Translations under genes and position numbers: made by a program | Part shown: positions 1 to 64,000 of the stretch, piece by piece | Numbering within the stretch: position 1 is the stretch's first letter | Layout: each line of letters begins with the position of its first letter | Assembly (NCBI GenBank): GCA_037379345.1 | Contig: CM074524.1 | Coordinates: 27,896,750 to 27,960,749, forward strand | Direction: 5' to 3' | DNA: 64,000 bases | Source: Perna viridis | Lineage: Eukaryota | The notes under the pieces: generated by a model | What the model was told of the DNA's origin: nothing | Databases searched by the model: none | What the model saw: the letters and a program-made list of their open reading frames with translations, nothing else

Positions 1-1349
1 AAGGACATAAAAAATACACATACCAAATTCATTACGCATTGTATCACTTCGCCAGTTTGGGTATTGTTCAGGTTCGATGTTTGTTCACATGATGAATGGG
101 CACAAAAATCTCCGACATATTGCATAATTGAACTGCAAACTTCTAGTTGAAGTTTCCCAGTTTTACCTTCGAAATTCAATTTATGGACATCCAGGACGTA
201 ACTGCCTGTTATCGCAATAACACCTATGTATCATGTAAAAGTGCTCAGTTCCTGGATGTCCAGAGACACGAACATTAACATAAACATCAAAGTCAAAGAA
301 TATAATTTTAACAATAATGACGGGTGCACGAAGCAATAGCCATGCACTTTAAGGCCCTAGAGCACCTACGACTCTATTACTACATTGTATAACACATGGC
401 CAAATAGCCAAATAGAATGATTATTACAAGAGCAATATCACAATACGACAGATTGACATCATTCATGAGAAATGCATTATCGAAATTCCTATGTCATCGT
501 CTAAGCAAAATTTTATTTTTGCTCTCATCTCCGGGCTTCCGATGTCACAAGGTAGTTACCGTGAGAAAAAAAATTAATACATGATGCAGTGTTTGATACA
601 TCTGAATTGTTACGGAGGTTATGTTACCCTTTTGTTAAAAAATAGCCAAATTATAATTTAGCGGAAATTAACTGTCTGGGACCGCCTTCTTTGTATAAGA
701 TTCTTGATTAGAACCTCCACCCCCTTTTTGTAAATATTTGGATTCCCCCAGGGTCTGCATGAATTACTAGAGACAGTTCTTCCAACGGATACTCGCTATT
801 TCTCTTTATATTCGATTACTATGATTGATGACTATTTATAATGTCGTATGGTTTTCATTTCTAACTATACAAAAGCATGTTGTGGGCAACTTGAATATAT
901 CGACAGTGAACGACTAGTGTATTCGGGTTAGTGTGTACGGATACAATGTTCGAGGTGAACTATTCTTATTTGGACCGTTGTTAATCTAAACCCAATTTAT
1001 CAGTATATTTACTTCACAACAAAAGGTTTGTATATTGGTGTTAATAATTAACATAGAATTAAATTTGATATATCAGAAATACCTATTAATAAGTGGACCT
1101 AACTATCTGCATTTGAACCTTAATGAAGTATGCCAAATGGGACTATTTTCCTGTGGTAGTATAAGATAATTGCAGATGCTAACAGGCTTTACAAATCTAA
1201 AGGCTCTGACGACTGCTATACAAATGCTGATCTTCAATCAAAATTGGTAATAATTTTAGATATACGCATGTTGGTTCAGCGAACTTTTGCAATACTGGTA
1301 TGTCAATATTTTACCAATATTTGTTTATTTATATGGAATGTTCAACTTT

Positions 1350-1468
1350 ACCTACCGAAGCACATGGTCCATTCTCGTATTTTGTGGTTTTTTATTATAG
1401 GTATTGATTAATTAGATTTGGACTTGATTTTTGATCGGATTAGAGTTCGGTAATTTTGTTGCTACCTT
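1350..1468 (+). mobile_element. Tail of a second, probably PLE-derived repeat family
   Basis: Ends in gagttcggtaattttgttgctacc; a related inverted copy lies at ~16159-16208. Confidence 0.5.
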
Positions 1469-2346
1469 TATTGTTTAAATTGGAGATATTGAAAAACAAT
1501 TAATTTGTAAAATACTTTAACAGATCTAGAGATATCTACATCTGAATTTTCCATTAAGTTGTAACTTATAATAGCTAGTACTAAAAAAATAAATACATTT
1601 GCATATACAAATTGTATTAAAAAGTACATTTCGTGAACGCTATATTCGTACATGTAGCTAAATTGTATGACCATATGAAGTAAATCTTGAGGAAACAATG
1701 CATCCTTTATGACCACGAGAATACAATGCACGTTGAGAAAAAAAAACTACTTGCAATTTTGAACAATTCTAGACTAGCTGATCACTGAATAAATATCTTT
1801 CAGAGTAAAGTACTGGTATAATTTTTGTATGAATCACTACTTCGATCAAACTACAAGTCAATCAATCAATCATACCCCATACCATATCGGTAGGGCAAGT
1901 GACCCAATTTTAAATAGCAAGCTATCGCTAGCGATAAGTAACAATGTATCAAAATTTCATCCATGATATTATTTAAACCACCGCTGAAATTATCGCACGA
2001 AAAACAAGTCCATGAATGTCCCTGATTGAAAGCACAATATTGTCGCATTTAAACTAGAATGTGGAAACAGGGAAAGCAATTTAAAGTCCCTGATTGAAAG
2101 TGTAAGACAAAAACTATCTGGATGAAATCTTATGCTGTGGAAATTATTTCACATTAAATTTTTTCCGGAGGATATATTTCACTATGAAAACTTTTCCAAC
2201 TGCTTGAACAATGATATGTTCTTTAATTTATCATGAAAAAGCTAGATATATTCCTAATGGTACCCAGGATATTATTTCATACTATTAAATAACATACTGA
2301 ATATAGTTCAAATAGAGTGAACAGATTCCCACAAGTAATTGACGAT

Positions 2347-4750
2347 ATGGCAGAAGATGAATATGACATTATTACACATTGTTAAGAAAATAAGTATCCA
2401 GAAGGTAAGTACAATTACTTATCTTAATTACGTCTACTTACAATGAAATTCATTTCGGTACAAAGCTATATAATATCAATGTAATGAACGAATTTTTTTG
2501 ATATTGTGAAATGTACGACCAAATAATAACTATAATGTTTTTTGAATGATCATGAAATATTCATATTAAAATAAGTGTTTTACCAAAATACATATTTATT
2601 TAAGATGCATGCAAATGATTCCATGAAACCCAAGACTTAATCGTTATAGGCTAATATCAATGTTTCTTATTAAACTGGACTTAATTAGTAATATCAATGT
2701 TTGCTCATTCTTAACCCATGTTAAAACAATATAATAATAATAATAATAGTTAGGAAATGCACAAATTATTCTTTTGAAAGGTATAATTGAGTTTTTTTTT
2801 TAACAAATGCTTTTTGTAGATTCTAATGATAATACAAGAAGATTACTAAGGAACAAGGTCAAAGATTTCGCAGTTATAATGATCACCTTTATTATATATC
2901 ATATGAAATTTATGAAACACTGGTCATAACTAGAGAAAAGAAAAAAATATATTCTTAAACTATGTTGTAAAGATTCTGGAAGTCATCTAGGTAGGTGAAT
3001 AAAATGTAACATCAAATGATTTAATGAATGTTATTGATGACGATGTCACTTCAAAGATATTTGTTAAAATATATAGCAATATAGCTTTTGAATCTGTTTG
3101 TTTAATTAAAGCATTCTACAATTTGAACTTGAATAAGATTTTACTAAATATAACAAACATTTTAGCATGCATGGAGAAAGCCTTTTGTGTACCTTATTAA
3201 TAATAGTTATATAATAATTAAATGTTTATACAGTTAATTAACTTTATACATTTAAGAATTAACAGAAAATTGCAAATATTAAGGATCGGGACTATTGGAT
3301 TGGTATTGGATGTGTCAGAATATGTGAAACACTTCCAACAGTGTACCAGTTTATAAAAGAGTTTGGCATAAATTTGGTATAGGTCTCGTAAGACCTTTTC
3401 TTGTCAAAGATAAACAGCCATTGTCTTCAGAAGGCTATAAATAAGTTAAAATGATCATCAAGTGTATGGATTCTGGGAATGTAACAATTCTCACAAGAAA
3501 TAAAAGGTTTGTTTAGGCATTGGAACACGAACATTGTGCAAACACTAAGCAGAATATCAAAAATGAAATTAAAGGCCTATTTTAGTGGTATATGTTGATA
3601 AATGTCACAAAATGTAACTGAAATATAAGCTTCATGTACCTAAATAAACATTTATTCTCTTAAACATTAATTGTGTATTAAAAAAAACTGTACAACAATT
3701 TTCAGTTATGTATTAACCATAGTAGATTACATGTCTAAGTAACCAGAGACATACACAATATACAGCAATATACAGCAAGGCTGCTGCAGAAATTGCCTCA
3801 GAAATTGTTTCTGATTGTGGAGGAGAATTTAATAATTGCATTCTTGATGAGTTCCTAACAAGCAGTGGTGTCAAGCATAAAACAACAGCACCATATCGTC
3901 CACAGTCCAATGGACTTGTTACGAAGTTTAATTCTATACTGAAAAAAAAATGATAAACAAAGTCGTAGAAGATGGTGCCGAGTGGCATATGTTTCTAATA
4001 AATGTCTTTCATATCGCACGTCTGTTCATGCATCGAGAAAGATTACACCAATTGAAGCTATGTATGCTAAAAACCTAGTGTTGCCCAATGAAATAATGCA
4101 TGGTACAACGAGCAATGCTGCTGCTGAATTAATTTAGATGACAATATTGTGTATGAAGTGAAGGAGTAATGTAGTGAACTAAAGTTATAGCGGTAATCAA
4201 AAGAAGGAATAGGTTAGCAAGTAAAGGAGCACAATTTGTTCCCATTGGAATGCCAACCGTTTGTTGAAAAACACGTCCACCGCAATGGACAAATATGTTG
4301 TCGATTAAAAATTCCAGCATTTTGTAAACATCTTCCTCTGTATACTTGGAAGATGATTTGGAATTATTTCTTACAAAGTATGAGGAATCTCTACCAAGAA
4401 CTATATATTTATATCTAGTTGTACCATCTTTTTTGGAAAAACAACGATGTATAATGTTTTTAAGTCGGGATTTTAACTGAGTATGGGGGATAGAATGAAA
4501 TAAGAAAGAAAAATGAAGAAGTAATGAACACAAAGAACGCCAAAAATAGTAAGATGTAAGCGACATAGTTCTATTAAAAACTTGAGAAGAAAACATGGAG
4601 TAGGAACAGTTGAATAACTTAAATACAAGGACCATATGAAATCTATCCCTATTGCGGTAAAGGGCATTACAAACCTAGAGACATTCAAACAGGAAAGGTA
4701 TGTGGTCCATATAATCAAACGTCGCTAAACAAATATGCACCCATGAATAA
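2347..4750 (+). pseudogene. Decayed intron-containing Gypsy-type integrase (Ginger/GIN-like DNA transposon relic)
   Basis: Hand translation of pieces: MAEDEYDIITHC*ENKYPE|gtaagt (2347-2404); ag|DSNDNTRRLLRNKVKDF...HLYY...GSHL|gtagg (2820-2990); DRDYWIG..VSEYVKHFQQC and VWHKFGIGLVRPF..GYK (~3285-3440); LTIVDYMSK*PE, IVSDCGGEF, KHKTTAPYRPQSNGLVTKFN, YRTSVHAS..TPIEAMY (~3710-4090); DIVLLK..GPYEI..GKGHYK, a GPY/F-like module (~4555-4675). Stops and frameshifts throughout; no gag, RT or RNase H nearby. Confidence 0.75.
4163..4497 (-). mobile_element. Penelope-like element RT fragment joined to the family 3' end, nested in the integrase relic
   Basis: SIPHTQLKSRL...LEFLIDNIFV...FQQTVGIPMGTNCAPLLANLFL (RT motif B' region); 4163-4205 matches the terminal part of the tail seen at 6049. 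Confidence 0.85.
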
Positions 4751-4964
4751 TTCAGACCAGAGTGATGAAGAGCCAAAAGAAGATGCCACTTATTATGACA
4801 ATATTCTTAATGCTGAGAAAAAATATAGAACTGAATGAAAACAAGTACCCTGTGCCAAATCGAGGTTGCGTTGTGTTGGAAATACTAGTACGATTCATCA
4901 ATAAATTACCTTTTTTTACATTCAAATATCACCATTACCTGTCGAAAAATGAACCTTCGTAGAA

Positions 4965-5408
4965 TTAAGAAATAATTCATGGAGGGGGTAGATTTGTACT
5001 CATTTTAACATGGGTACGGCATTTATGCAACACCGAGCGACAGCAAGGTGATAAATGAGATTATAAATGCCAAACCTATGTCAAAATGAGTACAAATCTA
5101 CCCTCGGAAGGAATTAATTCTTTTCTCATATGACAAATAAGGTAATTTTTGTGAGAAAAATTTCCCTAGGCGCAGCCAAAATAACGGCTGTTCCGTTTAA
5201 CCTCTTCGGTATGGAAGTTACCATAGTAACCATCTTTCGCATAATTATCAGTATCAGTATAGTATTAGATAACCTCTCGACCGTTAAATTATTGCGTAAA
5301 CGTTTTTAAATGAGTGTTTTGTCTCGAAACCACAGCGAAAGAAAAGAGACAATAAGCAGGTGCTAAAGGTGGTGTACTGTTTGACGATATGAAGACGTCA
5401 TATTAGAA
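4965..5408. mobile_element. Non-autonomous element with ~155-bp terminal hairpin and short inverted repeats; second copy at ~58775-59343
   Basis: Palindrome 4967-5122; ttctcatatgac (5123-5134) is inverted relative to gtcatattagaa (5397-5408); the body is repeated at 58775-59343. Confidence 0.7.
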
Positions 5409-6048
5409 TGAAAATGAATGTATAGAAGATATGTTATTAACATCGAAAACAAAACGTTTTAGGAAAAAAATTAAAAACAGCAGTATTTATGAATACTATT
5501 GGTAAATTTAGCTCAATGTGTTTTTTATATTATTGTAAAAATGTTCCCTGTCAATTATTAAAATAAATCAATTGAATTGGAATTTTAGCATTATTAAAAA
5601 AAACATGGATAAATGTTTTTTTTTTTTTATAATGATTTGTTATATAAAGTGTTTCTGTTTTATTGTTAAATATAATCCGGGAAATAATATACTTATTAAA
5701 AATATACATGTACCTTGAATTTATCAATCAAATAATATCCTGGATGAAAATCTATGTGTAAAGCATCCAATGGAATAACATCTAGGATGACAATTAATAT
5801 TTAAAAATCAAATATAAATATTTAAAAAAAACATCAAAAATGAAAAAAAAACTTTCTAAAAGCGTCATGGATAACATGTTACATCATAAAATATCCGAAT
5901 CGTTAACAACTAAAACTATGAACTCTTTTTATTCTATATAGTGCCCCTAAAGAAACTCTGACACTTGTTTGTCCCATTTTAACTAATCCCCAACCCATTG
6001 AACCTCCAAAGATTTAATATGTTTGGTGTATTGGCACTAAGAAAGGGG

Positions 6049-6730
6049 AAGAGTAATCAAGGGAACCAAGGTTATAGCGGTAATCAAAAGAATGTAATCC
6101 AGTGACAAAGACCACACATGGAAAACAGACACACACAACAAAGAACATAAAGTAACTTAAATCATACATACAAAGTAACAGAAGTAAATGAGCAACTCCG
6201 ACTCCACTAAAAACTGGGAGCATGGACCAGGTGCACCGGTCGGCGTCCTCTGCTTTTCTAGAAACACCCGCCGAGTTGCTCATAAAAAGTCAAGTCCGGG
6301 GTAGAAAAACGAGGAAAGGAAAACCATGACCCGTTGAATGAATCAGTTCTCATGGTGCTGATGGATACATCATAACGATCCAAAAGTTCATGATGACGAC
6401 CATAAAACTTCTGCAGTGATGACTTCAATCTTGTAGCAACATAACCCTGTTCCAGAGTTAGAGTTCTAGCGCGATACAAAAAGTATGCGTAGTTTCGGCA
6501 AGCTCTGGCATAAGGTATGAGTTGTGATATGAACACTCCATACGCAGGAGCCGAAGGGATGTTGCCTCAGATGAAAGGAAAGTTGAAAATTCTGAATGAA
6601 AAGTCATCACGTTTGTCGTAAAGTTTGGTCAATAGTTTTCCTTTACTATCGATTTCTAAGTGTAGGTCAAGATATGAGGCTAACTTCAGAGTGTCTGTAG
6701 TATCCTTTATATCAAGTTCTTTTGGTAGAT
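6049..6730 (-). mobile_element. 5'-truncated Penelope-like element (RT C-terminus + ~270-nt 3' tail), Naiad-like
   Basis: PKELDIKDTTD..ASYLDLHLEID..LYDKRDDFSF and FISQLIPYARAC..LQKFYGRHHELLDRY, followed by a tail that recurs through the window. Confidence 0.85.
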
Positions 6731-7485
6731 GCGATGTATCAAATCCCCGAAACTCGGCATCGTTACGTTTTGGCATAAAATATCAAAAGAATCAAAGTGT
6801 TGAAAGTATTAACAAACTAAAAAAAACCTAAATTCGCAAACATAAATACTTCTGTCGAATGTCATCATGCACGCATATATTTATCATGTAAATATAAAAG
6901 ACAAATAAATGTCGAAATAATCTATTGATTTTACATGTGTAAGAGTTCTGTAGATCAGTAAGTTCCTGAGCGCAGATAAAATAGTCTTGTTACCTATCGA
7001 CTAACTACAATAGCTAAAGTGTTGTTCTAACGTGATTTGGGGAGGAAAACAAAATTGGAAATGTTTTAAAGAACAGAATATGAAGAATTAAATATAACAG
7101 AATTCATTAGAAAACACGAGTTGCCGTGTCTTGCAATAGTGTCGCAGGGGTACTTTGGACAGGGAGAAGGCAATACCATGGACAAGGGACAGGTACAACT
7201 AGTATTCATAAGACAAAATGTATTTAAGGACACTTGTCGGTGAGTCTTTAATCAACATCTTATTTGCTGTGAATGAATTTGTTGATTTTGTCCATTCAAT
7301 AGCGAAAAAAAATTGTCTATATAAAAAAAGTCTTTGACCTGTAAAACAAATAATAAATATGTATAAATCTGTTGTGTATTTGGCTACATGTGTATGTTAA
7401 TTTGCATTACAAAAATCAGGAAGAAATACATTCTATTTGATAAAAAAATGTACAAATGATACACAATCATGATACACAAATAGTA

Positions 7486-8073
7486 ATAACAAAATTACCG
7501 AACTCCAGGCAATAGTCAACGGAATGGTTATAACAAAATCACCGAACTCCAGGCAGTAGTCAACGGAATGATTATAACAAAATTACTGAACTCCAGACAA
7601 TAGTCAAAGGAATGGTTATAAAAAAACATTACTGAACTCCAGACAATAGTCAATGGAATGGTTATAACAAAATCACCGAACTCCAGGCAGTAGTCAACGG
7701 AATGATTATAACAAAATTACTGAACTCCAGGCAATAGTCAACGGAATGGTTATGACAAAATCACCGAACTTCAGGCAATAGTCAAAGGAATGGTTATAAA
7801 AAAAATTACTGAACTCCAGACAATAGTCAATGGAATGGTTATAACAAAATCACCGAACTCCAGGCAGTAGTCAACGGAATGATTATAACAAAATTACTGA
7901 ACTCCAGGCAATAGTCAACGGAATGGTTATGACAAAATCACCGAACTTCAGGCAATAGTCAAAGGAATGGTTATAAAAAAAAATTACTGAACTTCAGACA
8001 ATAGTCAATGGAACGGTTATAACAAAATCACCGAACTCCAGGCAATAGTCAAAGAAATGGTTATAACAAAACC
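7486..8073. repeat. 44-bp minisatellite, ~13 copies, with 4-unit higher-order structure
   Basis: Unit ataacaaaatcaccgaactccaggcaatagtcaacggaatggtt at 7486, 7530, 7574 and onward. Confidence 0.95.
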
Positions 8074-9037
8074 ACGTCTAATTTGTTCCTGGTTTAAACT
8101 ATTATTTGAAACCGTTTTAGGTACTGAGAATTCATGGTGTACATTCAGATCATCATGTCTTTGGGAAGGTGTTAACTGATTCCTATAACTGTTTCGGTAG
8201 GGGCACAGACGTAGTTGGTATACCTCTGTCATGTGACATTCTCATGCGCGTAATGAAGAAAGAACAGAAAGGTAAACGGCCACACTTTGTTCAACACTTT
8301 CACTAGTTACCCCAATAAAGTTATTTTCATTTTTATTTATTTCTTGGAACAAGTTTTTGTTGTACCTGTCCTAATTACTAATTTAAAAAGTATTTATCAT
8401 TAAACCCTTTAAAACGTGTTCTATCCGCATAATATTTTGGCAAACTCAGAAACGAAAATTAGCAAAGTATAAATGTCGATTTGATATATTACTCATGCAT
8501 GTATATTGTATAATTTTGCATAATTAAGATTATTGAAGTATTTATTTCAGTACCTACATTCAAAGATCTACGAGTACTTCTTGGTGAACATCAATAACCT
8601 TTCAATGCAGAGTTGGATACTTCTAGACAGACTAAATGTAGAGTAACAAGAGAAAACCGGCGTATGCCTCTTGGGGGTAAAATAAAACTGAAACTCTATA
8701 AAAGTCGCTATCTGAAGTACATCTACGGTAACCCTGTATCCGATGGTAGGCATAATTTACAAATATTTTTAATATGATATTTTTTTACATATAGGTTTTG
8801 TAGAGTACACAATATTTTGTTCATATGTTGCTCGATTTATATAATAATCATATGATTTTCATGTGTAAATATTGGCTCGCTAAATTACAAAGAAACCAAT
8901 CGTGTATGTTTCAAATTTCGATATGCTGTACTAATGATTATTATATGTTTGTGAAAACTGAATTGTATAATAATAATCTCACGCTCGATTCACGTGATAA
9001 TCATATGATATTAGTGTATAGCAAATTATTGATTTAG

Positions 9038-9513
9038 TTTGTTTGTTTGTTTGTTGGGGTTTAACGCCCGAGCAGCAATATTTCAGCTATATTCAGGCGA
9101 TGAACATGAAGTGAATGATAAAATGAACATGAAATGATGATGAATGAAAAATAGGATGGGACACAAGGATAATGAGGTCGCCAAATTTTGATTGCCACTG
9201 GAAATAGGGAGAAGTGGGTAGGGTCAAGCAATTTAGCCTGCTGTGGTTCCTACTCCGGAAGAATACCACAGTAGGGATTTTTAATGTGCGAAGAACGTGG
9301 CATCTTTCCCAACACGGTGCACCACTATGATTCGCTATGACAACCCCAGCATGTAACACGCCACGGGTACCCCATTCCACAACCTGGGGCACATAACCCA
9401 GTTGCTCTGTGGGCAGAGCGCACTAGCCCACGGCTAAGGTTCTGAGCACTATTTTACGACAAGCTTAGCGCTGCTGCAGGCCTATTCTTTTGACACCCGG
9501 ACCTGCACGGGGC
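9038..9513 (-). mobile_element. SINE-like non-autonomous retroposon, copy 1
   Basis: Closely matches 44418-44934; 3' end ..ctgaaatattgctgctcgggcgttaaacccc(aaac)n; TSD tattgatttag (9027-9037) / taatgatttag (9514-9524). Confidence 0.85.
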
Positions 9514-11239
9514 TAATGATTTAGCAATATGAGGGGATTACATCTGATTTGTTACTAATATAATCAGGACGTGTAATTGGAATTAATTATTTTGTAGGCG
9601 TGGTTGATTATTGTCACTTTTTTTATGTTGGTAATTTTTGGGATAAAATGTATGTTTATTTCTTTTTTTGTCATTGTGAACACCCACCAGAGTAACGTTG
9701 AACCTTTTGTTAAGCTATACGAAGAAGTTTTTTTTTATAAAATTTATGTATAAACGAGGTAGGTGATGTTCTTTTGTCTCCCCTTCTTATGTATTGCATT
9801 TTTACAAACTCCATTTGATGTCGTGGAAAGTTATCTGAACGACACAAAATATAGTGTTACATATTAAACCATCACCCTTAAATGGGTTCTCTACATTTCC
9901 TGAAAATACTGAAAGATGTCAAAAATCGCACGGATCAATATAATTTTAACAGTCAATTTGAATTGTCTCTCTTTGTTCAATTTTCCTTTAAAATGTTTAC
10001 TTGGTAATACAATAACATGATCATGTGATTTACGACTTCATTTTGAGTTAAAACACGCGTCTTAAAATGCAAATAATTTATGACTGTAAGTTTTTCATTC
10101 TTGCATTGGGGCATGTTTTTATCACTCTTTAGACACGGATAATTCATCTAAAGCCATGACAATTTTTTTTTCATCTCACCAACAGATGTACGCGACATTT
10201 GTAATGTCACAATGCAATATCTCATAACGTCTTGTACATGTAAATGCATGCAAAGGAATTTCGGGAAGCCAGCAAAAGTAATCGAAACATTAATTTTAAA
10301 ACACCATTTATGTGTCCAACCAAGCAGGTGACCAGAATCAAATGGAACTTTATACAATAAGAAGCCTTCGGCTACAACTTAAATATATCAGCTTAAAATA
10401 ATATTTTTGAAAGCTATTTTAGAACAAGCATGTTCTTTTGATAGCCTACTTGGCGTATACTAAGACTGAAACAAAATAAATTTCAACATGCGAAGTGCTA
10501 TAATAGGCCTGCAAAATACATTAATTAGTATATTTTTCAATTTGGCGGCTTTCTGATAGTTCAGCGTCCTTAATGCAATAAATTCGACAATTTAAAATGA
10601 AATGAAATATTCGTATACAGTAGTGCTCAATATTTTGTTAATTTTATATCACATTTATAAGTTACTAACGTATCATAACTTTATAAATTTTAATCTGGGC
10701 AATAATTTTGAAAGCATGTAAATTTATTATCAATTTAAAACAACAGTTGTGATATTCTATATTTGTTAAATGCCATTTTTAACTTTTAGTAAATGACACA
10801 TTCATGCAAATCAGCTGTGTCAAAAGGGTAAAAACTGGCTCTTGGGACTGATATGAATGTTTTACACTGGATATTTTCAAGGGTAGATTTATCTTGGCTA
10901 AAGACTTTTTCATGATGTTGATTCAGCACATGAATTTAAACGGAGGTATGAAGACATACCCCCCTCCCCTTTGTTGTCCATTTTCATGGGATTCTCAAAG
11001 ACTCTTATTGTGTGTTAATCGAGAGAGGAAAAAAATCAAACACTACTGGAGAATGCAAGACAAGGAAATCTTAGACACCCTTAGGTGCGTTAAATATTAC
11101 TGTCTAGAACTCTCAGTTGGTTTAAGTTCCTATTACCGGTGGCAGCAGTGGGAAAATTCAAATATGTGGAATACTAAACGCAAACACATGAAAAAAAGTC
11201 GAGCTACATACAAAATGTAGTGAACAGAATAAAATGTAT

Positions 11240-11386
11240 TACATATAAAAACTGAATGTAAAGGAAACAAGATATCACACTTTTAAAATCTAAAACATTG
11301 CCAATATGAACACCTCCAAAAATAGGAGTGACATCAAGTGCTCCGGGAGGGAAAGCATGCCCTGCTTTATCAGTGGCACTTGTCAC
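11240..11386 (-). mobile_element. Tail of a divergent PLE-like family with the same conserved motif
   Basis: Minus strand: caagtgc..agcagggcatgctttccctcccggagcacttg, same layout as the main tail. Confidence 0.5.
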
Positions 11387-12305
11387 ATACTAGTGAGTAA
11401 AATTGTCTAGCAACATTAATACTGCTCCGCAATAAGTGTTAAACACTATTCACACTAGGGCGAATCAATCATTTCAACTAAAGTTTATGATGTAAACGTA
11501 GCAATAACCTGGAAATTGCGGAAAAATATCCGAAATTGATAAAAAAGAATTTATATTTAATTTCAGAAAACTTGTATGGCAATATTTTCTTCACACTTGT
11601 TGACGATCGACACATAAAACTTTCTTTGGTTAAAGGAGTCACCAATGAGAAGACTGGTTATTTTAACAGTTTGGTTCAGGGAATGACAGCCGCTGTCGAG
11701 ACATTGTTTCGTAACGACATTATTTTATGTCAAGTTCACATGAATTTCATAAATCAATACACAATAAAATAATTTCAGATTTATATGAGCAGCATGTTAT
11801 TCAGCAGATATTTGTCATTACATGTATTCTAAAATATTTAATTTGCTTTGTTATAATTTGTTATTTCTTTTCCGGGACTTTCAGTACTTGGTACAGTGAC
11901 TCATAACGGCGATGTGTCCACAGTCCAAATACGATATTCAAATAATTGCAAACTAAATAAGGTTTTAATGAAGAAATAAATTTGAAATTAGACTGGAATC
12001 TATCAGCAATTAAATTTTCTTATTTATTTAACTTTGTTCTTTGCGGTTTATGAAAGTGCTAAAAAATTGTTCGGAACGAATGTTAGAAAAACCTTAAATA
12101 AAGTATTGCACTACTGTTTACAAGACTGCATAGTAATTGTGTTTATTATAAGCAGTACCTATTCTTAAAACGATCGCAAATTAAGATGTTCCCCAAATCA
12201 TTTAGTTTTCATTCAAACTCTTGCCAATGACCAGTCAGATCGTCAAAGATTGAATATATGAGGATTATTGATTTTTAATATATAGGATCCTTAGTTTTCA
12301 GAAGA

Positions 12306-12535
12306 GCAGGTGTTTCTAGAAAAGCAGAGGACGCTTACCCTACCGGTGCACCTGGTCCATGCTCCCAGTTTTTAGTGGAATCCGAGTTGCTCATTTGCTT
12401 TTGTTGCTTTGTATGTATGATTTTAGTTACTTTATGTTCTTTGTTGTATGTGTCTGTTTTCCATGTCTGGTCTTTGTCCCTGGATTATATTCTTTTGATT
12501 ACCACTATAACCTTGCTTCCCTTGATTACTCTTTC
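12306..12535 (+). mobile_element. PLE 3' tail copy
   Basis: High identity to the reverse complement of 6049-6270. Confidence 0.85.
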
Positions 12536-12824
12536 ATTTGAACCCAGGCAAATTTTCCTGAAATCATTATTTTTCGTATGGAACTGCCAAGGGTATGGAA
12601 AAATTTGTACAAACGGATTACAAGTCTGCAAATGCACAATGAGTCAACATCAAAACGACTAAAGAGGTAATGAAAACCACACTTTAACTAAAGGATTATC
12701 CGTTTAAAAATAACCTTACATAGTACAAAAATAAGCTATATCTTAACCGATTAAAGTCAATCGGGCAGAATTCGCAATTTGATGAAGTATTTAAAAACAA
12801 CCTGTATTTTTTTTCTTATTTCCA

Positions 12825-13010
12825 TGTCTTGGTCCATGCTTCCATTTTTAAGTGGAGTCTGAATTGCTCATTTGCTTTTCTTACTTTGTATGTATGATTT
12901 TAGTTACTTTATGTTCTTTGTTGTTTATGTATATTTTCCATGTCTGGTCCTTGCTCTGGATTGTATTCTTTTGATTACCGCTATAACCTTGGTTTCCTTG
13001 ATTACTCTTT
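12825..13010 (+). mobile_element. PLE 3' tail copy
   Basis: Same tail, more diverged. Confidence 0.8.
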
Positions 13011-13089
13011 AAAACACACAATAAACTACTTGAACTTACATTTAACAAACACATAGTATATAATAAAAATCGATAATTTAACAATTAAG

Positions 13090-13680
13090 ATTGTAGTATA
13101 CAACAAATAGACTTCTAGTAATAGATAAACATCTAGTATATGGTATACAATCTAGTATACAATATGCATACTCATAGTTTATAAGATGGAAAAATTTGGT
13201 ATACAATATGCATACTCATAGTTTATAATATAAAGATGGTACATAACAACCATATGGTGCACAACAACCATCAAGTATATAATAAAAATTCAGCACATAG
13301 CTTACAAATATCTAGTATATAATTATAGCATATAACACAAATCAAGTATATAAGAAAAATCAGGTACTTAACAAACACACATAAATTTTAATTTAAGCTT
13401 AGTACAAAACAAACAAACATAAAGTATACAACAAAAATGTAGTATATAACAAACCCACATATTGTAAATAACAAAAATCTAATATACACTAAAAATTTCG
13501 TATATAACAATCAAACATACTAAATAACTTACGAAACAAGTATATAACTAGTCTATAAAGCAAAGGTCAAATATAATATAACATACATCAAATATACACA
13601 CATCAAACTTATAGTGGATAACAAAATATTAGTATAATGGTATACAACAAAGACCTCATTTATAGCAAACAGACATAGAT
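13090..13680. repeat. Degenerate low-complexity tandem region (tagtatataacaaa-like units)
   Basis: Repeated agtata/taacaaa motifs at ~20-25 bp spacing. Confidence 0.5.
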
Positions 13681-14875
13681 TAAATAAAAAGCAATCAATC
13701 AATTTGTGACAGGCACTTCCTGGAATACTCCAAAAACTCAGGTCATTTATTCATTGCTGAAAATGGCCCTAATTTTCATGATCCGAGTCGTCTTTGCGAT
13801 TGATGGCGTCATTGCTGTAAACATTTGGGTGTCATAATTTCAAAATAAGCATAATGTTGGCTAATTTCAATTGACCATTCATGTCTTTGGAAAGCTATTA
13901 TTCCGCTTGGTTTTAATTATCGAAACAAGCAAATGTTTCCAAAACTGGTGTACTTCCCAATAGTACTTTCAATAAATCAATATTGTGTTATGACCAATTT
14001 GAATGTCGGGTAGTAGGCCTTCATTTTTTTTTTTATATATTTCTTCAGTTTAAAGAATTTTTGCCTGAATATGTAGATATTCTAAATTTATAAAAGACAC
14101 GACGTAATATTGGCTATTCGTGTAGTATTTAGCGCGAGTTAGTTGAAGTCATGACTGACTTCCGATATAAATGGTGATGTCTGCTTAATTCGGATTTGCT
14201 AACGTGAAAATGCCGAATACAAGGTTATCCGCCATCCTGAAGAATCTTTTATTAGAGCTCATATTATATATGATCCTTAGTTTGCATTTGAACCTTTTTG
14301 GACTTTTCTACCATTTAGCTACCCATCCTTCGTCGGAAACATGTAACAAACAGACATCTGGTATAAAACAAACATCTAATAAATAAAACACAATCAACTA
14401 GTTTAAATAATCAATTATACAGTAAACTACTTGAAAATAAATGAAAAATCTTATTTGTGGAAGACATAACAACAAAATCATGTGTTGGTGTCTTTTACAA
14501 ACTATTCACAAAACATAATTTTGTCTAGACATGAATATGTATGCGTCTTAAATTATTCATGTGTGGTATTCATAATAATTGATATGTCAGCATGATTGAT
14601 CCCCCTTTGAATACTATATCTTTGACATAAAGTTAACAAACTAATCGGGAAATTTTGAACGTCCTCGGACTAAGTATGACGGACTTTTTAGCGCATAGCA
14701 CATCAAATGAGGGGAAACAGAATTGCGATCAGGTGACAAGAAAGAGCGTCCTTAAGATCAAAGGGTTTAAAAGCGAATCTATACCGACTGCGTCGGAAAA
14801 ACCTTTAGACAATCCTAAAGATCTGTTATGAATAATTGAGTTAAGATCACTACAAATCCATTTTTTCAAGTCAAT

Positions 14876-15198
14876 GAGTAATCCGGGGAACCAAGGTTAC
14901 AGTGGTAATCAAACGAATGCAATCCAGGGACAAAGACCAGACATGGAAAACAGACACACACAACAAAGAACATAAAGTAACTAAAATTATACATACAAAG
15001 TAACAAAAGCAAATGAGCAACTCGGACTCCACTAAAAACTGAGAACATGGACCAGATGCACCTATTTGTTAGAATTCTAACGCGATACAAAAAGTCAGCG
15101 TAGTTTAGGCAAGCTCTGGCATTACGTATGAGCTGTGATATGAACACTCCATACGCAGATGATGAAGGGATGTTGCCACAGACAAAAGGAAAGTTGAC
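14876..15198 (-). mobile_element. PLE fragment (RT C-terminal piece + tail, internally deleted)
   Basis: IVNFPFVCGNIPSSSAYGVFISQLIRNARACLNYADFLYR joined directly to the tail. Confidence 0.85.
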
Positions 15199-16158
15199 AA
15201 TAAAATTGTATTTCAAGGCTTAAATGGGACTTTTTTCAGTAAAAATTTTATTGACAAATAAACATTGATGGAGTAGTTCTTGATTTGGCACCTTTTTGCA
15301 GATGATGTAACAACTCTATGTTTTCAATGTTTCATTCAAAATTGGCTCTCTTGTTGACAAATTCAATTGTGATATTAAGTAACTCGATAAGTGATGACCA
15401 TCTGTCGTTTTTACATTCCGTATTACGTAATAACTTTTGGGGTCTGAAGTAGAATTCGCATTTATCATAAAACTTGCACAGTCTCCGTTGAAAAAAAAAC
15501 CGTCACTGATCACAGTTCATTCTGTTACCATTCCGCATCGTGCCTTTTGAAAATAGATGAAATGTTTTTTTCTGTCCCATTCAATTAGTCATTTTTATCT
15601 GGTTTCCTTAATTGAAAGTCGCTGTTGTTCTCATTTATTATATGGTTAATGATATTTGTTATAAAAATATATAATCACTTTCAATTGATCCAATATAAAA
15701 TATCCAACATGCTTTAAAGAAAAATGCAAAAGTATAAAAAGCAGGAACTGCTCATTTTTGCATCGATATTATATTAGTTTGTATTTAGTTTAGTATGCTT
15801 AGTTTTTGTTTATTTTTTTGTTTGGTTGTACTTTTAGTTCCCTTGTTTGTCTGTTGGTTTTAATGTTTGTATGCATATTCATTTTGCTCATTGTTTCTTC
15901 CTTGTTTGGTGTTTTGGCTTTCACAAACTTTATTCTCATTGTACAATCAAAATCGAGAGAATAGTTTGTTTTTACCATTTGAAATTTAACAATCAAGAAC
16001 ACATAACATTAAATGTTAATTGACAAGATAACATTTTTGTTTATAGGTTTTATTATCATGTACTTATTATATTTATTTGTTTCTAAAACATTTTGAATAA
16101 CAAAATAGCTTTTTAAAAGTTTTTACACTTTTGAGAATATAATCATAATGATTGAATA

Positions 16159-16340
16159 AGGGTAAAAACAAAATTACTCCGATCCATTATCAAATCAAGT
16201 CCGAATAATAAACCTGGCAATATAGATATAACACCATCGGAACTGGTACCGCAACGATCCTGACTTGGTACAGGCATTTCAAACAAAATAGTGGGTTAAA
16301 TCTAGGTTTTACAGCGCGCTAAACTTCCCTCTTCCATTGC
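16159..16340 (-). mobile_element. Dispersed repeat related to 1410-1468 and, inverted, to ~22280-22380
   Basis: agggtaaaaacaaaattac...aaatcaagtcc matches the reverse complement of 1415-1468; tgacttggtacaggcatttc...gtgggttaaa matches the reverse complement of ~22318-22359. Confidence 0.5.
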
Positions 16341-18570
16341 GGCGTGTAAATAAACTAAAAGTAAAGACTTAATATAAATACAACCCTTCCGTTTTATGTA
16401 AAAAGGTTAGATAAGATATTACTGGTTTTTTTTTCAATTTTAATTTGTTAAATCATATATGTGATGCCGATACAATAGCACAACCCGCGAGATATTTCCT
16501 ACTGACTTACATTACGTACCGGTCAAACGTTTTATCACTTATTTGTGCCGACTCTACGATATACGAAATATTGCGTATTACGTCGGCAATGATCTATTTT
16601 TTTATACCCTGGGTTAATGAAACAAATTTATTATCCCAGTTTTTTTCCCTATCCAGACGAATCGTAGATTCAATTCAACAGAATGGCAACAATACACATG
16701 AATGATAAATTAAGTATTGTTTCATCCTGGCAACTATCTATTCGGGTTTGTAATAAAGCAGGTTACTCAATATACAGCCCTATTCTAATCTAGGAGTTTA
16801 ACTAACATCACATGTTCCTGGGAGCAAAAGATTAGTGGTTTAAAGTGATTTAAATTTATTTGACACTAAAATAATCGAGGTTATCTTGGATATCTTTGTC
16901 ACAAACCTCACCAGGTTAAGGAGAACGTAATTCACTCTTTAGTTTTGCTGATTCGGTAATAAAATTTGATGAATGGCAAGATAAGTTTGTTTTATAAATT
17001 GAAGAGAATTATTGAAATCTAAAATTTATTATATTTGCTTGCGCATTTTGATAATCTTTTTCCACTTAAGGGTTAGATAAGACTTCAAAGGATTTACGTT
17101 ATAAATTAAAGCATTACTCAACTTGAGAAGATGATATTAGTTTCGTTCGATTTATAAAAGTTAATATTATATTGAATCACGCTCCGTCCCAAAACGTGTA
17201 TTTTGACATTAACTGTTATATCTAGTGCTTTCAAAAACAATACTTCCGTTTAATTTCTAAATGCCCACATTTTACGAAAAGAAAAAGTTAATTTGTGTAC
17301 TACATGTATCTGTGACAGGGTTAAACAACTTGAAGTAATTTTAATATAAAAAGATATTCCTGTTAAACCTTCAAACAGCATGATATTCTACTTTCTCGTA
17401 CTTTTCGTCCCCATATGTTTCGAAACACGAGTTCAACTCATGTCCAGTTTGTCTTTCATCGTTATGGCCGATCTATTTCCAGATTGACTTATGAACTACA
17501 TTTGTCATATATTTTATTTCTTCCTGTTAACGGACATGACCTTCATTGGGCATCACATTGGAAGTAGTAGCAGGAAATACTTACCCTCCCGGAGCATCCG
17601 AGTTCGTTCCCGGATTTGTGTTTGGTTTCCTGCTGCTTGATCTGCCTCGTGAATGTTTGGTCTTTCTTATTTTTTTCAAAGTTCAAAATGATAATTTTAC
17701 CTATATATTTATATTATAATGGGCAGTTCGGTTTTGTCGATATACTTTTCTTTTACATCGTAGAAAAAAAAAGATATATATATATATTCGTTTATGAAAG
17801 CATATTACATTATAAAAGCAGATACATTATTCTCATTATAAAATAATAATTTCCTTTGTGTTATTCTTTGAAAGCACCACTGAAAGATATCAGTTAGAAT
17901 GTAAAAAACGAGAAAACACTTTTCATGTAAGGCATTAAAAAACTAGAAACCGTGGAAATTGTTTAATAGATATTTGGATTGTATGAAACATTACATGTTA
18001 ACCTTTGAAGATATAATGTTTTACCGAACAACAGCCTTGTACAAAGTCATTTTCCTAGACATAAGACAGACTCGTTTTCTTGTATCCAAGGAAAGCATGA
18101 ATGGAAAGGAAAAACGCAAGCTTTGATGTTCAAAATATGTGTCACTGTGCTAAATCACTAGCAAAGTAGTCTTCATTTATAAGAGCTACATGACTATAAT
18201 TGAACTTAACTAAATTCTCTATTCAGACGTTTTCTTCATGTGACTCTTTGTATCGCTTAATGCTCATAAAAAGTGCGCACATTGAGGAAAGAATGAAGAT
18301 AACAGATAGTCATCCAAATACACCCTGAACACATACATGTAGCTAATTTGTGTGAGTTATTCAGTTCTGCACTTATGTAATAAGTTATGTACATATACTT
18401 GTGTATGTGTAAGGAAAAACTAATATTATTTGACGCAAATTTTTTTTGCTGTTCAGGCTTTACATCTGATATATACAGGATACAGCAAATATTATTGACA
18501 GGAGATGCAGTTGACAGGAGAGATGAAAAAGGTGCATTTATCAGCCTAAAAACAGATAAACAAGGGTTTA

Positions 18571-18796
18571 AAGAGTAATCAAGGGAACCAAGGTTATAGC
18601 AGTAATCAAAAGAATGTAATCAAGGGACAGAGACCAGACATGGAAAACAGACATACACAAAAAAGAACATAAAGTAACTAAAATCATAGATTCAAAGTAA
18701 CAGAAGCGAATGAGCAACTCGGACTCCACCAAAAACTGGGAGCATGGACCAGGTGTACCGGTAAGGTAAGCGTCCTCTGCTTTTCTAGAAACACCA
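18571..18796 (-). mobile_element. PLE 3' tail copy
   Basis: Same tail family. Confidence 0.85.
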
Positions 18797-18959
18797 AAAA
18801 CCGCACAAAGTATGCCTTATTTATATCGTACGGGACCTCATTTCAGTACATTGCATTTACTTCAATAATCTAGAATCCAGTGTCCTTGCTTGACAAAATA
18901 CCCCTTTCTATTTACCTATCATTCGGTATAGATCATGTATACCCAAACTTAGTCACTTC

Positions 18960-19254
18960 ATTATGGTGTATCCATCTGCACCATGCATATGAAAACTGAT
19001 TTGTTCAATATGTCATAGTTTTCCTTTTCTCTTACCTCTAAACCCGGTGGGTGTTTCTAAAAAACATTACCTTACCGGTGCATCTGGTCCATGCTCCAAG
19101 TTTTTTAGTAGCGTACGAGTTGCTCATTTGCTTTCGTTACTTTGTATGTATTATTTTAGTTACTTTATGTTCTTTGTTTTCCATATCTGGTCTTTGTCCC
19201 TGGATTACTTTCGTTTGTTTCCGCTCGAATCTTGGTTCCCTTGATTACTCTTTC
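18960..19254 (+). mobile_element. PLE fragment including the RT stop codon and tail
   Basis: MKTDLFNMS* (TAG at 19016-19018) followed by the tail. Confidence 0.8.
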
Positions 19255-20204
19255 ATTGAAATATAGTATCGTGTAGATCATTAGTACAAATGTGTACAAA
19301 GATATCCAAAGCATCTAATGATTCTTATTTTTACTATACATGTATTAATCGGTTTATGCTTAAAATTTCTAAAACAGGATAAAAGAGAAGCTGATACAGA
19401 CTAGAAATGAAGCACTTAATGTTTAGATGCAAACAACTTATATTCCTTTCTAATTTTCTTTTTAATCAGCTTCAATTAAGCGTATATAAAAGTACATTAA
19501 GAGGACCTGAGTCCATATGCATAAACCAATAAATATATAACACCCTTAGCTTAAATAATGATTGGACCCCATCAATATAAAGCGTTATGGAGATATATGG
19601 AGATATTATCAATCAAAACACAATATATTTCTTTTCAATGTAAACATATAGGTATATCTTATCAAGCACTGTTATTTGCTTTGCAAATGAAAAAAAGTTG
19701 TTAATGTGATAGATTTATTTATATCATAATCTTATAGCGATTTGTTAACACTATTTATGGACTACATACGTTAACATGCTTAACCTATTACATATATTAC
19801 GTCATTTTAACAGTCGTCGTATTGTTTTTTTTTCTTGTTTTTTGTCATATTTTGATACAGATTGTTTTCCTGCTTTTGTATCAACCGACTGATATGAAAT
19901 TTATACTTCGGAACAAGACTGACACTGGCCAACTTGGTTCAAAACCGAACACTGAATACATGTCAACCAGATTGGTAGAGAAAATACTCCCTACATAACA
20001 GTTCAAATGTATTGTGAAGCTTGATAAACCGAACACGTGTCTAAATGGAACCAATTTTAAGATTCAAAGGGAATTCGGTTTCGATGGTCTTCACTGTAAA
20101 GTTTTTATACAGAACCAGTGACAAATGATAACAACTCTGTAGATTAAACAAATAATTTAAAAAAAAATCAAACATGGCTATCGAGAACAAAAGGAGTTGC
20201 TGAT

Positions 20205-20596
20205 ATTAAACAATTACGACCCTCGGAGGAGGTGAACATCCAAAATTGTCAACCCGAACTAGGGTTATTTCCCTAAGGGCTTAAGCCCGAGGGGAATAAC
20301 CTTACTGAGGTTGAAAATTTTGGATATTCACTGAATTATAGTGCCATAATTATTTTATTATACCGAACAAACAAAGGACTGACAAAAAATGCAGTCGTAA
20401 TTTGCAAAAATGGGTTATTCACCTGCTCTTGTATGTTTGATGGGTATTTCACCGATGAATAGGGTTATTCAATGATGGCATGAAGTTTTGGGGTTATTCA
20501 ACCTTTCTTGCGATTAATACAAACAATACCCAAATTAATCATGTGATTATATTTCATAAAATAGAATAAATCCTTTAGTATGTAAGGTATAATAAT
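20205..20596. mobile_element. Unrelated non-autonomous element with the same hairpin + short inverted repeat layout
   Basis: ~100-bp palindrome 20232-20331 centred on gggcttaagccc; ttattatacc (~20355) is inverted relative to ggtataataa (~20586); internal gggttattca repeats. Confidence 0.6.
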
Positions 20597-23500
20597 CTGA
20601 AATACATGTTTGCTGATTGAATTTCTTTAATATTAGAGGATCATTTACCAAATATGCTGGAGACATTAACATCTGACAAAAACAAATATGATGAGATAGC
20701 GAAAACATTAAGACTAAACCGGCACAAACCATAACAATACAAATACAAATACTGGATCTACTTAAATGTACCGTTAAAGTTGCTCTTAAATTTAGGCAGT
20801 ATACTATAGTAACGAGCTGAATAACATAAAACCCATACCAAAATTAAATCAAAACAAAATTAATTGATCATATGTATGTCAAAGGTCCATTATCCTTAAG
20901 GATCTCTAGGACCTCGTTATCTTTAAGGTTTCAACAATCGGCGAATCAATTGTCACTTTTAGTTGAAGTAGTGACCGCAGTCTTGTAGTAGAAGGATATT
21001 TACTTATGATTGATATGGATAATACAATATAAAAACGAAAAAATAATGTGATTTCTACTTACCGACATAGATATGATTTCTGATAGTTGAATGGAACTTT
21101 TGTTATTTGTCATTACCTATAGTGTATAAAGTGTATTATTAGAAACCAATATTATAAAACAAGTGATGATTGACATTAGTATACATTCGGACTTTTGTTA
21201 TTTCTGAGGAGATATGTGAATTTGCATTAAAGGTTCGTTTTATTCAAGCGTACGTTTTTGTTCGCATAGGAGTGGCTTTTTTGCGCATATACTGCCGAAG
21301 GTAACAACGCCACGTTCATTGATTTCAGTTTATAAACTAATGTAATATCATGAACGGCTATATTGTTCGTTTTTGTAAAGTCAATTCAAAGAAAACCCTA
21401 CCTTAGTAAATACGAGATTTTATTACTGTGTCAATTTTTCAACATCAATTAAAAACAGTGCAAAACATTCTGATTTTACTCTGTGGAAGTACCCACAGTA
21501 CTATCAGTGCCGTTGTGTCCGTTAAATGGGATTCATCAATTAAATATGAATAAGTAACATCAGAATTGTGGTGATAAAGATACATTTACATTTATGCTAC
21601 ACTTGTATAACCTTTTAGTCAATACTTGTTTGTGAGCTGTATTTGTACATTTATAGCAATTAAAAAGAACTTTGTTTAATAATAGTCTATAGATATAATT
21701 TCAGACGAATGTCAATCCAAGATAATATTTGCGGAAGACCAAATCGTACTTCCGTGAGAAAGTAGGCCGTATGTACAGTAAAACCATCTTAAATATATAA
21801 TTATGGACTATACATATAGGACGTATCGTTTCTATTCTGTCAAAGGTAAATGTGAACGGTGTTTCCAGCTTCATAAGAGTCCAAATTGCTCTTGGCTCTT
21901 GACAGTTATTAATACAAGTACTCTTTTTTATTTTAATGATATTTACCCCTGGCTTTGACTGCCTCCGATTATTTTTAAGATCTGAATCTGTTATAATTTT
22001 GTAATAAAGTAATCAATAAAATAAATGATTAACAGTGATAATGATAAACATCCGAATGAAGGCGTGGTACAAATAGATGAATGTATATGCGGTTTATAAT
22101 TAGTTACAGTGCTGTTTTATAAAATCAAATTTCCCGTAATTTGTTTACGCAGTCGAATATATACATTACAAACAAAATTTAAGAAAGAAAAAAACTCGAC
22201 CTTGAAGAATTCTTCATTAATGGTATTGAGCCTGTGACCACAAATAAAACGCGCACGAATCAGATATACACAAAGTATGTCACGGGATGGTTTTGCGCAC
22301 TATAAAACCTATATGGTTTAACCCACCTTTTTGTATCGGAAATGCGTGTACCATGTCATGACCAATGCGGTGGTTTCAAACTTTCCCTTTCTTTTCCTTG
22401 ATATTGCCACTTACAATACGCACTTTCCTTTTGACTATTGCCAGTGTTTATCAGTTTTGTACCTTTGCTATTGCCCTTAATCGTTGGATATGTTCGTTAA
22501 CTTGACATTTTTAACTCGAGCTCATTTTGTAAATAGAACCTATATTTGTTCTGATACATTCTGATATATTGTGGCGTCTTGGATACAGTTGTTTCTATAT
22601 TTAGTAGTAAATTGGTCAAAACTTGTGTTTACTTCTTACCGATGTAAATAAAAGAGTTCGTAAGTTCTATGGGGTTATCATTTCTGTTCAAAATTTGATG
22701 AATGACCACGACCACCGCACAGACTGAAAGACCCTATTTTACCGAAACAGTCAGGGCCTTATGCACTTTACGAAACAGTTTCTGTATCTGAATTATACGG
22801 AAAATAATATAATAAATATGAATGCTCAAACAAAGAAGCTTACATATTGTATAAGTAACAATGTCAAATATATATGCATTTAAAGATATAAAGGTATACA
22901 TTTGGTGATTAATTAATCGGCAAAAAAAAAAATGGATTTCATTTATTATACATTTTTACAATGAAATGAAGTCTAATAAATAAACTTTACACAAAACCGA
23001 TTATTTTACGTGAAGTGTGTAGATTTTTTTTATTTGTTGCTGTGACATTAAGGTATATCATCGACAGAGCGTTGATCGTAATTTGAGAATATAAGTTACT
23101 GTAGCTAAAATATTATGCTACAAAAGTTTTGTAGTAGAAAGTATGCCCACAGAAAAATAGTTCGCTACATGATGATACGTAGTTGCTTATCTGAGTGGAT
23201 CAGCTTTTAGGCGCCAACGATGTTATAGTTTGTTCCGGAAGGACAATAGTGTTACCCTAAAACCAAATCAGTTGTGGTAAATCACATACATAGAGAAAGG
23301 TTAACGGAACAAAACCCAAATCAATGAAATCTAATGATCACAATATAACAAGTTGTCCCCGTTAAACATACACTTATTACCAAGTGCTTCAAAACATAGA
23401 ACTTATAAAAGTTTTTACATCAACATCAACAACCAGACAAATGTGAAATTACTACAGGCAGTTTTTCATGAAAGATTATAGATTGCTTACAACTTCAAAT

Positions 23501-24061
23501 AAAATCTGGAACAGAATTAAAGTAGATTAAAGTATGATTGTGACGTAATATTAACTGACTGACGCTTAATAAACCTAGTTCGAGCATACCTCGATTGGCT
23601 ATGATCAGATTTGTTCCGAATATACATGCAAAATACAATTGGTATCCAGGCTTAATTGATGTGATGCTATTGCTATTTCTGTGTCTACAATTTATTGTGT
23701 TGCATAGTGTCCTTTATATCCCTTCGTATGGTGTCCTTTTATTATTACCGAAGTTGTTTGCATATCCCTTTACTTGTACATTGTCTTCATCACAGATCCG
23801 TAGACAGTATCAGTATTTTGAAAAAGAAGTTATTCAAATTACGAGTCAAATATTTTCTGCAAGTCTTAGAAATTACATGCTATTCATATGTTATGAATAA
23901 ATATATCTTTTATATCTACAATGTGTGTCAACGGTGTGACTCATTTATTTTGTCTTCATTTTATATAATATTCTTTACTCCCTCTTTTCTCCATCTCTGT
24001 TTTTAAAGCCTTTTGATAGTGCTACGTTCTTGATTACGGTTAACGTCATATCATAATAACT

Positions 24062-24220
24062 NNNNNNNNNNNNNNNNNNNNNNNNNNNNNNNNNNNNNNN
24101 NNNNNNNNNNNNNNNNNNNNNNNNNNNNNNNNNNNNNNNNNNNNNNNNNNNNNNNNNNNNNNNNNNNNNNNNNNNNNNNNNNNNNNNNNNNNNNNNNNNN
24201 NNNNNNNNNNNNNNNNNNNN
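24062..24220. other. Assembly gap (159 N)
   Basis: Run of N. Confidence 1.
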
Positions 24221-24919
24221 GAAATGAATTCGTAAATCATCACAAAGGGGTAATGGCTGTCTAGAACAGTTTTTTTGTAATCAAATACAAATTGTTGTTA
24301 CCCATTGACAAATATGTCATTTATATCTCATGTTGTTACGTAATTGGCAAGTGTACTGATATGTTTACCTTGTGATAGATACTCGACAGACAGAATTGTG
24401 CACACTATGCAATTTTGGTTAATATTACAAAAAAAACTTCTGGTTACAAAAATATTATAGTTAGTCATTTGAAAATGCATGTCCAATGGAATAAGAGAAA
24501 ATTTCAGTCGATTCCAAATCTATTATGCCAGATAAAAAATATATTTGTTTCATGTCAAAGTTTTGTCATTTGTATGGTTGGTAGAATCAGGGAAATAAAA
24601 TAATTTTTAATGTTCTTGTTATAATCGACATTTTGTATTCAACCATTATTGTATTTATTACTAATATCCGACATTAAAAGGTTTAAATTTATCGAATTCC
24701 TTAAAATATGAGAACGTTGTCTGCGAACGTATGCGTAAGAGTCTTGTATATTTTATCAGCTTTCGATGACATATCACATCTATTTAGGAAATGGGTGAAC
24801 ATGTTAAAAAATGACATCCATAGTTTGTAAGTACAAATATCAAAACGCCAAAGATAGAATGTTACTCAATCCGTGAGGTACTAAACATTAAAAACGCATT
24901 TATTTTAACTATTATCTTA

Positions 24920-25319
24920 AGTAGCACTCCAGCTATGGATCATGCAAAATGTGATTCATTGGTAAAAAACCTACATATTTTTATTTTTGATATTTTGTTT
25001 GAATTGTCATAGTAAACAGAAATTAACATGTGGTTTTTCATATAACCCATGCTCGTAGGAGATAAAAATTATATAGAATGCACTGTAGATTTCAAAATTA
25101 AGGGAGATAACTCTGTAAATGGCGCTCAAATACAATAGAATCTACTGGATTTTCAATGTGGATTATCTCCTAAGAGCAGGCAGATTTGAATTAGTAATTA
25201 CACATTTCATAGTAAAGACTCATAAAACTTAATTATAAAAATAAAAATATGTAGCCTTTTCTGGGGTGTATCACTTTTTTGCAGATTTTGCATGATTCTT
25301 ACAAAGACAGCTACTTAAA
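24920..25319 (+). repeat. ~400-bp dispersed repeat; second copy at 62595-62996
   Basis: Colinear high similarity from agtagcac.ccagcta to gacag.tacttaaa. Confidence 0.85.
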
Positions 25320-26679
25320 AATGACCTTGTTTACCACCCATCATATATATTTCATATTCATATTTACTTTCTCTAAATTAAGGACTGATACCATACTATT
25401 TATTCATATCCCATGTCTTTTATTATCCGATTTGTACAATCATACCCAGAATGTATGACCAAAATACCAAACGTATTTCTGATAAGTCATCCTGACTATT
25501 AAGGCCATAGGGTATTTTAACAAAGAAATGGCAAATAATGAAGTAAGAGAGCATGTTGGACATTGAGACAGTAGTTTTATAATTATGAATTATAGTTTTG
25601 ACTTATTGTCTTGTCAATATTTTCGACACAATATGCGGAACGATTGACACAAGTAGACAATATATAGTTCGATATCAAAACCTTTCATTTGAAATGAAAT
25701 TGAACACAAATCCAGCTGCATTTAATTCATGTATACTTGAGCTATGCACTTTGAACCAAAAAATAAAAAAATGTGCTGCCGGACGTTGCTGTCTTCATTG
25801 CTCTGTCTGATTTTAAATTTTCGAGACATCGTCTCCTTCAGGTTTGGTCCCCATCTCCAAATTTCTTTTCTGCATAATCATTCGCGTGCTCATATTCACA
25901 CGTCTTCATTTGATTACAGCAGGAATAAAAAAAATGTCAATTAAAATATGTCTGTCGTCATGATTGTCTGTTTCTTAGACTACTGAATATGACAAACTAA
26001 GCTCTGAATAATCAGGATTTCATTTAAGAAGGTAGACCTAAGGTAAGGGGCACAATTCTTGCAACTCATTAGAACGTTTGTATTCAGCATTTGACATCAA
26101 TATCATGTAAGCATTAAAGTAACTCGGACTGATTTCATTCTGTTTCAAATGAAAACTTGATAGGCTTTGGTGACATTGAATATGATACAAACGTATCACT
26201 GATTTTAAGAGTTATTTCCCTTATCCCAGGTCTTCCTCCTTAATACTGTTTCCTGTGTGCTTCCTGTCGGTTCCAGTATATTGGTTTTTTGTTTTTTTTA
26301 AATTAACTTGTAAGTTGTTGATATTATTCTAATCTGCATTACCATTGTTTTGATTACTTCTATCCATAATTCATAATTCGTCTGTAATGACCTAAATGTT
26401 TTCTCGAATGACATCGGAGTTATTCAATTTCATATTTTATTTCTCTGTAATATGAAGTTTAATTTAGTGTAAAGTCAATGAGGAAATATAACGTTTATTG
26501 CAATGGCACACAAAAGTGAACTAATACTGTTGGCGACTTCTTGTATTCGTAATTTCAATACTATACATTCGTATATGATATTCGTATACAACGCCGTCTT
26601 ATTTTGCAAATAGGTGCCATCAAATCGTCATTACTAGCTTCATACAAGATCAAAATGTCCCTCTTGAATTCCATACACG

Positions 26680-26901
26680 TGTGTTCTACGTGTGAGGAAG
26701 CTTACCCCACCGGTGCACCTTATCCACGTACCCAGTTTTTAGCGGAGTTCGAGTCACTCATTTGCTTTTGTTACTTTGTATGTATGATTTTAGTTACTTT
26801 ATGTTCTTTGTTGTGTATGTTTGTTTTCCATGTCTGGTCTTTGTCCCTGGATTACATTCTTTTGATTACCGCTATAACTTTGGTCCACTTGATTATTCTT
26901 T
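26680..26901 (+). mobile_element. PLE 3' tail copy
   Basis: Same tail family. Confidence 0.8.
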
Positions 26902-29900
26902 TACTTGTATCAGAGCTCTAAAATGCTCCTATTAGCATTGCACATTCTGCAATATAGCTGGGAAACGTCGAGTTGTTTTGATTGAGAAACAATTGGGCCA
27001 TCATGATTACGAAGGCACCATATCGCAACTTCGCTTGAGTTCGTATGAGTTTGAACACAACAAGTTTAAAAAGCATTACCAACACAAGCTCTAATGAGCT
27101 TTGAAAACCGGCACAATATAGTTCTAAAATGACAAGTATATTTAAAAAAAAGGAATATGCTTATTTTGCTACTAATGTACAAATGTGCCTTGTAAAAAGA
27201 TGTGAACATGAATGTATACTATCAATCATCATCCTTTCATAGTTTTTCTTAAAGTTTCAGCTCACTAAAATATCCGACTTTTTAAAATTCTAAACCAAGT
27301 TCATATGTATATCTACGCCAGGGTTTATGGTGAAAATGAAAAAAAATCACTGATTTATTGGGAGTTCAGTTTAGTACAGCACTGAATTCGCTATGATATT
27401 TAAAACAAGCCAAAATCAGTGGCATTCAATACTTCTCGATTAGCAGCTATGAAGAATACAGTCTTAGATTTTATCGTGGTATGAGTAACTTAGTTGCAAA
27501 AGATTTTTCTTGGTTTGGGCGATATCAATTTTGTAGGTCAGCTCAATTCATACGAAAATATGTCGATCAACCGAAGGTCAAGGTTTTCTTTGTCTTGCTT
27601 GGCATTAGTTGTTATATATATGACCCAGAAAATGATCAACATAATAAATATCTCTCGACAGAGCATTAATAAATTATGCGAAAGGATAATTGCTCTTAAA
27701 AATATTACTTTTGGAATTTGCACTTTTGGAAAGTTTTTTTTTCTGTCAGCAAGGTCAAATGAAATATTGCAAGTAATGCAAAAATGTAACAAAAATATTT
27801 TCGTCTTTGTTTCATTTTGATTATCTCCCCTTTCTTTTTATGATTATCAGTGATATTTACCAAAACAATATGATTCATATTACCGTGATTAACGAACCAT
27901 AGCATTCTTAAACCTTATTCTGCTTTGGTTAGTATATTAAAGCAAATTGAATTTTATAACGTGAAATTAATTAGGAATTTTAGTCAACTCAAAATTCTGT
28001 AAAACTTTAAGTTTGAGTCTCTGTAAGACTCAGGCAGTGGTAGAAACATGGTATGAAAAGCTTATGATTTTGATGGTGTAATTTGACTATTTGTACCATA
28101 AGAATCAAGGGGAAAAAGACAACATTTTCCATATCAATTTTGATGCATTGAGTAATAATTTCACTGAAAATGAATATTTAAAGGTCAGATAACTCTGACG
28201 AAAACCTCATTTTTCTAACTTTCTATTAAAACAATTTTGAGCTAATCCAGTGATGCAGAGATCAAATAATGGTCTTTTCAAACAGAGAATGATATTCTAT
28301 TGTTATATCGGTAGGGTTATGACACGCATAATTCTGATTTATTTCCATTTTGCCTGATTCTTTCAAACACTTGGACTTAATTTCTGTTTTTAATTACGGC
28401 ACGTAAATACTTCAAACATTCAGTGACGCCAGATAGCATCTATGTCACAATATAACAGTATAATGACGTTTTATGGGGAAAATTCAGATAATGAAATCAT
28501 TGATTTCAATGTCAGTTAAGAAAACTTAGCTCCGGAAAATAACTGTTCTTACTGTAATTAATCTTTCTTCATGAATAAAAACTGTCCCTCCTTTATTTAA
28601 TTGACACAATTTTAAATGCTCAATATAAATTTCAAATTATACATCTTAAACATTCAACCTTCGAATTCGTTATTGTATAATTTGATTTCACTTTTTGTCA
28701 ATATTATAAATTGCTTCTAACGCACTAAGTGCACATAAAGAAATAAAAGCATGACTAACATAAGAAATTCGATTATCTTCCGTCTGCAAAATCTCATGTG
28801 CTACCTTAAATTTGACCTTCTGATTTATACGGTCACAAAGTCAGCCACCAGAAGGTTATGGCTTTGTCTGGTGTGGTGTTCTTGCAGCAGACATACTTTA
28901 ACTACTCTAATTTCTTGCAATTCATGTCTGTTCTTAAAATCTAATCACAAGTATTGTGGCAGAAATAAAACATAAATTTCAGGCAAAAATGTGAACGGAA
29001 CCACCGACAGTCATGGCAATGTTATAATGTATGATGCTCTTTACTTACTATTGAAGGACAAGGCGTATATGAAGATGTTAACAAGGATACTTCGTAATTT
29101 CATTCTAAAATAATTTCTAGACATAGAAGACAAACAAATATATTTGTAGAACATGGGTATTATCAATTAAATTCTTATCAATTGCTGCGATTGACTGTAA
29201 GGAGACTAAATATGGCCTCCCACTACAAATAATTGTGTTTACCATCATATCAACAATCAGATAACATACTATATTCGTTAGTTCCTATTTAATGTATTTG
29301 CGATTTGTTTAGATAATAACAGCACTATGTACACTTTATAGGGTGTTTCTTACTTGGAAGGTTGATTGCTCCATTAGCGCATTAATGTCTTACTCTTAAT
29401 TATATTCTTCGAGTTGATTATGTACTAGCATTCTGTAGCAGTTCTTTTAGTTCTCTTCAGTTTTGAACTCAGTCCACTTAATAATAAATTTTTATATGCA
29501 CCGTTTGTTCTTGAGAACTGTTATCATTTCTACACAAGAACATCGTTTCACTAATAGCGTGCATGTAAGACAGAAGTACTTGACATACAAAAGGAAGTCG
29601 ATTATCTTCCGTCTGTATTGAAGTCAGCGATACGTGTTAGTTCGATTGTTTACATTTGACTATTACGCGGTAAGACAATGAAGGTTATTACGTACTTACA
29701 TTGTCCTAATCTTGCTGATATGACGATTTTCGTTCTTTTACGCCTTGAAATACAAATATAAAATATGAAATATAAAAAATGGACGAAATGAATGGTATTT
29801 GTTAGAAGGTTTGTTAGTACTCTCTGTCTCTTTAAGAGGTATTGCATTCTTATTTTCGTCGTGACAATTCTTACGACGACAATGCAATTTTGCAGATCTA

Positions 29901-32087
29901 TGTTTAAGAATGCACGAACGTGTAAACTTGACATATATAAAGGAATTCGACTATCTCTTATTACATGAAGGTTAAACAACGGAAGGTTATGACGTACGAC
30001 AACGTTTTCAAACTGCTGATAAGGTAAATCACATTCACCAACATACATATCCCATAATAGGTACAGAATATGTGTGAATTATTTGCGTATTTATACTTTT
30101 TGTTTTATAAATTACAAACGGTTTACAAAAGAAACATCTTAAGGATACACTTTATAAAATGACGAGAAGCATACCATCAATAATTTAAACAATTACTTTA
30201 ATAAAAATAGCTAGCTTGCTTCAATTTGTTGCAAGGAGTATGTCTCAAAGGTTTCTGAGTCAAGGTCATGTCTATTGCTTTTTTTACCCTTATATAAGTG
30301 ACAGGTTGAGTACTACATATACAAGATAGTCAACAGTTAATTTGTAAACTATCTGAAAATAAACATAGTCCATCGATTTTGCTACAGACTGCCTGGTTGT
30401 CAGCTAACAACACCTAATTATTGTAGTGAATTGTTTACACTTGTTGAAGACCTTTTGGTAATCAATGACAAAAGAACCCAATAAAAGATACAAACAAGAT
30501 CGAGGTAAAACATTACCAAGAGGATACTATCAAACATGTCATAGAACGTCAGTATTTCCATTGTAGCCACAGAATCACTCTCTATACAACGATACTTATC
30601 TTATTTTTTTTTGCTTGATATTGCACACCAATATCTTTCGTATTTCTAGTCATTTATATCTATAGAATTATTAAATATCGAATGACGTTTTAATTCAATT
30701 TTTTGCAATATTACATTGCAGAACAATTGTTGTTTTTGTTTTCCAACCATGTTATGTTCTTGTAATGAGAACCGGACTCGTAAATGAATCTTGAATACAT
30801 ACATCCATCAACAAACAAAACTACATCCAATTTTGCAACTACATAATGCACCAGGTTCCCTTACACCTCGAGATGTGCACTTTGTAAACTACTGAACTTA
30901 TAAACCACTGAGACAAAGGGGTTGAGATAACCGTCTGGCGGTTAGGGGCCATGACATTGAGCTCATCTAAGGTATAAAGATAATATTCTACAACTTACTA
31001 TCGTTTAAGTAGACCCAGTCAGATAAGTATCTAGTCTTTTGTCCTTGTTGACCTAGTTACTCTTTGTGGTGGCTTCGAGTGGAATTCAAAATAAGCAACA
31101 CTTTGATGATGATTGATAAAAAGAAATTGGAGTGTTTGTTTTGACAGTTTGGTTAATGGTTGTTTAATCTTTTAGAGTATTAGACAAACAGCATTTTTGC
31201 AGGTGACTGTCGTTGTTCAGTTGATCAAGTTCACACATGCTGCAAGTATACAGTTTATTGGGAAGCGATCATCTTATATGGTACACTTTAAAACGAGTCA
31301 TTTTCAGCTGCACGTAGCAACCTTCTGCTAGTTGTCACATATTTTGCATCCTAATATTTACTTGCATCTTTCTCTCCTAAAATATGTGCTAGTGATCTAT
31401 GACATGTTACGATTTTGAGCTCGTTGCAAATCATGACGGCAATTTTAAAATACTTTATAGCCTTTGTAAGTTTTTTTGCCAGAATATTGCACACTCAATA
31501 ATGCAAAATAATTTTGATTGAAAATATCGAAAATAACTATTTTAAATAATAAGTCAGTGCATGATTAGCCCTTGTCTGGATGTTATTGCATGTTCTATAT
31601 GTACATAATGTTATTGCAAGTTGCAATATTATAAGTATTTTATTCATATGATTATTTCATTGTAGTTAAGTTCTTGTGGAATATCGGCAACCAAACGGAA
31701 GCGTCAGCGGTAGGATAATTCAAATCCAATTCGTGAACATACAAAATAAAGACGATCTTTAAAGAACCAAATAAAACACATTACACATAAAAAAATTATT
31801 TTATGAAAAAGTAAAAAAATAACCAGATCGAACATGAAAACTTATTTTAGCTAAGATAACTAATAATTACATATTCTCTCTTTTTTACTTGCATTTATAG
31901 ATAAAACAAATATTATTTTAATGACATTATGTATGTGTCAAATCCTGGTGACAAATGTAAATATAGTGCACACTAGACTTCAGAAATATCTCTAACCACA
32001 AAACAGTCTAAAGCTAAACTTATCGGTATCTTGATCGGTATGTTCCTGCTGACAGGTTTTATTTATTAGGTACTGCTGACTTACTGA

Positions 32088-32180
32088 AGAGTAATCAAGG
32101 GAACCAAGATTCTAGCGGAAATAAAAAAAATGTAATCCAGGGAGAAAACCAGACTTTGAAACCATATACACACAACAAAG
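32088..32180 (-). mobile_element. PLE 3' tail, terminal fragment
   Basis: aagagtaatcaagggaaccaagattctagcggaa terminus. Confidence 0.7.
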
Positions 32181-32502
32181 AAAATGATTTTAACCAAAAT
32201 CGTCCATTCTTAATGACGAAGCTGCAACAGAACGACAGCGATGTCGCTATTAAACGTTGTGTGTATCCTTTTCTCTCTCTTATTTTTGTTCCGGAATTAT
32301 TTTTATTACGGAAAAAATCCTGATTCTCTTGATCTTCTTGTGAACAGAACATCAGACCTCGCTTATCAGGCTCACTGTGATATTGTCTTCTTTAAAAATG
32401 TCGCAAATGTGTAGATATCTGATTCTTCCTATCCTATAATTACACGTTTATTTTTTTTCTTCCAATGCATTGCTATATATTTTGTTTGTATATTCTTTGT
32501 TA

Positions 32503-32748
32503 GACATTATTCATTCTAGTGTGACATTAATAATTCTAATGTGACATTATTCATTCTAATGTGACATTAATCATTCTAATATGACATTATTCATTCTAAT
32601 GTGACATTATCGATTCTGGTGTGACATTATTCATTCTTATGTGACAATATTCATTCTAATGTGACAATATTCCTTCTCGTATGACGTTATTAATTATAAT
32701 GTGACATTATTAATTCTTACATACATTATTCAATAATGTGACATTACA
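32503..32748. repeat. 20-bp minisatellite, ~12 copies
   Basis: Unit gtgacattattcattctaat. Confidence 0.92.
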
Positions 32749-34028
32749 TAAATCACCCTCTAAACTATATGTTATGTTTTTTTTTATTATACTGAATGTT
32801 TCATTTTCATACATTTCATAGTAAGTCCTAACAATCAGTTTTATGTTTGTTTTTTTTTGGTTTTATTTTCTTCATTATAATCGTTTTTTCTTCTGTCAAG
32901 TTTGCATTCATTTGAAACTGTAAACGTCAACTGTGGATGACACCCTTTTTTATGACCTTTATTTAATGTATCGGTGGTGGTCTTTAAGGCCAAGAATACA
33001 GTGTATGAACATTTAGCAACAATGACAAATTCTCATTTTAACACTTTCATTTCCAGTTCCAGTCTCAGTTACTTTTTATCTTGACAATACAATAAGAAAT
33101 GTTTGGGTACGGATTCGTAGTAGTGTAACAGTATAAGTAAAAAAAAATACAAAAAAATAAGTCTATTAATCTATGTAATATCAGTTATTGATATGGACTT
33201 CTCCATTTAACTTTGTATAATGATACTTATTATTTTCCTTTGTACTCGGAATAGTGACTGCTCAATGTAAAAATTCCACTTTGACTAACTAAAATTGATA
33301 TACATGATTCATAATAACAAGCGTCAGAAATTCAGGTCAACTTTAGGGTTCAGTAAAACAATACGAGGCTTCTGCTTACTCCAATCCACTAAAATCCATT
33401 ACTGATTCGCCTTTTAGTTATCTATGGAAACCAGAAAATTAACTGCATTGTTGGTCAACACCTGGCAGATATGAAAGCATATTTGAGGCAGAAGTACTTA
33501 TTTGAATAGAATTAACCGAAACTCAAACATTTATTTAACACAATGGTACTCTCATCATTTCAAAATCGAGTAAATTAATACCTGACAATATGAAACCGCG
33601 GACAGGTATTAAAATGTGCTTTACCTTTCGAGTTAAATGGGCCTAGATGGTATTTACGGCTATATCTTTAGTCAATGGAAAGAAAAAATAAATCAATGTA
33701 GTTTTTTAAATATCATTCTTTTCTAACTGAAAAGTTGTAGACTTTTCTGCTATTTTGATCAAAGAAGACGTCAAAGATCAATCGACCCCAATACACTTTG
33801 ATAAGTAATTTAAGGTAAATCGTTCATTGTAGGTATTGGGAAACAGGTAACATTTTAAGATCACATGTTAAGAATTTCAAAATTGTAAAAAAGAACAAAG
33901 TTGCCTCTGAAAATAGTTGCATTTAAGTGCATTTTCAATTATTAGTACATTTAGAGTTGCTAAACATTTAAAGAGAGAACATGCTTAGCTTGCAATAAAA
34001 TTCCAAACCACATTATATAAGGGTCAGT

Positions 34029-35785
34029 GCTCATTGTTAATATAAACACAAGGGTGAAGCACATTTAATGTCTGTATTACATAACTAATATTTATAAATT
34101 GGCAAAAGATTGCAAGGATAAATAACTATATCTAATGAACAACGTTTTGATTGGCAAAGTAAATATCAGAGTGGTAAAACTAAACGCCTGTACATACGAT
34201 TTGGTCATCGAAAAGAAATATATTATGTTATAATTGACAATCTCTCCTGCGTATTTGGTGGAGTGGATGTCATTATATGTATTTGAACTGGGGGTGTTAA
34301 AATGCTTCTTGTTTTGTCTTTACAGAATTTGGTGGAGTCCGAGTTGCTCATTTACTCTTGTTACTTTGTATGTATGATTTAGTTACTTTGTGTTCTTTGT
34401 TGTGTATGTCTGTTTTCCATGTCTGGTCTTTGTGCTTGGATTACATTCTTTTGATTACAGCTATAACCTTTTTCCCTTGATTACTCTCTCAGAAAATGGT
34501 TGCCTTCTTTTCACTTATGAAGTTTTTTTTCGGAATAAACATTTGATGTCTTGGTTGTATTTCTCAAGTATGTTTAAATTACCATGTTATTACAAGTGAA
34601 TTATCATTCATTCAATGGTCTTCTAAAATTTATTACGAAATCGAAGGAATGTTGTGATAAATTAATCTTAAATGATTGATATTCGCAAAAACCTCCGAAG
34701 AATCACCCTGGGCTTATACTAACACGTCAAAATGCTTGAACGTAAACACTATAAACAAAGATGATCTACGTACACAACGTAGTAAACATAATGAAATAAA
34801 TTATACATAAAAGCTGTAGATAGAGGAAAATTAAAACAATACTTCACAGGAAAAACTTAAGCACTAGCAATAAGATAAGCAAACCGTGAGTGATATCAGG
34901 TGCTTCGGATGGATGGGTAAGCATTTCCTGATCCACCGGCGGCATCGGTAATATTGAATGTGAGTATAGTCCGGTAATTACCAGCAACAATAAATCAGCT
35001 CCCCGACACGAGTCATACAAGTTTAGACATAAACTGTATATTTGAAGACGCCTGGATTTGGGCCTGAACTTGATATAACACAGCTATTAATCATTGTGCC
35101 AAAAATGAAAATTGAAGATTTCAAATGATATTTGCAATATTATTTCTAAACGAGTATATTCAAGCAAACACATAAAGACTGAAAATACCAAAAAAAAAGA
35201 ATAGCTTAACATTTATAATATAACAATCATTAAAATACCCTTTGATCGTCGAATCATTATAATATTAATTATTTTCTTTAGTAATCAATAAAAATAAACC
35301 ACCAAATATATTGGTGTTTGCGCTGTAGTAGTATTGATATTGATATTTAACACTGTGTTATGCAAAATCATTTTTCAAAATAGCGAAAATAAATACCGAA
35401 ATTGACAGAATCAGCGAAAATATAACACCGCGAAATTAACAGTAGCCAATATTTTTAAAATATAGAACATACAAATTAAAACCTATGACGTAAGCAGGTT
35501 CATGGCTCATTGTTAATATATACATAAAGGTGAAGCAAATTAATGTCTATAGCATATAAATAATATTTATAAATTGGCAAAAGATTGAAAAATAAATAAC
35601 TACATCTAATGAACAACGTTTTTTTATTGGCAAAGTAAATATCACTGCTGGTAAAAATAAACGTCTGTACATACAAGTTAGTCATCGAAACGAAATATAT
35701 TATGTTATAATTGACAATCTCTCCTATGTATTTGGTGGAGTTGATGTCATTATTTGAACTGAGGGTGTTATATATAAAGTTTTGT
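34029..35785 (+). repeat. Local direct duplication of ~280 bp (34029-34300 and 35505-35785)
   Basis: gctcattgttaatata...atatattatgttataattgacaatctctcct...atttgaactg occurs twice. Confidence 0.8.
34328..34488 (+). mobile_element. PLE 3' tail copy
   Basis: Same tail family. Confidence 0.8.
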
Positions 35786-37871
35786 TTATATAGAACGCGT
35801 TGATATTTTTGTCTTCGCTCTTGCAATCTGTACAAAATCATTCTTTGCTGGAATAGAAAATTAGAGATAAGTGACTCTTTTCCTCATGACATACTGAATT
35901 TCCTACCTTTAAATAACAAAATTCCAATTATATATATTGCAAATTTTAATATGAAGTACACATGATTCAAAGAGTAACCTCACGTATATACAAAGATCTA
36001 AATCAATACATTAATTGCATATAAGAAGTATACAAAACCAACGCTATCGAAATAAGAAGCCAAATCCATCAACGATAGCGGTAATTTTAAATCATTTGTT
36101 ATAATTTTGCCCAAGTGCAATGTTATGAAATCTCTGGATAATACTTTGCTATCATGAGCGTTCGTTATAGGGAATAATTGTCCTAATATGTTTATTCAGT
36201 TTGAGTCCTTGGCTGTCTAGTTGTAGGTAATGTCTCTGAAAATGTTGTTCGCTCAATATACTTTAAACCGTATAATTACACATTCAAAGATAAATGAAGG
36301 TAAACTCACAGTAGACAGTAAACGTCGATAAATCGAGCAAATAACATATATGATATTAAAGTTTACACACGAAAACTTAAGAAATATGCATAAATAGTAG
36401 AAAATGTCCATGCTCTTTCTTTACAGTAACTTTTTTCGCATTCGCATTTCTACATGTAAACAATGCGTTTGTCATCATGATATTACTTATTAATAATAGA
36501 TAGTTGCTCCTTAATTTATTTTGCGTCCAAGCCTGGTACCACACAACTTAATCTAATATAACTAAATTTCAAAATCGGTCTAACAATACCTCTAATTAAA
36601 GTCCTTGTATTTTAAAATGTCAAAGACAATTAAGAATATTTTTCAACTTAAATAGGAAACCATGATTTCCCCTGGTGTGATACCTTGTTATCTTGTCCTT
36701 TACATCACATCGATATTAGTAACGTATATGATTGATAATTGTTTATTTAATTCATTGGTATTTGTGTATTTATTTCACAAATTAGCCAATGGTATCATGA
36801 GCACCTTCCATGTGTATAAGTTGTTAACTTCAAAGATAGATTTATTGCATGCTGTGCACTAAAACGGATATTGTTGACATAGTTAAATTGTATTCGTTTC
36901 AATGCTAACATAGGCAATACAATTGTCAATGGTACAATTTGTACATGTTGTATATTTCAATTGCTTTGTCGTCCATTGTTAACAAAGAAATTACCCCGGA
37001 GTAATTAAATGAATAAGAGGGAAATACAATGGGAAAACACTTTCAAAAAAAAAAAAAAAAAATTGAAACGACAAACAACCGGACATAAAAAAATATTAAC
37101 TTTCAAACTAAGATGTGCAGGGCGAACCAAACAAACAACCGATGCTCCGAAAGTGTGATCCACTCCTGCTTGTTGCAAGTCACCCGCCGTGCAGCCCGAT
37201 GAAGTTCGTGACGAATGATATGTTATGCAAACATAGTGAAGCAAATTGTTGACAAAGGCTAAGGGGTATTTTATGTACTGTTGAAAACCACACGATATGG
37301 TAAAATATGTTATTAAAAACTAAATACAAATGTTAACTGCCTTGTAATTCCAATGATTTCTTTACGTATAAATATAGTTAAACTAAAACAAACAAACAAA
37401 AAATGCAAAACAAAATCAAAACAAAACAAACAGCAATAATGCTTTAAATCCAGTGTCAAATGAATATATGGTATATTAAAGAGACAAAAATTTAATCATT
37501 GCTTAGAAAGGCAAAAACTAAAGTTAATGATTGCTATCGATGCTGCGTGGTATGACCGAGCATCAGGGTGATATGATAATAAATGCTCTCGGGGATCGGA
37601 GCCACATAAAGTTGAAGGTTTAAATCTTGAATTAATCATCTCATCGTCGTATTTTACAACAAAAGAAGTTATCGTTGAAATTACGAATTGAACAAACTGT
37701 TTACTTTATTTTTATGAATAAATTTGAATATTTCGTATTATTTGACAGATTTCAAACTTTCTTTGAAAAATTTGTACTTCTCACTTATGTGTACAACTAA
37801 ATGTTGACTTAATTTTGAGTATTGGTGTCAGTCTCTTTCCCCGAGGGAGAAATGGTACGAAAACCTAAAAT

Positions 37872-38010
37872 TTACTTTTGTTACTTTGTATGTATTGTTA
37901 GTGAATTTATGTTCTTTGTTGTGTTTGTCTGTTTTCCATGTCTGGTGTTTGTCCCTGGTTTACAATATTTTAATTTCTAATAGAGTATTGGTTCCCTCGG
38001 TTACTCTTTC
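37872..38010 (+). mobile_element. PLE 3' tail copy (diverged)
   Basis: Same tail family. Confidence 0.7.
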
Positions 38011-38940
38011 ATTCAATCGTATGATAAACAGTTTCAGACAATATATATGTTAATTTTAATGGACTAAGCTTACTCATACTTCAAATTCTTAATAATAATT
38101 TCTGAATTAAAAGTTGATTCTCTTTAATGCTTTTGATGTAACATTATCAGTGTTATCTTTTTTGTTAAGTGTTAAATTTTTTGATGAAGGTTTTTATTTG
38201 TGTATTATAAAAAGAAATGCTTTGTATTAGTCTTCAATTGAAGTAGATATTTTGAATAGTTTTGCATATGAACTTGTTGATTTTTCATCGGATGTTTGTT
38301 ATTTGTTTGAACATCAAATGCAGCGTAATCAAGGTACCACAAGATTAGAGAAATCAGTGAAAAACTAGGTTGAAGCAGTACCAACAGCAGTTTTCTTCAC
38401 AAGAATTAGTACGTGTAAAATTAATCGTAAGCTATGACGTCATAATACTTTTAAGTACTATGGAGTTATAAAAAGAAACTCAAAAAAAGAAGTGATAAAG
38501 CAACCAGTACCAAATGTATTATGTTTCATATTAAACTTGGAATAAAACACAAATAAAAGCAAATTAAAGAGTATCTTGAACTTCACAAAACACCGATGAT
38601 ATGGAACACGCGGTAAAGTAATGTTCACGACAATAACAAAATTTGGTGAAAACTTGAAAAATCAGTAAATAGCAAACTGTTTGGGAAAACTATTATAATT
38701 GTTCGGTAAATGCGCACGTATACGTAGGTTTTAAGAACAAATAATAATGCTCAACTTAATCTATTGTGGATAAGGTAACAAACACATAACACACGATATA
38801 GAGAATGATGTCCTCATAACTGTAATCTATGCAAATTTAACCAATTACCTTTGAATCACATAGACCTTGATTTAACTAAATATAAATTTGATTTCTGAAT
38901 CTGTGTTACATCAGAACAAAGACTTATAAGATTATTTTCC

Positions 38941-38946
38941 TTTATT
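38941..38946 (-). terminator. Probable polyadenylation signal of gene A
   Basis: AATAAA on the minus strand ~120 nt after the stop codon. Confidence 0.5.
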
Positions 38947-39066
38947 GTACAAAAAATGTTTCACGCTTTGTAACAAACAGACATGACAATGTTAACGGAT
39001 ATCTACAAGCCCCACATTCTACCTCGAATGTTTATATAATGTCTCTCATGTTTCAATAGTTACTGC

Positions 39067-42000
39067 TCACACAATACATCTACCTCTGTAGTAATAAATA
39101 TCATCTAAAGCAATATCTCCTAAATCTGTACTTCCCATGGCTGCCTCTAATACGATCTAAAAATACAAAAGGAATCTTGAACAAATTTGTACAAACCGAT
39201 GTGTCAGCATTTCTTTTGGAATTGTTTACAAATTAGTCTTTATACAATAACATCTTTAATGGTCAAATGTAATGGCCAACTGTTACAACGTACAATATAC
39301 TTAATCATTGTTAAACATTAGTTACATTGTTTTTTCTTCAAATTCGTAGTTCCGATTAAATAGCCTTGTTAAGTATTTTGTTTTCCAATCAAGTTTTTAT
39401 TACTACAAACATGAACTGCAATGTTCCCATTCAATTATGAATAAAGCTATCGTTAAAAATCATAGACACATATTTCAAGAATGCTTATGTGCAATATACT
39501 TTTTAACAAACTTGGACGATGCGAAACGACAGAAAAGGTTGAAAAGGGCGACTTTTTTGTGAAACCCATATTAGTCAGTATAAAACATACCATGAAATGT
39601 TAGAAAACGTAGACGAATTCATTACCCATCAGTCATACAGATCTACCATGAAGCATTAGAACCGGTGCACTAGGTCCATGCTCCCAGTTTTTATTAGAGT
39701 CCGAGTTGTTCATTTACTTATGTAACTTTGTAAATTTTATTTTGGTTATTTTATGTTCTTTGTTGTGGTTGTGTGTGTCTGTTTTCCATATCTGGTCTTT
39801 GTCCCTGGATTATATTTTTTTATTTCCGCTAGAATAATTGTTCCCTTGATTACTCTTTTAAATCATAGAACCCATTCTTGTCATTTATTACGGAACCTAC
39901 CACGAAACGTTAGAAAAAGTAGAAATTGGACACTGGTATCGTGGAAAACCCACACTAATCAGTCATATGGCTCACCTGGAAATTTTGTCCTACTGTAAAC
40001 TCATCATTGAAGACATTCCATTGGTTAGCTTGTTCTCCTTCCAAAGATTTAAATTCTTTGGTCATATCTCCTACTCTGACGTTTACAGAGAGTTTATTGA
40101 CGTCCCGGCCGGACATGTAATAGTAAAATCTAAGGCAATATGTTCCAGCGTTCAGTGAGGGACTGACTAATCTGGATTTTTGGTTATGATGAAGATGAGA
40201 CTCTGCTAAAGCATAGTAACCTATAAAAACACACAATATTAGTTCAGAAAGTTGACCAGCAACAAGTTGTTCTTAACACTATGTACTCTCATAAAGATGA
40301 ATTAATTGATCATTAACAGCATATAATGACGATGTTCAGGATATACTGTTGTCTATTCTTGATTAAATGAAATTACATAGGCATATATCTAAACCATAGA
40401 GAAAGAGATATGACGTTTTAACAGGCAATTCGATATGTATTGATACAAAGTTTATATCCTCTTAATGTCCAGTCAAATACCTTCAACTGCAATTTGTTCC
40501 TGATATCCTAGTTGTTTTTTTCCTGTTATATTCCATTTGTATTTACTACCCGTTAAGGTTGTATTTAGTAAAAAAGCAAATCAACAATTTGCAAGTATTT
40601 TAAAACATTTTGATAAATAGCCTAATCTGTATATGTTTCAAAAAAACCAATGTGGTATGAATGTCTATCAAGTTTTTTTGATTATTTCTTCTGTTGTTAT
40701 ATCCTTAAGAGATGAAGAGATTTAAAAATAATGAAGAGTAAGATAAAACAAACAAATATTAATTATACCTACCTATGCCGTTACTGTAGTCAAAATTTGG
40801 TCCTGTGCCATTAGATTTTGTAGATCCTGTGTTTCTAACCATATCAAAATCGTTCTCACCATCTTGAGACCATTGACAGAAATCGTTTTCAAAGTCGCAT
40901 TTGACAGCACCTGTATAATACAAAAAAAATCAAAAAGATGGACAACTGTTAATAAGCTACATAACTAAGCTTCAAATTAAAGCATTTCTTTTTTAAAGTT
41001 AAACAGTAGAAAAAAGTCTGATTGTAGTTCACATCGGTTTCAAGCTCCAATCGAACTAATGTTTATAAGTTTTCAGTCTTTATAGTTTACAACATGAATG
41101 AGAAAAACGTCTTTTTTTGTTCCGCAATAGACATTTAACAAAACAATAAACTCTTGTTCTTTGAATGGTCCAACTATCAACTAATCATTTACACTTACCA
41201 GAAAGTAAATCTTGTTTATGGATGACATCACCAACTGTAAAGAGACAAAAAAAATCATGTTGTTACAATTCATTAATTTAATGAAAGAAACATTTTTGTT
41301 CCTCATACGTCAAAGTTACTCATATAATATTGATATCCTTAGACAGGATTTCGAACAAACATACGCCGTGACGTCGAACAAAAATACAAAATATCATGTG
41401 ACCGGAAATTGCATTAGTATATTACCTCTTCCGCATCCGTAACCATCTCTGATGTTTTCAATGTCGAAGTCACTGAGAGATACAGACCATGGGAAAACTT
41501 CGCCTTCATATTTGGCCTTCATTGTTGGTTTGGATGGGTCCTTGGCGTAGGCATATGGGAAGAAGAATGTGACGGATTTGTAGTCAAATGGAGATTTGAA
41601 GAAGGTGGTGTCATTCACCTTGGCGAAGAAGGTTTGGTATTCTGAAAAGTAAAATAAAAATAATTAAACATGTGAATATCCTTTGTGTGAAATAGTAGTT
41701 AATTCCCGATTTATCACATCAAATTTGGTATTGAAGACGCTAAAACATGAATGAAAATAACCAATACTTTCCACCAGACAGATGCATCCAAGGCACATAC
41801 ATGGTTCCGGTTAGAATTAGCAAACTTGAATGTTGCTCCAGTTAACAAAGAATTTGGATATATTTGGACTCAGAAATAAGTGTTTCTCCTTAAAACTTAC
41901 GTTTTGGAATGTTGCTGTAGTCGACGACAACGAAGTCATCTCTGTTTGGTCTACGGAAAGCATTGTAAGCTCCCAGGGTGTACATCAACAACTGCATGAT

Positions 42001-43802
42001 GTCAGCTTTAGCCATGTTGTCGGTAACTCTGACGACCTGCTTTCCTGTGATACGTCCGGGCTTAGCCACTCTTCCGAAAGGTTCTCTGCAATTATACATT
42101 TAACAAATTCTAAAATCGGTAATTACATGTAAATAAACAGATTGCCAGTAAAATACACTACGAAAATATATAGTAACTATCCGTCAGCTTTAGTTTATTA
42201 TATAAAATACATGTTACTATTATGAGCATACAGAAGTAATATATAAAAGATGCATAGTTTACTCAATAGAACTGACTACAATATTATTACACTGTGTTTG
42301 CACGATTCAAAGGATTTGAAAATTGTTTGGTGTTGGTAATACGGTTTAGGCAAGGTTTCCTTAGTAATATGGTTTTGGCAAGGTTCCTTAGTAATACGGT
42401 TTAGGCAAGGTTTCCTTAGTAATACGGTTTTGGCAAGGTTCCTTAGTAATACGGTTTAGGCAAGGTTTCCTTAGTATTTTTGTGAGACGGGTATTACCGG
42501 AGTTCGTTATAGAGTTTCCATTATACTTTGTTATAACTTACGAAGATTCAGTTGAGAATTCTACATAGTCAGCCTCGTTTTTACGTGGAGTGAAGGTGAT
42601 ACACTCCCGTCCGCCGCTGTAAGTATCAAACTGAATCTCCTGGATAGAGGCAAGAACTCTTTCTCTTGTGAATCCAGCTGAAAGTGAAATTAACATTTTA
42701 TTCATTCTTGAACTGCTAGGTTAAGTAAATAAAAGCTGAAAAAAAGTTTTTAATTACATAAAAAAAACAAAAACAAATCCAAACATCAACAAAAAACAAC
42801 CAAAAAACAAAAAATAAAAAAAATAAAACATAAAAATAAAACAGAGGAAAAAGTACGGGCTGACTGTATTGTGCACTTTGGCATTGCTGAGTTGAAAAAA
42901 ATATGACAATGCCCTTATGAAACCCAGATAGTACTTTCTTAAGTCATTATGCAAATATTAGTGCATGCATCTACCGAAGCTAACCAACTCAATTTACCTA
43001 GGGTATTGACATGTCTGCATAACTCAGTTAAGTAAAAAATGTTATGTTGATTAAACCGACTGAGAAAAAAAATTAAAAAGCTCAATTAATGCGCTGATTT
43101 ACGAAACTAATAACTGAACAAAATTTGTACTTACTGACTGATGGGGAGAATGTGATGGGAATTCTCCCGAAAGGCCAGAGTAGTACACTGTCATCTGCTG
43201 CGCGCTTCTGTAAATTGAAGAAGAGAATGATATATTAAAGCCATTGTTTTGAAAGAGAAGAGGAAAATAACACATTTACATTCATTCACTGTATCAGGCC
43301 TCCCAAAGCATGGAGATTACTTCATATAACAAAGGTCTAATTTACAACCAATTAAGTTTAAAAAACGATTCTAAACTGTTTATAGTTCTCAGCTTTATAC
43401 ATTTTCAGTAATGCATTAACTTTTTGCTAGCCAAGATCATTTGAAAAAAAACTTCCTCAACATCCAAAAAAAAAAAACGATTTTGAATCAAGATATTTCA
43501 CAGATTATATGTATTGCTTAAGGTGTACTTTTTATGCCCAGTTTGTATGACGGTACACTTGCAATCTATTCATTAACTGTTTCCGTGATAAATATGCATG
43601 TCTATAAAACTGCTAACAGGAAGATATCATTTCACTACCGCTTCCGCTATCTATTTAACTGCTTAAGTGCAATGATAACTTTAAACCTGAGTAAATGCAT
43701 CAAACACAATAAAAATCAAGTATATTGTCCTACCTGAACGCTTGCGCAGACAGCACAGTGGACAACTACGGTCAGAACAGCGGCTAGCCTTAGACAATTC
43801 AT
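39067..43802 (-). CDS. Gene A: secreted astacin-like (M12A) pseudoprotease + MAM domain, 9 coding exons, 395 aa
   Basis: Exons (minus strand): 43802-43734, 43207-43135, 42677-42542, 42085-41901, 41641-41426, 41234-41199, 40910-40773, 40220-39976, 39156-39067. All introns are GT-AG, phases 0,1,2,1,1,1,1,0 join in frame, 1188 nt ending in TGA. Signal peptide MNCLRLAAVLTVVVHCAVCA; astacin landmarks LWPFGRIP, CITFTPR, RRPNRDDFV, FDYKS, LSDFDIENIRDGYGC; MAM landmarks CDFENDFCQW, TGPNFDY, RLVSP, YCLRFYYYM, GDIALDDI. Confidence 0.92.
39661..39858 (+). mobile_element. PLE 3' tail copy in the last intron of gene A, antisense to the gene
   Basis: Same tail family. Confidence 0.8.
42336..42476. repeat. 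27/28-bp minisatellite, 5 copies, in intron 3 of gene A
   Basis: Unit gtaatacggtttaggcaaggtttcctta alternating with a shorter variant. Confidence 0.92.
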
Positions 43803-43864
43803 TTTTGGCAAATGGCTCAGTAGCACGGTTTACAGATGGTTTTAAAGCTCTCTTATCACGTGGT
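43800..43864 (-). promoter_or_regulatory. Putative core promoter of gene A (ACCACGTG E-box, TATA-like TTTAAAA, Inr-like GAGCCATTTGCCAAA before ATG)
   Basis: CACGTG at 43857-43862, an AT box 10 nt further downstream, and a 15-mer identical to the one before the gene B ATG; spacing matches gene B. Confidence 0.55.
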
Positions 43865-44417
43865 GTAAGACTTAAATTTGAACTACTATTTGACAATTCA
43901 CATTTATCAAAGAAGGTCTCTTATCGGGGGCTGACCCGAAATTTACGTTCGGTCTTTAGGACAACCCACCGTACTTCCATTAAAGGGCATAGTATTTTAC
44001 CTTACTAAATACATGTACTTGTATACCTTTCTTGATAGACTCCCCTTTTTTCCTTCTTCTGAAAGTTTGTGAAGTCATAGTTAGAAAACAAAATAATTAC
44101 GTTTACATTTGAAACAAGTAAAATTAGGCATGTTCTAATGCACATGTTTTTTTTTTAAATTGTAGCATTCAAATTGACTGTTTCTCACTAAACACAGCAT
44201 GCAATGTGTGATGGTCGTTGTATTTTTAATTTGTACTGTTTAGGCTCATGTCGACAGGCAGCTTTTAATCAACAAATAACGTTTAGATTGAATGTTTCAA
44301 AATTCCAATAGCAAAGTCTTATGGATACTAAAATACCAATCTTTGTAAAATGTCGGTATGTGTTTCAAGTAATTACCTTTCATCAACAACAATAGAATGC
44401 TTAAATGATTAAGATTC

Positions 44418-44934
44418 GTTTGTTTGTTTGTTGGGGTTTAACGTCCGAGCAGCAATATTTCAGCTATATTCAGACGATGAACATGAAATTGAGGATAAAA
44501 TGAACATGAAAATATGATGAAATGAAAAAGGGATCGGACACAAGGACAATGGGGTCGACAAATTTTGATTGCCACTGGAAATAGGGAGAGGTGGGTAGAG
44601 TCGGGCAATTTAGCCTCCTGTGGCGGAGCCCTATGGTTCCTACTCCGGGAGAATACCACAGTAGGGTTCTTTAACGTGCGAGGAACATGGCATCTTTCCC
44701 AACACGGTGCACCACTATGGTTTGCGGTCAGGTTTTCCGTATTATAGCCTGACAACCCCAGCATGTAACAAGCCAGAGGTACCCCATTCCACCACCTGGG
44801 GCACACATCCCAGTTACTCTGTGGGCAGAGCGCCCTAGCCCCCGGCTAAGGTTCTGAGCACTATTTAGTCGCCTTTTACGACAAGCTTGGCGCTGCTGCA
44901 GGCCTATTCTTTTAACACCCGGACCTGTACGGTG
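44418..44934 (-). mobile_element. SINE-like non-autonomous retroposon, copy 2, ~600 bp upstream of gene A
   Basis: Perfect 11-bp TSD gattaagattc (44407-44417 / 44935-44945); (aaac)n tail. Confidence 0.9.
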
Positions 44935-47799
44935 GATTAAGATTCAAAAACGAATTGCAAACAAGTTCTCCAAACCAAAAAAAAAAAAAAAAAAAAAATC
45001 GGAATAGGAAGCTAAAGTCAGCATTAATTAATTGCGTTGTGTCTGCATCGCTATTCTATGCAACAGACGTTGTTTTAAGGTTTCATTGGTCATATCCTTA
45101 AGTAAAATCATCAATTACTGCAACAATAAAACAGAGAAATACGCAGAAACTAACATCAATCAAAACGAAAATCGTTGAGAGAATGAAGTTAAAAGCAGCT
45201 AGTATCTGATTTTCTATAAGGCACTGAGTTGCTCAAGTATAATTTTATAAATGAAAATTCGGCAGCCGCATAACTTTGAATTTAATTTGTAGTTAAAGAA
45301 TAGTAATGTGTATGTTTTGCATCAACGACATTGCGAAAGAATTTGCGGATACAAAATATCGCTATCTTTTCATTTTAATTGCATTGCTTCGTTTCTATAA
45401 ATAAGTACTGTTAGGTTACAAAATAAAAAATCAAACAACAACAAAATACGCCTTGAAACTTAGTTAATGTTTGATTTTGTAGTGAAATATAAGCGAGCTT
45501 TCATTTTTTCGTGCTCCGTTCGAAACGAAATCTCGCGATGTAATCTGCTCCACGGTACTAGAAACTATAACTAGACCGTATACCGTGTGGCGAATTGTTT
45601 GGGCGGGTGTAAAGTTTAGCGATTATAACCAAAATTTTGGCGTTTTTCTTTTTTTTCGGATCCTTGGTGGTGCATGCGAAAAAAAAATAAGCCCAGAGTC
45701 AACATATCGCAGAATTGATTTTGACGTTGTTGTAATACGACAAAATTAACATCCCACAAAGTTTACCCGGTATTCGGTACTCAGTGCATGGTAGGTGAAT
45801 TTGTTTTGTTGAATTGTCTTTCAGTATTAGTTTTATAACATCGACTATTGCATTTTTAGGTACTATACAGTTGTCTTAATCGAAAACTCTTTGTCTATAT
45901 AATTTTGTATAAGATATTTTAGAATTGTAATTATATTAAGGTACGAATTGGGGTGTGTGAAACCGATAACTGCTTTCTAGACAATCGTCCGATGAACTAA
46001 ATACCTGCGAAAGTTAGATTTAGGGTTACTCTGTTTCAGACGGTAATTTCATATTTAGCCAAGGCGAGAGATATAGGCGTAGCAACCTAGAAATTAAATT
46101 AATAAGAAAATAAGTGGGGGGTAATCAGTTAAAGGGACATATCTTTACGTCAACGAGATCACGCGACGACGTCGGAATTTAACGTAATTTCAATACACAC
46201 GGAACAATTATCTTTGAATGTTATATAAGGCATAAATGGACAGAGCGGTTATACATTGGCCTAAACAAATAAATGTTGAAATATTTCCGATAATGATTCA
46301 AAATATTTGATCAGGTCTTCAATTGGAATACACAGAAAATATCTTACTTGAAGGATTCGGATGAGTAAAATGCTTAATTGGACTGGAATCATTCTGGTAG
46401 TTTTTAATCGAACTTGACCTTTAGTTACTAGCTGGTCACTAGGGCGTCTCATGTAGGGCGTCGACTGCCAGATACAATTGTTATAATATAAAAAGAGCCT
46501 CAAAAGTGTAGGCGTACGGATGCTTAAGGTTTCTTTCAAATTTTTGATTTCAGATAGAAATTAATTTTTGAACAAACTTATCTAATCACACGTTTATCTT
46601 TGTATTGTACCCCACATTCAAAACAAATTTATTTATATTACTAAAGTGAATCAAAACAAACTACCCAAAATGATCAGAAATTAGTAGTACAAGCGACCTT
46701 TTTAGGGTTTGTGGTTAACTGACATTCAAGAGTATATCAAACAAAAACATGAAATTTTCTGCGCCGTAAATGTAGTACTATAAGGTGCTGAGTGTCTTTG
46801 TTCACATGCGCCTTTGTTTGTAAACATTGATAATATCGGTGAAAAGGACTAAGTTTCTGACGTATTTTGTGGTTTTGTCTTGTGCTATTTATTCACGATT
46901 TTCGAAAGGTTCAATACGTGCATTCGTCCAAAGTATAGGGGACATAGTTCACTTTAGGACAACTCATTTTGTTTGTAAACAATCGAACTAAATGCATATA
47001 CATGTACAAGTATTGCTAACGTTCTTTCATGTACACGTACTCATTTGGTGTGTACTGTGGTTATTAGAACAATGTCTGAAATAGTTCTTATATAATAGTA
47101 TGGTTAAAGACGAAAAACTTTTAGACAGATTTGATGAGGCAGCAACATTATAAGAGTGAATCGGTGCTGCTGACATACTACATGTATCACATAATTAAAT
47201 ATACCATCCGGATACTCCCCAGGCATTCCATCCATCATATCATCCTTCTGAGAGTATTAGCTGACTCGCGATATAAAATGACTTGAACATTTCATAATTG
47301 CTACCTTTAGGCGTGGATATGATGAAATGCTCATTATTGAACAAGGTGCATTTGCAATGTGATCGTCTAGCAATTTGTAAAAGACGCTGCATCATTTTCC
47401 AGCGTCTGGCTTTTTAAGGAAACTTAGGACCTCACCGAGTCGTGGTTCTTATTCATTTTATTGTTGTTCAGTTAAAAAAGAATGGCGCTGTTTGATTTGA
47501 CAATACATTCAACATCATATAAATAATAAATAAATCTTTTCTTCTTTTGATCTTATAAAATAAAACAGAAACCTGGAAACAAGAGTAATGAAATAAATGA
47601 AAGTTTTAAATGAGTTGCCTTGGTTCCCTTGATTATTCTTTCGTTTATGATATTCAAAGGTTGATACAATAGATACATGTAGTTTTTTTACAATGTTTTG
47701 AATATATTTCACGTTAATACAACAGAGTTGATATTTTTGGACCATAATCTTGGCCTAATATCTGTACACCTTTTACTGTTTCATTCATTGACCCCCTCC

Positions 47800-48234
47800 T
47801 AACATTGAAGCAATATTCTTCTTCAGTCAAGTTGTCTTTTATTTCGGCTTCTATAACATTGAAGCTGTATTCTTGTTCAGTCAAGTTGTCTTTTATTTCG
47901 GCTTATATAACATTCAAGTTATATTCTTGTTCAGTCCAGTTGTTTTTTATTTCGGCTTATATAACATTGAAGCTATATTCTTGTTCAGACCAGTTGTCTT
48001 TTATTTTGGCTTCTATAACACTGAAGCTATATTCTTGTTCAGTCCAGTTGTCTTTTATTTCGGCTTCTATAACACTGAAGCTATATTCTTGTTCAGTGCA
48101 GTTGTCTTTTATTTCGGCTTCTATAACATTGAAGCTATATTCTTGTTCAGTCCAGTTGTCTTTCCTTTCGGCTTCTATGACATTGAAGCTATATTCTTGT
48201 TCAATCCAGTTGTCTTCTATTTCGTCTTCTATAA
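47800..48234. repeat. 54-bp minisatellite, 8 copies, ~380 bp upstream of the gene B ATG
   Basis: Unit taacattgaagctatattcttgttcagtccagttgtcttttatttcggcttcta; gives 18-aa periodicity in the ORF track. Confidence 0.95.
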
Positions 48235-48554
48235 AATTATTGGCTCATGCACGAATTTTGTTACCTGCACCTACATGCAAGGTTTTATAGTAGACACAAC
48301 ACCAACATGTACATGTATTAAAGGTTCCAACTTTTCAAGTGCAATATGAGAGTTTAAAAAGTGCTGTCATGACCTAAGACTAAGCTTTTGATTGACAGAT
48401 CGCAAAGTCCGACCCATATTTTCGTTCTCATTCAATTCCATCGTAGTTCAGGGCAAAGAGGACGCCTCTCAGGTCAAGCTAGATAAGAATACTATGTGAT
48501 AAATGACTATAAGGTTCATTATCTTGGGTTTGGATTGAAATTTATAGGGTTGTG

Positions 48555-48618
48555 ACCACGTGGTGTCTTTACAATAAATTCTCAGGTAGACTCTTGTTCG
48601 GAGCCATTTGCCAAAATG
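48555..48618 (+). promoter_or_regulatory. Putative core promoter of gene B (ACCACGTG E-box, TATA-like AATAAAT, GAGCCATTTGCCAAA before ATG)
   Basis: CACGTG at 48557-48562, AATAAAT at 48573, conserved 15-mer at 48601-48615. Confidence 0.55.
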
Positions 48619-48843
48619 AAGTCGGTCGTATTTGTTGTTGCCTTGGCTATCGTTTCCGTACAGGTAAGCCGGGTTTTATACTTTTTTTTTAATTTATCAA
48701 TACTGTGCGTAAATGTTTTAAAATATAGCGCAATGCATATTAGGAAATGCACTTGAGGTTAATGGACATTCTGAGATTCCTTTCAAATGTTGTTTACTCT
48801 TGAATTAATTAAGCAGATTTCTAAACGAAAAGAGAACTCGAAA

Positions 48844-48885
<42 letters not shown>

Positions 48886-51800
48886 GAAAAAAAAATTATA
48901 GAATCACTTTTTTTCAAAAGTGTATTTTACCTTATTGTTTTTATAAAGGAATTTGATAAAAGTCGGATTTTCATCTTATAAAACGAGAAAGAAAATAATT
49001 CTTGTATATCGTAGATTGGTTGTAACATTCATATACATGTATAATTACTTTTGATATTGATTTCAAAAGCAACAACTTTGAAGCAGTAAACTTTACCCAT
49101 ATGCAACTAGAATGTATATGTATCAATGACATTGTCACTTCCGACCCAAGGGGCCATTTACTGGCTAAAGTTAGGTGTCAGGTCAACGTTTTATTAAATA
49201 GCAATGTTAATTCTATTGTAGAGTGCTGTTAGATTGTGGCCCAATGGAATTGTTCCAGTGGCATTCGACGACAGCGTCGGTGAGTATCTAAAAATTATTC
49301 CTACCCATTGCATTTTGCTAAGTATTACATCAGATCAAAGTCCGGTTTCATACTTCACATCCCTAGCTTTTTCTCCAATCTTCACATCCCTAGCTTTTTC
49401 TCCAATCTTCACATCCCTAGCCTTTTCTCCATACTTCACATCCCTAGCTTTTTCTCCAATCTTCACATCCCTAGCTTTTTCTCCATACTTCACATCCCTA
49501 GCTTTTTCTCCATATTTCCTAGCTTTTTCTCCATCCTTCACATCCCTAGCTTTTTCTCCAATCTTCACGCTCAAGCGATCTAATTCGTCGAAATTTGAAT
49601 TGAAGAAGGTTACATGTAAAACTAAAACTGAGACTTTGAATGAAATCGGGTCCTATTATCTATTAACAAAATAATTGCACATTTACCAATCAGAAAACTG
49701 TAACTTAGGTTTAAAACTGTGAAACGATTGTAACATTGGTGATGCTTTGTAGACACTTCCTTACCTAGGACACGAGCATACTCAGCATTTTGTGGAAGAT
49801 AAATTTTGAAGTAAAATGCAAAAAGAGTCATTGCATTTACATGTATCGAGCCTTCAAATTAAGAAAATGGCAACATGTTGTCGTTTATCGGAAAGGGAAA
49901 AAGAATTTTCCTAGAGCCAACGTAGATTTTTTAAACAAAATGCATTGTGTAAGGTAATATATGCCAACATCTCCGGAGTATACTGAAGTACGCATTCTTA
50001 TTGTTTTCTTTGCCTATGTAAAGCATGTTGAACAACTTCTAATGGTGTCTGATTTCAGACGGATTCGCTAAAGAAAAGCTGATGGCATCAATGAACGAGA
50101 TACAGATTAGTACCGATAACTGCATCCAGTTTGTACCAAGAGAGGCTCAGGCCGACTTCGTAGAATTCTCATCAATTAACGGGTTAGTTGATTATTTATA
50201 CGTTATTGAATGATGCTTCGTACTGTATTTAAAAAAAACAACATTTGTTTTTCATTTCAACAAAGCCGAAGTGCTCATTCGTAGGCCTTTTCGCTATGAA
50301 AACTTCCCTCAAAATGGAAGTTGCCACGAGCTAACTACCGCACATAGTAAGATAGACATTGCCAGATTTTCCTTCATTTGAGGCTTTCCTATTGAAGCTT
50401 TAATACCAATAATTTCATTTTTACATTTTTTTTTACATTTCGTTTTGTTTTTCTACAGTTTGACCGAAATCCCAGTTCCAGGGGTTACCAATGGAAAACA
50501 GTTTGTTAAAATCGCAGACAACCTGGAAAAAGCCGATATGATGCAGTTGTTGGCGTACACTCTTGGTATGTACAACACCTTCAGGAGACCCGACAGAGAC
50601 AGCTTTGTTAACATCATGTACGATAACATTAAGGATGGTACGTATATAATCCAGGACAGGGTCCCGGGGACAGCATATTGAATTACGTAACAGTTGGTTG
50701 TACTGTATTCAAGATCAAACCTCTATTATACGTTGGTGTACATGGGGAATCTTGAAGCAGGTTATTTAAATTATAGTTTCTATCAGCAGCAAAATTGCAC
50801 AGATAACTGAATTGCTCTTTGCCTATGCCTATTCATGTCAGCTTCATTTCTACAACAAATTCTCAATGGTAATTCAATAACTTTCAATGATCGAAAATGT
50901 AAAGATTTTTTTCCTTATGTCAAGGTCTTGGTAACTATGTATGGATGTATGTTGATAATACTAATTCACTTACTTTTTACAGAGTACAAACAATATTTCG
51001 CCATTTCTAACGATACCACCTTCATCCAGTCAAGATTTGACTTCAACTCAATCACATTTTTCTACCCATATGCCTACGCCAAGGATCCATCAAAGCCAAG
51101 TATGACAGCTAAATATGAAGGTGATGCAATCCCATGGAAAGTTTCCCTCTCCGTCAACGATGTCCACAATCTTAAACGTGGCTACGGATGCGGAGGAGGT
51201 ATGTCTTATCGTCACAAACAAACGCCTGTCTTAAATTTTCCCGTGTTTAAACGCAGTTTTCCATAAAAAAAATAATATGGCAGATCATAAAAACTATTTT
51301 TATGACACAATTTAAGATTAGAAGATCATCGATGAAGTACAATATCCATCTTAATATTTAGTTTTGAGATATTAGAAAATCAAAATTTATTGACAAGTGT
51401 TGATATCATTATGTAATAATAATACAAAGTAATAAAAACTTATTGTTGACTTTTTACAGACACCACAAACAGAATTGATCTTCTTAAAGGTGAGTAAAAT
51501 ACAATAATCACCAATTAAAAATGTTAGCTATTATCGCCCTTTAGATAATTGGATTTAACGCGGCTGCTGTTGTACGTACTCGTTTTTTCGTTCATTTTAA
51601 AAATTTGATCACACTCACAGTGCTAGTTCAAACTTTCTCACTTGACGCTGCCAGATTATGAAATTTGTCTTGGTAATTGGAACTATCAATTGATATCAGC
51701 ATTGTACCAGTTTTAACCGTTTTAAATACAAAATAATAAAAATACATAATTTTTTTTTAAATAAACAAAAGGAGCATATCTTATAGGAACAGATGTATAT

Positions 51801-53507
51801 CGAATCCGAAAATTAAAAACAAAATTATGCCATTTGAAAAAAAAACTAGCTGTACAGTACCGATATTTTACGTATTTCGAATATCATTCATAAAGAAGGA
51901 AAGTAAAAGTGACTACTTCTATTGCCTTTATTGTTGTCTGCAGAAATATAGCTTTACATTATTATTTTAATCAATATAGGTCTCCAATACTGTAACTTTG
52001 AAAATGGTATGTGCAACTACAGAAATGATCCAACAGCTGATTTTGAATTTACAAGAACAAGAGGACCAACACCAACTGCTATGACAGGACCAAATGCTGA
52101 TTATAGCAGTGGTATTGGTATGTACTTATAAATATCATTCATATAAATGACAACCAAGGACTCCTTCTACTCAATTAGGGTAGTTGGAAGAGACATTCAT
52201 GACAAATTTCAATATATACATTAAACATTAAAGAACTCATTCAAAATACTTAAAATATCATATTTGTGAATTAAAAATACATTTGCAACAAATTCTCATA
52301 ATTCCGAAACATGAATATGTGTTGTAGAAAAACCATTTCAGTTTCTTCTTTTTTTTTTTTTGTATCTCATCTTATTTTTAGTTTTTATTTACGATATCCA
52401 GCGATTCTTCACGCGTACCTTTTCTTCCACGATTTGCATCGTATTTTATCTGTTGTTTTTTTCTATAATGTGTTGTGTCGTATTCAATAAAAAAGAAAAA
52501 TACCATATTTTGCTTCTAGGATATTTCCTATTAGCTGAAGCCAGAACAAATAACATGGAAGTTGCCAGATTATTGAGTTCACCAATCGCTGCTGGTGAAT
52601 ATTGTATCAGATTCTATTATCATATGTACGGTGATAATGTACACAAACTCCGTATAATGAGCAGAGTTGGCGGACAAGACACCCTTCTAGAAGAACTGTC
52701 TGGTAACCAAGGCAACCAGTGGAACAGATATACAAACACCTTTACATTCGGCTCAACAGTTGATGTAAGTACTAAAATATACATGTACTAGTATTATAAA
52801 ACATTTAAAATAGATTAAAACGAACTGATTTTATTTCGTTCAATTATGGTCAATTTTTAAAGGGTTTAAAATATAAAGTAATTAATAGAAAGCGACTAAG
52901 TATAAAAAGAACATGGTAGAATATATCTACTTCCGATTTATTCGTGTTTTGCTAGAGTCTGTTTCGAATTTCCACAGTCGTCATTTGAATCATATTTAAA
53001 GTATATTGTTTTACTTGAGTTGGAGATCATTGATTCTTACAATGAGAATAAACTTGAAAATTCGGGTGTTGAAATACATAAACAATGCATTCTTTTTTGA
53101 CAAGAAATGGGTATGGCAAGACATAACGAATACGTGCCAGCTGAAAGATGTTAATTCGACTGAGGTCATTTTGGATTCTAATTCATATGATTACTTCGGT
53201 TAACAGGCATTTAATGCTGAACCTATTGCCTTGCAACATGAAATAAAGAAAAACAAACTCAAACTCAAAAGTAAAAATTGGTTAAAGCCAAAATACATTG
53301 AAGGCACAATCTAAAATAAAAGAAAAACAAATTTAGTTTATTGAATTCCAAACGTTACGGCTGTTCGTTTATCGGGATATTCATTGATATATATACATTT
53401 TGGTCTTTATTTTACAGTTGGTTATAGAAGCTATCATTAACAGAGTTGACACAGGTGATATTGCCATTGATGATATTTACATGTACAATGGAAAATGCAT
53501 AGTTTAA
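48616..53507 (+). CDS. Gene B: secreted astacin-like (M12A) pseudoprotease + MAM domain, 9 coding exons, 375 aa; paralogue of gene A
   Basis: Exons: 48616-48663, 49222-49279, 50059-50182, 50459-50637, 50983-51198, 51460-51489, 51980-52117, 52520-52764, 53418-53507. All introns GT-AG with the same phases as gene A; exons 5, 7, 8 and 9 have the same lengths as in gene A (216, 138, 245, 90). Signal peptide MKSVVFVVALAIVSVQS, then AVRLWPNGIVP, CIQFVPR, RRPDRDSFV, GYGC; MAM CNFENGMC, TGPNADY, YCIRFYYHMYG, GDIAIDDI. Confidence 0.92.
49351..49570. repeat. 27-bp minisatellite, ~8 copies, in intron 2 of gene B
   Basis: Unit cttcacatccctagctttttctccaat. Confidence 0.95.
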
Positions 53508-53672
53508 ACTTTTATAGATGTCGCTTTCATCAACTTCCTGTGGGTAATGCATTCATGATCAACAGGACGCTTTGTGTGTGAATATTGACGTTACCATGGT
53601 TATATTGTTTTACATTTATTTGTACAAATCTTGGGGAATATCTGTTGTTGTGTACGAATAGGGTTTTTTTAC

Positions 53673-53678
53673 AATAAA
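53673..53678 (+). terminator. Probable polyadenylation signal of gene B
   Basis: AATAAA ~165 nt after the stop, followed by a GT/T-rich tract (tttgttttgtgtttt, ~53696-53711). Confidence 0.55.
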
Positions 53679-54379
53679 TTAATGATGTATAAATATTTGT
53701 TTTGTGTTTTTCTCACTTTTAAGCATAAAAAGCACGTTAGCGCTCTGTAGTTGTACTCTTCTTTATCAGTCGATTTCCGGTCGTACAGAAAAAGTTAAAA
53801 CTGGCAGTCACTACAGATCTACTCTTCTCTGTCAATCAAACAAACACTAAGTACAGAGTGACAATTGGTTGGCTAAGAATCAGAATAATGCGTCTGTGTG
53901 ACATGCCTATATCTGCTGGCTGTTGCTTATTAGCCTTCACATTTTTACTTCCGAACCAGGCGAGTGCAGCAATGTAGAGTTTGTACAAATCGTTACTTTG
54001 ATTTATTCAATTTGAAATATATAATGATGAAACTGTGTTTATTTATTTGATTAATTCTATGTTACATGTAAGTGAATACAAAGGCGCAAATAGTAGTATA
54101 CTTGTATTCAATTTTCTTAAAAAAAGCGAAAAGAGTGAGACGTGCTACAAATCTACCAAGAACCTTTTCCCCTATTTATATAAAAAACCTTATTAAGCTT
54201 GCTCAAATACCCACGCGTCCCCATGTTGGATACTCAAGTAAATTTGTTCGTAAAAGAAATACATGTAGAAGGACCCCGATTAAAAAAGTAATTAAAGTGG
54301 TTTTTTTTCAGAATTTAAACCTTTTTCTTCTAACTAAATTCTGTTACTCAGAATGGTAGTTTCAAACTCCAGACTGTGA

Positions 54380-54755
54380 TTTCTTTGACTTTTAATTAAT
54401 TCAAAGTAAATGTCATCGTAGCGGAACAAAACGTACACTTGACCTGTAACTTGTCATGGCGATCTTATATACTAAAAATCATGTCATAATCTGCAAGCGT
54501 TTAAAAAAGTCCGGAAAACTGTTTTTTCTGTGAATTTTGCTAAGCTCAAGACCCGTAATTTCGGAAAAAAAACATCGGAGCGGAACGAAAATTAAACTTG
54601 ACCTGTAACATATCATGGTGAACTTATATACCAAAAATCATGTCAATATCTGTAAGCGTTTAAAAAAGTCCAGAAAACTGAAGATTGACTGACGGTGGAC
54701 GAACGGACGGACGGTCAAATCATTCTACCGTCCGCAACTTCGCTGCGTGGGATTT
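54380..54755 (+). mobile_element. HINE/Helentron-associated-like element (two ~160-bp core repeats, GACG microsatellite, 3' hairpin)
   Basis: agcggaac..cttgacctgtaac..aaaaaagtcc at 54420 and 54580; gacg repeats ~54690-54714; terminal imperfect palindrome ccgcaacttcgctgcgtggg. Confidence 0.65.
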
Positions 54756-57332
54756 AAAAATTGTCTTGTTAGTTTTGTGTAGTGGGGACAATCCCCTGTA
54801 GTCCTTCCCCACAAATACAAAAACACAATACTGCAGAAATAAATATCTCCTAACCAGCGGCCCTGCAGGTCTACTCTTCACAACGATACATCATGAATAG
54901 TGAAGAAATTCATCAAGTAGTTTCAGGTCTCATACATTCAAAATTTTGTCAAATTACTCTTACAAAACTTTACTATATAATAAATTATACACATCTATAC
55001 TACAAACCAATACTTACATATATACGTACTGAAATCTCTTCGTGTTGGTTTGCACATAAGGCCATTCCACTATATATGGAATCAAACTGACATGCAAGTT
55101 CAGATACATGTATGAGGCTTTTACAAAGTGGCGGACAGACGGGCAGAATGGACAGACACTTATTAATAACGCGTTTGTCAACGCTTCCAGAAGAAGAACA
55201 ATATATATTGTAGCCATGGTCTGAGTGAAAATTATTATACTGCCCTCCTCGAAATTGAAAATACTTTTTGTGACTTAAAAGAAATCTCTGACAACCCCCT
55301 ATTAGATTCAAACTGTTGTCCCATAACTTGAGAACAACTTGAGAACCAAAGGATGTTTTTTTCCAACTTTGCACATTTGTTTAGTTAAATAGAAGACATA
55401 TCAGATTTGTAACATAGTCCTATATGAACTTTATTTGTCCAATTTTGATCTATCCTTTAAGACCATCCTGCTGTAAACCTATCTTGCAAACATTTTATTC
55501 TTCAATTATATTAATGAGAATGAGGTGCGTTCAATCAACCCGGTCGTGTAAACTAAAAAGCTGTCCTTAAGATCATCTTGCAGAAATAAAAACGCATCGA
55601 TAGCACATGACAGACACCACAAACATTTATGATAATTAAATAAACGTTGAAGTTCTACAATCTCTAACAGAACATACAAATATAACAACATGACTTTGGC
55701 TTTAATTCATTATATTTCTCTACACAAGGCGAGTTATGAGACGTAGAGAACGTAGTTAATGGAGAGTTTCAAATCTTTTGGCGACTGCATTTTTCGTCCG
55801 TATATTCACCATGATCACGATTCTGGACCTTCAACAGCGTTTTCCATGTCAGATTCAGACTTTGTAGTCCTTGACAAACATCAACATCTGATAAATCATT
55901 AATTGCAAAGAATATCTGCTACACTTACATGTACAAAAAATATTCTTTTCCCCTACATCACCTGGCTCTATCACAACAGGTAGTTTAAGTCCAAAAGTTG
56001 TAACAAAATAGCTACAAATGTACTTTATTAATACTATATGGCAAACAATCCAGTCTACTCTTTAACATTGAAATGAGGACAAACAAAAAAAAAAACAAAA
56101 ACAAAAACAAAACAAAAACAAAAACTCACATATTGAACAGTTATGACGAACGTTCTCTAATTTTTGGTTGAGGATTGACGAACTGTCGGCGTAATCGGTA
56201 GTACAAACTGTCGAGTGTACGCAGAGCAGCTATTGAGTATTTACGGGGAGGACATGTAACATTATGTGGTTCACTAACAATATATATTTATAATACAACA
56301 AAGCTAGGCAAATTTAGCTTCTACATTTCTTTCCCCTTGCATTAAAGCTACAAAATAGTAATGATGAGAAATAAAATAACGTCTGGTTCTTGGTGTACAT
56401 TCGGAATTTTATCATAAATGTGGTCTAGCGTCCTGCTAGACAATATAACGTTTGAATAATCAGATGTTCTGGTTACGTGTCTGCTGATCGTACTATGGAC
56501 GGCTCTTGCCCTATTTCCCGGCTCTGGGGCTTCTTCGTACATTATGTAAAAATGATACTTTTAAGGATATAAAAAAATACTACATAGAACCTTACTGCGT
56601 CAACACAGCGTAATAAAAAGTTTCAAATACTAGGGTTATTTTTTTTAAGTAGCAGTCTTTATAAAAACCGGACAGGAGATGATTCATGCATGTCAAAACC
56701 ATCCAAATTGACTTCAGTTTCAAATTCAGAGACAGTTACGGGCCACATATAGCATAAAAAGTTTAGTTTTGTCTCACGGTTGTTGCAATTTCGAGATCAA
56801 AATCATAAAATTGTGCATGAAATTGGCACTTTGAATGAGTTATCGTTCTAGATTTGGTTTAATTTTGGTTTGTTTTAGTGGGAAATTAATTCAAAAGTAC
56901 CAATCTGTATACAAAAATGACTGTCGGTACTTAAACATCTGGCATATGTCAACCTAAAAAAGAATCTTCTCTATACCATGAATCACCTCTTACATAGACA
57001 GTGTGTGAATTTTGTATGGCACTTTACTTTTAAAATGATCATATATTTACATCGCATGGTGCCCAGCATCGGTTTAAAACATAAGCATGAAACAAAAACA
57101 ATACAAACACCTGTTAAGGCAAGAACAAATTAATCTTGAAATATCTGTTTTTGCAAATCGGAGAAAATTCGATGTCTTATATTCTCCTGTGAAATAAATT
57201 GAATCAGTATTTCCATTTTGCCAAGAAAGAATGACAAAATTGCCAGCAAAACTTTCGATTTTATATGTACAATGCACATATTATGCATGCGCCATTTTAA
57301 ACAGTGATGAACACTATGTCTTATTTTTTCTT

Positions 57333-57525
57333 TTAGAACTACCATTTGATACCTTTTGATTTTATAGGGCTAAGATAAAATTTGAAATAAAAAGGCAGGA
57401 TCTATTATTGCCCTATTTTTTTTTTGTTTATATTTAAATTTTGTCTTAGGCAGGAACTAAATTTTCCTAAGTTTGATCCTAGACTCACCCACTTCCCCAT
57501 TGAAATCAAATGGTTGCTCCCTTAA
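57333..57525. mobile_element. Degenerate MITE
   Basis: accatttgat (57341) is inverted relative to atcaaatggt (57505); the right end finishes ..gctcccttaa. Confidence 0.35.
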
Positions 57526-58774
57526 ATTAAAAACTAGTAACTCATGTAAAATGTATCTCTGAAGTGAACACAATACATTTACTTTGTCTATTTTTATAAA
57601 ATATCAAATTTATTTGTACACAGCTTTAGAAACATATCAAATCGCGATGTTTCCCAAACGATTCTGACTGTTTTGCCGCCAGTAAATGAAAACTTTAACA
57701 CTCGTCTTTTAAAAAAATGTTAATACCGTCAAATTACTAGTACTTGCTTTTTTCAAAAGTAAATGTAGTCTTGGGAGACATCATATGATATGAGGAATTC
57801 TTGGTAAACTTTAGCAGTGTAAAACATTTTTTCGTTTTACATTCACCGCTTAATTAAGAACTAATGTATTTATTTATTTGTGACTTAGAACATTGTAGTA
57901 CTGCAGTTAAAAATTTTAACAATATAAATATGAAGATCTTGTTGCCATACAAATCTTGTATGTATAGTGTTAAGTTGTCTAATGCATTTCTTTATTCCTA
58001 CATGTATCTTGTTTTCATTTTTGGAAACAATGGTCTTGAATTTATACTCAATCTTATTGGAAAGGCGCAAATTGCAATAATTACGAAACCGATGTTTAGA
58101 TGACAACGGCCTCAATGGCCATTAAAAACATTCAAAGTAGTAACTTCGGCAATAATATAATTCGCGTTTATTATTCGTGAAATTATAATTCGTTCCATTT
58201 AGAACTTCGTTAATTTCAAGTTTTTTTTTTAAATTTAATCACAGCGACACAGTCAAAGCGAGATAACTCTAGTTGTACAAATACACATACTTTATCTACG
58301 CGATCAAGCATTGTTAGTAACAAGATTAGTTGAAAGAAAACACACACAAAAATCCTTCAAACTATTCATTAGTATGTTCTATTAATCTTCTGTAAGGAGA
58401 AGGGGCAGTAAAGGGTCTTATTGACCTAAAATTCGAATGAAAATTAATCATAAAGTATTGAATGATTTAATTGTGAATTTGGCGACCTGAATCATCACGA
58501 ACAAGGAAACATTAGGACTTTTGATAATTCATATGGTAGTTTTATGGATGTAAATATGTCCGAAAATACAACAAAATTTACAATTCTTAGCAGTTTGTTT
58601 GTAAGTGATGTACAATTGTGGCACTTTGTGACGTCATATCAGTGAAATTTCAGCCACAAAATATTATTTTTCCTTATTTGGTATAGGCGGGTCTAAAACT
58701 AAATCGAATGCAGAGCTTTCTCATTAATTTCAGTCCCACACTGTATCTACTAAATGAGAATACAAACGCGATAA

Positions 58775-59343
58775 ATCATGTTAAAATGAGTACAAATCTA
58801 CCACCGGAAGGAATTATTTCTTTTCTAATATGACAAATATATATACGGTAATTTTTGTGACAAAAATTTCCCAAGGCGTAGCCAAAATAACGGCTGTCCC
58901 GTTTAACCTCCCCATGTGGAAGCTGGATTAAATTTATATATTTATGTCATCGTATGTATATGTGTGTATGTAGTTTCAACATATTTTATTTCAAAGAATA
59001 CGTCAATATTGTACATGATATGACAGTGTAGTAAATAAACACAAGGAATCGGAAACAAGCCATTTGGCTTATGCTAATCCGCCTCCAAATATAGGACAAA
59101 ATACATCTCAATACATTCAGAAGCATGCTCTTGAATTTTTACAAATACATGTACTATATGTGTGTATTTATATAATTGTTTTCAATTTAATAGATAACCA
59201 CTCAGCCGTTAAATCATCGCGTAAATGTTTTAAAATGAGTGTTTTGTCTCGAAACGACAGCGAAAAAAAAAAGACAGAGCGCAGGTCCTAAAGATGGGGG
59301 TTTTACCGACGTATACTGTTTGACGATACGAAGACGTCATATT
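58775..59343. mobile_element. Second copy of the 4965-5408 element, with an internal insertion and a truncated hairpin
   Basis: Colinear matches: aaaatgagtacaaatctacc, agccaaaataacggctgt, gttttgtctcgaaac, tactgtttgacgata..gaagacgtcatatt. Confidence 0.75.
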
Positions 59344-59663
59344 GGACACATACACAATCATTTCGAGTATAGTAAATGAAAACTTTTATTACTTTGTTAT
59401 GAACAACTTGTGTGTTATAACAACACAGTTGATATCTTTATCCAATATTCATAGCTTAATGCCTCTACATTCAATAATGCATGACCTTATGCAAATCATT
59501 TTGATTCAAATACACCGACTTATCTTTTTTCTGACTTATCGGTTCACACTAAAATAATTATATTAAATTTTATGGACAGATTATCAATACAATGGAGAAT
59601 AATCACTTTAATATTTTAATTATATAATTAAATGAAAAATGAACGTGTCTTCAATGCTACATA

Positions 59664-61991
59664 CAGTTGCGATCACTTTTAACCTGTCTTAAATTCTGTC
59701 ACAATCTGTCAGGATTTCTGTTCTACGACAGCAGATAGAACAGAAATCCTGACAGGGTCTGACAGAGGCTGTCCTGGATCAGGACACATGTTGCCCAATT
59801 CCATGACAGATCCTGTCCTGGGTTGTGACAGAAAATACGAAAAGCTGTTCTAAAATGTGATACCCCTGGACAGTTCCTGAAACCAAATCTATTCTGTGTG
59901 ACGTAATTTAGAACAGGAAGTCCACGATTAATAAATGAAACGGTTTGACTGATGTGAATTAGCAAATCCGATTAGGAAACAAATCTTGATTTCAAAATTT
60001 ACACAGAGAGCTCGTCGTGACCATCATCCCACAATCACTCGATCGTTGTTCATATTCCAATTTTCGTCGATCACGGTGCAGTCACTCATCGTTCAAAATT
60101 ATCATTGTTCACATGTTTACTTTTTAACACTCTGTCATACACCTGTGATATTAATTAAATCAAATTCTTTAATTATAAAATTTAAGGTCTATGTTTCTGT
60201 TCTAAGAGTAAAAGTGGTAACCGATAACTTCCAAATGTTTGGTAATTCTCAGTATTTAAGTAAAATTTCTAAAAACTGCAAAATGTTTGAGTGCTACATT
60301 GTAGCAGTTCTATTTTTCATAATGGTCTAAAACTATTGACTAACTAAATGCTTATTTTTCAATGTAACTACCATGTGGGTAACTGTGACACATATATTTC
60401 TGTCAATTTTTTTTCAAAAAATGTCATATTCCAGCATATGTATGAGTGCCCACTCTTTTCATTTCCATGAGGGTCTAAAATTAATGACTAAAATGCTAAT
60501 TTTTTCAATATAACTATCATATAGTGGCTCTGACACTTTAATTTGAGTCAAAATTCTTTAAAAATGTCATATTCTTGCAAAATGTATGAGTGCGATGACT
60601 TTTAATTTGTTTGTGGGTATAAAACTAATGACTGAAATGCTATTTTTTTTCAATATAAATATCATGTGGTGGCTGTGACACATTAATATGACTAGAAATT
60701 CTTTAAAAAATGTCATATTCTTACAAAACGTATGTGTTCGAGCACTGTTGATTTCCATGAGGGTTTAAGATTAATGACTTAAATGCTAATTGAGAGTCAA
60801 AATTCTTTTAAAAATGTCATATTCTTGCAAAATGTATGAGTGCAAGCACTTTTAGTTTTCATGAGGTTCTGAAATTAATGACTGAAATGCTTAATTTTTC
60901 AATATAAATATCATGTGATGGCTGTGACACCTTAATTTGAGTCAAAATTCCTTAAAAATATCATATTCTTGCAAAATGTACGAGTGCGCATACTTTTAAT
61001 TTGTCTGAGAGTATAAAACTATTGACTAAAATGCCATTTGTTTTTCAATATAACTATCATATAGGGGCTGTGACACATTAATTTGAGTCAAAATTATTTA
61101 AAAATGGCATGTTCTTGCAAAATGTATGAGTGCGAGCACTTTTAATTTCCATGAGGGTCTAAAATCAATGACTGAAATGCTAAATTTGTCAATATAACTA
61201 TCATGTGGGTGATTGGGACACATTTATTTGAGTCAAAATCTTTAAAAAATATCTTATTCTTGCAATATGTATGAGTGCCAGCACTTTTGATTTCCATGAG
61301 TGTCTGAAATTATTGACTAAAAAGCTATTTTTTGGTAATTTAACTACCATGTGGATGACTGCTACTTTTGTATTTCGGACAAACTTTTTCAAAGATGTAT
61401 ACTTACATCAGTCAAAATTCCTCAAAAATGTCATATTCTTTCAAAGTATACGAGTGTGAACATTTTAAAATTCCATAAGGTCTAAAATTTCTGTATAAAC
61501 TGTTTAAAATTGTCAATATATTTATAGGTACTCTGTATCTGCCTCCAAAGAACGAATTCAGTCCAAATTCTTTAAAGTCTGGTGCGTAGCAAGTGCAGCA
61601 GGCAATATTTTTTGTTGGTACCGCATGCCATACATAAAAGTCGGGTAAAAAATGGGGAAAAATCAAGTTTAAACATAGCAAGGCGTCCTTCCCGTTGTAC
61701 GAATCGGGATTCGGGTGCTACGACTTTTTATTTTTGAATCGCGTACATGTACTGTATGTAATTCAGTCAGAGAAGTATTCTCGAACACTTCTAGTCCACA
61801 TATCTGTTTTACCTAGAACAGTTCCTGACAGGAGAGTGTCAGGACCCATGACAGATTATGACAGAGCTTGTCCAAAGTCCTGACAGGCCCTGACAAGGTG
61901 TGTCGCGGGTCAGAACAGTGTCTGACAGTTTCTAGTTCTGTGACAGCAAATCCTGACAGGATAGAAGAGAGGTTAGAAGTGATCGCAACTG
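59664..61991. mobile_element. Non-autonomous Tc1/mariner-type TIR element (2.3 kb) carrying an internal satellite
   Basis: 22-bp TIR cagttgcgatcactt(t/c)taacct with one mismatch; TA on both sides (59662-59663, 61992-61993); subterminal TGACAG clusters at both ends; no transposase ORF. Confidence 0.85.
60280..61490. repeat. ~145-bp satellite array, about 8 diverged units
   Basis: Landmark atgtcatattcttgcaaaatgtatgagtgc (or a close variant) recurs at ~60421, 60564, 60710, 60814, 60959, 61104, 61249 and 61428. Confidence 0.9.
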
Positions 61992-62594
61992 TAACCACAA
62001 TCATGTTTTTGATATGCTGATTGCTGGACACACTCTTTTAGGTCAGTTCCAAATGTGTCGATTGTTCCAACAATGACGAAGAAAGTACAGGCTGATAGCC
62101 ATAGGTTACATCACTGCTAAGGACTGCCTCCTGAGCTAGGCTTTGATCGTCTTCAATAAGACCAACATGGTGACTGTACTGCTGCTCTTTCATTTCCATC
62201 CACCCCCAATGCTGCATAAAATGGAAAACATCCATGAATCTAAATAGTAAAATTATATGCTGCCAGACCGTTAATTATAAACGGATTTAACACATTCTTT
62301 CCAGCAAATATTCTGGTAACTAGCAGTATAGTGTTTAACCATTATATACATATTACAGTCATACATGTATAGATCTCCTGAAATATCTACATGTACATGT
62401 TTACAAAAGTTCTCTAGCTGTTTTTGGCCACTACAGGAAAACTTCTTAAATTATTTGTATTTTCTTAGACCTCTGTTTTGCTATAATGTAAATCACGAAA
62501 GCTTCATTGTAATGTTATACAAACTATGGGGAGGGGGTACTATTGTATCAATTTTGATCAATTAGAAAATTGGACGATAGGTATGGACAAATTT

Positions 62595-62996
62595 AGTAGC
62601 ACACCAGCTAAGGATCAAACAAAATGTGATTCATGGGTAAAAAGCCTACATATTTTTATTTTTGATATTTTGTTTGAAATGTCATAGTAAGCAGAAATTA
62701 AAATATGGCTTTTCATATAACCCGTGCTCTTAGGAGATAAAAATTGTATAGAATGCACTGTAGATTTTAAAATTAAGGGAGATAACTCTGTAAATGACAC
62801 TCAAATACAATAGAATTTATTAGATTTTCAATGTTAATTATCTTCTAAGAGCAGGAAGATTTGAATGAATAATTACACATTTCATAGTATAGACCCATAA
62901 AACAACTTAATTACAAAAATAAAAATATGTAGCCTTTTTAAGGGTGTATCACATTTTTCAGATTTTGCATGATTCTTACAAAGACAGTTACTTAAA
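62595..62996 (+). repeat. ~400-bp dispersed repeat; copy of 24920-25319
   Basis: Colinear with 24920-25319, same orientation. Confidence 0.85.
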
Positions 62997-63732
62997 TTCT
63001 CAATGCAAACAAATAATATTTTTCTCGTATGAAAAAACGGAACAAAATGCATGTTGGTATTTTCTAAAAGTCGTCTTTAAACAAAGAAGTTCAAGTGTTG
63101 TATATATATTATTTCAAAATGTCTTTATCAGTGTAGAGATAAAAAATAGGAGTCTTCTTATCTTGTCGGCAATTACTTCTATGATCTGAAAATGAGAAGT
63201 AGTCTCCCTTGTTTCCTCGACATTATCCTATTAAGTCTCTTTATATTCACTGAAAAGACAATTTCCAGCTGATGATTTTTTAACTATTAACTTTAGTAGA
63301 ATAGAAACTTCTGTTATATTTATTATTTTTATATTTTATTAAGTTAATTATAAATGCAGAATGAAATATCCATTAAATTATACTTACATGTTGACATTTC
63401 ATCTTACAGTCTACATGTACATGTATTTCATTTCGCTAAAGAAATATCAATGTTCTCAATAATCTATGTAGTTACTAAGTAGCGGTACATGTGGTAACGA
63501 CATCAGGGCGGATCAAGAAATTGACGAAGGAGAATTCCAATTAAAAAAAAACGATGTATCAGCTTTAATTAGCTCATTTTTGTCCATTTTCCCTCAAAAT
63601 CAACAAAAGTACCCAACAAAAGAAGGAGGATGATCTAACCCCGATACACAAACTTCAACAATATCCAACCAACTCATCCAATATTTTAGATAGAAAAAGT
63701 TGTTAAGGGTGAGTGTCAACAAATCAGCAAAT

Positions 63733-63940
63733 ATTCCTCATGTCCTTTAACAGTTCGGTCCACTGTATTACATGTATGTATGATTCCTCGTGTCCTTTAA
63801 CAGTTCGGTCCACTGTATTACATGTATGTATGATTCCTCTTGTCCTTTAACAGTTCGGTCCACTGTATTACATGTATGTATGATTCCTCTTGTCCTTTAA
63901 CAGTTCGGTCCACTGTATTACATGTATGTATGATTCCTCG
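63733..63940. repeat. 50-bp minisatellite, 4 near-identical copies
   Basis: Unit ttcctcttgtcctttaacagttcggtccactgtattacatgtatgtatga. Confidence 0.95.
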
Positions 63941-64000
63941 TTAAACTAATTGTACACTGTAGGAATTCTGTCAGGGGGAGTTTCTGATTGTCCCATCTGG

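What the first reader, a model, noticed from the sequence alone, without database searches (positions are those of the whole stretch)
39067..53507. Head-to-head pair of intact, secreted astacin-MAM proteins with a completely rebuilt, non-catalytic active site
Seen: both spliced ORFs are intact. The astacin motif HExxHxxGxxHExxRxDR reads QLLMYTLGAYNAFRRPNR in gene A (from 41994) and QLLAYTLGMYNTFRRPDR in gene B (from 50544). The three Zn ligands are Q/Y/N, the catalytic Glu is L, and the family Glu after the third His is A/T. Established: these residues are required for metzincin catalysis. Inference: these are pseudoproteases, not pseudogenes. The same Q-L-x-x-Y...N substitutions occur in both paralogues, so catalysis was lost before the duplication and the new residues have been kept. 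Possible roles are substrate or ligand binder, decoy for protease inhibitors, or structural component of mucus, shell or adhesive. Automatic annotation would probably mislabel them as meprin or astacin proteases. I do not know whether this subfamily has been described.
Basis: partly seen in the sequence, partly recalled or inferred. Interest (0 to 1): 0.85.

Follow-up and report, generated by a model that had tools for sequence, protein, structure and literature searches.

The report
Paired dead astacin-MAM genes, known family
Two intact, divergently oriented bivalve genes encode secreted astacin-MAM proteins that have lost every residue needed for zinc proteolysis; they are real and under strong selection, but they belong to the "meprin A alpha-like" family that a 2025 paper described in scallops as a cadmium-binding digestive-gland protein.

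Summary
Gene A (minus strand, 43802-39067, 395 aa) and gene B (plus strand, 48616-53507, 375 aa) each have 9 exons with GT..AG borders, matching intron phases and intact reading frames. Spliced contigs from a public run support all 8 introns of B. In both genes the astacin zinc motif reads QLLxYTLGxYN. Alignment to crystal-structure sequences maps this as H92Q, E93L, H96Y, H102N and E103A/T. The Met-turn, one disulfide and the prosegment are also gone.

Relatives in other species show dN/dS of about 0.03-0.10 at saturated synonymous sites. All 10 related fragments from public assemblies carry the same Q/Y/N residues. The genome holds only these two copies.

The subfamily is not new. Zheng et al. 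2025 (PMC12357810) purified scallop myMEP1A (392 aa, 44 kDa), which has Q122/Y126/N132 at a "Zn-missing site". They showed midgut-gland expression and Cd binding, and found the histidine loss conserved in six other bivalves.

New here: two old paralogue lineages, the wider extent of the dismantling, measured selection, and a partly substituted MAM metal site 1. The scan holds one related note on this window and none on other DNA.

Verdict: new member of a known kind, modest interest.

The parts
39067..43802 (-). Gene A, complete coding span (9 exons, 395 aa precursor, mature protein about 42 kDa, pI 5.3)
   Evidence: Homology model with GT..AG at all 8 introns and the same phases as B; single stop at the end; composition. 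No RNA evidence was obtained for A.
43734..43802 (-). A exon 1: start codon plus a signal-peptide-like 23 residues, ending ...SVQ before a GT donor
43135..43207 (-). A exon 2: KR-AADDSVLLWPFGRIPITF, the astacin mature N-terminus; no prosegment
42542..42677 (-). A exon 3: astacin N-terminal subdomain, holding the Cys equivalent to astacin C42
41901..42085 (-). A exon 4: rebuilt active-site helix; Pfam Astacin positions 58-115
41941..41994 (-). A motif QLLMYTLGAYNAFRRPNR in place of HExxHxxGxxHExxRxDR (Q124, L125, Y128, N134, A135)
41426..41641 (-). A exon 5: astacin C-terminal subdomain; Met-turn replaced by SVTFF (41576-41562); holds the Cys equivalent to C198
41199..41234 (-). A exon 6: 36-nt linker micro-exon
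   Evidence: the homologous 30-nt exon of B is supported by RNA contigs
40773..40910 (-). A exon 7: start of the MAM domain (CDFE..., predicted metal sites 1 and 2)
39976..40220 (-). A exon 8: MAM core
39067..39156 (-). A exon 9: end of the MAM domain (...GDIALDDIYYYRGRCIV) plus stop codon
48616..53507 (+). Gene B, complete coding span (9 exons, 375 aa precursor, mature protein about 40.5 kDa, pI 4.9)
48616..48663 (+). B exon 1: start codon plus a 16-residue signal-peptide-like segment
49222..49279 (+). B exon 2: SAVRLWPNGIVPVAF, mature N-terminus; no prosegment
50059..50182 (+). B exon 3
50459..50637 (+). B exon 4: rebuilt active-site helix; motif QLLAYTLGMYNTFRRPDR at 50544-50597
50983..51198 (+). 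B exon 5: Met-turn replaced by SITFF (51048-51062)
51460..51489 (+). B exon 6: 30-nt linker micro-exon, seen only through the spliced contigs
51980..52117 (+). B exon 7: start of the MAM domain
52520..52764 (+). B exon 8: MAM core
53418..53507 (+). B exon 9: end of the MAM domain plus stop; the contig runs on to at least 53633 (3' UTR)
43803..48615 (.). 4.8-kb spacer between the two start codons; holds a 54-bp x 8 tandem array (47800-48238) and no further family exon

Best explanation
[quoted passage not shown] These are soluble proteins of about 40-42 kDa with a signal-peptide-like N-terminus (secretion is inferred, not shown), built from an astacin-fold domain and one MAM domain.

The astacin domain is a pseudopeptidase. 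The three zinc histidines are Q/Y/N. The general-base Glu is Leu. The family-specific Glu is Ala or Thr. In the Met-turn, Met/His/Tyr are Thr/Phe/Phe. The C64-C84 disulfide is absent, and so is the latency prosegment. The protein therefore cannot work as a zinc endopeptidase. This rests on established metzincin chemistry plus the residue mapping shown here.

It must act by binding. The only experimental lead is the scallop relative, which was purified from midgut gland on Cd-affinity resin and by CdS precipitation, and which competes for Cd2+ as a recombinant protein. The authors assign the binding to the two acidic Ca2+-type sites of the MAM domain, by homology modelling only.

I infer that A and B are digestive-gland divalent-metal (Ca2+/Cd2+) binding proteins. 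The dead astacin domain is kept as a conserved scaffold or second binding surface.

Shown: the genes are intact, B is spliced, both belong to the family, the catalytic residues are lost, and purifying selection is strong.
Inferred: secretion, tissue of expression, metal binding, and which sites bind.
For: - Gene models and splicing.
- Pfam Astacin and MAM matches exon by exon.
- Residue equivalence to astacin (1AST, 3LQ0) and meprin alpha (7UAB). MAM matches in PDB.
- Family membership: scallop myMEP1A has Q122/Y126/N132 against Q124/Y128/N134 in A, 392 against 395 aa, the same FFxPYAYAKDPSKP block and the same ...GDIA[IL]DD...C[IL]V end (compared by eye). The histidine loss is conserved in Argopecten, Magallana, Mytilus, Ostrea, Pecten and Ylistrum.
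- All 10 related fragments carry M-Q-[LI]-[LI]-x-Y-x-L-G-x-[YF]-N-x-F-R-R-P-D-R-D; a canonical astacin in the same alignment keeps HExxH.
- Selection: A against L038 omega 0.04; A against L036 0.10; B against L040 0.03; B against L039 dN 0.107 with saturated synonymous sites. A against B: dN 0.46, dS about 1.9.
- Only two copies in the 723-Mb genome. An active astacin-MAM paralogue with the same exon layout lies on contig 2.
- Six Cys in each mature protein, fitting three disulfides; no hydrophobic segment beyond the signal peptide.
- MAM site 2 residues (E243, T271, Y283 and D381 equivalents) are kept in A and B.
Against: - Metal binding has been shown only for the scallop protein, and the site assignment there is by homology model, not mutagenesis.
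- Site 1 side-chain ligands are not kept here: the D255 equivalent is N in A and A in B, and the D258 equivalent is E in B.
- Cd affinity capture can enrich any acidic protein, and pI here is 4.9-5.3.
- Three true RNA-seq runs of this species gave almost no reads on B, so tissue and expression level are unknown. A was not tested with reads.
- The very high conservation of the rebuilt pocket is not explained by a MAM-only mechanism.
- Whole-protein searches and structure prediction of the spliced models were not run.
Confidence: 0.8

Rival explanations
1. The proteins are non-catalytic, but their selected function is protein binding rather than metal handling. Examples are a decoy or sink for astacin inhibitors, a regulator or partner of the active astacin-MAM paralogues, or a lectin-like or structural component of the digestive secretion. 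Binding would go through the remodelled cleft and the MAM domain.
For: - The rebuilt cleft residues (Q, Y, N, FRRPDRD) and the exon-5 block are the most conserved parts of the protein. Exon 5 has dN 0.26 against 0.53 for the MAM domain.
- Known metallo-pseudopeptidases act through protein-protein contacts (PMC11266112).
- MAM domains are adhesion and oligomerisation modules.
- MAM site 1 is not conserved in A and B.
Against: No partner is known. The only biochemical data for the family are on Cd binding (PMC12357810). Nothing here tests an interaction.
Confidence: 0.3
2. The Q/Y/N pocket, with neighbouring polar residues, forms a new metal or small-ligand site, so the 'Zn-missing site' itself contributes to Cd2+/Ca2+ binding or to an unorthodox catalysis.
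For: Q, Y and N are invariant across all family sequences at saturated synonymous divergence. All three carry O or N donor atoms.
Against: - The general base is Leu and the Met-turn Tyr is Phe, so hydrolysis by the metzincin route is excluded.
- Amide and phenol donors bind Zn2+ or Cd2+ weakly compared with His or Cys.
- Invariance is equally explained by packing and hydrogen bonds that fill the zinc void.
- No structure was computed.
Confidence: 0.1
3. A and B are decaying pseudogenes of astacin-MAM proteases, or artefacts of exon modelling.
For: The catalytic motif is destroyed. There is little or no read support in three RNA-seq runs.
Against: - The ORFs of 395 and 375 aa are intact across 9 exons each, with 16 of 16 canonical introns.
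- Spliced contigs cover all 8 B introns.
- Omega is far below 1 against several species.
- A purified protein of the same family exists in scallop.
Confidence: 0.02

Closest known systems
[quoted passage not shown] 2025, PMC12357810)
   Same: - Same architecture: signal peptide, no prosegment, astacin-like domain, short linker, one MAM domain.
- Nearly the same length (392 against 395 and 375 aa).
- Q/Y/N at the three His positions (Q122/Y126/N132 against Q124/Y128/N134 in A).
- Same FFxPYAYAKDPSKP block and same C-terminal GDIA[IL]DD...C[IL]V.
- MAM site 2 residues are kept.
   Different: - Different species.
- There are two diverged paralogues (50% identical) in divergent orientation.
- MAM site 1 carries N (A) or A and E (B) where the scallop protein has Asp ligands.
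- Tissue expression and Cd binding are not tested here.
- The paper mentions a C-terminal transmembrane domain, which A and B do not have.
Vertebrate meprin alpha/beta (M12A; PDB 7UAB/7UAE)
   Same: An astacin catalytic-domain fold followed directly by a MAM domain. The Ca2+-type acidic sites of MAM are present, and the C42-C198-type cysteines are kept.
   Different: - Meprins are active zinc endopeptidases with HExxHxxGxxHE, SxMHY, a prosegment, and further TRAF/MATH, EGF and (in beta) transmembrane parts.
- A and B lack all of these.
- Exon-level matches to meprin are weak (E about 0.005).
Active astacin-MAM paralogue of the same genome (G000 contig 2, about 48.244-48.246 Mb; L009/L017)
   Same: Same exon layout across the astacin domain (profile positions 55-117 and 116-188). 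It has a ...SFAKDKSKPT... block and a following MAM exon.
   Different: It keeps HEMLHVLGFWHE, SIMHY and both extra cysteines. It is only about 35% identical to A in exon 5, and the tree shows a very long branch between the two.
ADAM pseudopeptidases (M12B: ADAM2, 18, 22, 23 and others; review PMC11266112)
   Same: Metzincin-fold pseudopeptidases whose zinc motif begins Q-L-L (ADAM2 QLLSLSMGITYD, ADAM18 QLLGLNVGLTYD). They are extracellular and act by binding.
   Different: They belong to a different subfamily and have a different architecture. They usually keep the Met-turn methionine, whereas here it is Thr. That review lists no M12A astacin pseudopeptidase.

Membership tests
Astacin family, MEROPS M12A (as an active peptidase) | Zinc-binding consensus HExxHxxGxxHExxRxDR | tested here: not met
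   A has QLLMYTLGAYNAFRRPNR and B has QLLAYTLGMYNTFRRPDR, aligned column for column to astacin HELMHAIGFYHEHTRMDR. Only G, R and (D/N)R survive.
Astacin family, MEROPS M12A (as an active peptidase) | Met-turn SxMHY with the zinc-ligand Tyr | tested here: not met
   SVTFF (A) and SITFF (B) align to SLMHY of meprin alpha and SVMLY of 8A28.
Astacin family, MEROPS M12A (as an active peptidase) | Prosegment (zymogen latency) between the signal peptide and the mature N-terminus | tested here: not met
   The signal-like exon 1 splices straight onto KR-AADDSVLLWPFG (A) or SAVRLWPNG (B).
Astacin fold / Pfam PF01400 (homology, not activity) | Significant match to the Astacin profile over the catalytic domain | tested here: met
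   A exons 4 and 5 score 24.5 and 24.2 bits against a cut-off of 22.5. B exon 4 scores 28.4 bits and B exon 5 scores 19.3 bits. The matches cover profile positions 58-188. PDB astacin and meprin hits have E 8e-4 to 5e-3.
Astacin fold / Pfam PF01400 (homology, not activity) | Conserved disulfides C42-C198 and C64-C84 | tested here: inconclusive
   Cysteines at the C42 and C198 positions are present (A C73 and C224; B C57 and C206). Both cysteines of the second pair are absent. Pairing itself cannot be tested.
MAM domain, Pfam PF00629 | Profile match plus four conserved cysteines | tested here: met
   49 bits in each gene against a cut-off of 26.4. PDB MAM hits to enteropeptidase and MDGA1. Four Cys in each MAM domain.
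Bivalve myMEP1A-type dead astacin-MAM subfamily (PMC12357810) | Q, Y and N at the three zinc-ligand positions | tested here: met
   Q124/Y128/N134 in A and Q106/Y110/N116 in B, against Q122/Y126/N132 in myMEP1A. The same holds in 10 fragments from other assemblies.
Bivalve myMEP1A-type dead astacin-MAM subfamily (PMC12357810) | Architecture and size: signal peptide, astacin-like domain, one MAM domain, about 390 aa, about 44 kDa | tested here: met
   395 and 375 aa; mature 42.3 and 40.5 kDa.
Bivalve myMEP1A-type dead astacin-MAM subfamily (PMC12357810) | Conserved MAM metal sites 1 and 2 | tested here: inconclusive
   Site 2 side chains (E, T, D) are kept in both genes. In site 1, the D255 equivalent is N in A and A in B, and the D258 equivalent is E in B. 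The comparison to the published sequence was made by eye.
Bivalve myMEP1A-type dead astacin-MAM subfamily (PMC12357810) | Midgut/digestive-gland-specific expression and Cd2+ binding | not testable with these tools
   The tissues of the runs are coded. Only the presence of a spliced B transcript form in run X12 could be shown.

The most novel reading that the evidence does not exclude
The invariant Q-Y-N pocket together with the T-F-F turn may be a newly evolved ligand or metal-binding site rather than filler for the lost zinc. The two paralogue lineages, which differ in MAM site 1 (N/D in A; A/E in B), would then have split functions or work as a heteromer. If so, the published account that Cd binds at the MAM Ca sites would be incomplete, and this would be the first mechanistically defined astacin (M12A) pseudopeptidase.
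Probability: 0.15. Interest if true: 0.55.

Novelty: new member of a known kind. Interest (0 to 1): 0.3.

Why it matters
Annotation pipelines label these proteins as meprin or astacin proteases, so protease counts and degradome inferences for bivalves are inflated. Recording them as pseudopeptidases corrects that.

The family is the only candidate high-molecular-weight cadmium-binding protein identified in scallop digestive gland, which bears on seafood safety and biomonitoring. Knowing that another bivalve carries two long-diverged, strongly constrained paralogues with different predicted metal site 1 residues gives a natural comparison for testing which sites actually bind metal.

It also adds an M12A example to the metallo-pseudopeptidases. 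A 2024 review of that field lists only M12B (ADAM) cases within M12.

Tried and rejected
- **Full-length relatives.** The all-length HMMER search of 1.84 billion representatives with A exon 4 returned only single-exon fragments of the family plus canonical astacins. The libraries evidently lack bivalve RefSeq proteins. The search for homologous proteins was not used, because exon-sized queries cannot reach proteins of about 390 aa under its length rule.
- **Joined models.** The spliced models were joined only inside local scripts, for the frame check, the A-B alignment, dN/dS and composition. 
- **Contigs of relatives.** Contigs carrying related fragments are short pieces from metagenomes or single runs. 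Species could not be assigned. L038 has its exons in scrambled order and was used only for codon comparison.
- **RNA evidence.** The three definite RNA-seq runs (X21-X23) gave 1-2 reads each on gene B. Support comes only from contigs of X12, whose RNA status is the tool's guess.
- **Third copy.** None was found in the window or the genome.
- **Nearby intronless astacin-like ORFs.** Those at contig 14, 28.12-28.17 Mb, were checked as possible relatives. They keep HELLHALGFMHE, lack MAM and are unrelated to this family.
- **Other screens.** Rfam found nothing in the window. The two other large ORFs have no Pfam match.
- **Organism.** It was not identified. A mussel is only a guess, based on the Asp-to-Asn change that the paper reports for Mytilus.
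Full report
**Observation.** The window is a 32% GC stretch of a 723-Mb eukaryotic genome (contig 14). Six-frame reading shows two sets of homologous open segments, one on the minus strand between about 43.8 and 39.07 kb and one on the plus strand between 48.6 and 53.5 kb. Exon by exon they match Pfam Astacin (PF01400) and MAM (PF00629).

**Gene models.**
- Gene B: contigs of public run X12 laid on 48400-53700 skip eight intervals, each bounded by GT..AG. Joining the nine exons in a local script gives an intact 375-codon frame. One exon, a 30-nt linker at 51460-51489, is visible only through these contigs.
- Gene A: the same nine-exon layout was recovered by homology. This includes a 36-nt linker exon (41234-41199) and a first exon encoding a signal-peptide-like 23 residues (43802-43734). 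All introns are GT..AG, all phases equal those of B, and the frame is intact at 395 codons.
- The genes diverge from each other, with start codons 4.8 kb apart.
- X12 is only guessed to be RNA. It shares a study with definite RNA-seq runs, and the genome holds no processed copy, so the spliced contigs are best read as mRNA.
- Three definite RNA-seq runs gave almost no reads. That points to tissue-restricted or low expression.

**Method limit.** The spliced models were assembled only inside local scripts. Every database, family and PDB search was made exon by exon, by reference. Whole-protein searches and structure or complex prediction of the joined models were left out.

**What has been lost.** phmmer alignments of A exon 4 to astacin (1AST, 3LQ0) put Q, L, Y, N and A opposite H92, E93, H96, H102 and E103. 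They also show a gap where the C84 region lies. Exon 5 aligns to meprin alpha (7UAB) and to 8A28 with SVTFF opposite SLMHY/SVMLY. The full list of losses:
- the three zinc histidines, the general-base Glu and the family Glu;
- the Met-turn Met, its neighbouring His, and the zinc-ligand Tyr;
- both cysteines of the second disulfide;
- the prosegment, since exon 1 splices straight onto the mature N-terminus (AADDSVLLWPFG in A).

What remains is the astacin scaffold with the C42/C198-type cysteines, a conserved NDT sequon, and a complete MAM domain with four cysteines. There is no hydrophobic segment beyond the signal peptide.

**Is it under selection?** A and B are 50.4% identical, with dN 0.46 against a saturated dS of about 1.9. 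Ten exon-sized relatives were found in public assemblies. All carry M-Q-[LI]-[LI]-x-Y-x-L-G-x-[YF]-N-x-F-R-R-P-D-R-D, while a canonical astacin in the same alignment keeps HExxH. Codon comparisons with the contigs that encode these relatives give:
- A against L038: omega 0.04;
- A against L036: omega 0.10;
- B against L040: omega 0.03;
- B against L039: dN 0.107 with synonymous sites saturated.

A small tree groups the A-type and B-type sequences together. Two further lineages (L042, L037) lie outside them, and a very long branch leads to the nearest active paralogue. L037 holds homologues of exons 2-5 and 7-9 of an otherwise similar gene within 3.1 kb. Taken together, catalysis was lost long before the A/B duplication, the duplication itself predates the split from the species that carry the A-type and B-type fragments, and both copies are maintained. 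The genome has exactly two copies. An active astacin-MAM gene with the same exon layout sits on contig 2.

**What is known.** A full-text search found Zheng et al. 2025 (PMC12357810).
- From scallop midgut gland they isolated a 44-kDa Cd-binding protein by Cd-affinity chromatography and CdS precipitation.
- They showed midgut-gland-specific mRNA and found that the recombinant protein competes for Cd2+.
- On a meprin alpha (7UAE) model, the three zinc histidines are Q122, Y126 and N132.

The sequence printed in their supplement matches A and B block for block by eye: the motif, FFxPYAYAKDPSKP, the linker ...DLLSG, and the C-terminal GDIAIDD...C.V. The ligand numbering differs from A by two residues. 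A and B are therefore members of this published family. A 2023 astacin review (PMC9848320) and a 2024 review of metallo-pseudopeptidases (PMC11266112) do not mention it. The latter lists ADAM2 and ADAM18 with a convergent Q-L-L start of the motif.

**How it most likely works.** Proteolysis by the metzincin mechanism is excluded by the residues present (established chemistry). By analogy with myMEP1A, the proteins are most likely secreted, acidic (pI 4.9-5.3) divalent-metal-binding proteins of the digestive gland, using the Ca2+-type sites of the MAM domain. There are three caveats.
- The site assignment in the paper is a homology model.
- In A and B the site 2 side chains are kept, but site 1 is altered (N in A; A and E in B). 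L037 and the scallop protein keep both aspartates.
- The best-conserved part of the protein is the dead astacin half, not the MAM domain: exon 5 has dN 0.26 against 0.53 for MAM. This agrees with scan note s1-780868. The remodelled cleft probably has a role of its own, either structural or as a binding surface.

**Verdict.** The subfamily has already been described, with a protein-level function proposed. What this window adds is a pair of ancient, divergently arranged paralogues, the full extent of the dismantling, quantitative evidence of constraint, and variation in predicted metal site 1. It is a new member of a known kind, of modest interest.

Noticed in passing
G000 contig 14, 28122000-28175500 (L033 1287-2474 minus; L034 1502-2704 plus; L035): About 165-215 kb from the window lie two intronless ORFs of 395 and 400 aa, plus a broken third copy. 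They have an intact HELLHALGFMHE astacin motif, a weak Pfam Astacin match (33-39 bits) and a Cys-rich C-terminal half, with no MAM domain. This is a local cluster of single-exon astacin-like genes unrelated to the dead family.
   Followed up: partly
G000 contig 2, about 48244008-48246500 (L009, L017): This is an active astacin-MAM gene (HEMLHVLGFWHE, SIMHY) with the same exon layout as A and B. It is the closest catalytically competent relative in the genome. Its MAM exon contains a short internal tandem repeat (GVSGSGPLADYTT, x4).
   Followed up: partly
window 47800-48238 and 49353-49568: There is a 54-bp x 8 tandem array in the spacer just upstream of gene B, and a 27-bp x 8 array inside B intron 2. 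Both create long spurious ORFs in the ORF listing.
   Followed up: no
window 42336-42476: A 28/55-bp tandem array lies in A intron 3.
   Followed up: no
L038 (JGI metagenome contig, 1060 bp): This contig carries A-type exons in scrambled order and orientation: exon 5, then exon 4 on the same strand, then exon 3 reversed. It is probably a chimeric assembly of a bivalve sequence within a metagenome.
   Followed up: no
L037 (Logan contig, 3154 bp): Homologues of exons 2-5 and 7-9 of a third-lineage dead astacin-MAM gene (QLIMYLLGFFN) are packed into 3.1 kb. Introns in that species are therefore much shorter than the 0.26-0.8 kb seen here.
   Followed up: partly
window 24062-24220: A run of 159 N (assembly gap or masked stretch); left untouched.
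   Followed up: no
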